A stretch of 63,869 nucleotides of DNA, counting the filler, from an uncultured bacterium (GTDB lineage Bacteria > CAYJRR01), in NCBI GenBank assembly GCA_964372275.1. It is 6 parts of 5 records of this genome, joined end to end, with 100 filler letters (N's around TTAATTAATTAA, not from the genome) between each part and the next. Parts side by side here need not be neighbours in the genome. Positions count along the whole stretch, not along the records: positions 5,062 to 21,582 come from CAYJRR010000002.1; 5 more parts are not named here. One strand, 5' to 3'. The position numbers and the translations under genes are program-made. Of the stretch, positions 1-63,869 are shown one piece after another (position 1 is the first letter of the stretch; every line of letters begins with the position of its first letter). The notes below the pieces were generated by a model. That model was not told the DNA's origin. It worked only from the letters and a program-made list of their open reading frames with translations, and did not search any database.

Positions 1-1
1 G

Positions 2-250
2 TGGGGGGCGGTCTACCGGAGCGAAACCAAGACCGACGCCGCGCCGCAAGAGGGTCCGGCGGCGCTCGAGCGCGTCCGCGCCGCGGTTCGCGGCGTGCCG
101 CTCGTCGCCATCGGAGGGATCACCCTGGCGCGGGTCCCCGAGATCCGCGCGGCGGGCGCCGACGCCTTCGCCGTGATCGGCGCCCTGCGCGACGCGCCCG
201 ATGCCGCGCTCCTCGCCCGCCGGATGGTCGAGGCCTGGACTCGTCGCTGA
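2..250 (+). CDS. thiE: Thiamine-phosphate synthase, C-terminal part (5' partial)
   Basis: Not in the ORF track. Frame 2 translated by hand gives WGAVYRSETKTDA...VPLVAIGGITLARVPEIRAAGADAFAVIGAL, matching the ThiE TxTK and PLVAIGGI motifs. Stop TGA at 248-250. Confidence 0.85.
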   Translation, partial: WGAVYRSETKTDAAPQEGPAALERVRAAVRGVPLVAIGGITLARVPEIRAAGADAFAVIGALRDAPDAALLARRMVEAWTRR

Positions 251-259
251 CCGCCTCGA

Positions 260-1828
260 TCAGCCGGCGCGAGCGATCTCGCGGAAGGCGATCCCCTTGG
301 CGAACGCTTCGCGCAGCTCGTCCTCCGGTTCGCTGTCCCAAACGATCCCGCCGCCCGCCGACCACCGAAGAACTCCGCCGGCGAGGACCGCGGTCCGGAT
401 CGCGACGGCGAAATCGGCCTCGCCCGCCTGTCCCAGGTATCCGACCGCGCCGCAGTAGACGCCGCGCGGCGACGGTTCCACCGATTCGATCACCTGCATG
501 GCGCGGACCTTCGGCGCTCCGGTGATCGATCCCGCCGGGAAGACGGCCCGCAACGCGTCGAGCTCGTCCAGCTCCGGCCGCAGCAGGCCTCGTACCTCCG
601 CTTCGAGGTGGTGGACGCGCGCGAAGCGCCGCCGTCCGAACAACGTCGGCACCTCGACCGAGCCCGGGACGCAGACCTTGCCCAGGTCGTTGCGATGGAC
701 GTCGACCACCATCAGGAGCTCGGCGCGATCCTTCTCGCTCGAGGCGAGCTCCTCGGCCGCGCGCCGGTCGAGGTCCGGGTCGTCGTTCCGCGGACGCGTC
801 CCCTTGATCGGCCGGGTCTCGACGCGGCGGCCCCGCACCGCAAGCAGCCGCTCCATCGAACCGCAGAGCACCGCGCGGTCCTCCCCTTCCAGACAGGCCG
901 CGAACGGCTCCGGGCTTCGTTCGCGCAGTCGCGCCCAAAGCCGGTCGACCGACGCCGCGGTCGGCGCGTGAAACCGGAGCGATAGGTTCGCCTGGTAGAG
1001 ATCCCCCTCACCGATCCGACGCCGGATCTCCTCCACCGCTGCCGCATGGTCCCACGCGTCGACCGCGTACTCCGCGCCGGTGCCGGCTTCGGCGCCCGCT
1101 CCGGAGTCGGCATCGGGCTCGGCATCCGCAACGGCCACGGACTCGGCCACGGATTCCGATTCGGATACGGATACGGTACCCGGCTCGGAATCGGACCCGG
1201 TCCGGGACCCACCCGTCCCTTCGCTCCACCGTTCCGCCCGCTCCCACAACCGCCGCAACCGCCCGGCCTCCTCCTCTGCGCCCCCGAGCGCCGTGTCGAT
1301 CGCGGCGATCCAGGTCGTCCCGGTGGCTTCGTCCCGGACGATCGCGCCACCGTAAAGGGCGAAGGCGAGCGGCGGGTCGACGTCGGCGCGACGGCCGGGG
1401 AACTTCGACGGGACGAGGCGCCGGCCGAGCTCGTACGAGAGCCAGCCGACCGCCCCGCCGGCGAACGGAAGCGAGGCCTCCTCGGGACGACGCGTGCCGC
1501 GGGTGAACCAGCGGACGGCGCCCCGCAGGGCGTCGAACGGGTCGGCGCCGTCGAAGCGCCATCGCACGGCGCGCGCGCTTCTGGATCCGTCGTCGTGGAT
1601 GGCCGTGACCTCCACCTGGCGCTCGCCGACGAGCCGCGCCCATCCCTGCGGCCGCGCGCACGCGATCGAGAAACGACCGGTGCCGGGGCCGGCGGCTGCG
1701 GAGGCGAGAACGGCGCGGAACGGCTCGCCGCGCAACGCCGTCCATAGGTCGAATTCGCCGGGCGCCCGCGAGCCCGTTGACGGGGCCGATCGATCGGAAG
1801 TGGGGAGCCGGATCTCGACGCGGGGCAT
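260..1828 (-). CDS. pabB: Aminodeoxychorismate synthase component I / anthranilate synthase component I family
   Basis: Chorismate-binding motifs GDLYQANLS, TRPIKGTRPR, KDRAELLMVVDVHRNDLG, FPAGSITGAPKVRAM, GGGIVWDSEPEDE. Start taken at ATG 1828 (ORF open to 1867). Confidence 0.85.
   Translation of the reverse strand: MPRVEIRLPTSDRSAPSTGSRAPGEFDLWTALRGEPFRAVLASAAAGPGTGRFSIACARPQGWARLVGERQVEVTAIHDDGSRSARAVRWRFDGADPFDALRGAVRWFTRGTRRPEEASLPFAGGAVGWLSYELGRRLVPSKFPGRRADVDPPLAFALYGGAIVRDEATGTTWIAAIDTALGGAEEEAGRLRRLWERAERWSEGTGGSRTGSDSEPGTVSVSESESVAESVAVADAEPDADSGAGAEAGTGAEYAVDAWDHAAAVEEIRRRIGEGDLYQANLSLRFHAPTAASVDRLWARLRERSPEPFAACLEGEDRAVLCGSMERLLAVRGRRVETRPIKGTRPRNDDPDLDRRAAEELASSEKDRAELLMVVDVHRNDLGKVCVPGSVEVPTLFGRRRFARVHHLEAEVRGLLRPELDELDALRAVFPAGSITGAPKVRAMQVIESVEPSPRGVYCGAVGYLGQAGEADFAVAIRTAVLAGGVLRWSAGGGIVWDSEPEDELREAFAKGIAFREIARAG
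1068..1215. repeat. Degenerate CGGNNN hexamer tract in frame within pabB
   Basis: cggcca cggact cggcca cggatt ccgatt cggata cggata cggtac; encodes SDSEPGTVSVSESESVAESVAVADAEPDADSGAGAEAG. Confidence 0.7.
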
Positions 1829-1891
1829 CGCGCGCGTAGCATCCCAAAGCGCGGCCGGAATCGCCACCCGGCTCGGATCGGATCCGAAACG

Positions 1892-3292
1892 TTACGACTC
1901 GCTGCGCGCCGCCAGATTCTCGAAGCGGGTGAATTCGGGGACGAAGCGCACCTCGACCTCGCCGACCGGTCCGTTGCGCTGCTTGCCGACGATGATCTCG
2001 GCGATCCCCTGCTTGTCGGTCTCCTTGTTGTAGACCTGGTCGCGGTAGACGAACATGATCACGTCGGCGTCCTGCTCGATCGCTCCGGACTCCCGCAGAT
2101 CGGAGAGCAGCGGCCGCTTGTCGTTCCGGCTCTCCAGGCTGCGGTTGAGCTGCGAGAGGGCCACCACCGGAACCTTCAGCTCCTTGGCGATCGACTTCAA
2201 GCCCCGGCTGATGTCCGAGATCTCGCGCTCCCGGCTCTCGTTGGCGCCGTAGCTAGAGCGCCCGCGCATCAGCTGCAGGTAGTCGACGATGATCAGGCCG
2301 ACCCCGTGCTGCTGCTGCATCCGTCGCGCCTTGGCGCGCATCTCCAACAGCGTGATCGCCGGCGTGTCGTCGATGAAGATCGGCGCCCGAGACAGGCGAT
2401 CCGCCGCCTTCACGATCCGGTCGTAGTCCCGGTCCGAGGCGTAACCACGCCGCAGCTTCTGGGCATCGACCCGCGCCTGGCTGGTCAACATTCGCATCAC
2501 CAGCTGCTCGGTTCCCATCTCCAGGCTGAAGACGGCGACGGCGACGGCGGGGTCGGCTTCGAGCGCCGCGTTCTCGGCGATGTTGAGCGCGAAGGCGGTC
2601 TTCCCCATCGACGGCCGGCCGGCGACGATCACCAGGTCGCCAGGCTGCAATCCGGAGGTCATCCGGTCGATGTCGAGGAATCCGGTCGGCACGCCGGTCA
2701 CGCCGTTCCCGCGCTCCGACTGCTTCTCCAGCGTGCGGAAACAGCCCTCCAGCGCCTTCTTGACGTGGACGAAGCTCTGCTTGTTCCGCTGGTGTCCGAT
2801 GTCGAGGATCGTCCGCTCGGCCTCGTCGAGGAACTGGTCGACGTCCCCACCCGGCTCGTGTCCGCGGTTGATGATGTCGCTCGCCGTGTGGATCAGGCGA
2901 CGCAGCACCGACTTCTCGTGGACGATCTTGACGTAGTGGACCAGGTTCGCCGTCGAGGGGACGACGTCGGGAAGGCCGGCGATGTAGTCGACGCCGCCCG
3001 CCTCCTCCAGCCGGTCGAGCTTGCGGAGGTGCTCCACGAGGGTCAGCGTGTCGATCGCCTCGTTCTTCTCCGCCAGCTCGATCATCGCCTGGAAGAGCAC
3101 TCGGTGCGGGAGGCGGTAGAAGTCGTCCGCCTGCAGGCGCTCGACCGCGACCGACGCCGCCGCGTTGTCGAGCATCAGGCAGCCGAGCACCGACTGCTCC
3201 GCCTCGAGGCTCTGTGGCGGCAGGCGGCCGCTGGCGCGGAGCTCGTCGAGCTCGCCGCCGCTTGCGTGAACGTTGTCCTGGATGGATGACAC
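1892..3292 (-). CDS. dnaB: Replicative DNA helicase DnaB
   Basis: PPQSLEAEQSVLG N-terminus, Walker A AGRPSMGKT, IIVDYLQLM, SDLRESGAIEQDAD, KQRNGP. Likely start GTG 3292 after GAGGG (466 aa); the 752-aa track ORF is over-extended. Confidence 0.95.
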   Translation of the reverse strand: MSSIQDNVHASGGELDELRASGRLPPQSLEAEQSVLGCLMLDNAAASVAVERLQADDFYRLPHRVLFQAMIELAEKNEAIDTLTLVEHLRKLDRLEEAGGVDYIAGLPDVVPSTANLVHYVKIVHEKSVLRRLIHTASDIINRGHEPGGDVDQFLDEAERTILDIGHQRNKQSFVHVKKALEGCFRTLEKQSERGNGVTGVPTGFLDIDRMTSGLQPGDLVIVAGRPSMGKTAFALNIAENAALEADPAVAVAVFSLEMGTEQLVMRMLTSQARVDAQKLRRGYASDRDYDRIVKAADRLSRAPIFIDDTPAITLLEMRAKARRMQQQHGVGLIIVDYLQLMRGRSSYGANESREREISDISRGLKSIAKELKVPVVALSQLNRSLESRNDKRPLLSDLRESGAIEQDADVIMFVYRDQVYNKETDKQGIAEIIVGKQRNGPVGEVEVRFVPEFTRFENLAARSES

Positions 3293-3394
3293 GATCGACC
3301 CTCGTCCCGACGGAAGCGGATGCACACTACCGCGCCCCGAAAGCCGGTCAATGGTCCGCGGCCGGCGTGGCAGCGCCGACTGCGCGGGAATCGC

Positions 3395-3516
3395 TGTGGA
3401 CGACCTGTGGATCGCGGTGTGAATCGCGGGGGATGCCACACCGAGGAGGGACGCGCGCGGACGCCGTGTGGATCTGTGGATCGTCCGCGGCGAAGCCCGC
3501 GAAAAATATTTTCGCG
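3395..3516. promoter_or_regulatory. Cluster of DnaA-box-like 9-mers plus an AT-rich near-palindrome upstream of dnaB
   Basis: TGTGGACGA 3395, TGTGGATCG 3406, TGTGAATCG 3418, TGTGGATCT 3467, TGTGGATCG 3475 (consensus TGTGGATAA); GCGAAAAATATTTTCGC at about 3499-3515. Confidence 0.5.
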
Positions 3517-3579
3517 CCAGCTCCGTCCGCCGCGCTCCTGCCCTGGACGGCAGTCCGGGTCGGGCCCTCCCGAAGACAA

Positions 3580-3909
3580 CTAACGAATACGTAGCCGATC
3601 GAGCTCGTGGCCGATCCGGCCGGAAAGGATCAGCGCGTACATCTTGAAGTCGCCGCGGAGCGACCAGAGCGGATGGCCGAAGGTCGCGGGACGGTTTCCC
3701 TCGACGAAAAAGTGTCCGATCCAGGCGCAGCCGTAGGCGAGCACCGGCCCCAGCGCGACGATCGCCGGCCGCCTCCAGACGATCGCCGCCGAGAGACACA
3801 GCAGCGCCAGCGTGGTGCCGACGGTGTGCAGGAGTCGCGTGCCGGGCTTGGCGTGCTGGCCGAGGTAGAAGGGCCAGAAGTCGTCGAAGGAACGGAACGG
3901 TCCCGCCAT
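3580..3909 (-). CDS. DUF962 / Mpo1-like small membrane protein
   Basis: MAGPFRSFDDFWPFYLGQHAKPGTRLLHTVGT...AWIGHFFVEGNRPATFGHPLWSLRGDFKM is the typical DUF962 pattern. ATG 3909 follows GGAGG. Confidence 0.88.
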   Translation of the reverse strand: MAGPFRSFDDFWPFYLGQHAKPGTRLLHTVGTTLALLCLSAAIVWRRPAIVALGPVLAYGCAWIGHFFVEGNRPATFGHPLWSLRGDFKMYALILSGRIGHELDRLRIR

Positions 3910-3966
3910 GGTGGCCTCCGCGGCGGATCGTAGCGTCGCCGCGGCGGCGAGGCGAGGCCGCGGCGG

Positions 3967-4341
<375 letters not shown>

Positions 4342-4375
4342 TGGGCCGTCGGCATCGCAGCGACCGCGCCGGCGA

Positions 4376-4724
4376 GACTGCCGCCGTCACGGTCGCTGCT
4401 CGGCTGCCTCCTCACGCATGGAGTGGGAGCCGCTTTGCGCGCCCCGCCGCGGGGACGCTCCCGGGTATGGCGGGGGCGTTCCCGAGGCGGGGGGCGGACA
4501 GGGGCAACAACATGTTCATGGCGGGGGAGGTGGCGATGCAGCTGGNNNNNNNNNNTACGGCGGCGGTCACGCTCGCTGCTGGGCTGCCTCCTCACGCATG
4601 GTGTGTGAGCCGCTTTGCGGGCCCCGCCTCGGGAACGGCCCCGGGGGGGCGAGAGCGTTCCCGAGGCGGGGCGCGGAAAGGGGCAACAACATGTTCATGG
4701 CGGTGGAGGTGGCGATGCAGCTGG
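4376..4724. repeat. ~170-bp imperfect direct duplication flanking the 10-N gap at 4546-4555 (probably a scaffolding overlap)
   Basis: 4376-4545 and 4556-4724 both carry gctgcctcctcacgcatgg...gggcaacaacatgttcatggcgg...gcgatgcagctgg with scattered mismatches. Confidence 0.8.
4621..4672 (+). promoter_or_regulatory. Perfect 17-bp stem-loop just upstream of the four-helix-bundle RBS
   Basis: GCCCCGCCTCGGGAACG (4621-4637) and CGTTCCCGAGGCGGGGC (4656-4672), followed by AAAGGGG and ATG 4691. Confidence 0.6.
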
Positions 4725-4961
4725 TCACGGAGCTGCGGGGGATCCTGCCGATGATCCGGGCGAGGGACCCCAAGCTCGCTCAGCAGATCCAGGACGCGGC
4801 GAACGGTGTGGGCTCCTGCGCGAGCGAAGGCCGGCGACGCACAGGCGGGGATCGGTTGCACCTGTTCCGGATCGCCGCGGGCAGCGCAGCCGAAGTCCAG
4901 ACGCAGCTCCGTCTCGCCGAAGCCTGGGGCCATGTACCCGGCGATCGGATCCGAAAAAGCA
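4691..4961 (+). CDS. Four helix bundle protein (23S rRNA IVP / bAvd-like fold), 3' partial
   Basis: MFMAVEVAMQLVTELRGILPMIRARDPKLAQQIQDAANGVGSCASEGRRRTGGDRLHLFRIAAGSAAEVQTQLRLAEAWGHV matches the family pattern L..Q..RAA.S...N..EG..R......F.IA.GS..E....L. Confidence 0.85.
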
Positions 4962-5061
4962 NNNNNNNNNNNNNNNNNNNNNNNNNNNNNNNNNNNNNNN
5001 NNNNNTTAATTAATTAANNNNNNNNNNNNNNNNNNNNNNNNNNNNNNNNNNNNNNNNNNNN
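4962..5061. other. Artificial contig linker
   Basis: N-run + TTAATTAATTAA (stops in all six frames) + N-run, 100 bp. Confidence 0.98.
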
Positions 5062-5062
5062 G

Positions 5063-5833
5063 GGGATCGCCCCGCCGGCCGACCGGCTCGCCCGCTACCT
5101 GGCGGAACGGGTCGCCCCGGAGGCGGAGCCGAAGGCGGCGCTCGACTCGGTCCGCGGCGCCGACCTCTCGCTCGCCTGCGCCTGCGCCGGCGGCACCCCG
5201 AAGGCGATCGACGCCTTCGAGGGACACTGCATGCCGGCGGTCGACGCGGCCCTGCGCGCGATGGCGATCCCGGCCGACGCCGTCGACGAGGTGAAGCAGG
5301 CCCTCCGCGAGCGGCTGTTCGTCGCGGGCGAAGGAGCGCCGCCGCGAATCGCCGGCTACCGCGGCACCGGCGATCTCCGCACCTGGGTCCGGGTGGCCGC
5401 GGTCCGCGATGCGCTTCGGAAGGTCCGCGCGCGACACGGGGGCGAGACCGGCGACGACGCGATCCTTCTCGCGCTTCCGGCGTCGGGACGGGATCCCGGG
5501 CTCGAAGGGCTTCGCGAACGGTGTCGCGGGGCGTTCAAGGACGCGTTCCGCGAGGCGCTGGAGTCGCTCTCCGACCGCGAGAAGACGCTGCTTCGCCACC
5601 AGTACGTCGACGCCCTGACCGTCGACGCCATCGGCGCCATCTACCACGTCCACCGCGCCACCGCCGCCCGGTGGGTGGCCGCGGCGCGGGAGCGCCTCCT
5701 GACGCGAACGCGGCGTGGTCTCCAGACCCGCCTGCGTCTGCCGGCCGCCGACTGCGAGAGCGTCCTGAAGCTTGCGCGAAGCGGACTCGACGTGAGCCTG
5801 GTGCGATACCTGGGCTCCGATTCCACGTCGTAG
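5063..5833 (+). CDS. Myxococcales-type RNA polymerase sigma-70-like regulator (5' partial)
   Basis: Frame is open from the contig edge: ADLSLACACAGGTPKAIDAFE, PRIAGYRGTGDLRTWVRVAAVR, and a region-4 HTH LTVDAIGAIYHVHRATAARWV. Confidence 0.75.
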   Translation, partial: GIAPPADRLARYLAERVAPEAEPKAALDSVRGADLSLACACAGGTPKAIDAFEGHCMPAVDAALRAMAIPADAVDEVKQALRERLFVAGEGAPPRIAGYRGTGDLRTWVRVAAVRDALRKVRARHGGETGDDAILLALPASGRDPGLEGLRERCRGAFKDAFREALESLSDREKTLLRHQYVDALTVDAIGAIYHVHRATAARWVAAARERLLTRTRRGLQTRLRLPAADCESVLKLARSGLDVSLVRYLGSDSTS

Positions 5834-5990
5834 GAGGACGGCTCCCGAAGGTCGCGATTGCGCGGACAAATCCCCGTTCGGGATCGGATCCCGACGACGC
5901 CGAAAAAATCCACGCGACGACTCGCCGGCCCCGACTCCTAGGGGCAAGGACGCAAACGACACGTCGTCCGACATCCAAGGGAGAACGAAC

Positions 5991-6458
5991 ATGGGCTTTT
6001 TCGACAAGATCAAAGGCGCGATGAACGCAATGACCGGCAATGCGGCGAAGGTGGAGCTCGAGTTCCTCCCCGCCATCGCATTCCCGGGCGACAAGGTGAC
6101 GGTGAAGATCAAGGCGACCTCCACGGGGCAGGAGGTGAAGTCGAAGGGGGTCTACGTCGACCTCGCCGGGTTGGAAGAGATCAAGATCAAGAAGGGGGTC
6201 GGGAGCCCGGTCGCCGAAGATCTCTCGGTCAGCAAGAACACCTACGAGCAGGCGATCCCGCTCGCGACGGCGTTCGTCCTCCAACCGAACGAGACCAAGC
6301 TGTTCGAGGGGACGATCCAGATCCCGGCGACGGCCCAGCCGACCTACGCCGGCGCCTACACCTCGCACGAGTGGAAGCTTCGCGGGCGCGTCGAGGCGTT
6401 CGGGAACGACCCCGACTCGGGCTACCTGCCGATCAAGATCGGCTCCAAGCCCAACTGA
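5991..6458 (+). CDS. Spo0M-like (arrestin-fold) protein
   Basis: MGFFDKIK...GNAAKVELE...PGDKVTVKI...; beta-rich, ending WKLRGRVEAFGNDPDS; RBS AGGGAG. Confidence 0.65.
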   Translation: MGFFDKIKGAMNAMTGNAAKVELEFLPAIAFPGDKVTVKIKATSTGQEVKSKGVYVDLAGLEEIKIKKGVGSPVAEDLSVSKNTYEQAIPLATAFVLQPNETKLFEGTIQIPATAQPTYAGAYTSHEWKLRGRVEAFGNDPDSGYLPIKIGSKPN

Positions 6459-6500
6459 ACGATACTCCCGGACATCCAGGTCTGACCCCCCGGATGTCGG

Positions 6501-6536
6501 CCGCCCTCCGAGACTCCCTCGGAGGGCGGTTTTTTT
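6501..6536 (+). terminator. Rho-independent terminator
   Basis: CCGCCCTCCGAG-actcc-CTCGGAGGGCGG followed by T7. Confidence 0.9.
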
Positions 6537-7525
6537 CACGCCGGCTTCGGCAGCCGGAGTGCGCGGCGGAGGCGTTCGCGATAGCGATCGACGACCCCGG
6601 GATCGAGCGAGGGCTCGCGTTCCAGCACGTAGGCCTGGAACTCGTTGGCGACGAGCCGCTCGTCGGCGACGTCGTAATGATGCCGAAACTGCTCCAGGAT
6701 CGCCTGACGGTCCTCGGGCGCGACCTCCTCGCGCCAAAACCGGATCGCCGCGGCGCGATACGCCGGATCCCGGAAGAACCGGGCATGCGAGACCTCGTGG
6801 TCGAGCACCGCGTGGGCCAGCGGCTCGGGGTCATCGCCGGGGGCGTAGGCGATCAACGTCCAGTCGGGGTCGGCGCGGAGCCGCGGGAGGAGCACGTGGT
6901 TCCAGAAGTCGTCCTCGATCTGGAGTAGCTCTTCGCCCCGGGTCCAAGTCGACGAAGGCCGCGCGAAGGTGACCCGCTCGCCGGTGAAGCGCGTCCAGAA
7001 GTCGAGAAGATCCCGCCCCTGGAGATCGTGACCGGCGAGGGCGTGCAAGTGCCGCAAGTTCTCCTCGTGATCGGGGATCGCGTGCGTCCGCTCGATCGAT
7101 CGGCTGGCGCGCGCGAGCGCTCCGTTCATGGCCGTCTCGTCGCTGAAGGCACAGACCAGCGTCTTCGCGACCTCCGCCAGCGGCGCGCAGAAGACGTGGT
7201 GGCCGCCCGGGTGCCGGGCCAGGCTCGTCGACAGGGCGAGCCCGTCGGCGGCGCTCGCCCGTGAGATCGGCCGCGTCGTGGTCTCGATCGTCAGAGCCCG
7301 CGGCGCCTCGAAGAGCACCGACGTCTGCTCGAGGAGCGTTCCGATCCCGACGAGCGACGGCGCCGGCTCTGGGCCGCACCCGCCCGCCCCCGCGGCACCG
7401 GGCATTGCGCCCGCCGCCTGCGCGGCGACCCGTTGGGTCGACGCCAGCAGCGAGGCGAGGACGCCGGCGGCGATCGAAGCGCGCGCGAGGCGCGTCCACG
7501 GAAGCACCGCCGCCCTCGTCCTCAA
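6536..7525 (-). CDS. Secreted hypothetical protein with HExxH (zincin-like) motif
   Basis: Signal-like N-terminus; AVLDHEVSHARF and a downstream ANEFQAY that could supply a third ligand (Glu). Confidence 0.6.
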   Translation of the reverse strand: MRTRAAVLPWTRLARASIAAGVLASLLASTQRVAAQAAGAMPGAAGAGGCGPEPAPSLVGIGTLLEQTSVLFEAPRALTIETTTRPISRASAADGLALSTSLARHPGGHHVFCAPLAEVAKTLVCAFSDETAMNGALARASRSIERTHAIPDHEENLRHLHALAGHDLQGRDLLDFWTRFTGERVTFARPSSTWTRGEELLQIEDDFWNHVLLPRLRADPDWTLIAYAPGDDPEPLAHAVLDHEVSHARFFRDPAYRAAAIRFWREEVAPEDRQAILEQFRHHYDVADERLVANEFQAYVLEREPSLDPGVVDRYRERLRRALRLPKPA

Positions 7526-7857
7526 TCGAGATTCAGGTGGCGCTCGACGCGACGCAGGCGCTGGTCGAGATCCAGGTGCCGCTCGATGTCGACCTTCCGC
7601 ATGGCGGCGATGTCACCCTTCATCTCCGAGACGTCACCCTTCATCTCCGAGATGTCGCCCTTCATCTCCGAGATTTCGCCTTTCATTTCGGCGATGTCGA
7701 CGCGCATCGCTCCGACGGATCCGTCGATCGACGTCAAGCGGAGCGCGATCTCTTGGAACCTTGGCTCGAGCGCATCGGCGACGGCCTTCCCGATGACGGA
7801 CGCCAACTCCAGGTCCGAAAGTCTGCGGCGGGTTTTCGCAGTCACGACCTCGAGCAC
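7522..7857 (-). CDS. Small coiled-coil protein with heptad repeats
   Basis: (E/D)ISEMKG x4, ending LDQRLRRVERHLNLD; 4-bp overlap with the next gene. Confidence 0.65.
   Translation of the reverse strand: MLEVVTAKTRRRLSDLELASVIGKAVADALEPRFQEIALRLTSIDGSVGAMRVDIAEMKGEISEMKGDISEMKGDVSEMKGDIAAMRKVDIERHLDLDQRLRRVERHLNLD
7606..7689. repeat. 21-bp coding tandem repeat x4
   Basis: ggcgatgtcacccttcatctc / cgagacgtcacccttcatctc / cgagatgtcgcccttcatctc / cgagatttcgcctttcatttc. Confidence 0.85.
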
Positions 7858-8105
7858 CTCCGGATTCTACCATCTACAAGCGGTGTGCCGGGACCCCCGA
7901 GTCGGGCGGATTTTTCGCAGGGTCTTCGAAACGTTGCGTACCGGGCGCGAACGCGATTCGGCCCGAATCGTCGGTTCGGCCCGGTCGTCCGGCCGACCGG
8001 CTCCCTGCCGGACGGATCGCCGCCCGGTACGCTAGGGGTCTCCGCCCGGAACGGCTAGGCTCGCCCTGGGACTCGGGAGCCGTCGACGGTCTCTCGGGCG
8101 CGACG

Positions 8106-9872
8106 ATGCCGCCGAACGAGCCGATCGCACCTCCGACGACCGCGCCGCGCTCGGTCACATTGCGCCGGTTGCTGACGCTGGCCCGGCCGGAGTGGCGGCG
8201 GATCGCGGCGGCGACGGCGCTGTTGGCCGTTGCCGCGGGGGCGAACCTGGCGATTCCGGCGGCGCTCCGGTCGATCGTCGACGACGCACTCCTCCGCGCC
8301 GACCGGGCGACGATCGATCGCGTCGCCATCTCGCTCCTGGCGATCGTGCTCGTCTCGGCGCTCGCCGCGGCCGGGCGCTTCTATCTCTTCTCCACCACCG
8401 GCGAGCGCGTCGTCGCCCGCTTGCGGGAGCGCCTCTACCGCTCGTTGGTGCAGCAGGAGATCGGTTTCTTCGACCAGCAGCGTACCGGCGAGCTCACCAG
8501 CCGCCTCTCCGGCGACACCGCCGTCCTGCAGTCGAGCGTCTCGGCCGATCTCTCGATGCTGCTCCGCAATCTCGCAACGGCCGTCGGCGGCGTGGTGATG
8601 CTCTTCTACACCTCGCCCCGCCTGACGCTGCTGATGCTCTCGGTCGTTCCGCCGGTGGCGATCGGCGCGGTCGCCTACGGTCGGCGGGTGCGGAAGCTCT
8701 CCAAGGAGGTGCAGGACGCGCTCGCCCGGGTCGGCGAGGTTGCAGAGGAGTCGCTCTCCGGCATCCGCACCGTGCGCTCCTTCGCCGCGGAGGAGAAGGA
8801 GGCGGCTCGTTACGCCGACGGCGTCCGGCGATCGTATCGACTCGCGGCGCGTCGGGCGGCGATGTCGTCCGCGTTCCTCGCGACCGCCTTCTTCCTCGCC
8901 CTCGGCTCGGGGGTGCTCGTGCTGTGGTACGGCGTACGACTGCTGGCCGACGGATCGCTCACCGTGGGGAGCCTCCTCTCGTTCCTCCTCTACTCGATCT
9001 TCGTCGCCGGCTCGCTCGGCGCCCTGTCTGAGCTGTGGGCCGACTTCATGCGCGCGCTCGGCGCGGCGGAACGGGTCTTCGAGCTCGTCGACCGCGTTCC
9101 GTCGATCCCGCTCGCCGGCGGCCGCGTCCTGCCGGCGGTCGACGGCCGGCTCGCCTTCGACGAGGTCCGCTTCGCCTATCCGACGCGCGAGGACGTTCCG
9201 GTCCTCTCCGGGGTCTCGTTCGATCTCGCCCGAGGTGAGCGAGTGGCACTCGTCGGAAGCTCCGGCGCCGGCAAGTCGACGGTAGCCGCCCTCCTGGTGC
9301 GCCTCTACGACCCGATCTCCGGGACGATCCGCCTCGACGGTGTCGACCTGCGCGCTCTCGATCCTTCCTGGCTGCGCCGGCAGATCGGCGCCGTGGCGCA
9401 GGAGCCGATCCTCTTCTCCACCTCGATCTCGGAGAACATCCGCTACGGCCGCGCCGACGCGTCCGACGCCGAGGTCGAGGAGGCCGCGCGCGTCGCGAAC
9501 GCCGACGCCTTCATCCGCACCTTTCCCGACGGCTTCGCGACGCAGGTCGGGGAGCGCGGAGTGCAGCTCTCCGGCGGCCAGAAACAGCGCGTGGCGATCG
9601 CCCGCGCGGTCCTGAAGGATCCGCGCGTGCTGGTGCTCGACGAGGCGACCAGCGCCCTGGATGCGGAGAGCGAGCACCTGGTGAAGGAGGCGCTCGACCG
9701 CCTGATGCACGGCCGCACCTCGTTGATCATCGCCCACCGTCTCTCCACGGTGCGCGATGCCGACCGCGTGCTGGTGCTCGAGAACGGCCGCGTGGCGCAG
9801 ACCGGACCCCATGCGCGTCTGATCGAGGAGGACGGCCTCTATCGCCGCCTCGTCGAGCGGCAGTTCGTCTAG
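8106..9872 (+). CDS. ABC exporter, fused permease + ATPase (MsbA/ABCB10-like)
   Basis: About six TM segments; GSSGAGKST, LSGGQKQRVAIARA, LVLDEATSALD, IAHRLST. Confidence 0.95.
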   Translation: MPPNEPIAPPTTAPRSVTLRRLLTLARPEWRRIAAATALLAVAAGANLAIPAALRSIVDDALLRADRATIDRVAISLLAIVLVSALAAAGRFYLFSTTGERVVARLRERLYRSLVQQEIGFFDQQRTGELTSRLSGDTAVLQSSVSADLSMLLRNLATAVGGVVMLFYTSPRLTLLMLSVVPPVAIGAVAYGRRVRKLSKEVQDALARVGEVAEESLSGIRTVRSFAAEEKEAARYADGVRRSYRLAARRAAMSSAFLATAFFLALGSGVLVLWYGVRLLADGSLTVGSLLSFLLYSIFVAGSLGALSELWADFMRALGAAERVFELVDRVPSIPLAGGRVLPAVDGRLAFDEVRFAYPTREDVPVLSGVSFDLARGERVALVGSSGAGKSTVAALLVRLYDPISGTIRLDGVDLRALDPSWLRRQIGAVAQEPILFSTSISENIRYGRADASDAEVEEAARVANADAFIRTFPDGFATQVGERGVQLSGGQKQRVAIARAVLKDPRVLVLDEATSALDAESEHLVKEALDRLMHGRTSLIIAHRLSTVRDADRVLVLENGRVAQTGPHARLIEEDGLYRRLVERQFV

Positions 9873-9926
9873 ATCGAGTGCATCGGCAACTGGAGAACGA
9901 TTGCGAGCCATGGCATCGTTCGCGCG

Positions 9927-10904
9927 ATGACCGTCGCCGCTCGACAAAAGCGGGCGGAGCCGTCGCCGTCGCTTCGCCGCCGCATTCTCCGAAACATGGT
10001 CGAGAGCCGGTGCCTCGACGAGCGGCTCGTCCTGTTGTTGCGCCGCGGGGACGGGTACTTCTGGACGGGCGGCCCTGGCGAAGAAGCCTTCAACTCGACC
10101 CTCGGATCCTTCCTGAAAACGGGCCACGGTCCGGACCACGACTTCCTCCTGCCGCACTACCGCAGCTCCGCCGTCGCATTGATGGCAGGGCTGAAGTCGA
10201 TCGACTTCCTGCGGCAGATGACCGGACGCGCCACCGATCCCTTCAGCTACGGGCGAAACTTCGCCAACCACTTTTGCGATGCCACGCGGAATCTGGGCCC
10301 CGTTTCGTCGCCCGTTACTTCGCAGTTCTTGTTCGCGCTCGGAACCGCGCGGGCACAGAGGCGACGTCGTGGAATCACGGTGACGATCGGCGGCGAGGCC
10401 AGCACCCAGAGTGGTGACTTCGCGACTCTCCTCACCTGGGCGACGCGGCCGGGCGATCCGTTGCCGGTCTTGATCGTCGTCACCCACAACGGAATCGGGA
10501 TCTCCACCCGGTACCGGGACCAATGCGCCGTCTCGCCGACCGACCGGGCACGCGCCTTTGGCATCGCGGCCGAGCGCGTGGACGGTCTGTCCGTCGACGA
10601 CTCCTACGCCGTGCTCGACGAGGCATTCCGTCACGTGCGCGGCGATCGCCTGCCGTTCTTGGTCGAGGCCAAGGTCTCGCGGCTGTGGGGCCACTCCAGC
10701 TCCTCCGGGGCGACGCGGGACGTCTCCGAGGAGGACCCGCTCGACCGCGTGCGGGTTCCGAGTGCCTGGCGCAAGGCGATCGAGCGGCGGCTCCAGGAAG
10801 AGGGCCGGCAAGTCCTCGACGAGCCGCCGGTCTCGTCCGAGTCGGCCGAAGAGCACGTGTGGGGGGCGGAGGGGGCGTCGTGGCCACGCTTGCACAGGCG
10901 ATAA
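9927..10904 (+). CDS. TPP-dependent 2-oxoacid dehydrogenase E1 alpha-like subunit
   Basis: GGPGEEAF, LPHYRS, DPFSYGRNFANH, ThDP motif variant GGEAST...VTHN, RLWGHSSS. Confidence 0.85.
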   Translation: MTVAARQKRAEPSPSLRRRILRNMVESRCLDERLVLLLRRGDGYFWTGGPGEEAFNSTLGSFLKTGHGPDHDFLLPHYRSSAVALMAGLKSIDFLRQMTGRATDPFSYGRNFANHFCDATRNLGPVSSPVTSQFLFALGTARAQRRRRGITVTIGGEASTQSGDFATLLTWATRPGDPLPVLIVVTHNGIGISTRYRDQCAVSPTDRARAFGIAAERVDGLSVDDSYAVLDEAFRHVRGDRLPFLVEAKVSRLWGHSSSSGATRDVSEEDPLDRVRVPSAWRKAIERRLQEEGRQVLDEPPVSSESAEEHVWGAEGASWPRLHRR

Positions 10905-11899
10905 GGCTCGCGCTCCACCATGCCGAGACCGAACTCGGCGTGGCGGAGATATTGGGCCAGGACGTCGGCCCCCCTCTCGGTGGCGTCTTCACGTTGACCC
11001 AAGGGATAGACCGGGCGTGGAACAGCCCGCTCGACGAACGTGGCATCGTTGGAACCGCCGCCGGGCTCGCGATGATGGGAGTACGAAGCATCTGCGAGAT
11101 CCAGTTCGGCGACTACCTGCTGAACACGGTCGACCTGTTGCGGCTGATCGGGAACACCTGCTGGTCGACTCGTGGTCAGTTTCCGATGCCGATGGTCCTG
11201 CTCACCCCGGTGGGTGCCGGCATTCACGGCGGCATCTACCACTCCCATTCGGTCGAATCGCTCCTCTCGCGACTTTCCGGCTGGAAGGTCGTGATGCCGT
11301 CGACGTCCGCGGACGCCTTCGGCCTGCTCCTCAGTGCCGTCGAGGACGGAAACCCCGTCGCCTACCTCGTGCCCAAGGCGCTCCTCTACCGCTCCTGCGG
11401 ATCCCTTCCGTCCGAGCCATCCGACCTCTCGCGGCGGATCAATGCGCCGCCGGAGGGTCGGGAGCGCTGGCGCCCCGATTGGCCGCCGATCCCGCCGCAG
11501 CGAGTCCCGATCGGACCGGCCCGCCACGTTCGCGCCGGCGACTCGCTGACGATCGCCACATGGGGACGCATGGTGTCGGTTACCGAGTCGGCTCTCGAGG
11601 GAATCGAAGGCGTCGATCTGCTCGACCTGCGCACCCTGGTGCCGTTCGATCGCGGGGCGTTGCTCGACTCGGCACGGCGAACGCGCCGACTCTTGGTAAT
11701 CAACGAAGACTCGGAGCAGACGAACTTCGGGGAGCACCTGCTACGCGTCGCCATCGAGGCGTCGCCGGGAGTCCGGCTCCGCCTGATCGCCGCGCGCCAC
11801 CTTCCGGGGATCGGACTGGCGCAAGCGTTGGAGGATTACGTCGTTCCGACGGCGGACCGTATCCGGAGGGAGGTCGAAGCGATGTTGGCGTCCGGCTAG
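10880..11899 (+). CDS. 2-oxoacid dehydrogenase E1 beta-like subunit
   Basis: GTG 10880: ATLAQAIRLAL...GQDVGPPLGGVF, NSPLDERGIVG, CEIQFGDY, GGIYHSHS, DLRTLVPFD. Confidence 0.88.
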   Translation: MATLAQAIRLALHHAETELGVAEILGQDVGPPLGGVFTLTQGIDRAWNSPLDERGIVGTAAGLAMMGVRSICEIQFGDYLLNTVDLLRLIGNTCWSTRGQFPMPMVLLTPVGAGIHGGIYHSHSVESLLSRLSGWKVVMPSTSADAFGLLLSAVEDGNPVAYLVPKALLYRSCGSLPSEPSDLSRRINAPPEGRERWRPDWPPIPPQRVPIGPARHVRAGDSLTIATWGRMVSVTESALEGIEGVDLLDLRTLVPFDRGALLDSARRTRRLLVINEDSEQTNFGEHLLRVAIEASPGVRLRLIAARHLPGIGLAQALEDYVVPTADRIRREVEAMLASG

Positions 11900-11956
11900 G
11901 CTCGGCTGCCGGTTTCGACGGCCGGGCGGCACGGCAATGATTCGGGGTATCCGGGG

Positions 11957-12685
11957 TCACGCCGCCGCCGGCAGGCGCCGGCGCCAGACCTGCCATGCGC
12001 CGATCCCGGTGAGCGCGAGCGCGAACCACTGGTACGCGGTCAATCCCAGCAACGCACCGGCGATCGGTTCGCGTAGCGGCTCGGTCGCGAACCGGATGGC
12101 GCCGTAGAGCGCAAAGACGAGGAAGAGACGCCGGTCCGGGAAGCGATTGCGCCGGTGCAGCGCGTCCACCCATAGAAAGAGTGCGAACAGCGCCGCCGCC
12201 TCGACAAGTTGCACCGGGATGCGAGGCACGCCGTCGCCGAGGTCGACTCCCAACCACCGAGGGACCTCCCGACCGAAACAGCAGTGAGCTCCCCAGCAAC
12301 CGAGGCGCCCGATGGCCATCACCAGCGGGATTGCCCGGGCAAAGGCATCGCTGGTCGGTTCGCGGATTCCGGAGAGTCGCTTGAAAAGCGCGACGCCGAG
12401 GAAGCCGCCGGCGAGCGCGCCCAGGATCGACTTCGCGGAGGCGGGATGTCGAGCCACTCGCGCGGCGATCCAGCCACCGGCGAAGTAGGCGGGCACCAGT
12501 GAGCCGATTGCGCCGACAACCAGGGATGACGCCAGGACGCCGAGATGGCGGCGCTCGGACATCTTCCAGTGGCGCGAGTCGAACAGGACGATTGCCGCGC
12601 CACCGACGAGCGAGACGACCATCGCCCAGCGATAGGCCTTCGAACTTCCCGCGGCCAAGATTTCATCGTACGGTGCGCCTGACAT
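11957..12685 (-). CDS. Lgt (prolipoprotein diacylglyceryl transferase) family membrane protein, atypical
   Basis: KSILGALAGG, AIGRLGC...CCFG, RIPVQLVE, RFATEPLRE; multiple TM helices. Confidence 0.75.
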   Translation of the reverse strand: MSGAPYDEILAAGSSKAYRWAMVVSLVGGAAIVLFDSRHWKMSERRHLGVLASSLVVGAIGSLVPAYFAGGWIAARVARHPASAKSILGALAGGFLGVALFKRLSGIREPTSDAFARAIPLVMAIGRLGCWGAHCCFGREVPRWLGVDLGDGVPRIPVQLVEAAALFALFLWVDALHRRNRFPDRRLFLVFALYGAIRFATEPLREPIAGALLGLTAYQWFALALTGIGAWQVWRRRLPAAA

Positions 12686-12733
12686 TGTTGCGCGCTACGG
12701 GACCCGCCAGACGATTCGCTCGGCGGAGAAGCG

Positions 12734-13744
12734 ATGAAGACTACCGGGCCGATCAAGACGCCGGAAGCGGCAATCGAAAGCGAGGGTACGCGCACGTCGG
12801 CGGAGACGTCGTGGCCGACGGTCCTCCTCGCGGGGGCCTGCGTCGTGGGGTTCACCGCGTCGGCCGTCGCCTTTCACCGAGGGACGATCGGACTGGCTCC
12901 GGCGTTCGCCATCCACATCCTCGTCGCCTATCTCGCTTTCACGCCGATGCACGAGGCGGCGCACGGCAACATTGCACGCGGGAGGGGCGCCTGGGTCCGG
13001 CTGGAGGCGCTGGTCGGGTCAGCGTGCGCGGCGATCCTGTTCGCGCCCTTCGTCTCTTTCCGCAGCATTCACCTCCGTCACCATCGCCATACCAATCATC
13101 CGACGCTCGATCCCGATCGCTGGGTGGCTGGCAGCAATCCGCTCTCGATCGCGGCGCGTTGTCTCACGATCCTTCCCCGCTACTACGTCTGCTTCCTCCA
13201 GACCGACCGCGCGATGCGGTCGCCTCTCTGGCAGACGGGCGGGTGCATGGCCCTGTTCGCGGCGGCGCTGTTCGCCGCCGACCGCGCCGGGACTCTCGTG
13301 GCCGTGCTGGTGCTGTGGCCGGGATCTTCGCTCGCGGCTTGCGCGCTGCTCGGTTTCCTGTTCGATTGGCTTCCACACCAGCCGCATCGATGTACCGATC
13401 GGTTACGATCCACCCGCGTCGTGTTGGCGCCGATGTTGGGCGTGCTCACGGTGGGGCAGAGCTATCACCTGGTCCACCACTTGTGGCCTTCGATCCCGTT
13501 CTTCCGCTACCGCAGGACCTTCCGGCGTTCCCGGCGATTCCTGGAGGCGGCCGGATGTCGGATCGACGCGCTCGGCACGGGTTTGGGCTGGGGCGAGCGG
13601 AGCGTGAGTCCCGAGCCCGCGCCGGGAGAGCAGGTGAACCGACGACGGCTCGGCGCCGAGCCATACCCCGTCGGGGATGACGCGCCCTGGGGCGATGACG
13701 CTGCCGCCGAGACTCTTCGCACCCTCCCCGTAGACGGAGCCTAG
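12734..13744 (+). CDS. Membrane di-iron desaturase/hydroxylase (CrtR-like)
   Basis: His boxes HEAAH, HLRHH and YHLVHHLWPSIPF, plus DPD and FDWLPH. Confidence 0.85.
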   Translation: MKTTGPIKTPEAAIESEGTRTSAETSWPTVLLAGACVVGFTASAVAFHRGTIGLAPAFAIHILVAYLAFTPMHEAAHGNIARGRGAWVRLEALVGSACAAILFAPFVSFRSIHLRHHRHTNHPTLDPDRWVAGSNPLSIAARCLTILPRYYVCFLQTDRAMRSPLWQTGGCMALFAAALFAADRAGTLVAVLVLWPGSSLAACALLGFLFDWLPHQPHRCTDRLRSTRVVLAPMLGVLTVGQSYHLVHHLWPSIPFFRYRRTFRRSRRFLEAAGCRIDALGTGLGWGERSVSPEPAPGEQVNRRRLGAEPYPVGDDAPWGDDAAAETLRTLPVDGA

Positions 13745-14710
13745 GAACGGCCCGGCATAAGCGACGCGCCCATCGGGTGTTTCGACCTGGATCGGCCTCC
13801 GATCGGGCCGGTAGTCGGCCAGGATCGTGCCGAAGGCGCCACTGCCCCGACGAAAGTAGGAGAACTGATACGGCCCGTGGATCAGGAAGACGTCGGACTC
13901 GGCGACGGAGCGGTAGAGGACGAGATCGTGCATCAGCCAGCTACGCGAGCCGACGACGGCGAGCTCGACCTTCGCCCCGTCGAAGATCTGCGCCCGCTCG
14001 CCGACGGTCGAGTAGCGCACGACGCAGTAGGCGCCGATGCGCGCCCCGGGACCGACGGTTGAGCCTTCCACCACCGCCGTCGGATGGACGTCGGCGGTTC
14101 GGTGCACGTTCGACCAGGCGAGCCCCAGCTTCCGTGCGGCGCCGCGGCCCGGCGCGCCCGGTCGGAGCGCTTTGATCCAGGTCCACGGCGAACGCGCGAC
14201 GCGCGATTCGAGGTCGGCGAGGTGGGCGATCTGGTTCGCGAAGAGAGGGTCGAAGTCGTTGCGCATCGGGAGCAGCAGTGCCCGTGGCACCGCGACGCGG
14301 CAAGGGGCGGCGATTCCGCTCGGGAACGCCATCTCGTAGTGCCGCGCCGGCAGAGGAACGGAAAGGCGCTCCTCGCCACCGTCACCTCCGGCGCGCTCGG
14401 CGAACACCATGAGAGGGATCTCCTCACTCTCGAGGGCTTGCAGGGAGTAGTAGTCGCGCCAAGCGTCCGGATCGGGCTTGAGCCAAAACGACAGTCGCGA
14501 GGCCCGTCCCCGGTATCCGTCCACCGCTCGCGCGAGGAGTCGGAGCCCCGCCCGATCGAACAGGAGCGAGTCGGGGAGCTCGATCCGCCATCCCGAGGCG
14601 GCGCGGGCGTCACGAAGCGCCTCTTTCAAGTGCTCCGCCGCCGGTCGACCGAGGATCTCCCGCGCGCGGATCGCGGGGGACGCTCCCGGGTGGACGAAGC
14701 ATCCGTTCAT
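13403..14710 (-). CDS. Left-handed beta-helix (hexapeptide) acyl/acetyltransferase-like protein
   Basis: ATG 14710 overlaps the upstream stop (ATGA). Hexapeptide repeats VHRTADVHPTAVVEGSTVGPGARIGAYCVVRYSTVGERAQIF and GSVIAPGRVIPDG. Confidence 0.7.
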   Translation of the reverse strand: MNGCFVHPGASPAIRAREILGRPAAEHLKEALRDARAASGWRIELPDSLLFDRAGLRLLARAVDGYRGRASRLSFWLKPDPDAWRDYYSLQALESEEIPLMVFAERAGGDGGEERLSVPLPARHYEMAFPSGIAAPCRVAVPRALLLPMRNDFDPLFANQIAHLADLESRVARSPWTWIKALRPGAPGRGAARKLGLAWSNVHRTADVHPTAVVEGSTVGPGARIGAYCVVRYSTVGERAQIFDGAKVELAVVGSRSWLMHDLVLYRSVAESDVFLIHGPYQFSYFRRGSGAFGTILADYRPDRRPIQVETPDGRVAYAGPFLGSVYGEGAKSLGGSVIAPGRVIPDGVWLGAEPSSVHLLSRRGLGTHAPLAPAQTRAERVDPTSGRLQESPGTPEGPAVAEERDRRPQVVDQVIALPHREHAQHRRQHDAGGS

Positions 14711-15495
14711 TTCGCCCTCCACGCCGCGAACGCGGCGAGCAGGTGGGGGGCACCGGCCGACTGTGCGTTGGCGGACCGCGTGAGTTCGACACTCGGTGTC
14801 GCCGGGGAGTCGTGGTGCTCCTTGTGCAAGCCATTGTTCAGGAGGAAGTGGTTGTAGACGGCCGACGCGTACGACGTGGTGAACCCGGTGTCGTAGCGGG
14901 CCGGCGGATGCTGTCCGTAGTTCTGCAGGCCGATCAGCGCCCATCCTAGGTAGGTCATCGCCGCGTAGCCGGCAAACACCGGGACGGAGACGAGGGCAAG
15001 TGCGATCCACAACGCGGCGATCGCTGCCTGTTCGCGACGCAGGTATCGTGCCTCGTCGGATCGATTCTCGGCCGCCTCCCGTCGGAACCAGGCCACCGAC
15101 CGGGCCAATTGGCGCGGCCAGCCGAATGCGTAGCCGACCGGTTGCTGCGGGACCGGACCGTCCGGACCGACGGTCCACGTCGAGGTCGGGTCTTCCAACG
15201 AATTGACGTGGCGATGGTGTTTCCAGTGCTGCCACGCGTACCCGTGGAACGGAATCCCGAGCATCAAGGAGAACAGAAGCTCCTCGGCGGCGGAGGTGCC
15301 ACGGTGGAGCCTCTCGTGGGCCGAGACGTGGAGTGTGAAGCACATCGCGAGCGACGCCGCGACCAATGCCGTGACCGCCCGGCCCGGGGCGTCGTCGGCG
15401 GAAATTGCGAATGCGGCGAACAGGGCGGCCTGTGCAGCCGGCCAACACCAGATCCGCAGCCACGCGCCCGACCGCTCCCGCGTGACGCAGGCCAC
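14707..15495 (-). CDS. Fatty acid desaturase family protein
   Basis: His boxes HVSAHERLH, QHWKHHRH and NNGLHKEHH, plus QNYGQH; hydrophobic segments. Confidence 0.85.
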   Translation of the reverse strand: MACVTRERSGAWLRIWCWPAAQAALFAAFAISADDAPGRAVTALVAASLAMCFTLHVSAHERLHRGTSAAEELLFSLMLGIPFHGYAWQHWKHHRHVNSLEDPTSTWTVGPDGPVPQQPVGYAFGWPRQLARSVAWFRREAAENRSDEARYLRREQAAIAALWIALALVSVPVFAGYAAMTYLGWALIGLQNYGQHPPARYDTGFTTSYASAVYNHFLLNNGLHKEHHDSPATPSVELTRSANAQSAGAPHLLAAFAAWRAK

Positions 15496-15496
15496 G

Positions 15497-16906
15497 TCAG
15501 GCGCTCCGGTAGATGGGAAGCGGCGACCGGTCCGTCGAAGCGGTTCCGTCCTCGGTAGAGACGGTGGGGAAGTGCGCTCGGTCGAATACTTCGTGCAGGC
15601 GCATGTCGATGCCAGGCGAAACGATCAGCTCGATGCCGGTCTCCCCGGGGAACGACTTCGCGAGCAGGAATCGGTGGCCCTCGCCGGGCGCCAGCGTCAA
15701 GACGGTCCAGCGCGTGTCGTCGGACGGCACACGCCGATGCAGGACGGTACCGGTGTGCTCGACGCCGTTGCGCACCTGCACGTGCGCAGCGGAGACGTCG
15801 CCGCGCCAGCGGTGGGCGATTCGCTGGCCGGCAATCGATATCTCGGTCGTCGGCTTCGAGACCGGGAGTCCGACGTGCTTCACGTTGGCGTCCCGCCGGC
15901 AACGGAGGCACCGCCCCGCCGCGTCGAGTGCGAGCACCCGTGCGTTCAATCCGTAGCGGGAGACGAGCTCCTCGCCGCACCCGCGGCACCAGGTGCTGGT
16001 GACCGCCGGATCGTGCACGTTCCCGTTGTAGACGTGCTCGACCCCCATCGACATTGCGACTTCCCGTGCGCGACGCAGCCGCTCGATCGGCGTGCGCGCC
16101 CCGCCGGCCATCCGGAAATCGGGGTGATAGCGTACGAAGTGAAGCGGAACTTCCGGTCCAAGCCGGTCCAACACGAACGTTGCGATCCCACGAGCGGTTG
16201 CTTCGTCGTCGCTCACGTCGGTGACCATCAAGGTGCTGACTTCGAGGTGCTTTCCGGCGTCATAGACCTGGTGCGCCGCCTCCAGCACCGGAGCCAACCA
16301 ACCCTTGGTCAGGCGACGATAATGGTCCGGATCGACGGACTTGACCGAGATCGAGAAGATGTCGATCACCGGCAACAGCTCCTCGACCGCCTCCGGGGTG
16401 ATGAAGAAGGCCGACTTGTAGAGATTGAACATCCCCTCGCGACGTGCGAGCGCCGCGGTTTCCAGCACGAACTCGTGCCATACGACCGGGTCGTTGTAGG
16501 TCCAGGAAAGGCAGCGAATGCCGTGACGCTTGGCCGTCGCCACGATCCCTTCGGGGGTCTGCTCGACGATGTCGCGATCGGAGAGATGTTTGGCCTGCGA
16601 TGTCTTCCAGTTGTGGCAGTAGTCGCAGCTCAGCATGCATCCGATGTTTCCGAGCGAAAGGATCGGGATCCCGGGGGCGAAGTGGTTCACCGCTTCGGTC
16701 TCGATCAACTCCTCGGTGGGGTGGACCCCTTTGCCGAAATTGAACGTCACCAGGCGTCCGTCGCGATTGCCGCGTACGCCGCAGAACCCCTGCTTCCCGT
16801 CGGCAATCACGCAACGCCGTGGCGAAAGACCGCAGCGCACGGCGCCGCTGGGCAGCACTTCCTCCAGGCGTGCCGCACGGTAGCTGTCTGTCCAACGGGA
16901 AGTCAT
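15497..16906 (-). CDS. AmmeMemoRadiSam-type (AmrS-like) radical SAM enzyme with C-terminal extension
   Basis: ATG 16906. VRCGLSPRRC...GFCGVRGN, CMLSCDYCHNWKTSQ (CxxxCxxC), SWTYNDP, PLHFVRYHPDF, HVYNGNV, TWCRGC...GRCLRC, then about 120 extra residues. Confidence 0.85.
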   Translation of the reverse strand: MTSRWTDSYRAARLEEVLPSGAVRCGLSPRRCVIADGKQGFCGVRGNRDGRLVTFNFGKGVHPTEELIETEAVNHFAPGIPILSLGNIGCMLSCDYCHNWKTSQAKHLSDRDIVEQTPEGIVATAKRHGIRCLSWTYNDPVVWHEFVLETAALARREGMFNLYKSAFFITPEAVEELLPVIDIFSISVKSVDPDHYRRLTKGWLAPVLEAAHQVYDAGKHLEVSTLMVTDVSDDEATARGIATFVLDRLGPEVPLHFVRYHPDFRMAGGARTPIERLRRAREVAMSMGVEHVYNGNVHDPAVTSTWCRGCGEELVSRYGLNARVLALDAAGRCLRCRRDANVKHVGLPVSKPTTEISIAGQRIAHRWRGDVSAAHVQVRNGVEHTGTVLHRRVPSDDTRWTVLTLAPGEGHRFLLAKSFPGETGIELIVSPGIDMRLHEVFDRAHFPTVSTEDGTASTDRSPLPIYRSA

Positions 16907-18039
16907 CCGGCTTCCCTTCGCGCCGATCCTGTCAGGATTGACAACGCTCCGACGAGGTCTCGTTCGAGATCGTCCGGCTCCTCGAGGCCGAAGCACAGCC
17001 GCACGAGGCCAGGGTCGAGACCGATGCGCCTTTTCTCGTCGGCGGTGAGCGACGCGTGGCTGCCGGAGTATGGCTGGGCCACCATCGAGGTGACCGCAGC
17101 CATTCCGGTGCCGGTCGAAAAGAGACGCAGCGCCGAGGCGAACCGCGGGTAGGCGTCTTCGAGACCCGCGCGAAGCTGGAAGAATAGGATCCCTCCGTAG
17201 CCGGTTAGCTGCTTCCCGTCGACGACTGGAAGGTAGACCGTTTCGACCTCCGACCGTCCGCGTAGGAGTTCGGCCAGGAGTTTCGTCGTTTCCTGATGGG
17301 CGCGCATCCGCAGCGGAAGCGTCTGGGTACTTCGCCGCAAGAGCCACGCCGAGTGTGGATCGAGGTTCGAGCCGACATAGAAGCGCTCCTCGCGCAACCG
17401 ATCGTGGAGGTCGGCGCGGTCGGTTAGCACGACTCCTCCCATCACGTCGCTGTGGCCGGAAAGGAACTTGGTCGCACTGTGAATGGAGAGATCGGCCCCG
17501 TGCTCCAGTGGACGCTGAAAGAACGGCGTGGCCCACGTGTTGTCGACCACCACCAGGCAACGAGGCTCGGCCGCTTTTGCCTCCCGCGCAATGCGCTCGA
17601 TCTCCAGCGTGCGCAGGAAGGGGTTGGTGGGTGTCTCGAAGAAGACCATATCGGCGCCGCTGGCAAGCGCGCCCGTCTGCGCGAGGTCGACGGCATCGAC
17701 CCGGATTCCACGCGATCGAAGGCGGTCGAAGAGCCGAAACGTGCAGCCGTAGATCAGGCGGTGGACGGCCAGTCGCGAGCCGGGTTCCAGCAGCGAAAGA
17801 GCGAGTGAGATGGCCGCCATTCCGGATGCGACGGCGACGGCGTGCTTCGCCCCTTCGAACGTCCGTACGACCTCCTCCAACTCGCGGACGTTGGGGTTGT
17901 CCTTTCGGCTGTAGAAATACGGGGAGTCGGCCGCGAAGGCGCTCGATTGAAAGATCGGCGTGACGACGGGTCGGGCATCGCCGATCTGTATGCGATGGCG
18001 AAGTGCGCGCGTCGTCGCGTGGAATCGAGGATCGGCCAC
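16903..18039 (-). CDS. PLP-dependent Cys/Met metabolism enzyme (cystathionine gamma-synthase/lyase family)
   Basis: PIFQSSAF, YSRKDNP, ASGMAAI, ETPTNP, VVDNTWATP, HSATKFLSGHSDV (PLP Lys), VRLCFGLE; RBS GGAGGAG. Confidence 0.92.
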   Translation of the reverse strand: MADPRFHATTRALRHRIQIGDARPVVTPIFQSSAFAADSPYFYSRKDNPNVRELEEVVRTFEGAKHAVAVASGMAAISLALSLLEPGSRLAVHRLIYGCTFRLFDRLRSRGIRVDAVDLAQTGALASGADMVFFETPTNPFLRTLEIERIAREAKAAEPRCLVVVDNTWATPFFQRPLEHGADLSIHSATKFLSGHSDVMGGVVLTDRADLHDRLREERFYVGSNLDPHSAWLLRRSTQTLPLRMRAHQETTKLLAELLRGRSEVETVYLPVVDGKQLTGYGGILFFQLRAGLEDAYPRFASALRLFSTGTGMAAVTSMVAQPYSGSHASLTADEKRRIGLDPGLVRLCFGLEEPDDLERDLVGALSILTGSARREAG

Positions 18040-18152
18040 GGGCTCCTCCCGAGCGTCACCTCATACCGCGGATCGCGGTGCCACGCCAACGGTGAGCGAC
18101 CGGTCACGCCCGCGCGGACGGTGAACGACCGAGCGTTCGGCCCCTCCTGAAG

Positions 18153-18668
18153 TTATCGCCGAACGCCGGCGCCCGCGCCGCCCCTCGCGCTCGGCCCGCC
18201 GCGCGGGGGAGAGGCATCCCCGCGGGTGCCGGATCCGCGGTCGACGTTGCTCCCGCCGGGTCCGTCCCTCCAGGCGCGCAGCGCGCGCCCGCCGGCGCCG
18301 GCGATCCAGTTGACGGCCCGCTGGGCGACATCCTCCGCCAGTGGCCGGCTGTCGACGCGGATCCCCATCGACATGGCGACGGCCACGGTGTCGACCAGCG
18401 GATCGTCGGAATAGAACCCGATCTCCAGCGCGGTCGCGGTCAGCGAAATCCCGAGGAAGATGACGGCCGGCACCTGGGCTCCCGGGATCAACCCGGCGCC
18501 GAGCGCGGCGATCCCCGCCGCCTCCGAGGTGTTGGCCAGGAGCTGTTGAACCCACGACTCGGGTCGAGGCGCACGCGACGGCGTGGGTTCCGCGAACGAG
18601 AGGCTCGGACTCGAGAGAAGCGCGGCGACCACGAACGCGCCCGCAACGTGCCGTTGAATCGCTCCCAT
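18153..18668 (-). CDS. Secreted/membrane hypothetical protein
   Basis: ATG 18668 after GGAGG; signal-like N-terminus and a hydrophobic hairpin GIAALGAGLIPGAQVPAVIFLGISLTATALEIG. Confidence 0.55.
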   Translation of the reverse strand: MGAIQRHVAGAFVVAALLSSPSLSFAEPTPSRAPRPESWVQQLLANTSEAAGIAALGAGLIPGAQVPAVIFLGISLTATALEIGFYSDDPLVDTVAVAMSMGIRVDSRPLAEDVAQRAVNWIAGAGGRALRAWRDGPGGSNVDRGSGTRGDASPPRGGPSARGGAGAGVRR

Positions 18669-18853
18669 GATTCCTCCCGCCAAGGAACGAATCCAATCGC
18701 CGTACCTGCCGGGCAATCGGCCAACTCCTCGAAATCACTCGAATGCAGGCCGGTCGATCCGCCGCTCGGGGGATACCACCCCATCCGGTACTGGATAGAA
18801 CGCTTGCGATTGACAAACGACGCGGCGGCAGGTTCGCGGTAGAACCAACGGCC

Positions 18854-20044
18854 ATGGCAGCCATGCCCGGTTCCCGGCGATCGGGTCCGTTCACCGTCTT
18901 CAACGTGGTGGCGGCACGGCCGAACTTTCCCAAGGTGGCGCCGATCGACCGCGCGATGCGCGCGCGTCCCGGTCGCTTCCGGCCGGTGCTGGTGCACACC
19001 GGGCAGCACTACGACGACGCGATGTCCGACGCCTTCCTGCGCGATCTCGGGCTACCGGCCCCCGACCATCACCTCGGCGTCGGCAGCGGTTCGCACGCGG
19101 AGCAGACCGCCGAGGCGATGCGGCGGTTCGAGGCGCTCGTCCTGCGCGAGCGACCGGACCTGGTGCTGGTGGTCGGGGACGTGAACTCGACCTTGGCCTG
19201 CGCGATCGCGGCGGCGAAATGCGGCGTGCCGGTGGCGCACGTCGAGGCCGGGCTGCGCTCGTTCGACCGGACGATGCCGGAGGAGATCAACCGGGTCGTG
19301 ACGGACGTGGTGGCGGACCTGTTGTTCGTCACCGAGCGGGCGGGGGTGCGGAATTTGAGGCGGGAAGGGATCGGGGAAGGGAGTCGGAGTCGGAGCCGGA
19401 AGGGCGTTGCAAGGGGAGGGTGGCGTCCGGAGGTGCATCGGGTCGGAGACGTGATGGTGGATGCGCTGGTGTGGGCGCGGCCGCGGGCGGCGGCGATGGG
19501 GGTGCCGGGGAGGCTGGGGCTCGCGGGGGACTACGCGCTGTTGACGATGCACCGGCCGGCCAACGTCGACGACCGCGGCCGGTTCACGCGGCTCCTCGAC
19601 GGTATCGAGCGCGTCGCGGCGCTCGTGCCGGTCGTCTTTCCGGTGCATCCGCGCACGGCCAAGCGGATCGTGGAGCACGGGTTGGAGAACCGGTTCTCGT
19701 CGATCCGGGGACTGACGCGCGTCGAACCGCTCGGGTACCTCGAATTCCTGTCGCTGCTCGACGGGTGCCGCTTCGCGATCACCGACTCCGGAGGGATCCC
19801 CGAAGAGTGCACCTTCCTCGGAATCCCCTGTCTCACCCTCCGCGAGACGACCGAGCGTCCGGACACGGTGACGCACGGGATCAACGTGCTGGTCGGCGAT
19901 TCGGCCGTCCGCCTGTTGCGGGAAGCGCGCCGGATCCTCCGCTCCTCCCGTGCGCGCCGCCGGCCGCCGCGGGGGTGGGACGGCCGCGCGGCGGAGCGCA
20001 CCGTCGAGGCGATCGAGCGATTCCTTCGGCGGCGCCGGCGGTAG
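18854..20044 (+). CDS. wecB: UDP-N-acetylglucosamine 2-epimerase (non-hydrolysing)
   Basis: AARPNFPK, VHTGQHYD, VGDVNST, HVEAGLRSFDRTMPEEINR, TDSGGIPEE, TTERP. Confidence 0.93.
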   Translation: MAAMPGSRRSGPFTVFNVVAARPNFPKVAPIDRAMRARPGRFRPVLVHTGQHYDDAMSDAFLRDLGLPAPDHHLGVGSGSHAEQTAEAMRRFEALVLRERPDLVLVVGDVNSTLACAIAAAKCGVPVAHVEAGLRSFDRTMPEEINRVVTDVVADLLFVTERAGVRNLRREGIGEGSRSRSRKGVARGGWRPEVHRVGDVMVDALVWARPRAAAMGVPGRLGLAGDYALLTMHRPANVDDRGRFTRLLDGIERVAALVPVVFPVHPRTAKRIVEHGLENRFSSIRGLTRVEPLGYLEFLSLLDGCRFAITDSGGIPEECTFLGIPCLTLRETTERPDTVTHGINVLVGDSAVRLLREARRILRSSRARRRPPRGWDGRAAERTVEAIERFLRRRRR

Positions 20045-20105
20045 CGCGAATCGTCCGCTCGGGCGTTGCGGCACCGGGGGCGCGACGGTAGAACGATTCG
20101 ACGTG

Positions 20106-20939
20106 ATGGGTACGCCGGCGATCGAACTCGGACGTCTGTGGCGCGAGCTACGGGACCTGGTGCTGCCGCGCGCCTGCGGGGTCTGCGAGGAACCGTTGGA
20201 GGCCGGGCGCCGCGCGTCGATCTGCGAGGGTTGCGCCGCCGCGTTCGAACGACTCTCCATCGGGTCCGCGACCGCCTGCTCGGGGTGCGGCACGCCGTGC
20301 GGCCCTGCGGAGGCCCTCGAACCGGAAGCCGTTCCGCCCCGCTCGCCCCTCGCCGGTCCGCTTCGCTGTGGAGACTGCGTCCGCCGGCCGCCCATCGCGC
20401 CGTCGGCCTCGTTCGGGGTCTACGAGGGGCGACTGCGGGACGCGATCCGTCGTTTCAAGTTCGCCCCCGAGCCGTCGTTGGGAGCGGTGCTCGGCGCGCT
20501 GGCCCGCCGCGCGTCGGAGAGGTTTCCCGACGTCGACCGGGTCGTGCCGGTGCCGCTCCACCCGCGCCGGCTCCGGGAGCGGGGATTCAACCAGGCCGGT
20601 TTCCTCGCGCGCGAGATTGCGCGCCGCCGCGACGTGGAGCTCTGCGTCGGCGCCCTTCGCCGCGTGATCTCCAGCCGGCCGCAGACGAGCGGGACCCGCG
20701 CCGTCCGCGGCCGCAACGTCCGGCGCGCCTTCGCGCTGGACGCGGAGGCGTCGGCTCGCGTCGCGGGTCTGCGGGTGCTGCTCGTCGACGACGTGCGGAC
20801 CACCGGCGCGACGCTCGACGCCTGCGCCCGCACGCTGCTTTCCGCCGGCGCGGCGCAGGTGCGGGCGGTGACGGTGGCGATCGCCGTCCGGCCGCGTGCG
20901 GCCTGGCCGCGGGCCGCGGCGACGGAGGAGGGTCGATGA
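20106..20939 (+). CDS. comF: ComF family protein (double zinc ribbon + PRTase)
   Basis: CxxC pairs, VPVPLHPRRLRERGFNQA, LLVDDVRTTGATL. Confidence 0.9.
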   Translation: MGTPAIELGRLWRELRDLVLPRACGVCEEPLEAGRRASICEGCAAAFERLSIGSATACSGCGTPCGPAEALEPEAVPPRSPLAGPLRCGDCVRRPPIAPSASFGVYEGRLRDAIRRFKFAPEPSLGAVLGALARRASERFPDVDRVVPVPLHPRRLRERGFNQAGFLAREIARRRDVELCVGALRRVISSRPQTSGTRAVRGRNVRRAFALDAEASARVAGLRVLLVDDVRTTGATLDACARTLLSAGAAQVRAVTVAIAVRPRAAWPRAAATEEGR

Positions 20940-21582
20940 CCTCGCGGGTGCTGGTCGGCGGATTCGACGGGCCGGGCGAGGGGCTCTCGCTCACCTGGCG
21001 CATCGCCCAGACGCTCGATCACCGGTCGCTCTCGTTCGGGGCGGAGGGGACGGCGACGCGCCGGTCCGCCGCCGTCCGGGCGGTGCGGATGCCGACCGTC
21101 GTCGAGGAGGCGCGGCGGGTGGTCCTCGGCGCGGTCGAGCTCTTCGCCCCCGACGCCGTCGTCGTCCTGGGCGTGGCCGCGCACGGCACGTCGTGGCGCG
21201 TCGAGCTCCTGGCGCGGAACCGGGACCGGCGCCCGTCGGCCGCCGCGCCGGACGCCGCCGAACGGCGCGGCGCCGAGGGACCGGAGACCTATGCGCCGAT
21301 CCGCAGCGGCGCGCCACGAATCCTGCCGACAGGACTCGCGCCGCACCGGATCCTGGGGAGCCTCCTCGAGTCGGGTCTGCCGGCCGAACTGTCGGAGGAC
21401 GCCGGGTCGGGGCCGTGCAACCGGCTCTTCTTCGAGCTCCTGCTCGCCGCCGAGGACGGTCTCGTGCCGCCGAGCGTCGGGCTGGTCCAGATGCCCCCCG
21501 CCGGCCACCACCGATCGTTTGCGCTTCGCGCGCCTCGGGGGGCCTCCCCCGATCCCCCTGCTTCCGCGTTCGAAGAGCTGCT
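20936..21582 (+). CDS. Pyroglutamyl-peptidase I (C15)-like protein, 3' partial
   Basis: MTSRVLVGGFDGP, PDAVVVLG, RVELLARN, LSEDAGSGPCN; ATGA overlap with comF. Confidence 0.65.
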
Positions 21583-21682
21583 NNNNNNNNNNNNNNNNNN
21601 NNNNNNNNNNNNNNNNNNNNNNNNNNTTAATTAATTAANNNNNNNNNNNNNNNNNNNNNNNNNNNNNNNNNNNNNNNNNNNN
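21583..21682. other. Artificial contig linker
   Basis: N-run + TTAATTAATTAA + N-run. Confidence 0.98.
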
Positions 21683-21720
21683 CCGTGTCCGCCGTGGTGT
21701 CCGTTGCCGTGGTCGCTCAT
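21683..21720 (-). CDS. Probable start of cytochrome c oxidase subunit I (fragment)
   Basis: MSDHGNGHHGGH, a His-rich N-terminus right after coxB, cut by the linker. Identity is inferred from position only. Confidence 0.4.
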
Positions 21721-21788
21721 CCGTCTTTCCGTGGGTGCGCGTTCTCGACTGCCGTTCTCGTTTCGAATCGCTCGTGGGGACTGGAGGT

Positions 21789-22664
21789 CTACTGGTGGGC
21801 CGGGGCCGGTGAGGCCGCCGGCGCGGTTTCGCCGCCTTGCGCCGCGTGGGCCGCGTCGGGGGGCGCGCCGGGGGTCGCACCGGGGGGAAGACCCTCGGTC
21901 GGGGCCGGAGCGACCTCCGCCGGCTCCTCCTCCCCGATCTGCTCCTTCATCCAGGCGTCGAAGTCGGCTTGCGACTCCGGGATCAGGTTGGCCTTCATCC
22001 GGAAGTGGGAGATCCCGCAGAGCTGCGAGCAGGCGATGTCGTAGGTTCCGGTCTTGGTCGCCTTGAACCAGATCGAGACGTCCATTCCCGGGATGGCGTC
22101 CTGCTTCAGCCGCAGGGTGTTGACGCCGAAGCTGTGGATCACGTCGTTGGAGGTGAGCTTCGCGATCACCGGCTTCTCCACCGGGAAGTGGAACTGGTTC
22201 ACCGCGACGACGTCGTCCTTGCCGTGCTCGTCCGACGGGTCGATCCCGACCGGATTGGCGTTGTCGACGAACTTCGGGGAGCGCTTCCCGAAGACGCCGT
22301 CGCGGCCCGGGTAGTGGAAGTTCCAGGCGAACTGCTGTGCGACGATGTTCACCTGCGTGCTCTCGGCGGCCGACGGGAACTCGCTCTTGAACTTGGCCCA
22401 GACCGGCATCGAGAAGCCGACCAGGAGAACGGCCTCGAAGACGGCGACGCCGACCTCCAGCCATTTCGACCAGGTGGCGTGGATCGGCTCGTAGGTCGCC
22501 CTGTGTCCCGGCCGCGCGCGGAACTTCCAGAGGGCGACGGCCATGAAGATCCCCCAGAAGACGAACAGCGCGAGCATGAACCAGTGGATCACGCTCATCA
22601 TCGCGTCGACTTTGGCCCCGTGCTCGGCGATGTTCTCGGGCAGCCCCCAGTTGAATCCGTCCAT
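21789..22664 (-). CDS. coxB: Cytochrome c oxidase subunit II
   Basis: Two TM helices, AQQFAWNFHYPG, CuA ligands DVIHSF...CSQLCGISHFRM. Confidence 0.95.
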   Translation of the reverse strand: MDGFNWGLPENIAEHGAKVDAMMSVIHWFMLALFVFWGIFMAVALWKFRARPGHRATYEPIHATWSKWLEVGVAVFEAVLLVGFSMPVWAKFKSEFPSAAESTQVNIVAQQFAWNFHYPGRDGVFGKRSPKFVDNANPVGIDPSDEHGKDDVVAVNQFHFPVEKPVIAKLTSNDVIHSFGVNTLRLKQDAIPGMDVSIWFKATKTGTYDIACSQLCGISHFRMKANLIPESQADFDAWMKEQIGEEEPAEVAPAPTEGLPPGATPGAPPDAAHAAQGGETAPAASPAPAHQ

Positions 22665-22820
22665 TCCGTCCTCTTGTTTGTTGCGCGGCGGTGCAACCCT
22701 TTCCGGAAACGGCGCAGGGAACGCGGGTTTACCAACTCCCCCCCGGGCGGGTCAACACGTTTGGGCCCGTTCGCGAATGTTCCCAAGCGGTTACGCGCGC
22801 CGGAGCAGGGTCGCGCACGC

Positions 22821-22910
22821 ACCGCAGGGCGACGAGTGGATACGTGTCGGTTTCGGTATCCGATCCGATCCGGTCCGTTTCGGATACCGACTCGGGTCGG
22901 GACCTGCGGT
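22821..22910. repeat. Intergenic palindrome between divergent genes
   Basis: TCGGTATCCGA 22853-22863 / TCGGATACCGA 22880-22890, nested within ACCGCAGG...CCTGCGGT. Confidence 0.55.
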
Positions 22911-23054
22911 TTGCCATGCCTGTCCGCTGACGCGGCGCTTCCGCGTAGAAACGTGCCTGGCTACTCGATGTCACCGCGCGATTTTTCGGGCGCTTGCGCG
23001 CGGCACGTCGATTGCTCGTGTCGCGCCGCCGGAACTTCGACACGGGAGAGATCG

Positions 23055-23930
23055 ATGAATCGTCGAACCGTCGCACAGGGAGTCGCGCTGTCCATCCTCG
23101 CCGCCGTCTTCGCCGCCCCGACCTTCGCGCGGGCCGCCGCCGGCGACCTTGCCAAGCTCGAGGGGACGGTCAAGGTCTACCGTGCCGCCTGCTCGTTCGA
23201 CACGCCGAACTGTCCGTTCACCGTCAAGATCGCGGCCGGCGAGACCGAGCACCTCGTCGAGGGGGCGCTCAAGGCCGACCTCGCCGCGTTCGAAGGGAAG
23301 GCGGTCACCGTCCGCGGCCGCTACACCGAGAACGGCGTCCTGGTGAAGGGGTTCCGCCCCGGCAAGGACCGTCCCTTCTTCATCGGCACCGTCGTCGTCG
23401 AAGGGGAGGTCACCCAGGATCGCAAGCCGCAGGTCGGCCTCAAGATCAACGACCGCGTCTACGAGGTGGTCGACCGGGACCTCGCCTACCGCTTGGCCGG
23501 TCTGGACGGCGCCGTCGTCACCCTGACCGGTGAGGCGGTGATGACCGCCGACGGCAAGGCGCGATTCGAAGGGAAGTACGACCAGCTCCTCGTCCGCGGG
23601 ACCTGGACCAAGTCCGACATGGCGTTGGACAGCCCGTTCGCCCAGGAGATGCCGAGCGCCGCGCTCCTCCTCGACAACGGCCGCAAGCTCAACCTCACCG
23701 GCAAGAAGCGCAACGACCTGATGGGCAAGGTGGTCTGGGTGTCCGGCGGCCTCGTCGCCTCGCCGAACCAGGGGGAGCAGTTCGTCCGCGCCCAGGACGT
23801 GAGCGCGCCGGTCTTCCAGCTCGACTCGGTCACCACCGACGCCGGCTCGAACCTGTCGCGTGGCGCGTCGACCGCCGGCGGGACGACCACGTCGCAAAGC
23901 GGCGGCACCGGCGCCGGCGTGAACCGCTAA
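23055..23930 (+). CDS. Secreted hypothetical protein with three short beta-rich repeats
   Basis: MNRRTVAQGVALSILAAVFAAPTFARA signal peptide; repeated GKAVTVRG / GAVVTLTG / GKVVWVSG; Ser/Thr/Gly tail. Confidence 0.75.
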   Translation: MNRRTVAQGVALSILAAVFAAPTFARAAAGDLAKLEGTVKVYRAACSFDTPNCPFTVKIAAGETEHLVEGALKADLAAFEGKAVTVRGRYTENGVLVKGFRPGKDRPFFIGTVVVEGEVTQDRKPQVGLKINDRVYEVVDRDLAYRLAGLDGAVVTLTGEAVMTADGKARFEGKYDQLLVRGTWTKSDMALDSPFAQEMPSAALLLDNGRKLNLTGKKRNDLMGKVVWVSGGLVASPNQGEQFVRAQDVSAPVFQLDSVTTDAGSNLSRGASTAGGTTTSQSGGTGAGVNR

Positions 23931-23993
23931 CTTGTCGCGCCGGTTCGCGGCGTGCTACCTCACGGGCTCCCGTCACGCGGGGGCCCGTCGACT

Positions 23994-26480
23994 TTGTACG
24001 AACCGCAGGCGATCGAGACCAAATGGCAGCGGCGCTGGGCGGAGACGAACGCCTTCGCCGCCCCCGAGCGGCCGGACCCGGCACGGAAGTACTACGTCCT
24101 GGAGATGTTCCCCTACCCCTCGGGGAACCTCCACATGGGGCACGTCCGCAACTACGCCATCGGCGACCTGATCGCCCGCTTCCAGTGGATGCGGGGCAAC
24201 CAGGTGCTGCATCCGATGGGCTGGGACGCGCTGGGGCTCCCGGCCGAGCGCGCCGCCGTGAAGGACGGCATCCACCCGTCGGTTCGTACCGAGTCGAACA
24301 TCGCCAACGTGAAGCGCCAGTTCTTGAGGCTGGGGATCGCCTACGACTGGTCGCGTGAGATCGGGACCCACCGGCCCGCGTACTACCGTTGGAACCAGTG
24401 GTTCTTCCTGAAGTTCCTCGAGAAGGGGCTCGTCTACCGCCGGACGAGCGAGGTCAACTGGTGCCCGAACGACCAGACCGTCCTCGCCAACGAGCAGGTG
24501 ATCGAAGGGCGGTGCTGGCGGTGCGAGACGGTCGTCGTCAAGAAGGCGATGCCGGAGTGGGCGTTCCGCATCACCGCGTACGCGCAGCAACTCCTGGACG
24601 GGATCGAGGAGCTCGTGCGCGGCGGGTGGCCGGAACGGGTCACCACCATGCAGCGCAACTGGATCGGGAAGTCGGTCGGCCTGGAGTGCGAATTCCCGGT
24701 GGCGGGGAGCGCGGAAAAGATCCCGATCTTCACCACCCGCGCCGACACCATCCACGGCGCGACCTACGTGGTGCTGGCGCCGGAGCATCCACGGGTCGAG
24801 ACGATCACGGCGGAGTCGCGGAGGCCCGAGGTGCGGGCCTTCGTGGAGCGGATGCGTCGCACCGACAAGATCGCCCGCACCGCCGCCGACACCACCAAGG
24901 AAGGGGTCGACACCGGCGCCCGGGCGGTGAACCCGTTCACCGGGGAGACGATCCCGGTCTGGCTCGCGAACTTCGTGCTGGCCGACTACGGCACCGGCGC
25001 CGTGATGAGCGTCCCGGCGCACGACCAACGGGACTTCGAGTTCGCGAAGAAGTACGGCCTGCCGATCCGCGAGGTCGTCGCGCCGAGCGCCCGGTCCGGG
25101 GCGGCCGGGTTGGAGGCGGCGTTCACGGAGGACGGGGTGCTCGTGGCCTCGGGCGCGTTCACGGGAATGGAGTCGGCCAAGGCGCGGGAGGCGATCGCCG
25201 CCAAGGCCCAAGGAGAGGGGTTCGGCAAGGCGACGGTGAAGTGGCACCTGCGCGACTGGGGGTTCTCGCGGCAGCGGTATTGGGGGACGCCGATCCCGAT
25301 CGTCTACTGCGAGGGGTGCGGCGCGGTGCCGGTACCCGAGAAGGACCTGCCGATCGTCCTGCCGACCGACGCGCCGTTGACCGGCGAAGGGGCGGCGCCG
25401 CTCGCCAAGGTCGAGAGCTTCGTCAAGACGACCTGTCCGACCTGCGGCGGGCCCGCCCGGCGCGAGGTCGAGACGATGGACACCTTCGTCGACTCGACCT
25501 GGTACTTCGCGCGCTTCCTCGACCCCCGCAACGACCGGGCGCCGTTCCGCCGCGACCTCGCCGACGCCTGGCTGCCGGTCGACATCTACATCGGCGGTCC
25601 GGAGCACGCCGTCCTCCACCTCCTCTACTTCCGCTTCTGGACGATGGTGATGAAGGAGCTGGGGCTGGTGGCGGACGGGGAGCCGGTGCGCCGCCTCTTG
25701 ACCCAGGGGATCGTCTACAAGGACGGCGCGAAGATGTCGAAGTCGAAGGGGAACGTCGTCTCCCCCGACGAGATGGTGGAGAAGTACGGCGCCGACACGG
25801 CGCGGCTCTTCTCGCTGTTCGCCGCGCCCCCGGAGAAGGACCTGGAGTGGGACGACCAGAGCGTCGTCGGCTGCTTCAAGTTCCTGAAGCGGGCGCACGC
25901 GCTCGTCGAGCGATCGTTTGCGAGGGTGTCGGGGGCGCCGGCGCTCGATCCGGCCGTGCTGGCGAAGGAGGCTCCGGCGTGCCACGCCGCCTGGCGCGAG
26001 ACCCACGCCCTGGTGGAGCACGCGACCGGCGGGATCGGCGAGCGGTTCCATTACAACACCCCCGTCGCCAAGATGATGGGGCTGATCAACACGCTCTCCG
26101 ACCTGCCGGAGAAGGAGTTGGAGACGCCGCAGGGCCGGTCGGCGCTCCGATTCTCGTTGGAGACGCTGTCCCGGGTGCTCGCGCCCTACGCCCCGCACCT
26201 GGCCGAGGAGATGTGGGAGATGCTCGGACACGACGGCGGGATCGTGAAGGCCGGCTGGCCCTCCCACGACCCGGCGGCGCTCAAGGCCGAGACCTTCACC
26301 ATGGCGGTGCAGGTGAACGGCAAGGTGCGCGGCGAGGTGACCCTGCCGGTCGGCGCCGACGAGGCGACCGCCAGGGCCGCCGCCCTCGGCGACGCCAAGG
26401 TGAAACCGTGGGTCGCCGACAAGAAGGTCGTCCGCGTGGTCTACGTGCCGGGGAAGATCCTGAATCTGGTGGTCGCGTGA
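23994..26480 (+). CDS. leuS: Leucine--tRNA ligase
   Basis: YEPQAIETKWQ, MFPYPSGNLHMGH, editing-domain GTGAVMSVPAHDQRD, KMSKS, VQVNGKVR. Start is TTG 23994 or GTG 23952. Confidence 0.97.
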   Translation: MYEPQAIETKWQRRWAETNAFAAPERPDPARKYYVLEMFPYPSGNLHMGHVRNYAIGDLIARFQWMRGNQVLHPMGWDALGLPAERAAVKDGIHPSVRTESNIANVKRQFLRLGIAYDWSREIGTHRPAYYRWNQWFFLKFLEKGLVYRRTSEVNWCPNDQTVLANEQVIEGRCWRCETVVVKKAMPEWAFRITAYAQQLLDGIEELVRGGWPERVTTMQRNWIGKSVGLECEFPVAGSAEKIPIFTTRADTIHGATYVVLAPEHPRVETITAESRRPEVRAFVERMRRTDKIARTAADTTKEGVDTGARAVNPFTGETIPVWLANFVLADYGTGAVMSVPAHDQRDFEFAKKYGLPIREVVAPSARSGAAGLEAAFTEDGVLVASGAFTGMESAKAREAIAAKAQGEGFGKATVKWHLRDWGFSRQRYWGTPIPIVYCEGCGAVPVPEKDLPIVLPTDAPLTGEGAAPLAKVESFVKTTCPTCGGPARREVETMDTFVDSTWYFARFLDPRNDRAPFRRDLADAWLPVDIYIGGPEHAVLHLLYFRFWTMVMKELGLVADGEPVRRLLTQGIVYKDGAKMSKSKGNVVSPDEMVEKYGADTARLFSLFAAPPEKDLEWDDQSVVGCFKFLKRAHALVERSFARVSGAPALDPAVLAKEAPACHAAWRETHALVEHATGGIGERFHYNTPVAKMMGLINTLSDLPEKELETPQGRSALRFSLETLSRVLAPYAPHLAEEMWEMLGHDGGIVKAGWPSHDPAALKAETFTMAVQVNGKVRGEVTLPVGADEATARAAALGDAKVKPWVADKKVVRVVYVPGKILNLVVA

Positions 26481-27049
26481 ACGATCCGAACCGACATGGG
26501 TCGGCTCGGTTCCGGCGGGTGCTTCTCGGCGTTTTCCTGCTCACGACTGCGGCCTGCGGCTATCGCCTGAAGGGCGAGCTCTCCCCGCCGGCCGGCGTCC
26601 GCCGCATCGCCGTCCCGACGTTCGCCAACCGGACCTACGAACCCGGGCTCGAGCTCCCCTTCACCGAGCGGCTCCGGAACGAATTCGTTCGGGGACGGGG
26701 CATGGCGCTTTCGCTCGACCGGGCGCAGGCCGATGCGGTCCTCGCCGGCGAGGTGTTGAGCTTCCGCGCCGTTCCCACGGTGCTGGTGAAGCCGGCCGGA
26801 TTCCCCGAGGACCGGCGCCTGCCGACGCGCTACCGCGCGGTGGTCGAGGTTCGGATCGCCCTCCTGTCGGTCGCGACCGGCGAGGTGCTGTGGGAGGACC
26901 GGCTCGAGGGGACCGAGGAGTACGACGCCGGCGCCGCGCCGGAGGGGTTCGAGCCGCTGGCGCGCGAGTCGCAGCAACAGCAGGCGATCGCGAGCCTCGC
27001 CGAGGACCTGATGCGCGAGGCGTACGACCGGATGATGAGCGACTTCTGA
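26477..27049 (+). CDS. lptE: LPS assembly lipoprotein LptE family
   Basis: Lipobox-like TAACGYRL, PTFANRTYEPGLE; canonical position after leuS with GTGA overlap. Confidence 0.8.
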   Translation: MNDPNRHGSARFRRVLLGVFLLTTAACGYRLKGELSPPAGVRRIAVPTFANRTYEPGLELPFTERLRNEFVRGRGMALSLDRAQADAVLAGEVLSFRAVPTVLVKPAGFPEDRRLPTRYRAVVEVRIALLSVATGEVLWEDRLEGTEEYDAGAAPEGFEPLARESQQQQAIASLAEDLMREAYDRMMSDF

Positions 27050-27936
27050 TGGCGGACCGTCCGCCGCGCGCCCGCTTCGAGGAGCTGGTGGAGGTGATGC
27101 ACCGCCTCCGGACCGGATGTCCGTGGGACCGTGAGCAGACGTGGGGATCGCTCCGGCCATACGTGCTCGAAGAGGCCTACGAGGTGGTCGACGCCCTCGA
27201 CCGGGCCGTCGAGGCGGGGCGTGGCGAGTCGGACCGCGAACCTGCCGTCGTCACCGGCGCCCAGAAGGAGCTCCCGTCGTCGCCGGCGCGCGAGGCGGCT
27301 CGAAAGGTGGCGGACGAGGCGGGGGATCTGCTGTTCCAGGTCGTCTTCCTGGCCGAGATCGCCGCCGAGAAGGGATGGTTCGACGTCGACGAGGTGGTGG
27401 GCGGGATCCGGGAGAAGCTGGTGCGGCGGCATCCGCACGTCTTCGGCGAGGTCCAGGCGGAGACGGCCGACGACGTGGTGCGCAACTGGGAGGCGATCAA
27501 GGCCGGCGAACGCGCGGTGGAGGGGAGCACCTCCGCGCTCGACGGCGTGCCGAAGGCGCTGCCGGCGCTGGTGCGAGCGGAGAAGCTGGGGAAACGCGCC
27601 GCGCGCGCCGGGTTCGACTGGCGGTCGGCGGAGGCGGTCCTGGACAAGGTCGAGGAGGAGCTGGCGGAGGTGCGCGGCGCGCTGGCGAAGGGGGATCGGG
27701 CCGGCGCCGCGCGCGAGCTGGGGGACCTCCTCTTCGCCGCCGCGCAGGCCGCGCGCTTCCTGGACGTCAATCCCGAGGAGGCGGCGCGTGGCGCAACCGC
27801 CACCTTCGAGGCGCGCTTCCGCCGGCTGGAGCGGGAGCTCGCCGCCGAAGGGAAGCGCCCGGCCGACGTCGACGACGCCGAGCTCGACCGCCGTTGGGAG
27901 GCCGCCAAGCGCGCCCTCCGCGAGGGGACCGGGTAG
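27049..27936 (+). CDS. mazG: Nucleoside triphosphate pyrophosphohydrolase MazG
   Basis: GCPWDREQT, EEAYEVVDA, EAGDLLFQV, KLVRRHPHVFG, GFDW, ELGDLLF. Confidence 0.93.
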   Translation: MADRPPRARFEELVEVMHRLRTGCPWDREQTWGSLRPYVLEEAYEVVDALDRAVEAGRGESDREPAVVTGAQKELPSSPAREAARKVADEAGDLLFQVVFLAEIAAEKGWFDVDEVVGGIREKLVRRHPHVFGEVQAETADDVVRNWEAIKAGERAVEGSTSALDGVPKALPALVRAEKLGKRAARAGFDWRSAEAVLDKVEEELAEVRGALAKGDRAGAARELGDLLFAAAQAARFLDVNPEEAARGATATFEARFRRLERELAAEGKRPADVDDAELDRRWEAAKRALREGTG

Positions 27937-27966
27937 AGGGCCCATGTTCCTCCCGGCGAGAGCTCG

Positions 27967-28320
27967 ATGACCCCGGCGCTATTTCGCTGGTTGGAGACGC
28001 GCCTGCCATTGACGCGGCCGGCGATGATCTCTGCTTTCCTATGCCCGGGTCTCGGACAGTGGCTCGCCGGCCGGCGCCTGCTCGGCGCCGCACTGATGCT
28101 CGGTGCCGTCGCCTCGGTCGGCACCCCGTTCGCGGTCTGCCTCCTGGCGATGCTCCGCCCCCCGCCGTGCGACCTGTGGTCCCGGACCCTCTGGCAGTGC
28201 AACCTCGACGCCCTCGCCCACGCCTGGCGCGCTACCGTCCCGGTGCTGCGGTGGTCCGTCCCCTCGCTGGCGGCGATCTGGGCCGGCGCGGTCGCCCATG
28301 CCCAGCGGCTCGGGCGATAG
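27967..28320 (+). CDS. Small membrane hypothetical protein
   Basis: SAFLCPGLGQWLAGRRLLG (PGLG[QH] motif) and 2-3 TM segments. Confidence 0.6.
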   Translation: MTPALFRWLETRLPLTRPAMISAFLCPGLGQWLAGRRLLGAALMLGAVASVGTPFAVCLLAMLRPPPCDLWSRTLWQCNLDALAHAWRATVPVLRWSVPSLAAIWAGAVAHAQRLGR

Positions 28321-28333
28321 TCGGCGCGCGACG

Positions 28334-29704
28334 TCAGTGCGCGGCGAGGTTTAGGCCGCCCGGGTAGCCGTAGGAGACGTACTGGTCGAAGCCGGTCACC
28401 GTCAGTCCGACCGGCGCCGAGGCCTTCAAGTGGTGCGTGCCGTCGGTGACGTCATGGACCAGGCTGCGCCAGCCGGAGCCGAAGTCGGTCCATTCGCTTT
28501 CCGGCAGCGGCTCGCCGTCGAGCGTCACCTCGACCCCGTCCCGCGCGACGACGGTGATCGAGTCGAACTCGTAGCCGGTCGGCGTGAGGAAGATGTACTC
28601 GTCGAGGTACTGCTCCTCGGGCGCGATCAGGATCATCGACGGATCGCCGGTGCCGGCGTTGTACATCTCGCCGACCAGGTACTGACCGACGAGCACCGGC
28701 TTGTTGGCGTGGACCAGGAAGTCCTGGGTCGACTCGAACTCCAGGAACTGTCCGGCGGAGAGCGTCCCGCTGCCGCCGGGCTGGGGCGGCTCGGTCGTGA
28801 CCTCCGTCCCGTCCTCGTGCGCCAGGATCCGCCACAGGTCGGGCTCGAAACCGCGCGCCAGGCTCTTGGCCGCGGCGTAGGTCGATCCCCAGGTGGTGAC
28901 CGGGATCAACTGCTCTTCGAGGTGGTCGCACGCGGCGTAGGTGAGCGGCACGGGGGAGCACTCGGTCCCGCCGAAGACGGCGATCCGCTTGTCGGCGGTC
29001 ACCAGCGTTCCGGTGAGGTCGGCGAGGTACTCGTTGGTCTCGACGTTCAGCACCTGCCCCTTCTGGAGCGTGGCGGTCATCGTCTCGCCGGGGAAGTGCG
29101 CGGGGATGTCGTTGCCGGCGGCCGTCTTGGCGGTGACGGTCACCGAGACCTCGGTCGTCCCGTCCTCGACGGCGACCACTGTCACGAATCCGGGCAACAT
29201 CCCGTCTACCGGCTGCGGCCAGGAGAGCGCGCGGTAGGTCGTTCCCAGGGACTCGGACGGGAGGAGCAGGCTCGCGTCGTTGCTGTAGACCATCACGTTC
29301 CCGATCGGATTGAACTGGTGGGCCGTGACCGGCTGGGTGCTCTTGATGTGGTAGGCCTTGTCGAGAATGCCGGTCCCCTGCACGTCGGCGCGTGGCAGCT
29401 CGAAGATCTCGAGGCCTCCGCCCTCCACCCGCCGCTCGTCGACCGTCTCGCCGGCGAAGGTGATGGTGACGGTCGCCGCCGGGTTCCCGTGGGGGTTGCT
29501 CACCACCACGCCGTATTGCGCCGCCGACGCGTCCCCGTCGGGGAAGTCGGGGGAGTAGTAGTTGTCGAGGTCGACTGCGTAGAAGTCCTTGCCGAGGTAC
29601 GTGCCGCCGTACGACTGCAGGCTGTTCTCGTTGCATCCGACCGCGGACAACGCCGCCGCCGCCGTCAGGGACCGGATCGAAAGCCGGGTTCGCGTCGGTC
29701 TCAA
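28334..29704 (-). CDS. IgGFc-binding-domain lipoprotein
   Basis: TTG 29704 after GGAGGAG; lipobox SAVGC; HQFNP, SNDASLLLP, CDHLEEQLIP, GDPSMILIAP, SYGYPGG. Confidence 0.85.
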   Translation of the reverse strand: MRPTRTRLSIRSLTAAAALSAVGCNENSLQSYGGTYLGKDFYAVDLDNYYSPDFPDGDASAAQYGVVVSNPHGNPAATVTITFAGETVDERRVEGGGLEIFELPRADVQGTGILDKAYHIKSTQPVTAHQFNPIGNVMVYSNDASLLLPSESLGTTYRALSWPQPVDGMLPGFVTVVAVEDGTTEVSVTVTAKTAAGNDIPAHFPGETMTATLQKGQVLNVETNEYLADLTGTLVTADKRIAVFGGTECSPVPLTYAACDHLEEQLIPVTTWGSTYAAAKSLARGFEPDLWRILAHEDGTEVTTEPPQPGGSGTLSAGQFLEFESTQDFLVHANKPVLVGQYLVGEMYNAGTGDPSMILIAPEEQYLDEYIFLTPTGYEFDSITVVARDGVEVTLDGEPLPESEWTDFGSGWRSLVHDVTDGTHHLKASAPVGLTVTGFDQYVSYGYPGGLNLAAH

Positions 29705-29928
29705 GGCTCCTCCTCCACCGTTCTTCAACGTGCGCGCAAACGAGCCCGACACCCTCGCTCGTGTCGGCCTCGGTGTCAATCTCGATGTCGCAGATCCGAT
29801 GGGACCTGGATGGGGCAGTGGCCGGACAGGTTGCCAGGCAATCCGCCTCGGACCAACGCAACGTCCCGAAATTTCGACCGTCGGGAATGGCCTCCGGATT
29901 GCGACCCGTGGTCCTCCGGAGGGAGACG

Positions 29929-30993
29929 ATGCGCCGAATTCGAGCTCGGTTCCAGACGGTGTCAACGGCATGCCTGCTGACGTTGGTCACGGCGACGGCG
30001 AAGGCGGTGGACATCGACATCGGGTGCGAGGATGGTCGCGACGCGGTCGCCGAGGTCGTGTCGTCGGTCGACGACGCCGCGATGAAGAGCTGGTTCGACG
30101 GCCCCTGGTGGAACCCGTTCCATCGCCGGTGGTGCTCCACCGGATCGCAAGGACAGTTCGGATGGGCGCGGACCAGCGGTCCGCCGACCACCGACGCCGG
30201 CGATCGCTTCGGCGAGCTCTACCGTGACGTCCTCGACGGCCGTCCCGTCCTCCCCGCGGAGGCCGCCGACCACGTCTATCTCGTGATCAAGGGCCTCTAC
30301 GGCAACCAGCTCGCCGGCTACATGGAGGCGAATCGCGATCGGCTCGAAGACCGCGGCCTCGACGCGCGCCTGGTGCCGATCGACACCGAAGCCGGGGTGG
30401 AACGGAACGCGGCGCGGATCCGCGATGCGATCCTGGCCGCGACGCGGACCGGCAAGAAGGTGGTGATCGTCGGACACAGCAAGGGGGGCGTCGACACCAC
30501 CGCGGCGCTGTCGCTCTACCCGGAGCTGAAGGACCGGGTGCGGGCGCTGGTCGCGATCCAATCGCCCTACGGCGGCTCGCCGGTCGCCGAGGACATCCAG
30601 GGCTGCAACGCGCTCCGTCGCATCACCGACGGTTTCGTGAAGAACATCTGGGGCGGCAGTCCGCAATCGATGATCGACCTCACCTACCGGCAGCGCCGCG
30701 CGTTCATCGCCGCACACCCGTTCCCGAGCGACGTCCCGACGGTGTCGCTCGCCAGCTCCCGCGTGGTGCAGCTCAGCTCGGTGATGTGGAAGACGGCCTA
30801 CTACGCGCGATACCGGTACGGGAAGCGCTCCGACGGCCTGGTGCTGCCGGAGGACGCCGAGATCCCCGGCTCCCGCGTGGTGCGCCTCGACGACATGGAC
30901 CACGCCGAGGGCGGGCTGGTCGGCGTGCCCGGATTGCGGAAGCACCATCCCGGCGACATCACCGAGGCGCTGGTTGCCCTGGCGCTCCAGTAG
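29929..30993 (+). CDS. Secreted alpha/beta hydrolase (lipase-like)
   Basis: Signal peptide; nucleophile elbow GHSKGG, QSPYGGSP, SDGLV, MDH. Confidence 0.85.
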   Translation: MRRIRARFQTVSTACLLTLVTATAKAVDIDIGCEDGRDAVAEVVSSVDDAAMKSWFDGPWWNPFHRRWCSTGSQGQFGWARTSGPPTTDAGDRFGELYRDVLDGRPVLPAEAADHVYLVIKGLYGNQLAGYMEANRDRLEDRGLDARLVPIDTEAGVERNAARIRDAILAATRTGKKVVIVGHSKGGVDTTAALSLYPELKDRVRALVAIQSPYGGSPVAEDIQGCNALRRITDGFVKNIWGGSPQSMIDLTYRQRRAFIAAHPFPSDVPTVSLASSRVVQLSSVMWKTAYYARYRYGKRSDGLVLPEDAEIPGSRVVRLDDMDHAEGGLVGVPGLRKHHPGDITEALVALALQ

Positions 30994-31013
30994 GCCAGAC
31001 GAGGGCGGCGTCG

Positions 31014-32573
31014 CTACGCGCCGGCGTAGCGCTCGTCGAAGACGACCTGCGAACGCTCGCGCCGGACATCGCCCCGCCAGACGACGGGTGGCGCCGGCTC
31101 CTGGGGGTCGACCTTTCCGACGCGCGCGACGTTGACCACCTCGATCCCCGTGGGCGCGCCGAGGAGCTCCTTCACCCGCGCTTCGCCGGCAGCGAGCCCC
31201 TCGCGGCGGGGGCCGGGGATCTCCTCCAGCACCGACGGAACCTGCTGCGCGGCGAGCCCCCGGCGCTCGGCTTCGTACAGCACCCGCATCGCCGACGCGC
31301 CGGCGTCGATCACCGCCGACGCCCAGGGGCGACGCCCCTCCGGTCGTTCCTCCGCGGAGATGCCCCACGCGATCACCAGCGGGGCTTCGCGCACCAGTTC
31401 CGAGACCGACTCGCGCACCGTCTCCTCCACCGACGCGCCCCCCAACGCGCCGGTGAGGCGGCTCCACAGGCTTCGCGACGGACCGCGCAGGAGTTTGGCC
31501 GCGTCCTTGCCGAGGACGAGGAGGCCGTCGCCGCGCCTGCGCCATTCGGCCTCGTCGGTCGACTGCCAGGCCGCGATCTGCCGGCCGTATTCGTCGTCCC
31601 GGTAGAGGGCCGCCGTCACGTCGAACATCACGTCGGCGAACCGACCGATCTCGGTCGGGGATTGCACGAAGACCAGGCGCGGTGCGGAGATCCCCGGGGC
31701 GCGTCCCGCGATGCCGGACCCGGCCGCCAGGGCGCGGACGACCGGTGGCGGCAGCGTCGCGGAGACGAAATGGCCGCGGGCGGTCGTCCTCCGGCGCAGG
31801 ACCTCCAACGGTTCGCCGTGGCCGTCGGCGACCGACCCCTGGCGGAGGTGCGCGTCGAGATGCCCGAACCGTTCGGCGGAGATCGTCGCGAGCGATGGGG
31901 GTGGCGGCGGCGACTGCCGCTCCGGGATCACGCCGACCACCGCGTGGCACTGGACGGCCTCCGGGAATCCGAGCCACGACCGGAGATCGGTCTCGGCCGC
32001 TTCGCTCGGACGCCACTCGGTCCAAGCGTGACCCAACCCGGCGGTCGCGATCCGCATCGACTCGAGCGTCGCGCCGACGGCGAGCAGGGCGGTGCGATCG
32101 CCGTGCACGCCGGGCTCTCGGCGGCGCGTGTCGTAGAGGACGGCGATCAGGGCCGGCGCCTCCGCCAGCATCGGCATCGGCCAGTGGAGCGCGCCGGCCG
32201 AACGGTCGGCGGCGGCGCGGGCGACGGTCCGATCGCGCACCGCCGGATCGCGCACCACGACGAACGCCAGCGGCTGCGTGTTCTGGGCCGATGGCGCCTG
32301 CCGACCGGCGTCGACGACCGCCTCCAACGCGCGGGCGAGGGTGGACGCCCGGGCCTCGGCAAGCTGCTTGGCCGCCGCGGCCAGGCGCGGAGGGCCGGAA
32401 CGGGGCGGGCCCCCACGAGGGGGACCTCCCCGAGGCTCGGCCGTCCGGCCGGGTCCGGACGGGGCCGCCGACGTCGGCGCGGCGCCCGCCGTCACGCCGC
32501 TCGCCGCTCCCGGCCGCGCGGCGCCCGGTTCCGCCGCCGGCGGGGCTCCGTTGGTGGGGACCCCTTCGGTCAC
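31014..32573 (-). CDS. Nitroreductase-family protein with two domains
   Basis: QAPSAQNTQPLAFVVV; second half VLRRRTTARGHF...IDAGASAMRVLYEAERRGLA. GTGA overlap with the TPR gene. Confidence 0.7.
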   Translation of the reverse strand: MTEGVPTNGAPPAAEPGAARPGAASGVTAGAAPTSAAPSGPGRTAEPRGGPPRGGPPRSGPPRLAAAAKQLAEARASTLARALEAVVDAGRQAPSAQNTQPLAFVVVRDPAVRDRTVARAAADRSAGALHWPMPMLAEAPALIAVLYDTRRREPGVHGDRTALLAVGATLESMRIATAGLGHAWTEWRPSEAAETDLRSWLGFPEAVQCHAVVGVIPERQSPPPPPSLATISAERFGHLDAHLRQGSVADGHGEPLEVLRRRTTARGHFVSATLPPPVVRALAAGSGIAGRAPGISAPRLVFVQSPTEIGRFADVMFDVTAALYRDDEYGRQIAAWQSTDEAEWRRRGDGLLVLGKDAAKLLRGPSRSLWSRLTGALGGASVEETVRESVSELVREAPLVIAWGISAEERPEGRRPWASAVIDAGASAMRVLYEAERRGLAAQQVPSVLEEIPGPRREGLAAGEARVKELLGAPTGIEVVNVARVGKVDPQEPAPPVVWRGDVRRERSQVVFDERYAGA

Positions 32574-33283
32574 GCCTTCCTCCCCGCGTCGGCGACCAGC
32601 CGGAGGTACATCTTGGCCGGCGCGTTTTCGGCATCGCTCGCCAGGACCGCCTTCCATTCGGCGGCGGCCTCCTCCGTCCGTTGGAGCGAATAGTACGTGA
32701 GACCGAGCTGCACGCCCGCAGGAGCGTAGCGGGGTCGCTGTTTCTTGGCCGTCAACAGCTCCGCGAGCGCTTCCTCCTTTCGCCCGGCCTCGCGCAGCGT
32801 CTTCCCGAGCGAGGTCCGGATGTCGGCGAAGTCGGGACGCAGCTCGAGCGCGCGCCGGTATTCGCGGATCGCCGCGGAGGTCTGGTAGATCGCCCCGTAG
32901 ACGTCGGCGAGATCGGCGTGCATGTTCGCCAGCTTCCCCTTCACGAAGGGATCGATCTGGCCGTCGGTCTCGCCCCCGCCTTGCGTGGCACGGGCGTAGA
33001 CGGCGCGGGCCTCGTTGTACATGCCGAGGTCGTTGTAGGTGACGGCGAGGTTGAGGCAGGCCTCGGTGTAGGCGGGGTTGATCTTGAGCGCCTTCTGGAA
33101 CGACTCCAGCGCGTCGCCGAACCGACCCTGGTCGTGGAGGATCGCCCCGCGCATGTTGTGGACGTCGGCGAAGCTCTCGGTCTGCCCGAGGATCGCTTCG
33201 AGCAACGGCAGCGCCGCCGGATAGTCGCGCGCCTGGAACCTCTCCCGCGCCTGCTCGATCAGCGCTCGGAGATTCGGGTCCAT
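32570..33283 (-). CDS. Tetratricopeptide repeat protein (start at a 10-N gap)
   Basis: FADVHNMRGAILHDQG, ALKINPAYTEACLNLAVTYND, ALELRPDFADIRTSLG. Confidence 0.88.
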   Translation of the reverse strand: MDPNLRALIEQARERFQARDYPAALPLLEAILGQTESFADVHNMRGAILHDQGRFGDALESFQKALKINPAYTEACLNLAVTYNDLGMYNEARAVYARATQGGGETDGQIDPFVKGKLANMHADLADVYGAIYQTSAAIREYRRALELRPDFADIRTSLGKTLREAGRKEEALAELLTAKKQRPRYAPAGVQLGLTYYSLQRTEEAAAEWKAVLASDAENAPAKMYLRLVADAGRKA

Positions 33284-33302
33284 NNNNNNNNNNGGGTCCA
33301 TC

Positions 33303-34175
33303 CTACTTCGGCGACTCCGTCGGGGCCGGCGTGCCCGTGGGCGCGGCCGTCGTCGCGGGCGCCGGGGTCGACGCGGGACCGGGCTCGGCCGCGGCCGGAG
33401 GGGCCTGCCCGAGCCGCGCCAGGAGCTTGCGCGCCTCCCGTGCGAATCGCGACGAGGGGTGCGCCCGCAGGAACGCGGTGAGCTGCGTCCTCGCGTCGCC
33501 GTGCGCCCGGGTGTGGTAGAGCGCCTTGCCCAGGAGGAAGCTCGCCTCCTCGACCGCGGTCGATTCCGGATACTTGGCGAGGACGTTTCGGAGCCGCCCG
33601 AGCGACGCCTTGTACTTGCGGTGCTTGACGTAGTAGCGCCCGACGTAGAGCTCCTTCTCCGCCAGCCGATCGCGCCCCTCACCGACCCGTTTGGCCGCGT
33701 CGGCGGCGTACTTGCTGTCGGGGAACCGGGTGATGAAGGCGCGGAACTCCTCCAGCGCCTTCTCCACCCCCACCTGGTCGCGGTCGACCGACCGGGGGGA
33801 GTCCTGGAACATCGACAGACCGACGCGGTACGACGCGTAGTCCACCTTCTCGTGCTTGGGGTGGAGCTTGGCGAAGGTGCGATAGGCGTCGGCGGCGTCG
33901 ACGTACTCGTGCTTCTTGAAGAGGGCGTCCGCGATCTTCAGCTCCGCGTCGACCGCGTAGCGGCTGAACGGGAACTTGTTGCGCAGCTTCTCGAACTCGG
34001 TGATGGCGTCGTCGTAGTAGCCGCGCTTGAGTGACTTCGACGCCTTCTTGAAGCTCTGCTGCGCCTCGTCCACGGGCTCGTCGGCGCCGCGGGCGACGGG
34101 CGCCGCCGCGGCAACCGCGAACGCGAGAAGGGCGGGAAGCGCCGCCCGGAGGGCGCATCGTACGGTCGGAAACAC
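33303..34175 (-). CDS. bamD: Outer membrane protein assembly factor BamD
   Basis: FPFSRYAVDAELKIAD, HPKHEKVDYA, DRDQ, FPDSKYA, LAEKELYVGRYY. Confidence 0.9.
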   Translation of the reverse strand: MFPTVRCALRAALPALLAFAVAAAAPVARGADEPVDEAQQSFKKASKSLKRGYYDDAITEFEKLRNKFPFSRYAVDAELKIADALFKKHEYVDAADAYRTFAKLHPKHEKVDYASYRVGLSMFQDSPRSVDRDQVGVEKALEEFRAFITRFPDSKYAADAAKRVGEGRDRLAEKELYVGRYYVKHRKYKASLGRLRNVLAKYPESTAVEEASFLLGKALYHTRAHGDARTQLTAFLRAHPSSRFAREARKLLARLGQAPPAAAEPGPASTPAPATTAAPTGTPAPTESPK

Positions 34176-34210
34176 CGGGGCCGGACGCTAGCACGCGCCC
34201 CGGGCGCGCG

Positions 34211-34687
34211 CTACGTCTCGTCCTTCGACGGAAGTCGCGGACGCTGCGCCTCGAGCTCGGCCGTCGCCGGGTCGGCAACGGACGCCGCGCTGCCTGCGCG
34301 CATCGACGCCAGCTTGGCGACGACGTCGGGGACCAGGTCGATCACGCGGGCCAGCTGGTTGATCGTCCCCTTCATCGGAAGGAGCTGCGGCGGCTTCCCC
34401 TCCGGGGGGACGACGATGAAGCCGACCGGCTCGACCGAGATCCCGCCGCCGGTGCCGCCGACCGAGATGTTCCCCCGGCGGGAGTCGCCGTTGACCTGGC
34501 CGCCGGCGTCGGAGCCGCCGGCCGCGAAGCCGATCACCACCTTGGAGATCGGAATGATCGTCGTCTTGTCGGCGACGATCGGCTGGCCTGTGACCGTCTC
34601 CGCCTTGGAGATCGACTGCAGCTGCCCCAGGAGGACCTTCAGGATCTGCTCGACGGTGCTGCCGCCACGTCCGTTCTGCTCCGCCAT
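34211..34687 (-). CDS. YtfJ/GerW family protein
   Basis: ETVTGQPIVADKTTIIPISKVVIGFAAGGS...GGTGGGISVEPVGFIVV. Confidence 0.85.
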   Translation of the reverse strand: MAEQNGRGGSTVEQILKVLLGQLQSISKAETVTGQPIVADKTTIIPISKVVIGFAAGGSDAGGQVNGDSRRGNISVGGTGGGISVEPVGFIVVPPEGKPPQLLPMKGTINQLARVIDLVPDVVAKLASMRAGSAASVADPATAELEAQRPRLPSKDET

Positions 34688-35367
34688 CGGTCCTCCTTGG
34701 CCGCCTTCCATCGCGAGATCCTCGCCCGGAAGGCGGCGATTCCCAAGCATACGATCGCGGCAAGGACCGGCCACGGGAAAATCCGGCCCTTTGCCGTCCC
34801 TTTCACCTCCAGGCGCGGGCCGCCCCAGAACGCCTCCCCGGTGAGCGTGAACGGCGGGGGCAGGAGCGCGCTCGCGGTCCAGATCGCCGCCGAGACGATC
34901 CCGGTGGTGGCCGGATCGCCGGTGCCGACGACGGTGTCGAAGGAAAGCGCGTCGAGCCGCGCCGACCGACGAAACCGCTCGCGCTCCGCGTCGAAGGCCT
35001 CGCGGAGCGCTCCCCGCCACGCCGCCGCGCCCGGATCGGCGGCCTCCTCGCGGCCGCCGCGCGCCCACGTCTCGACGGCCGAGAGGCCGCGGCGCGAGAG
35101 CGACCGTGTCGCGCGCCAGAGCCGGTCGGCGTCGAGCGGAAGGCCGACCACCTCCGCCGAAAGCTCGGGCGGGCGTGGGTCGCCCGTCAGCCAGGCATCG
35201 GCATCGGAGCGTCCGACGCCCACGTCGAGCCGGATGGCGGGATGCCGGATCGACAGCCGGACCCAGGCACCTTCGTCGGGCGCAGTGAGCGCCACCTCGA
35301 CCGGCGTCGCGAGGCAGATCGCGAACACGGCGGCCACCGCGAGCAGCGCGAGAAGGAGAACGATCAC
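34639..35367 (-). CDS. DUF2953 (YtfI-like) membrane-anchored protein
   Basis: N-terminal TM helix; VGTGDPATTGIVSAAIW motif; directly upstream of the YtfJ gene. Confidence 0.65.
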   Translation of the reverse strand: MIVLLLALLAVAAVFAICLATPVEVALTAPDEGAWVRLSIRHPAIRLDVGVGRSDADAWLTGDPRPPELSAEVVGLPLDADRLWRATRSLSRRGLSAVETWARGGREEAADPGAAAWRGALREAFDAERERFRRSARLDALSFDTVVGTGDPATTGIVSAAIWTASALLPPPFTLTGEAFWGGPRLEVKGTAKGRIFPWPVLAAIVCLGIAAFRARISRWKAAKEDRWRSRTDVAAAPSSRS

Positions 35368-36482
35368 GCGATCGGGATGGCCGTCGCCTCGGCGCCCGGC
35401 GCGACCTCGAGCAGGGCGATCGCCTCCGCCGGCACCGCGACGGTCGTCTCGCCGATCTCGCCCGCCGTCGCCACCGCGCGGAACGACCCGGCGTCGGGCT
35501 CCACGCCGATCAGCAGCGTCGCGGGCCGGGCCGGCGATGTTCGCCCTTCGGGCTTGTCGGGGGACCGGCGCGCGCGTACGCGCTCCTCGGGGGTCTCCCC
35601 CGAACCCCCGGCCGAACCCCCGGCGGTCACGAGCGTGCGCCGGACGGAGCGCTTGATCAGCGTGATCTCGTCGCGCTCGGCGACGTAGTGGGGCCCGCCG
35701 TCGAACGGGTCGACGTGGTTGGCGTAGCGGAAGCCGATCGAGGTGAGGAAAGTGAGGGCGGGCTTGGCCCCCTCGTCGACCGCGCCGATCACCTCCTGCG
35801 CCTCCTTCGGCAAGAGCGTCACGTAGATCGGATAGGTGGGGAACAGCTTCTCGACGAACTCCTTGTCGGTTCGCCAACGCCGGTCGGCCTCCTCGTAGGA
35901 CAGGCCGGTGAACTTGGCGCCGAGCGCGTCCCACAGCGGACTCCACCCCTCCTTCACCTTCGGCGGGAGCATCTCGGAGAGGACCGTCGGCTGGAACCGC
36001 TCGCGCCGCATCGCCATGTAGAGGAACCGCACGTAGGAGAGCTGGGCCCCGAGTCCCACTCCGCTCGCGGTCGGCGTCTTGCGGTGGGCCGGATCGACGA
36101 GCAGGCCGCCGATCTCGGTCGGGCCCTCGTAGCTGTGCACCAGCTCGAGGGTGCGGTGGACCATCCGCACGTCGAGAGAGGCGCTGTAGTTCTCCTCCGT
36201 CCCCACCTCGAACGAGATGTGCGGCGCCAGGCGCGTCCCGTGCTGGCCGATGATCGCCGATGTCCCCCGCACCGTCCCCGCGCCGTCTTCGAGGACGAAG
36301 AGGTATTCGCCCCGTCGCGGCTCGTTCCCGGGGAAGGTGCCGGCGAAGGAGGCGATCGACAGCTCGATCCGGTGACGGAGCTCGTCCCGGTCGGCCGGGA
36401 GGTTGAGCATGTGCGTCGTCGACGCCAGGCGGAACAGCGCCTCGAGGTCCTCCGGCCTCGCCCCTCGCAGGCGGTGGCTCAC
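35364..36482 (-). CDS. astA: Arginine N-succinyltransferase
   Basis: NLPAD, YLFVLED, GPTEIGGLLVDP, LSYVRFLYM, SPLWDALG, VDPFDGGP. Confidence 0.88.
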   Translation of the reverse strand: MSHRLRGARPEDLEALFRLASTTHMLNLPADRDELRHRIELSIASFAGTFPGNEPRRGEYLFVLEDGAGTVRGTSAIIGQHGTRLAPHISFEVGTEENYSASLDVRMVHRTLELVHSYEGPTEIGGLLVDPAHRKTPTASGVGLGAQLSYVRFLYMAMRRERFQPTVLSEMLPPKVKEGWSPLWDALGAKFTGLSYEEADRRWRTDKEFVEKLFPTYPIYVTLLPKEAQEVIGAVDEGAKPALTFLTSIGFRYANHVDPFDGGPHYVAERDEITLIKRSVRRTLVTAGGSAGGSGETPEERVRARRSPDKPEGRTSPARPATLLIGVEPDAGSFRAVATAGEIGETTVAVPAEAIALLEVAPGAEATAIPIA

Positions 36483-37936
36483 GTCACCGCCCCCCCGCCG
36501 CCGCGCGCGGCCGCCCCCGACGACTCCGACGCGCCTCCGGTGCCCGCGCGCGCCCGCGCGACCTCCTCCAGCGCGTCGCCGAGGATCCCGATCCCGGCGC
36601 GAAGGTCGTCCTCGGTGACGGCGCCACCGGGGAGGAGCAGCCGGATCTTGGTCGGATGGTGGCCCGCCATGAAGGCGATCACGCCGCGCTCGTAGGCGGC
36701 GCGGAGCACCTTGTTCACGGTCTCCGGCTCGCCGTCGAACGGGACGAACGAAACCATCGTCCCGATGGCGTGCGGGTCGCGAAGCCACCCCTTGCACCGC
36801 CCGGTCTCCAGCGCGCGCAGCGCCTCGAGCGCCGCGCGCTCGGTTCGGCCGTTTCGCCCGGCGTCGCCGTAGAACCCCTCGGTCGCCAGCCGTTCGATCA
36901 CGCGACGTCCGACCGCCAGCGAGACGGTGCTGCCGGAGAAGGTCCCGGAGAGGAGCCCGGGGTCGGGGGTCAACGCCTCGGTGTGCAACGTCGCCGCCAC
37001 CTGCGCGAGCTTCCCGATCGTGACGAGGTCGACCTCCTCCTCGAGGCCGAGCATCGTCGTCGCGAACAGCTCCCGGGTGCGGCCGAAGGTCTGGATCTCG
37101 TCGATCCACACCAGCACCCCGGCCGCTTTGAGCCGCGCGATCAGCCGCAGGAAGAAGTCGCGGGGCGCGGAGTTGAACCCCCCCTCCCCCTGGATCAGCT
37201 CGAACGCCATCGCCGAGATCTGATCGCCGCAGCGATGGAGGTGTTCCGTCACCGCTCGCTCGGCGCGATCGGTCGATCCGGCGGGGTCCTTGGGATCGAA
37301 GAACGGGACGTAGAGCGCCTCCCCGCGCAGCGGCTGCCCCTTGCGGTAGCCCGGGGAGTCGGTGATCTCCGCCATGGTGGTGGTGCGTCCGGCGAAGCAG
37401 TTCTGGAAGGCGAGGACGAACCGCGCCCCGGGCCTCTTCTGGCGCGCCACCTTGAGCGCGTTCTCGTTGGCGTCGGCGCCGCTGGTCGCCAGCCATGCGC
37501 GGTTCAGGCGCGCCGGCGCCCGGGAAAGCAGCTCGTCGAGGAAGGCGAGGTACTCGCGGTTCGGGTGCAGGTTCCCCTGCATCGCCACGTCGGCGAGCGC
37601 CGCGCGCGCCGCCGTCTCGAGCAGGTCGGGATCGGAGTGCCCGAAGAAGTTCGTCCCGATGGCGGTGATGAAGTCGTACTTCACGCTCCCGTCGGCCAGC
37701 TCGACCAACGCACCGCGTCCGAGTCCCGAGCCGACGATGCCGTCGAAAAACAGAGGGCGGCCCCGCCGCTGGTGGATCCGCCGGGCCAGCGCTCGCCCGA
37801 CCTCGGCGTCGACCGGCCGCCGGACCCCGGCGATCGCGCCGGCCGCGTCGACCACCCGCTTCACGGCGCGGCGAATTTCGTCGGCGAGCCCCGGATCCGC
37901 AGAGAGACGGTCGGCGATCGCGGGCGGGGCGGACAT
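36479..37936 (-). CDS. Class-III PLP aminotransferase (AstC/ArgD-like)
   Basis: SGADANENALK, FAGRT, ELIQGEGG, DEIQTFGRT, TIGK; coupled to astA. Confidence 0.85.
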   Translation of the reverse strand: MSAPPAIADRLSADPGLADEIRRAVKRVVDAAGAIAGVRRPVDAEVGRALARRIHQRRGRPLFFDGIVGSGLGRGALVELADGSVKYDFITAIGTNFFGHSDPDLLETAARAALADVAMQGNLHPNREYLAFLDELLSRAPARLNRAWLATSGADANENALKVARQKRPGARFVLAFQNCFAGRTTTMAEITDSPGYRKGQPLRGEALYVPFFDPKDPAGSTDRAERAVTEHLHRCGDQISAMAFELIQGEGGFNSAPRDFFLRLIARLKAAGVLVWIDEIQTFGRTRELFATTMLGLEEEVDLVTIGKLAQVAATLHTEALTPDPGLLSGTFSGSTVSLAVGRRVIERLATEGFYGDAGRNGRTERAALEALRALETGRCKGWLRDPHAIGTMVSFVPFDGEPETVNKVLRAAYERGVIAFMAGHHPTKIRLLLPGGAVTEDDLRAGIGILGDALEEVARARAGTGGASESSGAAARGGGGAVT

Positions 37937-38006
37937 GAGGGCACGGTGTACCAATCCGGCGGGCCGTTGGTCAACGCGGGGACGAGCCGGATATGCTGGA
38001 GGTCGC

Positions 38007-38540
38007 ATGTTCGCCCGGCACGCCGATCTGTTGCGGAAGGAGGTGGTGGTCGTCGCCGGCGGCGTGACCTACCGGGGGGTGTTGATCGAGGTCACGGCGG
38101 AGGACGTCAAGCTCCGCGGCAAGACCGGTTGGATCCTGCTTCCGTTCGAGGCCGTCCGGTCGATCCGACGAGCCGACGAGGCGCTCCGAGGGTTCGACCC
38201 CCGCCGGTCGGTCGGGGCCGAGTTCTACGAACCGGAGCGTCCGACCGTCGCTGCCGACGGAGCAGCCGCGGAGTTGGTGCTGGAGCCGGCGCCGGAGTCG
38301 GAGCCCCCGGCGGAGCTCGTCCTCGAGACCGTTCGCGAGCCGCCGGCGGAGCTGGTCCTCGAACCGGCCCCTGAAACGCCCGCCGCCGTTCTCCCGACGC
38401 CGCCGGCGGTCGATCCGCTCGTGGCGGCCGCCGCGGCGTTCGAGGACGACGGCGAGGAGCCGATCCCGGCCTCGGAGCTGCTCGCCACCCCCGCGGCCGA
38501 CGACGAGAAGACCCCTCCCGATCCGTCGCGGCGCGAGTGA
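38007..38540 (+). CDS. Hypothetical protein: Sm/LSm-like N-domain plus acidic Pro-rich tail with three AELVLE repeats
   Basis: LLRKEVVVVAGGVTYRGVLIEVTAEDVKLRGKTGWILLPFEAVRSI; RBS GGAGG. Confidence 0.65.
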   Translation: MFARHADLLRKEVVVVAGGVTYRGVLIEVTAEDVKLRGKTGWILLPFEAVRSIRRADEALRGFDPRRSVGAEFYEPERPTVAADGAAAELVLEPAPESEPPAELVLETVREPPAELVLEPAPETPAAVLPTPPAVDPLVAAAAAFEDDGEEPIPASELLATPAADDEKTPPDPSRRE

Positions 38541-38562
38541 CCGGCGTGCTACACCTTCCGTC

Positions 38563-38737
38563 GTGAAGATCGCGACCTGGAACGTCAATTCGATCCGGGT
38601 TCGACTCGAGAGGGTCGTCGCCTGGCTCGAGCACCATGCGCCGGACGTCCTCTGCCTGCAGGAGCTCAAGGCCGAGGAGAAGAACCTGCCGCGGGAGGCG
38701 TTCGAGAAGACGGGCTACCGTTGCGCCGCGCACTGCC
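38563..38737 (+). CDS. xth: Exodeoxyribonuclease III (3' partial)
   Basis: MKIATWNVNSIRVR...PDVLCLQELK. Confidence 0.9.
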
Positions 38738-38837
38738 NNNNNNNNNNNNNNNNNNNNNNNNNNNNNNNNNNNNNNNNNNNNTTAATTAATTAANNNNNNN
38801 NNNNNNNNNNNNNNNNNNNNNNNNNNNNNNNNNNNNN
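38738..38837. other. Artificial contig linker
   Basis: N-run + TTAATTAATTAA + N-run. Confidence 0.98.
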
Positions 38838-40054
38838 CGCTCACCGAGGCGGAGCTCGACGTCGAGCTCGGCGACGCCGACGAGGTCGTGATCGGCGGCC
38901 GGCTCTCCTGGCTCAAGATCCTGATCGCGCTGCAGGCGCATGCCGCGACCGGCGTTCTGCGCGCCAGTCGTCGCGGGGAGACCAAGAGCTTCCTCGTCTA
39001 CCAAGGGCGCCTCGTCGACTCGATGGCCCAGCCGGCGCGCGAGGAGGAGTCGCTGCTCCAGGTCGCGAAGAGACGGAACCTCGTCCGTCCCGATCGTCTC
39101 CGGGCGTTCGAAGAGGCCTTCCGCGCGGCCCCCACCGAGCTCGTGGCGATCTCCGACTTCGGCGGCTGGTCTCCGGCCGAGGCCGACCGGGCGCGTCGCT
39201 GGCAGCTGCTCGAGCGATGCGCCGACGTGGTGGGGTGGGAGCGCGGCCGCTACCGCTTCGAGCCGAACGGCGATCGCCGCTGGGCACGCGCCACCACCGG
39301 CGTGCCGGTCGGGCACGTCGTCCTTCACGGCGTCCGGTGGCACCTGCGTGGAAGCGGCGACGAGCTCCAGCGTCTGTTCGGACCGATGCTCGACCGGACG
39401 GTCCGTCCGGTGGCGGCGAGCGGATTCGAGCCGACGAAGGTCGGGTTCGGCGAGAAGGAGCTGACGCTGTGGTCGAGCCTCGCCGGCCGGACGACGCTCC
39501 GTCGGCTGCTCGACGCGCCTCCGCTCCCGGTCTCCCAGGCCTATCGCGTCGTCTTCGCGCTCTGGCGCCTCGGCGCGTTCGCCTTCGACGACGAACCGAC
39601 CGCTCCTCCCTCCGACCGCGCGCATTGGCTCCTGGATCGCGTCGCCCGGTGGAGGGAGCTCGACCCCTTCGGCCGCCTGGGACTCGGTTGGACCGCCGCC
39701 GGGGAGCAGGTGCTCGCCGGATGGAACGCCTTCCAGGCTTCGCTGTCGGCGGACCTCGCTTCCACCGGTCCCGCGGCGGTGGCGGCGGCCGAGCTCCTCG
39801 CGCTCGGAGACGAGGCGTTCAAGCTCCTTTCGAACGGAACGTCGCGCCGGAAGATCCGCAAGCAGTGCGTCGCCGACGCCGCGAGGCTGGAGGCGGCGGC
39901 GGAACTGCTCGAGGATCGGGCCGAGGCCCGGCGAAGGCTGGGCGACCTTTCCGGAGCGATCGCCTTGGCCGCGCGCGCCCACGACGTGGCCCCCGAAAAT
40001 CCCCGTTACCGGGAGCTGCTCTCGCGGATGCGCCCGTCGCCGGAGGGGACGTGA
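38838..40054 (+). CDS. DUF4388-domain protein with degenerate J-like domain and TPR (5' partial)
   Basis: ATGVLRASRRGETKSFLVYQG, WERGRYRF, DPFGRLGL...EAFKLL, and a C-terminal TPR-like helix pair. Confidence 0.6.
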
Positions 40055-40791
40055 CGCGCGCATCGCCCGCCGGGAGGTCGGCCCTTCGGGCCCCGGCGGG
40101 GGATCCACCGATCCCCGGCCCGTCGGCCCAATTGGCCGAGAGCCTGGCGCGGAGGCTGGGGACATCGGTCGAGGTCGTTCTCACCGAGAACGCGACGACG
40201 ATGGTCAGCTATCGCTGGCGGACGGCGCACAAGGTGGTGGTGCGCCTCCACCGGATGTTCGAGGACGCGCACGCGTCGATCCTCGACTCGATCGCCTCCT
40301 TCCTCCGAGGCCGCCGCGGCGCCCACAGCGGGCCGATGGACGACTTCATCCGCGAGAACCGCCACCGGATCCGCAAGCGCGAGCCGAGGTTCGAGGAGCT
40401 CAAGCTCAAGGGGCCCGTGGGGGAGGTGTACGACCTGCGCGAGATCCGCGACCGGCTCAATCGCCGCTTCTTCCGGGGCCACGTCACCGCGCGCATCACC
40501 TGGGGACGGATGCCGCCGAGGCGCCGCCGCCGCCACATCGGGTTCGGGGCCTACTACCGCGACCACGATCTGATCCGGATGAATCCGCTGCTCGACCAGC
40601 CGTGGGTGCCGCGGTACTTCGTGGAGTACATCGTGTATCACGAGATGTGCCACGCCTATCTCGCCTTCGACCTGTTCGGCCGCGACGGAATCCACACGCC
40701 GCGCTTCCGTGACCTGGAGCGCCGATTCCCTCGCCTCGAGAAGGCGCTCGCCTGGGAGAAGGCGAACCTCGACCGGTTGCTGTCTAGATGA
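40051..40791 (+). CDS. SprT-like zinc metalloprotease domain protein
   Basis: VRLHRMF, LNRRFF, IRMNPLLDQPWVPRYFVEYIVYHEMCH, HTPRF. Confidence 0.8.
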   Translation: MTRASPAGRSALRAPAGDPPIPGPSAQLAESLARRLGTSVEVVLTENATTMVSYRWRTAHKVVVRLHRMFEDAHASILDSIASFLRGRRGAHSGPMDDFIRENRHRIRKREPRFEELKLKGPVGEVYDLREIRDRLNRRFFRGHVTARITWGRMPPRRRRRHIGFGAYYRDHDLIRMNPLLDQPWVPRYFVEYIVYHEMCHAYLAFDLFGRDGIHTPRFRDLERRFPRLEKALAWEKANLDRLLSR

Positions 40792-41803
40792 AGATCTGGA
40801 CCTTGGCCTTCTTGCGGAGGCCGTCGACGAAGGTCTTGGCCATCTCCCCGGCGCGCTTCTCCTTCAGGAAGTCGACGATCTCCTTCTCGACCTCCTTGTA
40901 GGCGAGCGTTCCGCCGGCGCGCTTCTCCAGCACCTTGATGACGTGGAAGCCGTAGGGGGTCTCCACCACGTCGGAGATGTCGTTCGGATTCAGCGTGAAC
41001 GCCGCCTGTTCGAAGGCCGGGACCATCTCGCCGCGACGGAAGAAACCGAGGTCGCCGCCCTTGTCCTTGGAGCCGGGATCGTCGGAGTGGGCCTTGGCCA
41101 GCAACGAAAAATCCTTCTTCGCGCGTGCGTCCTCCAACACCCCGGCGGCCTCCCTTCGGGCCGCCTCACGCGCCTTGGCGTCGGCGTTCTTGTCGACCCC
41201 CACCAGCACGTGCGCCGCGCGCACCTCGTCGGGGGTGACGAACTGGTCGGTGTTCTCCTTGTAGAACTTCTCGGCCGCCGCCGGAGTGATCGACACCTTG
41301 GCCAGCACCTCCTTGTCGAGCAGCTTCTTGATCCCGAGCTGCTTCCGCACGTCGACGCGCAGCTGCTGCTCGGTGATCCCCTGCTCGCTGAGCGCCCGCT
41401 TGAACACCTCGTCCGAGGGGAAGCGATCCTTGAACTGACCGACGAACTCCTCGACCTCCGCATCGGCGACCTTCAACTTGCGCGCCGCCGCCTCCTGCGC
41501 GAGCAGCTCGGTGGCGATCAGGTCGTCGAGCAGGCCGCGGAACATCTCGTCCTTGCGGTCGACGGGGACCTGCTGTCCGACGATCGAAAGCTGCGCCTTC
41601 ACCGTCTCGACCGCGTTCTCCAGGTCGGCGCGCTTGATCTCGACGTCGTTCACCTTGGCGACGACCGCGGGGAGACTCTTCTCGTCGACGGGTCCGGCCG
41701 GGGAGGACTCCGCCGCCACCGCCTTCTTGGGTGCTTCGCCCGCGTTGGCGACGCCGGAGAACAGCATCGCGGCGAGCAGCAGGATCGGGCGGCGGGTCGG
41801 CAT
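40784..41803 (-). CDS. PpiC/parvulin-type peptidyl-prolyl isomerase (SurA/PrsA-like)
   Basis: Signal peptide; VRAAHVLV, SDDPGSKDKGGDLGFF, MVPAFEQAAF, VETPYGFHVIKV. Confidence 0.92.
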   Translation of the reverse strand: MPTRRPILLLAAMLFSGVANAGEAPKKAVAAESSPAGPVDEKSLPAVVAKVNDVEIKRADLENAVETVKAQLSIVGQQVPVDRKDEMFRGLLDDLIATELLAQEAAARKLKVADAEVEEFVGQFKDRFPSDEVFKRALSEQGITEQQLRVDVRKQLGIKKLLDKEVLAKVSITPAAAEKFYKENTDQFVTPDEVRAAHVLVGVDKNADAKAREAARREAAGVLEDARAKKDFSLLAKAHSDDPGSKDKGGDLGFFRRGEMVPAFEQAAFTLNPNDISDVVETPYGFHVIKVLEKRAGGTLAYKEVEKEIVDFLKEKRAGEMAKTFVDGLRKKAKVQIFI

Positions 41804-41901
41804 GGACGCTCCTACGGGGGTAAACGAGTGTGCAGTTGCGGCACATGATAGAGAGCGCTCCACCCCAGGGCAAGGAACCGGGGCGATCCGATCGGCGGCC
41901 T

Positions 41902-43269
41902 TCAGCGCAGGACGGCGTAGCGGGCGCTGCCGACGCCGGCGGCGAGCTCCCCTTCCAGGCCGAGACCGGGGAGGCAGTCGGCCCCCGTTCGTACCACCCC
42001 GCGCAACCCGCTCTTGAACGGACGGCTCTGCGACGGCACGCGAAAATACCCCGGGGTGCGCACGTGCTCCCAGGGATCACCCGGGTGGTCGGGTTCCAGG
42101 TCGCGCGCGTGTCCGATCGCCGGGAAGACGCCCCGCAGGTCGTCTTCGAGGAACGGAACGATCCCCCGCAGCCGATCGAACGCGCCGCGCATGGCGACGA
42201 TTCGCTCGGAGGGCGGACAGTCGGCCGGAAGCCGGCGGGTGACGGTCACGCGAGCCTCGTCGGCGTCGTCGCCGGGATGGCGCGACACCAGCATGGCGTC
42301 GTCCCCGTCCTCGGTCGCCAGGACGACGCGTGGCCCCATCCCGATCGGCAGCACCGCGATGCCGACGACGAGGTGCAGCGTGAATCGATCACTGACGATC
42401 TGCGCCGGCGCGGGAATCCGGCGTGGGCCCAAAAGCCCGCCCACCACCGGCGGCGAGCGTCGCGGGTCGAGGGCACTCATCACCACCGTCGCGGCCAGAC
42501 GCGACCCGTCGTCGAGGTCTACCGCGCGCACGCGGCCGAAGCGCTGACGCAGCGCCTTGACGCTCCGTTCGCGGAGGATCGTCACCCGCGCCGCTCGCAG
42601 CCGGTCGAGGAGCGTTTCGCGCAGCGTGAGCGGACCGCGCGGCGATTCGAGCAGGCCGCCGCGGACGGCGGCGAGCAGCCGGGCCGCCTCCATCGGATTC
42701 AACGCCCCGACCTCGCGGCGCCCGAGCGCCGACGCCACCGCCCGCGCGATCGGCTGGATGGGCGACGGGGCGATTCCCAGCAGGTCGTCGTGGGGCGACG
42801 GCTCCTTCGGATCGACCTTCCGGATGCTCCCGAGCGCCGCCCGCTCGAGATAGGGGAGGCTCTGCGCGCGCGCCCGTTCGAGGCGCGTCAGGTAGTCGAG
42901 GACGGCGCCGGTCGGGACGCCGGTCTCGCGGTTCACCTCCTGCGCCACGGCGCCGTTCGCCGGGACGAGGTCGACCCGGAGTCGCGGCGTTACCACCTGC
43001 AGAGGCGGATCGGCGCTCCGCAGCTCCTTGAGCTCGCTCCACGGGATCCCGGTGGCATGGGCCAGCCCCCGGATCGAGTCGTCGTCGACCGATCCGACGA
43101 CGGGACCGTCCTCCACCGGGAAGGGTCGTCCGCCGGCGGAGAACCACCAGGAGGGACGTTCGTGTGGGATCCACGCCACGCGCCGTCGCGCGGTGGCCAG
43201 CGTGGCCGCGGAGACCAGGGGTCCGAGTCCATCGCCGAGCACGATCGCGTCGAATCGGTCGTCGGCCAC
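41902..43269 (-). CDS. FAD-dependent oxidoreductase, phytoene dehydrogenase-like (divergent)
   Basis: FDAIVLGDGLGPLVSAATLA Rossmann motif; C-terminal GADCLPGLGLEG. Confidence 0.6.
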   Translation of the reverse strand: MADDRFDAIVLGDGLGPLVSAATLATARRRVAWIPHERPSWWFSAGGRPFPVEDGPVVGSVDDDSIRGLAHATGIPWSELKELRSADPPLQVVTPRLRVDLVPANGAVAQEVNRETGVPTGAVLDYLTRLERARAQSLPYLERAALGSIRKVDPKEPSPHDDLLGIAPSPIQPIARAVASALGRREVGALNPMEAARLLAAVRGGLLESPRGPLTLRETLLDRLRAARVTILRERSVKALRQRFGRVRAVDLDDGSRLAATVVMSALDPRRSPPVVGGLLGPRRIPAPAQIVSDRFTLHLVVGIAVLPIGMGPRVVLATEDGDDAMLVSRHPGDDADEARVTVTRRLPADCPPSERIVAMRGAFDRLRGIVPFLEDDLRGVFPAIGHARDLEPDHPGDPWEHVRTPGYFRVPSQSRPFKSGLRGVVRTGADCLPGLGLEGELAAGVGSARYAVLR

Positions 43270-43311
43270 GAGGGATCGGTAACACGATTCGCGGCCGGCG
43301 TTCGACCCCCT

Positions 43312-43364
43312 CAAAGTGACATTATGATTATTTATTGACATATAATTATACAAAATTTAATGTC
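43312..43364 (+). promoter_or_regulatory. AT-rich island with a sigma70-like promoter and palindromes
   Basis: TTGACA 43335-43340, 17 bp, TAATGT 43358-43363; TATAATTATA palindrome 43341-43350; GACATTA/TAATGTC inverted repeat. Confidence 0.7.
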
Positions 43365-43393
43365 GCCTCCGGATGGCAAGGAGGGATCGAACG

Positions 43394-44137
43394 ATGAAGG
43401 CGGCGATGGCGCGTCAAGCGGCGATGTCGGCGGCGTGGATGGCGGCGGCGGCGGTAGTGGCGATGGCGATGTTCTCCGGATCGGCCTGGGGGGCACAGGT
43501 CTTGGCCAGCGACGAGGCGTGGCTCGACACGCTTCGGCGCACGCGCGCGGCGCAGGAGAGCCTGGTCGCCCTCGGATTCCAGGTCGGCGCCGACGGTTTT
43601 CCCGGGCCGCGCACCCGGCAGGCGGTGATGGCTTTCCAGGCGGCGGCCGAGCTGGAACCGACCGGGCGCCTCGACCGCAGGACGCGCGACAAGCTCGCCG
43701 AGACGGCGCTCTACCTCGAGGCGACGCGGCTCGCCGCGAGGGCCAAGCGCGCGCGGTACGACGCCGAGCCGGTGAAGGAGGGGAAGGGCGATGCCCCGTT
43801 CGTCGACGAGATGCTGGTCACCGCCGAGACCGACGCGGAGGGCGTTCGGCTGGCCGCCGTCGACCTGCTCGCCGAGTTCCGCACCGCGCGTTCGCGCGCC
43901 GCGCTGGGGATCGTGCTGTTCGGCAACTCCCTCCCCGCCGCGCGCTCCGCCGCCGCCGAGAAGCTGGGGGCCTACGGCGACGCCGCCTCCCTCTACGCCC
44001 TGGCGCTGGCGCACCAGACCGAGACCGACGAGCTGGTCCGCGCGGTGATCGAGACCGAAATCGCCCGCAACCTCCCGGTCGAGATCAGCCCGTCGTTCGG
44101 GATCGCCGCCGCCGGCGGCCCCCCGCGGCTGCCGTAG
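43394..44137 (+). CDS. Secreted protein: peptidoglycan-binding domain plus HEAT-like repeats
   Basis: QESLVALGF...ADGFPGPRTRQAVMAFQAAAELEPTGRLDRRT; VRLAAVDLLA and ARSAAAEKLG. Confidence 0.8.
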   Translation: MKAAMARQAAMSAAWMAAAAVVAMAMFSGSAWGAQVLASDEAWLDTLRRTRAAQESLVALGFQVGADGFPGPRTRQAVMAFQAAAELEPTGRLDRRTRDKLAETALYLEATRLAARAKRARYDAEPVKEGKGDAPFVDEMLVTAETDAEGVRLAAVDLLAEFRTARSRAALGIVLFGNSLPAARSAAAEKLGAYGDAASLYALALAHQTETDELVRAVIETEIARNLPVEISPSFGIAAAGGPPRLP

Positions 44138-44245
44138 GCTTCGGTTGTTTCGACTGAGGTGTCATTCAAAACTGGACGCACCGGCTGGCGTCCGCTATCT
44201 CTCCCGGTTCGCGCCGGGGAGTGGCGCGGGGAAGCGAGGCTGCCG

Positions 44246-46048
44246 GTGCGTCTCTCGATCGTTCCGCTCGCCGTGTTCGCGCTGTCGATCCTCTCCGTCG
44301 GATGCTCCCCGCGCGACGCCCGGCCGCCGCTCGGGGAGGCGTCCCCCACGCCGACGCCGACCGCCACCCCGGCCGTTTCCTGCGCCGACCGGCCCGCCCG
44401 CTGCACGGCGTGGAACCGGCTCGAGCGATGCGAGCCCGACGGAGTCACCTGGTCGACGACCGTCTGCGCCGGCGGCTGCTACGACGGCGCCTGCTCGCTG
44501 TCTGCCTGCGCCGACGAGTGCGCGCTCGGCGCGACGGGAACGGACGGAACCTGCGGCCTCTGGGACCTCGCGCTGGGAACGTTTGTCGAGCCCGATCCGG
44601 TCGCCTTCGCCGTCGACCGCGCGCGCGACTACGACGCGCGCCTGTTCGTCCACAACCTGCCGCACGGCGCGGTCGCCAACACCCACTACACCGACAGCAG
44701 CCTCGAAGAGCTGTCGTTCCACGCCGACCTCGGCGACTCGGCGTTGTGGACCGGATCGCTCCTGGCCGCGGAGGCCTGGCGCGCGGAGGCCACCGGCAGC
44801 CCGGCCGCCGCCGCGCGGATGGCGACGTTGGTCGAGACGCTGCACCGCGACTTCGCCATCACCGGGCACCCCGGCTACCTCGCGCGCTTCGCCGCGCCGG
44901 CCGGCTCGCCGTACGTGCCGGAGTTGGAGTCGAGCTGCGACCTGACCCACCACTGCGATGTCGATTACGAAGGGGAGGCCTGGTCGTGGCTCGGACACAC
45001 CAGCCGCGACCAGTACACCGGGGTGATGCTGGGCCTCCTGCTCGCCTACCGCGCGACCCACGACGAGGCGCTTCGCGAGACGATCCGCGAGGACGTGGTG
45101 GGGGTGGCGCGGGAGCTCGCCACCGTCCGGACCGGCGTGCCGGTCCACGTCGTGCTCGGGTCGATCCCGATCGACACCACCATGACGCTGGAGAACGTGA
45201 TCCTCAGCCCCAGCGAGACGATCGACGGACGGGTGTGGCTCGTGGTCGACACCGGGAACTTCTCCAACACCGATCTCTACGGGGCCCGCGAATTCCTCCC
45301 CGACCTGTCGACCGCGCTCACGCAGATCCCCGGCTTCTCCTGGCTGCCGCCGATCAAGCGGGCCTCGTCGTCGATCATGCTCGGCGCCTTCCTGCGGATG
45401 GCGATCGAGATGACCGAGGGGGTTCCGGGGCGCGAGTCCGACCACGCGATGCTCTCCGCTTACTACGAGGACCACGCCGACGCCTGGCTCGCCGACGCCA
45501 AGAGTTGGACCTTCGACTCGGAATGCGGTTCCGGCTACTACTCGACGCACATCGCCTACATCTCCGCCTACGCCTGGGCGGCCACCGAGACCGACGACGC
45601 GCGTCTGGCGGAGATCCGCGACGCGGTGCTGACCAACCGGATGTGGAGCGCCGTCGACGACCACAAGAACGCCTACTTCGCCTTCCTGTGGGGCGGCGTC
45701 GCGCCCGGGGTCGGCGCCGGCGACCCGGCGATCGCCGGCGCCGCCGCGCAGCTGGCGCAGTTCCCGGCCGCGCCGCGCGTCAACCGTCCGGTCGATCACG
45801 TCGCCGACTACCCGAACTCCTCCTCGTGCACCCACAACGGCCAACCGCAGTCGACGGTCGCCGTCGACGTCGGCGATCGGCTCGCCGACGAGTTCATCTG
45901 GGAGCGGGGACCGTGGGCCCTCTACACCGAAGGGAACCCGGCGCAGGTGTACTCGGGGACCGACTACCTGGCGGCGTACTGGGCGGGACGGCGCCACGGC
46001 CTCGTCGCCGATGACCGGCCCGGCACCTGCGCCCGCTGGGCGCCGTAG
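44246..46048 (+). CDS. Lipoprotein with Cys-rich N-region and large probably helical-barrel domain, function unknown
   Basis: Lipobox LSVGC, PT linker, Cys-rich module, GDSALWTG, GYLAR, TSRDQYTG, GTDYLAAYW. Confidence 0.7.
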   Translation: MRLSIVPLAVFALSILSVGCSPRDARPPLGEASPTPTPTATPAVSCADRPARCTAWNRLERCEPDGVTWSTTVCAGGCYDGACSLSACADECALGATGTDGTCGLWDLALGTFVEPDPVAFAVDRARDYDARLFVHNLPHGAVANTHYTDSSLEELSFHADLGDSALWTGSLLAAEAWRAEATGSPAAAARMATLVETLHRDFAITGHPGYLARFAAPAGSPYVPELESSCDLTHHCDVDYEGEAWSWLGHTSRDQYTGVMLGLLLAYRATHDEALRETIREDVVGVARELATVRTGVPVHVVLGSIPIDTTMTLENVILSPSETIDGRVWLVVDTGNFSNTDLYGAREFLPDLSTALTQIPGFSWLPPIKRASSSIMLGAFLRMAIEMTEGVPGRESDHAMLSAYYEDHADAWLADAKSWTFDSECGSGYYSTHIAYISAYAWAATETDDARLAEIRDAVLTNRMWSAVDDHKNAYFAFLWGGVAPGVGAGDPAIAGAAAQLAQFPAAPRVNRPVDHVADYPNSSSCTHNGQPQSTVAVDVGDRLADEFIWERGPWALYTEGNPAQVYSGTDYLAAYWAGRRHGLVADDRPGTCARWAP

Positions 46049-46163
46049 CGTTCCGCTACGCCGATACGGCGCCCGGCGTCGCGCCGCCGCCGGCACCGGC
46101 GTCCGGGGGCGCGGTCGCGACCGCCGCCTCGGTCTCTGCCGCGACCGCAACCGCGGAGGCGAT

Positions 46164-46796
46164 CTAGCCTTGGAACCGCACGCGGCCGTCGACCAGCCGC
46201 GCCTTGCCGGTCGCGACGAGGCGCACCGCTTCGGGATAGATCCGATGCTCCTGCTCCAGAATCCTCGCCGCGAGGCGGTCCTCGTCGTCGTCGGGCAGGA
46301 CCGGCACGGCCGCCTGCAGCAGGATCGGCCCGGTGTCGGTGCCGCCGTCGACGAAGTGCACGGTGCAGCCGGAGACGCGCACGCCGTGGCGGATCGCCTG
46401 CCGCGTGGCGTGCATTCCCGGAAAGGCGGGGAGCAGGCTCGGGTGGACGTTGAGCACGCGGCCGGGGAAGGCGTCGAGGAAGACGGGCGTCAGCAGGCGC
46501 ATGAAGCCGGCGAGGCAGACCAGATCGACCCGGTGGGCCCGCATGCGTTCGACGAGTGCGCGGTCGTAGGCGGCCCGGTCGGCGAACGCGCCGTGGAGGA
46601 GCGTCTCGAACGGGACGTGGGCCTTCGCGGCGCGGTCGAGCGCGGCGGCGCCGGCGACGTTGGAGAGTACGACGGCAACGTCCGCGCCGAGCGTCCCGGC
46701 CTTCGCGTGGTCGAGCAGCGCCTGCAGGTTCGACCCACGACCCGAGACGAGTACGCCGACGCGCGTCGTCGGGCCTGCGCCGGGCGGCGGCGTCAC
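46164..46796 (-). CDS. purN: Phosphoribosylglycinamide formyltransferase
   Basis: VSGRGSNLQAL, LAGFMRLL, NVHPSLLPAFPG, GCTVHFVDGGTDTGPI. Confidence 0.95.
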   Translation of the reverse strand: MTPPPGAGPTTRVGVLVSGRGSNLQALLDHAKAGTLGADVAVVLSNVAGAAALDRAAKAHVPFETLLHGAFADRAAYDRALVERMRAHRVDLVCLAGFMRLLTPVFLDAFPGRVLNVHPSLLPAFPGMHATRQAIRHGVRVSGCTVHFVDGGTDTGPILLQAAVPVLPDDDEDRLAARILEQEHRIYPEAVRLVATGKARLVDGRVRFQG

Positions 46797-47905
46797 GCCA
46801 CGATCTCGCACGTGGGCTCCGGACCGTCCCCGGCGAGGAGTTCGCCCAGGCGCCAGGCGCGATCGCCGTGCGCCTTCGCCAGCGCGACCGTGGCGTCGAC
46901 CTCGGACGCCGGCACGACCGCGATCAGCCCGACCCCCATGTTGAAGGTCCGGAACATCTCGTCGACCGGCACGTTCCCCGCCTCGCGCACCAGCTCGAAG
47001 ACGGGTGGCACGCGCCAGCTGGTGGAGTCGACGATCGCGCGTGTGCCGGCGGGGAGCACGCGCGGCAGGTTCCCCTCGATCCCGCCTCCGGTGACGTGCG
47101 CAAGCGCGCGCGCGCCGTTCGCCGCCAGCTCCCCCGCGAGCTTGGCGTAGATGCGGGTCGGCGCGAGCAGCGCCTCGCCGAGGGTCGTTCCCAACGACGG
47201 CACGAACTGCCGCAGGCGCGCGGCGGGGGAGGGGGAGCCCGGACGCTCGGCGAGCAGCGCCTTGCGCACCAGGGAGTATCCGTTGCTGTGCAGCCCGCTC
47301 GAGGCGACCGCGACGAGCGCGTCGCCGGGACGCGCGGCGGAGCCGTCGAGGATCTTCGCGCGCTCGACGACGCCGACGCCGAATCCGGCCAGGTCGTACT
47401 CCCCGTCGGCGTAGAAGCCGGGCATCTCCGCCGTCTCGCCGCCGACCAGCGCGCAGCCGGCCTGCGTGCAGCCCTCGGCGATCCCACGGATCACCGCCTC
47501 CCCCTGGTCGACGGAGAGCCGCCCGGTGGCGAAGTAGTCGAGGAGGAACAGCGGCTCGGCGCCGCAGGTGACCAGGTCGTTGACCACCATCCCCACCAGG
47601 TCGATCCCGATCGTGTCGTGCTTCTGGAGGAGGAAGGCGAGCTTGAGCTTGGTCCCGACGCCGTCGGTCGACGAGACGAGGATCGGCTCGCGGTACGTCG
47701 ACGGAATCGCGGTCAGCGCGCTGAAGCCGCCGACGCCGGCCAGCACCTCGGCCCGGCGCGTGGCCGCCGCCAGCGGGCCGATGCGGTCGACCAGCCGGTC
47801 ACCGGCCTCGATGTCGACCCCGGCGTCGCGGTAGGTCGTCGCGGCGCGCCCGGCGGTCGCGGCGCGCGCGCTCTCGGTCTTCGGCGGCGTTCGTTCGTCC
47901 GGCAT
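46793..47905 (-). CDS. purM: Phosphoribosylformylglycinamidine cyclo-ligase
   Basis: TYRDAGVDI, STDGVGTK, GGETAEMPG, SSGLHSNGYSL, HVTGGG, TFNMGVG. Confidence 0.96.
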   Translation of the reverse strand: MPDERTPPKTESARAATAGRAATTYRDAGVDIEAGDRLVDRIGPLAAATRRAEVLAGVGGFSALTAIPSTYREPILVSSTDGVGTKLKLAFLLQKHDTIGIDLVGMVVNDLVTCGAEPLFLLDYFATGRLSVDQGEAVIRGIAEGCTQAGCALVGGETAEMPGFYADGEYDLAGFGVGVVERAKILDGSAARPGDALVAVASSGLHSNGYSLVRKALLAERPGSPSPAARLRQFVPSLGTTLGEALLAPTRIYAKLAGELAANGARALAHVTGGGIEGNLPRVLPAGTRAIVDSTSWRVPPVFELVREAGNVPVDEMFRTFNMGVGLIAVVPASEVDATVALAKAHGDRAWRLGELLAGDGPEPTCEIVA

Positions 47906-48008
47906 CGTTCGGGTGGCGCGCGAGTACACCACAGGCGCCCGGCGGCGCAAGGCCAAGCGCCTGCCGACGCGCCGCCCGTCCGGGTTCGCGGTGTGGTATG
48001 AAGCCGCC

Positions 48009-48965
48009 GTGTCTTCGGTGGGATCCCCGTTCGACCTGCGCGACGAGGTGCGCGACGCGATCGAGCACGAACGCCCGGTGGTGGCGCTCGAGACGACGCT
48101 GGTGACCCACGGTCTCCCCGCGCCGCGCGGAATCGAGACGGCGCGCGCCGCCGAGGCCGCGGTGCGCAAGGCAGGGGCGGTGCCGGCCACGATCGGGGTG
48201 ATCGACGGACGGGTGGTGGTGGGGCTCGGGCCCCGGGAGCTCGAGTCGCTCGCGAAGCTGGGGATGAAGGCGGTGAAGGCGGGGAGTCGCGATCTCGGCG
48301 CGTTGATGGCCACCGGGCGGAGCGGATCGACGTCGGTCTCGGCGACGATGGCGATCGCCCACCGCGCCGGGATCCGGCTGTTCGCGACCGGCGGGATCGG
48401 CGGAGTCCATCGCGATTGGGCGCGGGTTCCCGACGTGTCGACCGACCTTCACGCGATGGCCCGCCATCCGGTGGCCGTCGTCTCGGCGGGGTTCAAGTCG
48501 GTGCTCGATGTGGCGGCGACGGCGGAACTGCTCGAATCGCTCGGCGTCCCGGTGATCGGCATCGGCGCCGAGAAGCTCGCGGGCTTCTACGTCCGGGAGA
48601 CGGCGATCGACCTCGAGCATCGGGTCGACGACCCGCCGGGGGCGGCGCGGCTGTTGCGCGCACACTGGATCGAGCTCGGTCGTCCCGAAGGGGTGCTCTT
48701 CTCCGTGCCGCCGCCGGCGAGGACGGCGATGTCGGCGAAAGAGGTCGAGCCCGCGGTCGCCGACGCCGTCCACGCCGCGGCGAAGGCCAAGATCAGCGGG
48801 AAGGCGCTGACGCCGTTCCTGCTCGACCTGGTCGTCGCCAAGCTCGGGGCCAAGGCGCTGGAGGCCAACGTCGCCCTGATCGTCCACAACGCCAAGGTCG
48901 CCGCCGAGATCGCGGTCGCGTTCGCCGGCGGCTTCGCCGCCGCCCGCCGCGCCGCGGGGTTCTGA
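48009..48965 (+). CDS. psuG: Pseudouridine-5'-phosphate glycosidase
   Basis: PVVALETTLVTHGLP, FATGGIGGVHR, DVSTDL, GFKSVLD, GKALTPFLL. Start is approximate. Confidence 0.92.
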   Translation: MSSVGSPFDLRDEVRDAIEHERPVVALETTLVTHGLPAPRGIETARAAEAAVRKAGAVPATIGVIDGRVVVGLGPRELESLAKLGMKAVKAGSRDLGALMATGRSGSTSVSATMAIAHRAGIRLFATGGIGGVHRDWARVPDVSTDLHAMARHPVAVVSAGFKSVLDVAATAELLESLGVPVIGIGAEKLAGFYVRETAIDLEHRVDDPPGAARLLRAHWIELGRPEGVLFSVPPPARTAMSAKEVEPAVADAVHAAAKAKISGKALTPFLLDLVVAKLGAKALEANVALIVHNAKVAAEIAVAFAGGFAAARRAAGF

Positions 48966-49040
48966 ACGATTCCCGGTCGATCCGACAAATCCAGGGTCGC
49001 GGCTTGCGCGTCGCCGCGCCCCGTCGTAAGGCTCTCCGCC

Positions 49041-49730
49041 GTGACGGACGAACGCCCCGCGATTCGACGCGAGCCACGCGACGCTTTTCGGGCGTTGTTC
49101 AAGGCATCGCGCGGCAAGGACGCGCTCGAGCGTTCGTTCGCGGCGTCGCACGGCTCGGTGGCGGGGGTCGACGAGGTCGGGCGAGGCTGCCTCGCCGGGC
49201 CGGTGGTGGCGGCGGCGGTGATCCTCCCGCCGGAGGCGTCGGAACGGCGGGCGCTCCGCGGGATCACCGACAGCAAGCTTCTCGACGCGCCGGCGCGCGA
49301 GGCGTGGGACCGGACGATTCGCGCGAAGGCGGTCGCCGTGTCCGTCGGGGTGGTCGAGGCGGAGGAGATCGATCGCGTCAACATCCTCAACGCCAGCTTG
49401 AAGGCGATGCGGATCGCCTTCGACGGGCTCGTACCGTCGGCGGCGTTCGCCCTGGTCGACGGCGTTTTCCGGATCCCGGGGATCGAAGCGCAGCAGCCGG
49501 TGGTGCGAGGGGACCTCCGGTGCCGGTGCATCGGCGCGGCGTCGATCGTCGCCAAGGTCTTCCGCGACCGGTTGATGGCGGAGCTCGACGCGATCTACCC
49601 GGGGTACGGTTTCGCTTCGCACAAGGGGTACTCCTGCCCCTCGCATCGGCGCGCGCTCGTGTCCCTCGGCCCCAGCAAGATCCACCGGCGCAGCTTCGAA
49701 GGGGTCGGTCCGGACGAGGAGACCGGGTGA
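49041..49730 (+). CDS. rnhB: Ribonuclease HII
   Basis: AGVDEVGRGCLAGPVV, DSKLL, AASIVAKVFRD, HKGY, HRRSF. Confidence 0.95.
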   Translation: MTDERPAIRREPRDAFRALFKASRGKDALERSFAASHGSVAGVDEVGRGCLAGPVVAAAVILPPEASERRALRGITDSKLLDAPAREAWDRTIRAKAVAVSVGVVEAEEIDRVNILNASLKAMRIAFDGLVPSAAFALVDGVFRIPGIEAQQPVVRGDLRCRCIGAASIVAKVFRDRLMAELDAIYPGYGFASHKGYSCPSHRRALVSLGPSKIHRRSFEGVGPDEETG

Positions 49731-50089
49731 AGGGGCGCGTCGCGATCGCGCGCGGAGCATGGGCCGAACGGGTGGCGGAGCGCCACCTCGTGGCCCGCGG
49801 TTGGCGGATCGTCGATCGCAACTGGCGTTGCAGGGCCGGAGAGATCGATCGCGTCGCCGTCCGCGGGCGGGTGTTGGCGTTCGTCGAGGTGAAGTCGCTG
49901 CGGGACGGCGCGTGGGAGGCGGCGGAGGCGGTCGGCTTCCGGAAGCGCGCCCGGATCGAACGCGCGGCGCGGAGCTGGCTCTTGAGCCACGCGGTGCTGG
50001 CCGGCGAGCGCGACCCGCGTTTCGACGTCGTGACGGTGACCGGTCACCGGGTGGCGCACCTGGAGAACGCCTTCGAGGCGTCGTCGTGA
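49727..50089 (+). CDS. yraN: YraN family protein
   Basis: RNWRCRAGEID, AFVEVK, RFDVV, HLENAF. Confidence 0.9.
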   Translation: MKGRVAIARGAWAERVAERHLVARGWRIVDRNWRCRAGEIDRVAVRGRVLAFVEVKSLRDGAWEAAEAVGFRKRARIERAARSWLLSHAVLAGERDPRFDVVTVTGHRVAHLENAFEASS

Positions 50090-50973
50090 TCCGCCGGGAA
50101 TCACCGGCCCCGGCGGGTGCGGGAACGCTCTTCGTCGTGCCGACGCCGATCGGGAACCTCGAGGACGTGACGCTGCGCGCGCTGCGCGTGCTGCGCGACG
50201 TCGACCGGATCGCCGCCGAGGACACGCGGCACACCAAGGTTCTTCTTCGCCACCACGGGATCGACCGGCCGATGACTTCGCTCCACGAGCACAACGAGGC
50301 GGCGAAGACGCCGTCGCTCCTGGCGAGCCTGCGCGCAGGGCGGTCGATCGCGCTGGTGACCGATGCCGGCACGCCGGGGGTCTCCGATCCCGGCTACCGG
50401 CTGATCGCGGCGGCGCGCGAAGCGGAGATCCCGGTCGAGGTCCTGCCGGGACCGTCGGCGGTGACGACGGCGCTGGTCGCGTCCGGGCTGCCGACCGACC
50501 GATTCCTCTTCGTCGGCTTCCCGCCGCGGAAGCCGGGGGCTCGCGCGCGGTGGGCCGGAGAGGTGCTCCGGTCGGGGGCGACGATCGTGCTGTTCGAGTC
50601 GCCGCGGCGGCTGGTCGAGACGCTCGGCGCGATCGCCGCGGTCGCGCCCGACCGGCCGACCGCCGTCTGCCGCGAGCTGACCAAGCGTCACGAGGAGGTG
50701 GTCCGCGGGCCGGCCGCGTCCGTTCGCGAAACGTTCGCCGCGCGGCCGGAGGTGTTGGGCGAGGTGGCGGTGGTGCTCGCGCCCTCTCCGATTGCCGCGG
50801 CTCCCGCGACCGACGCCTCGTTCGACGAAGCGGCCGAGATCGAGCGGCTTCGCGCGGAAGGGAAGCGGGACCGGGAGATTGCGCAGGCGATCGCCCGGGC
50901 GACGGGGCGGCCGAAGCGGGAGGTGTACGCGCGGCTCATCGACCGGCCGACCGGTTCCGGTCGAACCGGTTGA
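50086..50973 (+). CDS. rsmI: 16S rRNA C1402 2'-O-methyltransferase
   Basis: VPTPIGNLEDVTLRA, AEDTR, DAGTPGVSDPG, FESPRR, RELTKRHEE. Confidence 0.95.
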   Translation: MIRRESPAPAGAGTLFVVPTPIGNLEDVTLRALRVLRDVDRIAAEDTRHTKVLLRHHGIDRPMTSLHEHNEAAKTPSLLASLRAGRSIALVTDAGTPGVSDPGYRLIAAAREAEIPVEVLPGPSAVTTALVASGLPTDRFLFVGFPPRKPGARARWAGEVLRSGATIVLFESPRRLVETLGAIAAVAPDRPTAVCRELTKRHEEVVRGPAASVRETFAARPEVLGEVAVVLAPSPIAAAPATDASFDEAAEIERLRAEGKRDREIAQAIARATGRPKREVYARLIDRPTGSGRTG

Positions 50974-50998
50974 CGATACGTGTATGGCGACGTATCGT
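50970..50998 (+). promoter_or_regulatory. Sigma70-like promoter overlapped by a perfect 9-bp inverted repeat (operator-like)
   Basis: TTGACG-N17-TATCGT; ACGATACGT (50973-50981)-N8-ACGTATCGT (50990-50998). Confidence 0.7.
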
Positions 50999-51022
50999 GG
51001 AATCCACCTCCGGGGGATCCCC

Positions 51023-51196
51023 ATGTCGCGCAAGAAGATCAGCACGACCGTCTACATCACCGAAGAGCAGAACGAAAAGCTCAAGGCGCTCAACAAGAAG
51101 ACGAAGGTGCCGATCGCCGAGTACATCCGGCAGGGGATCGATCTCGCGCTGGAGAAGTACAAGAACCAGCTGCCGGGCCAGAGCCAGATGTTCTAG
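51023..51196 (+). CDS. Ribbon-helix-helix DNA-binding protein
   Basis: MSRKKISTTVYITEEQNEKLKALNKKTKVPIAEYIRQGIDLALEKY (57 aa). Confidence 0.88.
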   Translation: MSRKKISTTVYITEEQNEKLKALNKKTKVPIAEYIRQGIDLALEKYKNQLPGQSQMF

Positions 51197-51208
51197 AAAG
51201 GGGCCGGG

Positions 51209-51474
51209 TTGAAGGTCGCGGTCGTCGGAACCGGGTACGTCGGGCTCGTCGTCGGCACCTGTCTGGCCGACACCGGCAACGACGTCCTTTGCATCGACGT
51301 CGACGCCTCGAAGGTGGCGCGGCTGAATCGCGGCGAGGTTCCGATCTTCGAGCCGGGTCTGGCCGAGCTGGTGCGGAAAAACCTCGAGGGCCAGCGCCTC
51401 CGATTCACCACCGAGATCGCGGACGCTCGGGATGCGACCGTCGTCTTCATCGCCGTCGGAACGCCGTCGGCGCA
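51209..51474 (+). CDS. ugd: UDP-glucose/GDP-mannose dehydrogenase (3' partial)
   Basis: KVAVVGTGYVGLV, PIFEPGL, FIAVGTP. Confidence 0.9.
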
Positions 51475-51574
51475 NNNNNNNNNNNNNNNNNNNNNNNNNN
51501 NNNNNNNNNNNNNNNNNNTTAATTAATTAANNNNNNNNNNNNNNNNNNNNNNNNNNNNNNNNNNNNNNNNNNNN
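51475..51574. other. Artificial contig linker
   Basis: N-run + TTAATTAATTAA + N-run. Confidence 0.98.
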
Positions 51575-51603
51575 CGAAGTTGCGGCCGGGCCGTCGAGCG
51601 GAT

Positions 51604-52500
51604 CTACGGCGCGGTCGGGCTCGCCGCCGGCGTCGGGACCGGCGTCCCCGCGGCGGAGGCGTCGGGAAAAAAGAGTGGCGCGCCGAAGCGGTCGACACCG
51701 AATCGGGCGATCCGCGCCTGCGTTTCCGAAGAGACGAAATGGTCGGCGAGCGCCGTCCCCCCGGCGGCGTTCATGCGCTTGAAGCGCCGCGGGTCGAGCT
51801 CGATCACGTGATACGGATTCTCCATCCCCTGGCCGCCGTCGACCAGCACCGCCAGCGCGAGGCGATCTTTCAGCGACAGCCAGGTTCCGCGGTCGGTGAG
51901 CGTGTAGCCCCCCTTCTCCGACGCGATCAGCAGCGTCTCCCCCATCCCTTGTCCGGTGCGGAGGCGAGAGGGCGGCGGCGCGACCTCTGCGCGCCGCCAG
52001 AGCGCCTCCTCCTTGACCGCCGTGCCGCTGCGGTCATCGCGCGATACGACGACGGTCCGCGCCGGGGCGGCCCGCCCGGCGCCGGCGAACGCCGCACTCT
52101 CCGCAGCAGCCCCCGCGAGGCGGCGGAAGGCCACGGCGGGCGCCGATCCGCGGACGTTTGCGGGATCGGACGGTGGCCCGACGAGGACGAAGTCGTTGTG
52201 CATCACCGGCCGCCGCCGCACGCCGACGCCGTCGTCCATCAGCGCCCGCTCCGCGTCCGGCGCGTGCGAAAGCACCACGTCCGCGTTCCCCCGCCGCGCC
52301 ATCGCCAGCGCTTCGCCACTCCCGACCGCGATCACCTTCACCCGGTAGCCGGTCGCCGTCTCGAACGGGGGGAGGAGCTCGTCAAGGAGGCCGGAGTCCT
52401 GGGTCGAGGTAGTGGTGGCGAGGATCACCTCGCGGGGGCCGGCGGCAAGCGCGGGCGAGCTTGCAAACGCTACGAATAGGAGTGCGCGTGACAGCAGCAA
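51604..52500 (-). CDS. tupA: Tungstate ABC transporter substrate-binding protein
   Basis: ATTTSTQDSGLL, MHNDFVLVGP, SRDDRSGT, YTLTDRGTW, NPYHVI. Start uncertain (TTG 52500 assumed). Confidence 0.85.
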   Translation of the reverse strand: MLLSRALLFVAFASSPALAAGPREVILATTTSTQDSGLLDELLPPFETATGYRVKVIAVGSGEALAMARRGNADVVLSHAPDAERALMDDGVGVRRRPVMHNDFVLVGPPSDPANVRGSAPAVAFRRLAGAAAESAAFAGAGRAAPARTVVVSRDDRSGTAVKEEALWRRAEVAPPPSRLRTGQGMGETLLIASEKGGYTLTDRGTWLSLKDRLALAVLVDGGQGMENPYHVIELDPRRFKRMNAAGGTALADHFVSSETQARIARFGVDRFGAPLFFPDASAAGTPVPTPAASPTAP

Positions 52501-52610
52501 TTCAAAATTGGAAATTGAAAACGGGAAACCGACAATGTCCGGAGAACGCCTGGNNNNNNNNNNCCCGTCGTCATTGTCGGTTTTCGATTTCCAATGTCCC
52601 ATTTTCAATG
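52501..52610. repeat. Inverted AT-rich heptamer array around a 10-N gap
   Basis: Left arm TTCAAAA TTGGAAA TTGAAAA CGGGAAA CCGACAA; right arm read on the minus strand TTGAAAA TGGGACA TTGGAAA TCGAAAA CCGACAA. Confidence 0.75.
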
Positions 52611-52645
52611 GCGTTCTCCCCGTGGTCTCCCGGGAGATGGCAACC

Positions 52646-54070
<1,425 letters not shown>

Positions 54071-54211
54071 TCGAAGGGAGGAGAAGGGAGCGGGGTCAGA
54101 ATACCCCAGCCGTCCTCGGCGCGTCAAACCCTCAATTTTTCTAGGGATCGCGGGGCTCGCCCCGCGCCCCCCGGCCGCCGTATGCTCCGCCCATTCGTCC
54201 CGGAGGTTTGC

Positions 54212-54496
54212 ATGATCGCCCGCGCGTCCGCACTCGTTCTTCTCGCCGCCGTCCTCCTCCTCCCCGCTGCCGCTTCGGCGTCGTGCCGGATCCGGAACGA
54301 AACGAAGTGGTCGTTTACCGTCGAGTCGGGAAACGTCTCCAACCAGAGTGTCGGATCGAACACCACGACGTCGATCGCCTCCGGGAAGATCAAGGGGAAG
54401 AGCAAGGACGGGAAGACGATCAGCGGCTCGTGCAAGGACGGAGACGAGCTGGTGATCAAGGACGACGGGGGGATTCCGGTCCTGGAGCTCAAGTAG
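54212..54496 (+). CDS. Small secreted beta-rich protein with two Cys
   Basis: RBS GGAGG; signal MIARASALVLLAAVLLLPAAASA; mature region about 71 aa. Confidence 0.75.
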   Translation: MIARASALVLLAAVLLLPAAASASCRIRNETKWSFTVESGNVSNQSVGSNTTTSIASGKIKGKSKDGKTISGSCKDGDELVIKDDGGIPVLELK

Positions 54497-55397
54497 CCGG
54501 CTGCGGGTGGCGCGCGAGCCAGCCCCAGACCTGCGCCGCGAAACCGTCGACCAGGTCGGGGATGTGGCTTCCCCCCTGGATCGTCCACAGCTCGACGTCG
54601 ATTCCGGCGGGGCAGCCGGCGAAGCGATCGACGCGCGTCTCGGTCCCGGCGAGCGACTCGTCCAGGTCGATCGGCGCCGCCTCGGCGAGCGCGCCGGTGC
54701 AGCCGTCGTGCGACTGCCACTGGGTGACGCTCTGCACCGCCCCCGGATAGGCGATCCCGTAGAAGACGCCCCCCGCGTAGGCGACGGTGTCGTCGAGCGA
54801 GCCGTGGATCTGCAGCACGCTCGGGTTCCCTTGCGGGGCGCAATCGTCGGGATCGGCCCACGCCGCGCCGGCGAGGCTCACCACCGCCGCCACCTCCGGC
54901 GCCTCGCAGGCCATGCGGTGGGCCATGAAGCCGCCGTTCGAATGGCCGAGCAGGAAGATACGGCGTTCGTCGACGCGGATCTCGGCGCGGATCTCGGCGA
55001 TCAGCGAACGCAGGTAGCCGACGTCGTCCACCTCCGAGCCGAAGCCGCAGCAGGCGTCGGTCGCGTTCCAGAAGGGGTCGTCCTGCGCATTCTCGGTCCC
55101 GGCCGGCGCGGCGAGCACGATCCCTTCGCTCTCGACGAGCGGCGCGACTCCGAAGTAGGCCGCCTGAATAGACGGCGTGACGCCGTAGCCGTGCAGCACG
55201 ATCAGTAACGGATAGGAGCGCGACGGGTCGTACGACTCGGGCAGGTCGACCCGCACGGGCCGATCACCGCCGAACGTGGTTCGCGGCGAGGCCGAGAACC
55301 CTCCGCGATCGGTCTCGCCGCAGGCCGGGACCACCGCGAGGAGCGATCCCGCGATGAGTACGCAGAAAGGGGACGAACGAAGGGAACGGAGTTCCAT
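54489..55397 (-). CDS. LpqP/PHB-depolymerase-like esterase lipoprotein
   Basis: Lipobox VPAC, PLLIVLHGYG, WNATDACC, GHSNGGFMA, IHGSLDDTV, GGSH. Confidence 0.85.
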   Translation of the reverse strand: MELRSLRSSPFCVLIAGSLLAVVPACGETDRGGFSASPRTTFGGDRPVRVDLPESYDPSRSYPLLIVLHGYGVTPSIQAAYFGVAPLVESEGIVLAAPAGTENAQDDPFWNATDACCGFGSEVDDVGYLRSLIAEIRAEIRVDERRIFLLGHSNGGFMAHRMACEAPEVAAVVSLAGAAWADPDDCAPQGNPSVLQIHGSLDDTVAYAGGVFYGIAYPGAVQSVTQWQSHDGCTGALAEAAPIDLDESLAGTETRVDRFAGCPAGIDVELWTIQGGSHIPDLVDGFAAQVWGWLARHPQPAT

Positions 55398-55431
55398 GGC
55401 GTGGGGGGAGACCGGCGAACTCCTATCACAA

Positions 55432-57355
55432 TCAGAACCGCCGGCCCACCGAAACGGTGACGAGTTGGAGCGTCTCCTCGATCCGGGCGTCGACCATCGG
55501 CTCGACGAAGGGGGCCGCCGCCGCCCCCGAGAAGTCGACGCGCCGGCGCTCGATCTCGACGTTGACGCGTCCCGTCCAGCGTCCGAGGTCGGCCTCCGCG
55601 CCGATGGCCGCCGACACCGCCGGCACCGGAGCCGGACGGTTCCCCGACGTCCCGGCGGGGTCTTCGCTCCACGCGCTCCACGGGCTCAAACCCAACCGCG
55701 CGTCGAGCGTCCATGGCCGTCCACGAACCGACAGGGGGAGGCGCCCCGCGAGGCGCAGGTCGGCGGCGATGCGCGTGTGCGAGGCGATCAGGTGAAGGTC
55801 ACCGACCTCCTCCGCATCGTGCCGCTCGAGCCGCGCGGCGAAAGCCAGCCCGACCCTCCCGCGGAGCCAGACGCCCCCTTCCGCCTCGACGGCGAGCGTC
55901 GTCCCGCCGCGAAGCGTTGCCACGTTCCCGCCCCCTAGCGACGCGCGGGTCGACGAGATCCCGTATTCGACGGCGCTTCCCGACAGACCCGCGTGGAGCG
56001 GGCCGCGGGCCGCCGAGAGCGCGACCGACGGACCGACGCCGACGAACGACGCGCGGAACTCCCGCCCGTCGCCATCGCCGATCGTCCGGGCACGGACGGC
56101 GACGACCGGTCCCGCCTCGACGTCGGCGCGCCATGCCGCCTTCGGGCCTGCGGCCGGCGCCCGGACGGAGGCCGACGGCGGCGCGGGCACCTCCGCGTAC
56201 GGCCCCGCGAGCTCCGCCTCGACCCAGGCGACCAGCTCCCCCGCCGATCTCGGTCCGGAGCGCGCGATCGACCCACGCCGGAAGAGCACCGCCCGGCCCG
56301 ACCTCGAGTCGGAAGCGTCCGCCAGTACCAACGAGTCGGCATGGAGCGACGCGGCGAGAGGTTCGAGCGAGTCGCGCTCGTCCGCCGCGGCCGCGTGGCC
56401 CTCGAGGACGCGCGCGCTCGCCCGCGCGAACGAGCGGGAGCTCGCGCGGAGCGTCGCGAGGAGCCGCGCCTCGGCGAGGCCGTCGCCGCCCGCGCGGCAC
56501 GGGCGCCCGAGGAGGCCGTCGCGGTAGGNNNNNNNNNNCGACCCGGCGAAGCTCGTCGGCGCGGTTCGGGGGCAGGTGGAGCGCCATCGGCGCCGGCAGC
56601 TCGAGGTCGCGGCCCGAGTCGATGGAGAATCGCACGGAGCGAAAGTTCGGCGCGGTGACCTTGAGGTCGTGCCGTCCCGCCGGCACGCGGAACGGTGGTT
56701 CGACGACCCGACCGTCGACCCGGACGACCGCCCCCGCGGGTAGATCGAGCACGGAGATCTGGATCGACTGCGATCCCACGAGCGCGCGAAGCTGACCGAC
56801 CAGGTCGACCAGATCGGGCGGATAGGAGGCGGCGTCGACGACGAGCGACGGATCGAGAACGAGCGCCTCCTTCGCCGTGGCCAACGCGAGCGAGGCGTTC
56901 CCGCGCGCGAGGAAGATCGAGGCGCGCACCAGCGCGACCCGGATCCGATCGGCGGCCGGGACCTCCGACAGCGAGCGTTGGACCGCCTCCAGCTCGGCGA
57001 GTGTGGCCAGCGCCTCGTCCTGCCGGTCGTCGTAGTAGGCGTCGACCGCACGGGCGAGGAGCGACCCACTCTGGGTCCGTGCGGCGGACTCCACGGTGGA
57101 GCCCTCGGGCTCGGGGCTGGCGATCGCGGCGGCGACCGCCTCGACCGACTTCGCCCCGAGCGCCGGCCGCGCGGCGAGGGCCTGCTGCAGGCGCCGTTGG
57201 AGCGACCCAGCCGCCGCCGCGTCGTCGCCGACGACGATCACCGCGACGCCGGCGGGCGCTGTCCCGGCGGGTGCCGTCGGCTCCGCGTGGAGGGCCGGCG
57301 AAGCGCATGCGATCGCGATGGCGATCGCGCGAGCGTAGAGGTCGACCGGCTCCAC
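55432..57355 (-). CDS. Exported TPR/PEGA-like protein with C-terminal beta-barrel-like region; interrupted by the 10-N gap at 56529-56538
   Basis: N-part in the 55799..57595 frame (signal, TPR-like helix ALVLDPS...YPP, PEGA-like LPAGAVVRVDG...PAGRHDLKVTAP). C-part in the 55432 frame, with amphipathic strands and terminal Phe (VSVGRRF). Confidence 0.6.
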
Positions 57356-57389
57356 CGCACGAATTGTATCGTGGATTACAATCGCGCTC

Positions 57390-58686
57390 GTGCGTCTGCG
57401 TGGCGTCGGTCTTCTGCTGGTCGCGATCGGGGTGGCGTCGGCCTGCGTTCGATACGGTCTCGACGGAGAGCTCGAGGACCCGCGACGCCAGCGGGTGGTC
57501 GGCGGAACGGTCGACGGTCTGGTCGGTACGCTCGTCCTGTCCAACGCCGGCGAGACGCTGAACCTTTCGTCGAACGGCGCCTTCGCCTTCGACACGCGAT
57601 TCGCGCCAGGGGACCCCTACGACGTCACCGTCGCCGCGCCTCCCTTCGAGCGAAGCTGTACCGTGGAGGGTGGACAGGGGATCGTCGGCGAGTCCGACGT
57701 GACCGACGTCGAGGTCCACTGCCTCTCCCAGAATGCGCGGCTTGCGGCGCTGTCGCTCGAGCGGCCGGCCGAGGGGCTCACACCGGCGTTCGATCCGGAG
57801 ACCGTCCTCTACCAGGCGACCGTCGGACCGCTCGCCACCAGCGTCTCGCTGAGGGCGTCGGCGCAGGATGCCGGCGCGACGATCCTGGTCCAGGGATCGG
57901 CGCTCGTCGCCGGCGTCTCGCCGACCCTCGGACTCGGCTTCGGCGCGAACGCGCTCACAGTCGCCGTCACCGCCGAATCGGGAACCTCGAGGAACGTCGT
58001 AGTGAACGTGACGCGGTCGGCGACGCTCACCTCGCCGCCGACCTACGTGAAGGCGTCGAATACCGGCGGAGGGGACCAGTTCGGAGCGGCGGTCGCCCTG
58101 GACGGCGATACGCTGGTCGTCGGCTGCCCGTACGAGGACTCCGACGCCACGGGGGTGAACGGAAGCCAGTCGAACAACCTCGTCTCCGACAGCGGCGCGG
58201 TCTACGTCTTCGTGCGGAGCGATGGCGGCTGGTCGCAGCAGGCCTACCTCAAGCCCCCCGCCTCCGACATCGGCGACAACTTCGGCTACAGCGTGGCGGT
58301 CGACGGCGACACGGTGATCGTCGGCGCCTGGTTCGAGGACTCCGGCGCGGCGGGCGTGAACGGCAACGCGGCCGACGACTCCAAGACCAACAGCGGAGCG
58401 GCCTACGTCTTCGTGCGGAACGGGACGACGTGGTCCCAGCAGGCGTACCTGAAAGGGGCGACCTCGAACGAAAACGACCGGTTCGGCTACAGCGTCGACG
58501 TCTCCGGCGATACCGCCGTCGTCGGTTCGAAATACCGGGACGCCGGAGCGCTCAGCGACAGCGGTGAAGCGACCGTCTTCGTCCGCGCGGGAGGCGCCTG
58601 GAGCCTGCAACAGACGCTGCTGCCGTCGAACCCGGAGGCGTTGGACGAATTCGGCACGTCGGTCGCGGTCTCGGGGAACACCATCG
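57390..58686 (+). CDS. Lipoprotein with cadherin-like beta-sandwich and FG-GAP (integrin-like) repeats, 3' partial
   Basis: Lipobox ASAC; LTPAFDPETVLY; repeats YVKASNTGGGDQFGAAVALDGDTLVVG...SGAVYVFVR...WSQQAYLK. Confidence 0.88.
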
Positions 58687-58786
58687 NNNNNNNNNNNNNN
58701 NNNNNNNNNNNNNNNNNNNNNNNNNNNNNNTTAATTAATTAANNNNNNNNNNNNNNNNNNNNNNNNNNNNNNNNNNNNNNNNNNNN
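58687..58786. other. Artificial contig linker
   Basis: N-run + TTAATTAATTAA + N-run. Confidence 0.98.
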
Positions 58787-59532
58787 TCTGCGACGTAGAC
58801 GAACGAGCCGGCGACCACCGCGAGGAACGTCCCCATCGTCTCGGGCGGGATCCCGTTCCCCAGGAAGAGGTGCGCGGCGACGGCGGCGATCGGCGTCAGG
58901 ATCGCGATCGCCAGCGCGACGACGAAGGCGCGCGCGGTCGAGAGTCCTCCACGGAGCAGCAGCGACGCGAGCGCGATCCCTTCCGGGATCTTGTGCGCCA
59001 ACACGCCGAGCGAGGTTGCGGCGCCGAGCGAGACGGCCGGCGCATGACCGACGCCGAGCGCGAGCCCGTCGAACGCCGAGTGCAGCGCGAACGCGACGCC
59101 GGCAATCAGCGCCAGCGGCGCCGCCGCGGGGGTTTCGTCGTTCCAGGCGTGCGCGTGCGCGGCGTGCGCCTCGGCCGGAACCGCGGCATGTGCCGTCGCG
59201 GCGAGGTGCGTATCGCGGTGTCCCTGCCGCCCGAACGGTTCGTGACCGTGATGCTCGTGCGCGACGACGTGGGTCTCGAAGACGTAGAGCGCGAGAAAGG
59301 CGAGCAGCGCGATCCCGGCCGCGTCCCGCCCGCCACGCTCCAACGCCTCGGGCAGCAGGTGGAGGAACGCCGCGCCGAGGATCACCCCGGACGAGAAGGC
59401 GGCCAGCGGAAGCGCCCCGGCGCGGGTCCACGCGGGGCGGAGCTGCACCAACCCGACGCCGGCAAGGCTCGCCAACGCGGCGAACGTGCCGGCGGCGAGC
59501 GTCTGCGCGAGGTCGGAGGTGAAGGCGGCCAT
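58787..59532 (-). CDS. ZIP family metal transporter (3' partial)
   Basis: AFLHLLPEA, His-rich loop, LHSAFDGLALG, AHKIPEG. Confidence 0.9.
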
Positions 59533-59623
59533 CGGAGCGGAGAGGGCGGGGATCCTAACAGAACGCTCGCCGAGGCGCCGCGGGCTTGACCCGATCGCCA
59601 AAGCCGCCGAACGTGTGCGCCCG

Positions 59624-60043
59624 GTGGCAACGGTTCGGTCCGTTCACGTCGTCGCGGCGTTGATCGTCCGCGGCGGGAAGATCCTGATCGCGCAGCGCCC
59701 GGCCGGGAAGGCACGCGCCGGGCAGTGGGAGTTCCCCGGCGGGAAGCGGGAGGACGGGGAGTCGGCGGCGGCGGCCCTCTCGCGCGAGCTGCGCGAAGAG
59801 TTGGGGGTCGAGGCGGCGGTCGAGCCTCCGGTCGAGTCGGTGACGCACGACTATCCCGATCTGCGCGTGACGGTCGACTTCCACCCCTGCCGCCTCGCGG
59901 CGGAGGTCGAGGTGGCGCGGCGCGAGCACGCGCGCCTGGCGTGGGTCGCACCGTCGGAGCTGGCCGCGTTCGACTTCGTCGAAGCCGACCGGGAGCTTCT
60001 CCCGCGCCTCGCGGCGTGGGCGGCTTCGCGGGGCGACCGGTGA
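59624..60043 (+). CDS. MutT/NudG-like Nudix hydrolase
   Basis: WEFPGGKREDGESAAAALSRELREELG Nudix box; HDYP. Confidence 0.9.
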   Translation: MATVRSVHVVAALIVRGGKILIAQRPAGKARAGQWEFPGGKREDGESAAAALSRELREELGVEAAVEPPVESVTHDYPDLRVTVDFHPCRLAAEVEVARREHARLAWVAPSELAAFDFVEADRELLPRLAAWAASRGDR

Positions 60044-60963
60044 GCGGCGCGGAGGCGCTAGACGGTCCCGGTGGAGAGGAGCGGCGCGCCACCTTCGCCG
60101 TCTCGTTCCAGACGGCGGTCTCGATCGGAACCTTCTTCATCGCCAAGGAGGCGATGCGCTCCCTTCCGCCCGGTCCGATGTTGTTGCTCCGCAGCCTCGG
60201 CGCGGTCGTTCCCCTGTGGCTCCTCGTGCGATGGCGCGGCGGGTCGGTGCCGGCCGCGCCGCGCCCCGGCGACGGCCGGAGACTGTTCGCCCTCGGCGTT
60301 CTGGGCGTGCCGCTCAACCAGGGGTGTTTCCTGCTCGGGCTCGCGCACACCAGCGCCGCGCACGCCGCGCTGCTCTACGCGCTCACGCCGGCGCTGGTCC
60401 TCCTGATCGGCGCCGTGCGCGGGACCGAGCGGCTGTCGCCGGCGCGGGTCGGCGGGGTGGTCGCCGCGTTCGCCGGGGTGGCGCTCGTCTTGGCCGGCGC
60501 CGGCGCGGGTCCGGTGGACGACCCGGCGCACCGCGCGACGCTCGCCGGCGATTTGATCGTGCTCGCCGCGGTCGCCGCGTGGGCCGGGTACACCGCGCTT
60601 TCGAAGCCGATCGTCGAGCGGCTCGGTTCGGCACGCGCCACCTTCGCCACCTTGAGCCTCGGCGCGCTCGCCTACCTTCCGGTCGGCCTGTGGAGCGCTC
60701 GCGCGTTCGATCCGGCGGCCGTGCAGCCGATCGGCTGGATCGGCGTCGGCTGGCTGGTGCTCTTCTCCTCGACGCTCTCCTACGTCGCCTGGTACTACGC
60801 CATCCGGCGCCTCGATCCGTCGCGCGTGGCGATCTTCGTCAATTTGCAGCCGATCGGGACGGCGCTGATCTCGTGGGCGGTTCTGGGAGCGCCGCTTCCG
60901 GGAAGCTTCCTCCTGGGAGGGGCGCTGGTGCTGTCCGGAGTGCTGCTGGTGCAGCGCGGCTGA
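60040..60963 (+). CDS. DMT (EamA) family transporter
   Basis: About 10 TM helices; GLAHTSAAHAALL, GTERL, FVNLQP. Confidence 0.88.
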   Translation: MSGAEALDGPGGEERRATFAVSFQTAVSIGTFFIAKEAMRSLPPGPMLLLRSLGAVVPLWLLVRWRGGSVPAAPRPGDGRRLFALGVLGVPLNQGCFLLGLAHTSAAHAALLYALTPALVLLIGAVRGTERLSPARVGGVVAAFAGVALVLAGAGAGPVDDPAHRATLAGDLIVLAAVAAWAGYTALSKPIVERLGSARATFATLSLGALAYLPVGLWSARAFDPAAVQPIGWIGVGWLVLFSSTLSYVAWYYAIRRLDPSRVAIFVNLQPIGTALISWAVLGAPLPGSFLLGGALVLSGVLLVQRG

Positions 60964-61462
60964 CCGCGGCGCGCCCAAGCGCGTCGGCGAGGGGCTCGAG
61001 CTCGCGGGCGAAGGTGACCAGGTCGTCCCCCGGCTTGTAGAAGTCGGGGATGTGACCGACGACGCGATACCGAACCTTTTCGTAGAAGGCGCGCGTCGAA
61101 CCGTACGATTCCTGGGAGGAGGTCTCGATGCGGACGATCTTCCCGCCGCGTTCGTGGATGTCGGTCTCCATCCCGCGGATCAATTGCTTCCCGACGCCGC
61201 GGCCGCGCTGGTCGGCGCGGGTCACGATCCAGTAGAGGTCCCAGGCGGCGTCGGTCAGCGGCGCCGGACCGTAGATGGCGAATCCCACCGGCCGGCAGTC
61301 GTCCTCCGCGAGGACGCCGAAGTACTCCCCGTCCTTCTCCTCCACCGCGGCGTCGACCAGCTCCATCGCGCAGTCGACTTCGCGCGGGGTGAATTCGCTC
61401 GTCTGGCCCAGCAGGTCAAGCAGGGAGGGACCGTCGTCGTTTCGGAGCCTTCGTAGGCGCAT
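60839..61462 (-). CDS. GNAT N-acetyltransferase
   Basis: WDLYWIV...RGRGVGKQL, IETSS, TRAFYEK, PDFYKPGDD. Confidence 0.88.
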   Translation of the reverse strand: MRLRRLRNDDGPSLLDLLGQTSEFTPREVDCAMELVDAAVEEKDGEYFGVLAEDDCRPVGFAIYGPAPLTDAAWDLYWIVTRADQRGRGVGKQLIRGMETDIHERGGKIVRIETSSQESYGSTRAFYEKVRYRVVGHIPDFYKPGDDLVTFARELEPLADALGRAAVSRAAPAALRTAPAPLPGGSFPEAALPEPPTRSAPSRSAAN

Positions 61463-62504
61463 TGCGTTTGCCTCGTTCGAGCGCGAAGGTGACCAGCCTC
61501 TGCACCAGTTGGGGGTAGTCGAGCCCGGCCGCCTTCGCCGCCTTGGCGAAGCCGGCGTCGGGGGCGAGATCGCAGTTGGGGTTGACGTCGATGACGAACG
61601 GTTGCCCGCGGGCGTCGACCCGTATGTCGACCCGTGCGTAGTCGCGCAGGCCCAGCGCGCGGAACGCCCCCAGCGCGGCCCGGCGGATGCGGCGGCCGAG
61701 CGCTTCGTCGACCGTTCCGAAGCGGGGCATCGTGCTCTTGTATTCGACCGTTCTCGGATGCCACTTGGCGCGGTAGGAGATGATCCGCGGCACCCCGGGC
61801 GGCAGCGGCGAGAAGTCGATCTCCGCCAGGGGCAGGCACCGCGGCTCGGCGTCGCCGAGCACCGACACGTTGAACTCGCGCCCGTCGACGAACGCCTCGA
61901 CGATCGCCGGCTGGCGGAGCTTCTTGTGGATGAAACGGACGCGCCGGCCGAGCGCCGCCCGGTCGTGCACCACCGACGAGGCCTCGATCCCGATCGAGCC
62001 GTCCTCGCGCGCGGGCTTGACGATGGCGGGCCACGCGGGGGCGATCCGGGCGAGGTCCGACTCCGTCGCGATGCAGCCGCCCTCCGGCACCGGTACGGAG
62101 CCGGCGACCAGTGCCGCGCGCGCCTGCGACTTGTCGAGCGCCAGCCGCAGCGCGAGAGGGCCGTTGCCGGTGTAGGGCACGCGATGGGTCTCGAGGATCA
62201 CCGGCACCGGGATCTCGTAGCGCGGGTCACCGCGGAGCGATTCGCAAAGATTGAAGGCGAGGTCGACCGGCTGGCGGAGTAGGTCGAACAGCGCCGGAGG
62301 TCCGTCGATCGGCGCCGCCACCACCTCGTTCCCCGGAACCGCGCGCAGCGCCGAGGCGACCGCTTCGGCGGTCCGCCGCACCCCGGCGCGGGCCTCCTCG
62401 CCGCGTTTGGGACCGCCGCCGCCGGGGCCGTAGTCGTTGTTGAAAAGGACGAAGATGCGACTCAAAGGGGCCCGTAGCATGACGGACTCGCCGTCTCGAA
62501 TCAA
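61416..62504 (-). CDS. D-Ala-D-Ala ligase-like ATP-grasp protein
   Basis: FNLCESL, VPYTG, LDKS, IVKPAREDGSIGI, EAFVDGREFNV, DYARVDIR, DVNPNCDL. Confidence 0.85.
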   Translation of the reverse strand: MIRDGESVMLRAPLSRIFVLFNNDYGPGGGGPKRGEEARAGVRRTAEAVASALRAVPGNEVVAAPIDGPPALFDLLRQPVDLAFNLCESLRGDPRYEIPVPVILETHRVPYTGNGPLALRLALDKSQARAALVAGSVPVPEGGCIATESDLARIAPAWPAIVKPAREDGSIGIEASSVVHDRAALGRRVRFIHKKLRQPAIVEAFVDGREFNVSVLGDAEPRCLPLAEIDFSPLPPGVPRIISYRAKWHPRTVEYKSTMPRFGTVDEALGRRIRRAALGAFRALGLRDYARVDIRVDARGQPFVIDVNPNCDLAPDAGFAKAAKAAGLDYPQLVQRLVTFALERGKRNAPTKAPKRRRSLPA

Positions 62505-63868
62505 GGCCCCGAAGGCACGCGGAAGCCGATCTCACCGTCGATCCAGGCGAGATCGGACGCGGTCACCGGCCTTTCCACCTCTGCCGGAATCGCCAGGAGC
62601 GCAACGATGGTCGAGGCGGCGGGGAGGCGGGTGATCCGTGAAAGCGACGCGGCGTAGGCCAGGAGTTGTGGCCGGTGGTGTTCCGCGGCCGCCGGATCGG
62701 CAACGAAATCGGTCTTGTAGTCGAGAACGACGAGGCGGCCGTCCTCGATCCAGGCCAGGTCGACGATCCCCTCCAGGAGCCCGCCGTCGAGGCGAAGCGT
62801 GAACGGCCACTCGCGGAGCAGGCGGGGGGCGCGAAGGGCGCGGGCGATGGACGGAAGGGTGAGGGCATTGCGGGCCAGGCGAGCGGCGTGCTCGGCGGCG
62901 GACGGGGGGAGGCCGAGGGAGAGGGCCTCGCGGGTGGCGATGCGGGAGGCGGCGTCGGGGTCGTCGAGGTCGATTGTTTCGAGGGCGCGGTGGACGGCGG
63001 TGCCGAGGGGGAGGGAGAGGGAGGGGGGGACGGGGGGGGTGGGAAGGGAGAGGGAGCCGGAGACGGAGAGGGAGAGGGAAGGAGAAGGAAAGGAAAGGGA
63101 AGGAGGGAAGAGGGTGGAGACGGAATGGGAGCGATAGGGGCGGACGCGGGCGGCGAGGCGGGCGGCGAGGGCGGCGGCGTCGGGGTCGGGTTCGGTAACG
63201 GGTTCGGATACGGATACGGCATCGGGAGCGGCTACCGGTGCGGATACGGACTCGGCCCCGGCCCCGGTCCCGGCCCCGGATCCACTCCCACCCGCGGTCC
63301 TCCGTCTCCCGTCGATCTCCTCCAGCGCCCTCTCCAGCTCCTCGACCGGCACCCGGAACACCGGCGGGTCCCCTTCGATCGGCGTCACCTCCACCACCTG
63401 CGCCGGGCCCCCCTCGCCGGCGGCCAGCGTCGTTCCGGCGGGGGCGGTGGCCAGGCGGGGGAAGGCGGAGGTGAGGGTCGAAAGGAATCCTCCACCGCGC
63501 GTGGAGGTGAAGGCGGAGACGACGAGCGCGTCGCGTGCGCGCGTGGCGGCGACGTAGAGCAGGCGGAGGTCTTCGGCCTTTGCGCGTCGTTCCACGGCGT
63601 CGGCGGCGCGTTGGAAGCCGTCGGTCTCGAGGCCCTTCTCCTTCGGTCCGAAGCGCAGCTCGAGCCGGCCGGTCTCCGGATCGAGGTGGAAGCGCTCGGG
63701 TCGGGTGTGGCGCGCGGCGAGGTCCCCCAGCACCACGATCGGAAATTCGAGCCCCTTCGACGCGTGCAAGGTGAGGACGCGCACGGCGTCCCCCCCCTCC
63801 TCCAGGGTCGCCCCTTCGGCCTCCTCGCGCGCGTCGCGGATCCGTTCGGCGAGGCGGCGCGTCCAGGT
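62501..63868 (-). CDS. AddA/UvrD-like helicase with C-terminal PD-(D/E)XK nuclease (5' partial)
   Basis: TLHASKGLEFPIV, EDLRLLYVAATRARD, GTAVHRALE, GIVDL...LDYKT, QLLAY. Confidence 0.9.
   Translation of the reverse strand, partial: TWTRRLAERIRDAREEAEGATLEEGGDAVRVLTLHASKGLEFPIVVLGDLAARHTRPERFHLDPETGRLELRFGPKEKGLETDGFQRAADAVERRAKAEDLRLLYVAATRARDALVVSAFTSTRGGGFLSTLTSAFPRLATAPAGTTLAAGEGGPAQVVEVTPIEGDPPVFRVPVEELERALEEIDGRRRTAGGSGSGAGTGAGAESVSAPVAAPDAVSVSEPVTEPDPDAAALAARLAARVRPYRSHSVSTLFPPSLSFPSPSLSLSVSGSLSLPTPPVPPSLSLPLGTAVHRALETIDLDDPDAASRIATREALSLGLPPSAAEHAARLARNALTLPSIARALRAPRLLREWPFTLRLDGGLLEGIVDLAWIEDGRLVVLDYKTDFVADPAAAEHHRPQLLAYAASLSRITRLPAASTIVALLAIPAEVERPVTASDLAWIDGEIGFRVPSGP
63181..63283. 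repeat. CGGNNN hexamer tract in frame within the AddA-like gene
   Basis: cggggt cgggtt cggtaa cgggtt cggata cggata cggcat cgggag cggcta...cggccc; encodes GSGAGTGAGAESVSAPVAAPDAVSVSEPVTEPDPD. Confidence 0.8.
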
Positions 63869-63869
63869 G

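Follow-up and report, generated by a model that had tools for sequence, protein, structure and literature searches.

A rare gene cluster pairing a Cys/Met-family PLP enzyme and an AmrS-like radical SAM protein with membrane-associated enzymes

The window (the whole stretch of DNA analysed, 63,869 nucleotides with filler, from an uncultured bacterium) carries four intact open reading frames on the minus strand, encoding a PLP enzyme, a radical SAM enzyme, a His-box membrane enzyme and a beta-helix protein. The original prediction of four tightly packed genes with ATGA, 1-bp and ATGA junctions held at every coordinate. These genes and their neighbours are as follows.

18039..16903, minus strand: Cys/Met-family PLP enzyme, first gene of the block; 378 aa; PF01053 (Cys_Met_Meta_PP), 298.7 bits
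16906..15497, minus strand: AmrS-like radical SAM enzyme (rSAM); 469 aa; Radical_SAM; TIGR04337, 281.3 bits (cut-off 220)
15495..14707, minus strand: small His-box di-iron membrane enzyme (Des1); 262 aa; PF00487 (FA_desaturase), 64.2 bits
14710..13403, minus strand: beta-helix (LbH) protein; 435 aa; weak hexapeptide/LbH matches
12734..13744, plus strand, convergent: second His-box enzyme (Des2), CrtR/GntB-like; 336 aa; PF00487, 98.6 bits
12685..11957, minus strand: Lgt-like membrane transferase; 242 aa; PF01790, 62.2 bits
9927-10904, plus strand: E1 alpha of a thiamine-dependent 2-oxoacid dehydrogenase; Pfam E1_dh, Transket_pyr and Transketolase_C across the E1 pair
about 10880-11899, plus strand: E1 beta of the same enzyme; same Pfam set; start read from the sequence
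8106..9872, plus strand: ABC exporter, TMD plus NBD, upstream of the E1 genes; 588 aa; ABC_membrane 228.7 bits, ABC_tran 118.7 bits

On the minus strand, the PLP and rSAM genes share an ATGA at 16906-16903, one base (15496) separates the rSAM and Des1 genes in TGA-c-GTG, and the Des1 and LbH genes share an ATGA at 14710-14707. The GTG start of the PLP gene is preceded by a good ribosome-binding site, GGGAGGAG, and no terminator-like site was seen inside the block on this strand, which is weak evidence. The GC3 of the four genes is 0.77-0.84, compared with 0.85-0.95 in many other window ORFs, and the lowest GC bin of the window lies at 16-18 kb (0.639), so composition hints that the block was acquired by transfer. 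The four genes of the original prediction form the core of the unit, and the cluster also holds an Lgt paralogue and a TPP enzyme. The unit exceeds 13403-18039, given that the Lgt-like gene is also a member and that the E1 alpha and beta genes (9927..11899) are probably part of it. Membership of the ABC exporter is uncertain, and ABC matches near clusters elsewhere are weak, about 30% identical and confined to two loci (L068 and L093).

Related loci were collected by searching with an LbH profile, which returned 47, all from MAGs. The four core families co-occur in 23 of these 47 distinct loci, most of the others being cut by contig ends. The core is found in MAGs of about eight phyla, usually with an Lgt-like protein and a thiamine-dependent 2-oxoacid enzyme, and all five of rSAM, PLP, Des1, Lgt-like and LbH lie within the fetched stretch in 19 of 33 distinct canonical loci (contig ends again cut most of the rest). 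The rSAM gene is followed directly by the PLP gene in 27 loci. The window has the same gene content as the canonical loci in a different order, and content has therefore been kept despite rearrangement. A variant cluster in Bacteroidota, Bdellovibrionota and Verrucomicrobiota keeps LbH, Des1, IOR, rSAM and PLP, with the Lgt-like gene replaced by genes for FabA-like, KS, KR, ACP and reductase proteins and an MMPL exporter. In these variants the ACP gene overlaps the start of the LbH gene. The LbH family is present in two of 301 Planctomycetota genomes sampled.

Members of these families also occur as fusions: rSAM with Cys_Met_Meta_PP (P0133), AMP-binding with rSAM (P0126), rSAM with PF27533 (ten proteins), Lgt-like with LbH (P0060) and Des1-like with LbH (P0065). 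Fused in two groups, the families of the cluster make up a soluble module of rSAM, PLP and an acyl-CoA-forming enzyme (E1 alpha/beta here, an IOR-type or adenylating enzyme elsewhere) and a membrane module of His-box enzyme, Lgt paralogue and beta-helix transferase. Because synteny is conserved and the genes are fused in other genomes, their co-occurrence goes beyond chance, and the core families are co-inherited across phyla. The recurrence of the core genes together bears out the prediction of a dedicated gene unit. It is very improbable that housekeeping genes lie side by side here by chance, namely a MetB/MetC/MGL, an AmrS with its partners elsewhere, a fatty-acid desaturase and a sugar-nucleotide enzyme. 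That the rSAM passes TIGR04337 would fit such an origin, but synteny kept across about eight phyla and the natural fusions, of which there are four kinds, contradict it. Also against it, the rSAM of the cluster branches apart from canonical AmrS, cluster-bearing relatives keep housekeeping lgt and Cys/Met genes as well, and the PLP, Lgt-like, E1 and LbH proteins reach no equivalog cut-off. Homologues of the cluster proteins are almost all named "hypothetical protein", and a search of the literature found no description of this cluster, as had been anticipated. The cluster that has these four genes as its core is rare, recurs in many phyla and has no described counterpart.

The radical SAM enzyme had been called an orphan AmrS-like protein, and its phylogeny agrees. 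The cluster proteins form a clade with 100/100 support, and a branch of 5.2 lies between it and canonical AmrS. Two related genomes (G002 and G004) carry both types, with canonical AmrS at 635-639 bits and the cluster rSAM at 304-308 bits, and in G004 the canonical copy adjoins Memo and AMMECR1. Two others (G001 and G005) have only the cluster-type rSAM, and neither AMMECR1 nor Memo was found in them. The window likewise has no homologue of either partner (tblastn with two pairs from related genomes, E <= 0.01), consistent with the reported lack of AmrA and AmrB nearby. The rSAM has an N-terminal Cys3 motif, CX3CX2C, a CxxC...CxxC pair and a conserved C-terminal beta-sandwich domain; C25/C32/C42, C90/C94/C97 and C307/C310/C333/C336 are invariant, as are W367, H375, R412 and D442-R-A-H445-x-P447. 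In its AF2 model (pLDDT 86.5) the core matches PFL activase with a TM of 0.81. The same clade extends to actinobacteria, where 43 of 45 loci lack any other cluster gene and the rSAM genes occur in two other contexts, beside LysE/RhtB-type amino-acid exporters and amidohydrolases. Therefore, the rSAM reaction is not tied to lipids.

The PLP enzyme falls far under the cut-off of every NCBIfam equivalog (CGS, CGL, CBL, MGL and OSHS), with a shortfall of about 2-fold. Aligned to solved CGL-like chains, with best PDB E-values of 2e-65 to 8e-64, it keeps YSR, SGM, DNT, the SATK lysine and the VRL arginine, and its family conserves Y97-G98-C99, K191, D166 and R347. Higher-scoring Cys/Met copies are present besides the cluster paralogue in G001 and G004, so the PLP enzyme is not the sole housekeeping MetB/MetC in those related genomes. 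None of the results named beforehand as refuting the prediction was seen in the related genomes examined.

Des1 matches no NCBIfam model and is predicted to be a desaturase or hydroxylase of the small membrane His-box di-iron type; its boxes (H56/H60/H64, H90/H93/H94, H196 and H224/H227/H228) are conserved in 25 family members. Des2 reaches 144 bits against CrtR (cut-off 475) and 41.6 bits against GntB (cut-off 380). No counterpart above 50 bits was found in related loci, and by this comparison Des2 appears specific to this window, where it sits in the place of two small Cys-peptide genes of the closest relative, L003.

The LbH protein had been described as a beta-helix acyltransferase. The beta-helix domain was confirmed, but the protein is not a plain one, having a two-domain architecture like that of GlmU and ST0452. 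Its AF2 model (pLDDT 86.4), for which the best Foldseek matches are ST0452, GlmU and GMPP, predicts an N-terminal nucleotidyltransferase-like fold and a highly conserved left-handed beta-helix. The invariant residues, including H209, E215, H278 and D299, lie in the helix. The conserved part is the first ~379 residues, ending near 13573; the last ~55 residues are modelled as disordered, and the tail of the gene overlaps, on the opposite strand, that of the convergent Des2 gene.

These enzymes could instead make a secreted, rhizobitoxine-like antimetabolite of the vinylglycine type, in which the PLP enzyme would join a homoserine-derived unit to a nucleophile, the His-box enzyme would act on the amino acid as a desaturase like RtxC, and LbH would N-acetylate the product for self-protection. 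A precedent for the pairing is given in PMC3222319, where the C-terminal domain of RtxA resembles O-acetylhomoserine sulfhydrylase and acts together with RtxC, the rhizobitoxine desaturase. The weak Des2 match to GntB, a family annotated for free arginine, and the nearness of the LbH fold to the acetyl-CoA-using ST0452 and GlmU agree with this. The suggestion is nonetheless unlikely, given that LbH proteins are fused to membrane proteins, that the Lgt paralogue, FAS-like module and MMPL exporter point to a lipid, and that a serinol-type aminotransferase is absent.

The E1 alpha and beta proteins are far under the cut-offs of the NCBIfam PDH E1 models, and copies 62-67% identical adjoin the cluster in L050 and L051. 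An IOR-type 2-oxoacid:ferredoxin oxidoreductase (IOR alpha/beta) is found instead in 13-14 loci, where by family assignment it appears to fill the same role. No E2 or E3 gene lies beside the E1 genes; E1 without a nearby E2 partner counts against the scheme favoured below.

The Lgt-like protein scores 45 against 334 and 23 against 118.9 with the NCBIfam lgt models, and separate, higher-scoring housekeeping lgt genes coexist in cluster-bearing genomes; these scores identify it as a paralogue rather than the housekeeping Lgt. Its gene adjoins the LbH gene in most canonical loci. The family keeps equivalents of E. coli R143, E202, Y235, R239, E243 and R246 (the R143 stretch aligned at 1.9 bits), with N146 and E151 of the Lgt signature replaced and the motif altered to GRIGCxxQHCCYG. 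A strict filter for small membrane peptides ending in a lipobox-like Cys gave 28 matches in 19 of the 33 canonical loci, none in 43 actinobacterial loci and none in 14 Lgt-less variant loci. By the same filter the 64 kb window has no such gene, though the Lgt paralogue is present; none was found beside the paralogues of L062 and L073 either, and L055 has one doubtful match far from the cluster. The paralogue without a Cys-peptide in the window, L062 and L073 counts against a peptide acceptor.

We lean, a little beyond even odds, towards reading the four genes as the invariant core of an accessory operon that is rare, has spread horizontally and serves to build or decorate a product anchored in the membrane, without a housekeeping role in sulfur amino-acid metabolism. 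The product is probably an unusual lipid or lipopeptide, anchored in the membrane and derived from a methionine-type amino acid. Each chemical step is read from family membership. The rSAM would modify a methionine- or homoserine-type amino acid, or a SAM-derived 4-carbon unit, and the MGL-like PLP enzyme (with YGC, an intact lysine and a carboxylate-binding arginine) would then catalyse gamma-elimination or gamma-replacement. The thiamine enzyme would convert the resulting 2-oxoacid to an acyl thioester, and the beta-helix domain would move that acyl group, or a fatty acyl group, onto a membrane-held acceptor. The di-iron enzyme would desaturate or hydroxylate the product, and the Lgt paralogue, with both catalytic Lgt arginines kept, would add a diacylglyceryl group to a thiol. 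Further points count against this scheme: Lgt of E. coli works on the periplasmic side whereas a transferase of beta-helix type that uses acyl-CoA or acyl-ACP is necessarily cytoplasmic, and His-box enzymes require O2 whereas radical SAM clusters are O2-labile.

In most related clusters the acceptor thiol is probably the lipobox-like Cys of the small membrane peptides encoded alongside, and the product would then be a mini-lipopeptide of ribosomal origin. The presence of these peptides in most relatives with the Lgt paralogue favours a lipopeptide over a free lipid. For the window's own cluster the acceptor could be a small molecule, or a peptide whose gene lies elsewhere. The core chemistry cannot depend on a peptide, because variant clusters keep the four core genes without the Lgt-like gene or peptides. 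Those variants, with a dedicated FAS-like module, an ACP gene overlapping LbH and an MMPL exporter, lend themselves to a free amino-lipid, a possibility that we hold only tentatively. The soluble module would make an unusual, possibly thiol-bearing, amino acid; LbH would N-acylate it and the Lgt paralogue would S-diacylglycerylate it to a Pam3Cys-like free lipid, with desaturation by the His-box enzyme and export by an ABC or MMPL protein. The window, L062 and L073, with no convincing peptide, and L055 are consistent with this, and the neighbours of the actinobacterial rSAM genes suggest an amino-acid-like product. Against it, small Cys-terminated membrane peptides show strong enrichment in just those loci that have the Lgt paralogue, no thiol-forming step has been demonstrated, and we know of no Lgt-family enzyme that acts on a small molecule. 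The sulfur-bearing unsaturated lipid or acyl-amino acid of the original prediction, which as a whole is partly supported, may be such a product, as deduced from the gene families.

Several known systems resemble parts of the accessory operon favoured here. The rhizobitoxine pathway (PMC3222319) also uses a Cys/Met-family PLP enzyme and a membrane desaturase-type enzyme on an amino-acid-derived product. Its product is a soluble enol-ether amino acid, and it lacks the radical SAM, Lgt-like, beta-helix and TPP enzymes of the cluster. MGL, CGL and CGS share fold and catalytic residues with the cluster PLP enzyme, and its family conserves the YGC motif, which has been described as indicating MGL specificity. 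Unlike them, the cluster enzyme misses all NCBIfam equivalog cut-offs about 2-fold and comes either fused to a radical SAM enzyme or encoded directly after one.

Bacterial lipoprotein maturation (Lgt, LspA and Lnt) has parallels in the cluster: the Lgt-like protein belongs to the Lgt family with equivalents of R143, Y235, R239, E243 and R246, most relatives co-encode small proteins with a hydrophobic stretch and then a lipobox-like Cys, and the LbH transferase could take the N-acylating role of Lnt. The differences are that the paralogue falls short of the lgt equivalog models and its signature motif is rich in Cys and His, that just 2-11 residues follow the Cys as a 'mature' part, that the acyltransferase, a beta-helix protein of cytoplasmic type, does not have the nitrilase fold of Lnt, that the window has no lipobox-like Cys peptide, and that maturation has no counterpart to the radical SAM, PLP and di-iron enzymes. 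GlmU and ST0452 share the two-domain plan of the LbH protein (N-terminal alpha/beta, C-terminal left-handed beta-helix), and the LbH family profile weakly matches LpxD and LpxA. The nucleotide loop motif G-x-G-T-R, however, is not conserved in the LbH N-terminal domain in family alignments, and the LbH protein differs from GlmU/ST0452 and LpxD in having its conservation concentrated in the beta-helix and in being found fused to membrane proteins. Finally, the cluster rSAM resembles the AmmeMemoRadiSam enzyme in a core that scores over the TIGR04337 cut-off, in ~34% identity to canonical AmrS over residues 22-343, and in the N-terminal Cys motif region and PFL-activase-like fold. It differs in its separate clade on a long branch, in the lack of AMMECR1 and Memo in the window, G001 and G005, in ~125 extra C-terminal residues that form a conserved beta-sandwich with a DRAHxP motif, and in its fusion partners, which are PLP or adenylating domains rather than AMMECR1 or Memo.

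Four minus-strand genes occupy positions 13403-18039, and ORF calls and junction sequences bear out their original prediction as a tightly packed block, joined in turn by an ATGA overlap, one spacer base and a second ATGA. The block and its surroundings carry the following features.

8106..9872: ABC exporter
9927..11899, plus strand: E1 alpha and E1 beta of a thiamine-dependent 2-oxoacid dehydrogenase, without E2
12685..11957, minus strand: Lgt-family gene (Lgt-like), below the lgt equivalog cut-offs
12734..13744, plus strand: CrtR/GntB-like His-box gene (Des2), convergent with the LbH gene and between the LbH and Lgt-like genes
14710..13403, minus strand: LbH protein, 435 aa, weak hexapeptide/LbH (beta-helix) matches
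15495..14707, minus strand: His-box membrane enzyme (Des1), 262 aa, PF00487 at 64.2 bits
16906..15497, minus strand: AmrS-like radical SAM enzyme (rSAM), 469 aa, TIGR04337 at 281.3 bits, cut-off 220
18039..16903, minus strand: Cys/Met PLP enzyme, 378 aa, PF01053 at 298.7 bits
18668..18153, minus strand: 171-aa ORF with a signal peptide and a strong RBS but no Cys, directly upstream of the PLP gene

The 171-aa ORF (18153-18668) could either open the operon or have no connection with it, and beyond it lies a divergent UDP-GlcNAc 2-epimerase gene. The 3' end of Des2, which scores 144 bits with a CrtR-like NCBIfam model and weakly matches GntB, overlaps a non-conserved tail of the LbH ORF by 342 bp; no counterpart of Des2 was found in related clusters. 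The GC content of the window is about 70% and is lowest in the 16-18 kb bin, and the GC3 of the four core genes is somewhat below that of many other window ORFs.

The rSAM protein was used as a query to recover 45 loci with full-length relatives, 43 of which, the majority actinobacterial, have no other cluster gene within 10 kb. The rSAM, PLP, Lgt-like, desaturase and LbH genes occur together in a Planctomycetota MAG (L003) and a Bacteriovoracaceae MAG (L044). The LbH protein alone retrieved a single weak locus, L046, and a three-sequence LbH profile was used instead. The profile yielded 47 loci, every one from MAGs and two of them duplicates of L003 and L044, in Planctomycetota, Gammaproteobacteria, Geobacteraceae, Elusimicrobiota, Aquificaceae, Bdellovibrionota, Bacteroidota and Verrucomicrobiota. 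As expected of a coupled operon, the genes co-occur in other genomes: all five lie in the fetched stretch of 19 of the 33 distinct loci of the canonical form, and most of the others end at contig ends. The commonest order in canonical loci is rSAM-PLP-Des1-Lgt-like-LbH on the same strand. In the window the PLP gene precedes the rSAM gene and the Lgt-like gene is displaced, but the content is the same, and such retention in spite of the changed order speaks for functional coupling. That housekeeping genes came to lie side by side by chance is a very improbable alternative. The cluster family is rare, with the LbH family present in 2 of 301 sampled Planctomycetota genomes. At L048:1745-3138, the rSAM gene matches in two overlapping pieces in different frames, probably due to a frameshift or assembly error. 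A plasmid search with rSAM matched only canonical amrS, at 31-38% identity.

The genes that accompany the core differ among loci. An IOR-type 2-oxoacid:ferredoxin oxidoreductase (alpha about 609 aa, beta about 190 aa) is encoded before the rSAM gene in 13-14 loci, and two Planctomycetota loci have instead E1 alpha and beta genes whose products are 62-67% identical to those of the window. The Lgt-like gene is absent from 14 variant loci. In the fully read variant L083, a 14-gene operon encodes Acyl_transf_3, a FabA-like protein, an unknown protein, KS, KR, ACP, LbH, a reductase, Des1, MMPL, IorA, IorB, rSAM and PLP. Comparison of the canonical and variant gene contents shows that the four genes first singled out are exactly the part common to both forms.

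Natural gene fusions divide the cluster further. A total of 158 LbH homologues were found at E <= 1e-10, and among the best 120 of these, the source name, where there is one, is "hypothetical protein" in all cases except one. The same best 120 of 158 include one Lgt-like-LbH fusion (P0060, 641 aa) and one Des1-like-LbH fusion (P0065, 667 aa). Of 46 longer relatives of rSAM, 12 match it over 91-97% of its length, C-terminal domain included. The fusion partner is a Cys/Met PLP domain in one of these full-cover relatives (P0133), an AMP-binding enzyme in another (P0126) and PF27533 in the other ten. PF27533 is a domain of about 480 aa with TSGSTG and SGK motifs, on the strength of which we take it for a putative PaaK/F390-synthetase-like adenylating domain. 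The rSAM-PF27533 fusions, found among P0124-P0135, are about 933 aa long and contain a cluster-type rSAM with its C-terminal domain; one is annotated as from a Hodarchaeota archaeon and two as from candidate division KSB1. In the remaining 34 longer relatives, which cover only 61-71% of the query, canonical AmrS is joined to AMMECR1 and, in almost every case, also to Memo. The fusion pattern thus separates a soluble module of rSAM, PLP and an acyl-activating enzyme from a membrane module of the His-box enzyme, Lgt-like and LbH proteins, each fused or co-inherited. The acyl-CoA-forming enzymes, namely E1, IOR and adenylating enzymes, are interchangeable.

The rSAM enzyme passes the TIGR04337 cut-off for AmrS-like proteins, with a score in the range of cluster-type copies (279-325 bits) rather than that of the canonical copies in the relatives G002 and G004 (635-639 bits). 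Each of these two genomes has a canonical AmrS beside a cluster-type copy of 304-308 bits, and in G004 Memo and AMMECR1 adjoin the canonical AmrS, far from the cluster copy. The relative G001 and the complete Kitasatospora genome G005 contain only the cluster-type enzyme. Neither AMMECR1 nor Memo was found in G001, G002 or G005, and no homologue of either lies within the window, such that the description of the rSAM gene as an orphan holds in these genomes. A maximum-likelihood tree unites 34 cluster-type and actinobacterial rSAM proteins with 100/100 support, and a branch of 5.2 separates them from the two canonical AmrS that, with one long-branch paralogue, were its only outgroups. The enzyme therefore stands apart from canonical AmrS, both in the tree and in its longer architecture, given that it has 469 aa with a conserved C-terminal domain and canonical AmrS has 365 aa. 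The window and L003 proteins nest within a mainly actinobacterial subclade.

The rSAM family has an invariant C90-x3-C94-x2-C97 (PF04055, 59.8 bits), and the 34 aligned members share three Cys groups besides the CX3CX2C, as well as an invariant W, H and R and a DRAHxP motif in the C-terminal domain. The predicted structure (pLDDT 86.5) consists of a PFL-activase-like core and a beta-sandwich, and a Foldseek comparison with PFL activase gives an E-value of 1.5e-13 and a TM-score of 0.81. With its CX3CX2C motif and partial TIM-barrel fold, the enzyme belongs to the radical SAM superfamily. An ArsL-like role, with transfer of a 3-amino-3-carboxypropyl group, was considered and dropped. BgArsL has 428 aa and its CX3CX2C at residues 194-201 (PMC8552651), an architecture that differs from that of rSAM, and nothing was found to tie the two together.

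Actinobacterial members of the rSAM clade are found in two settings. In one, rSAM adjoins a cupin, an AGT/PhnW-like aminotransferase, an AurF-like oxygenase and an RraA/Dps fusion. In the other, it precedes a PapB-like SPASM enzyme, a HemN/ChuW-like enzyme, CpaM and an HgcAB-like corrinoid fusion (359 bits, cut-off 285), with amidohydrolases and LysE/RhtB-type exporters as neighbors. An operon of the latter kind, at L007:9920-17173 and likewise in L001, L009 and L021, is opened by the rSAM-clade gene and encodes PapB/SCIFF-like SPASM, HemN/ChuW-like, CpaM and HgcAB-like proteins. The PapB-like/HgcAB-like setting suggests that rSAM acts on an amino acid or peptide independently of lipids. The thought that the whole cluster makes a soluble antimetabolite resembling rhizobitoxine is improbable.

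The PLP enzyme falls below cut-off with all 25 listed NCBIfam models for named CGS, CGL, CBL, OSHS and MGL equivalogs, the best scores being 252.8 against 600 for NF006097 and 239.8 against 549.7 for the methionine gamma-lyase model TIGR01328. Thirty family members share K191, D166, R347 and Y43/R45, and these residues line up with their counterparts in solved CGL-like chains, preserving the Schiff-base lysine, the PLP-N1 aspartate, the carboxylate-binding arginine and the phosphate-binding residues. The family also conserves the MGL-type YGC motif, described as the indicator of methionine gamma-lyase specificity (PMC11568061). A role as the sole housekeeping copy is contradicted in the relatives G001 and G004, which have additional, higher-scoring members of the Cys/Met PLP family.

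Des1 exceeds the PF00487 cut-off of 29.7 and conserves all of its His boxes (HX3H, HX2HH and HX2HH) together with further His residues, which places it in the membrane fatty-acid desaturase/hydroxylase superfamily. The window LbH protein is below Pfam cut-offs (Hexapep 17.6 against 27), but homologues pass (30.5 and 33.5). Its model (pLDDT 86.4) resembles ST0452, GlmU and GMPP, with a strong fold match to ST0452/GlmU (E 8e-12), and acyltransferase activity is putative. Sugar-1-phosphate nucleotidyltransferases such as the GlmU N-terminal domain, RmlA and GMPP are marked by a glycine-rich G-x-G-T-R loop. No such conserved nucleotide loop is present in 32 aligned LbH family members, where conservation is concentrated in the beta-helix and the only N-terminal invariants are P130, L156 and N159.

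The Lgt-like protein scores 62.2 against 24.9 with Pfam LGT but 45.1 against 334 and 23.4 against 118.9 with the NCBIfam lgt equivalogs. All four cluster-bearing genomes tested have separate lgt matches, outside the cluster and with better scores, and in G001 and G004 these exceed the cut-off. The catalytic network of E. coli Lgt consists of R143, Y235, R239, E243 and R246, with the signature motif GRLGNFINGELWG (PMC4728403). Aligned with the solved Lgt of E. coli, the Lgt-like family has invariant counterparts of E202, Y235, R239, E243 and R246 (18.7-bit domain), and R143 finds its apparent counterpart only in a domain of 1.9 bits. Other residues stand in place of N146 and E151. At residues 127-138 of the window protein, GRLGNFINGELWG has become GRIGCxxQHCCYG in all 19 aligned members, with C130, H134, C135 and C136 invariant. 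The C-x3-H-C-C pattern that takes the place of the polar signature residues is a Cys/His cluster, located at what is the putative active site of a membrane enzyme.

In the gaps beside the Lgt-like gene, the majority of canonical clusters have genes for small proteins of 45-116 aa, between one and three per cluster. These begin with a polar region, continue with about 20-25 hydrophobic residues and end in a Cys with a tail of 2-11 residues, often as C-x(0-3)-G-G-x-F/W, and on this layout they look like miniature prolipoproteins. Examples are at the following positions.

L003:13396-13674 and 13883-14188, minus strand: small Cys peptides
L069:8483-9220, plus strand: small Cys peptides
L067:3513-4177, plus strand: small Cys peptides
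L061:8871-9249, plus strand: small Cys peptides
L044:1335-1562, minus strand: small Cys peptides

Table. Matches to the strict peptide filter by locus set.
33 canonical loci, 456 kb: 28 matches in 19 loci (one of the 19, L055, by a doubtful match far from the cluster)
43 actinobacterial loci, 837 kb: 0
14 Lgt-less variant loci, 228 kb: 0
Window, 64 kb: 0

By these counts the peptides track the Lgt paralogue, and looser inspection finds Cys peptides in eight further canonical loci. The window departs from this pattern: no Cys peptide was found in its six frames with strict or relaxed patterns, and a tblastn search of it with 12 related small peptides yielded nothing above noise. Two minus-strand ORFs in the interval between the LbH and Lgt-like genes, 12695-12964 and 13019-13387, were rejected as peptides, being Arg-rich antisense frames of Des2. 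In the window, Des2 occupies the position of two Cys-peptide genes in L003, its closest relative. Complex prediction for the Lgt-like protein of L069 (with alignment) and the neighboring 59-aa peptide, run without controls, gave no verdict, both scores being 0.00, and speaks neither for nor against binding.

The predicted catalytic residues are intact in rSAM, the PLP enzyme and Des1 and apparently for the most part in the Lgt-like protein. All relatives are MAGs, and the function of every part is inferred. In the general picture that we cautiously favor, a product of rSAM and PLP becomes an acyl thioester, is transferred by LbH at the membrane, and is oxidized and diacylglycerylated; any single step is held with far less confidence. 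The rSAM and the MGL-like PLP enzyme would convert a methionine- or homoserine-type amino acid to a 2-oxoacid or a gamma-substituted product, from which a thiamine enzyme or ligase would form the acyl thioester. The membrane-tethered LbH domain would then pass the acyl group to a membrane-held acceptor, the di-iron enzyme would oxidize the product, and the Lgt paralogue would attach diacylglycerol to a thiol, which in clusters with small peptides would be theirs.

A more specific version is tentative. It holds that the cluster is an undescribed ribosomal-lipopeptide route, in which the Lgt paralogue would diacylglycerylate the lipobox-like Cys of the small peptides; a fused or coupled rSAM/PLP pair, the thiamine enzyme and the membrane-tethered LbH would provide and add a second group, a methionine-derived acyl or aminoacyl one; and the di-iron enzyme would carry out its desaturation. 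The rSAM clade, which actinobacteria also employ in HgcAB-like and aminotransferase operons, would perform a new reaction on an amino-acid unit of four carbons. The main rival of the general picture, on which both the peptides beside the Lgt-like genes and the lack of peptide matches in the window and variant loci bear, is a free amino-lipid made with no peptide, which we likewise regard as possible but doubtful.

If the general picture is correct, it would explain what a large and so far unstudied group of AmrS-like radical SAM enzymes does and provide a setting in which this can be tested; the same group is also found in actinobacterial biosynthetic operons. It would further mean that Lgt, so far known as a housekeeping lipoprotein enzyme, has specialized paralogues with small substrates of their own, and that uncultured bacteria of many phyla make a new class of membrane lipid or lipopeptide. 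The natural fusions show which enzymes belong together in assays, and heterologous expression can address the question directly.

The original prediction knew of no described cluster with such a combination, and none was found in the literature searched, which covered only a minority of subscription journals. The individual proteins are divergent paralogues that resemble AmrS, Lgt, MGL/CGL, GlmU/LpxD and membrane desaturases, and no system described in that literature brings them together. The cluster probably belongs with accessory lipid or lipopeptide biosynthetic clusters, and it would be a new class of these if the peptides are substrates. Its two nearest functional analogies are the RtxA/RtxC pair of rhizobitoxine (PMC3222319) and lipoprotein maturation.
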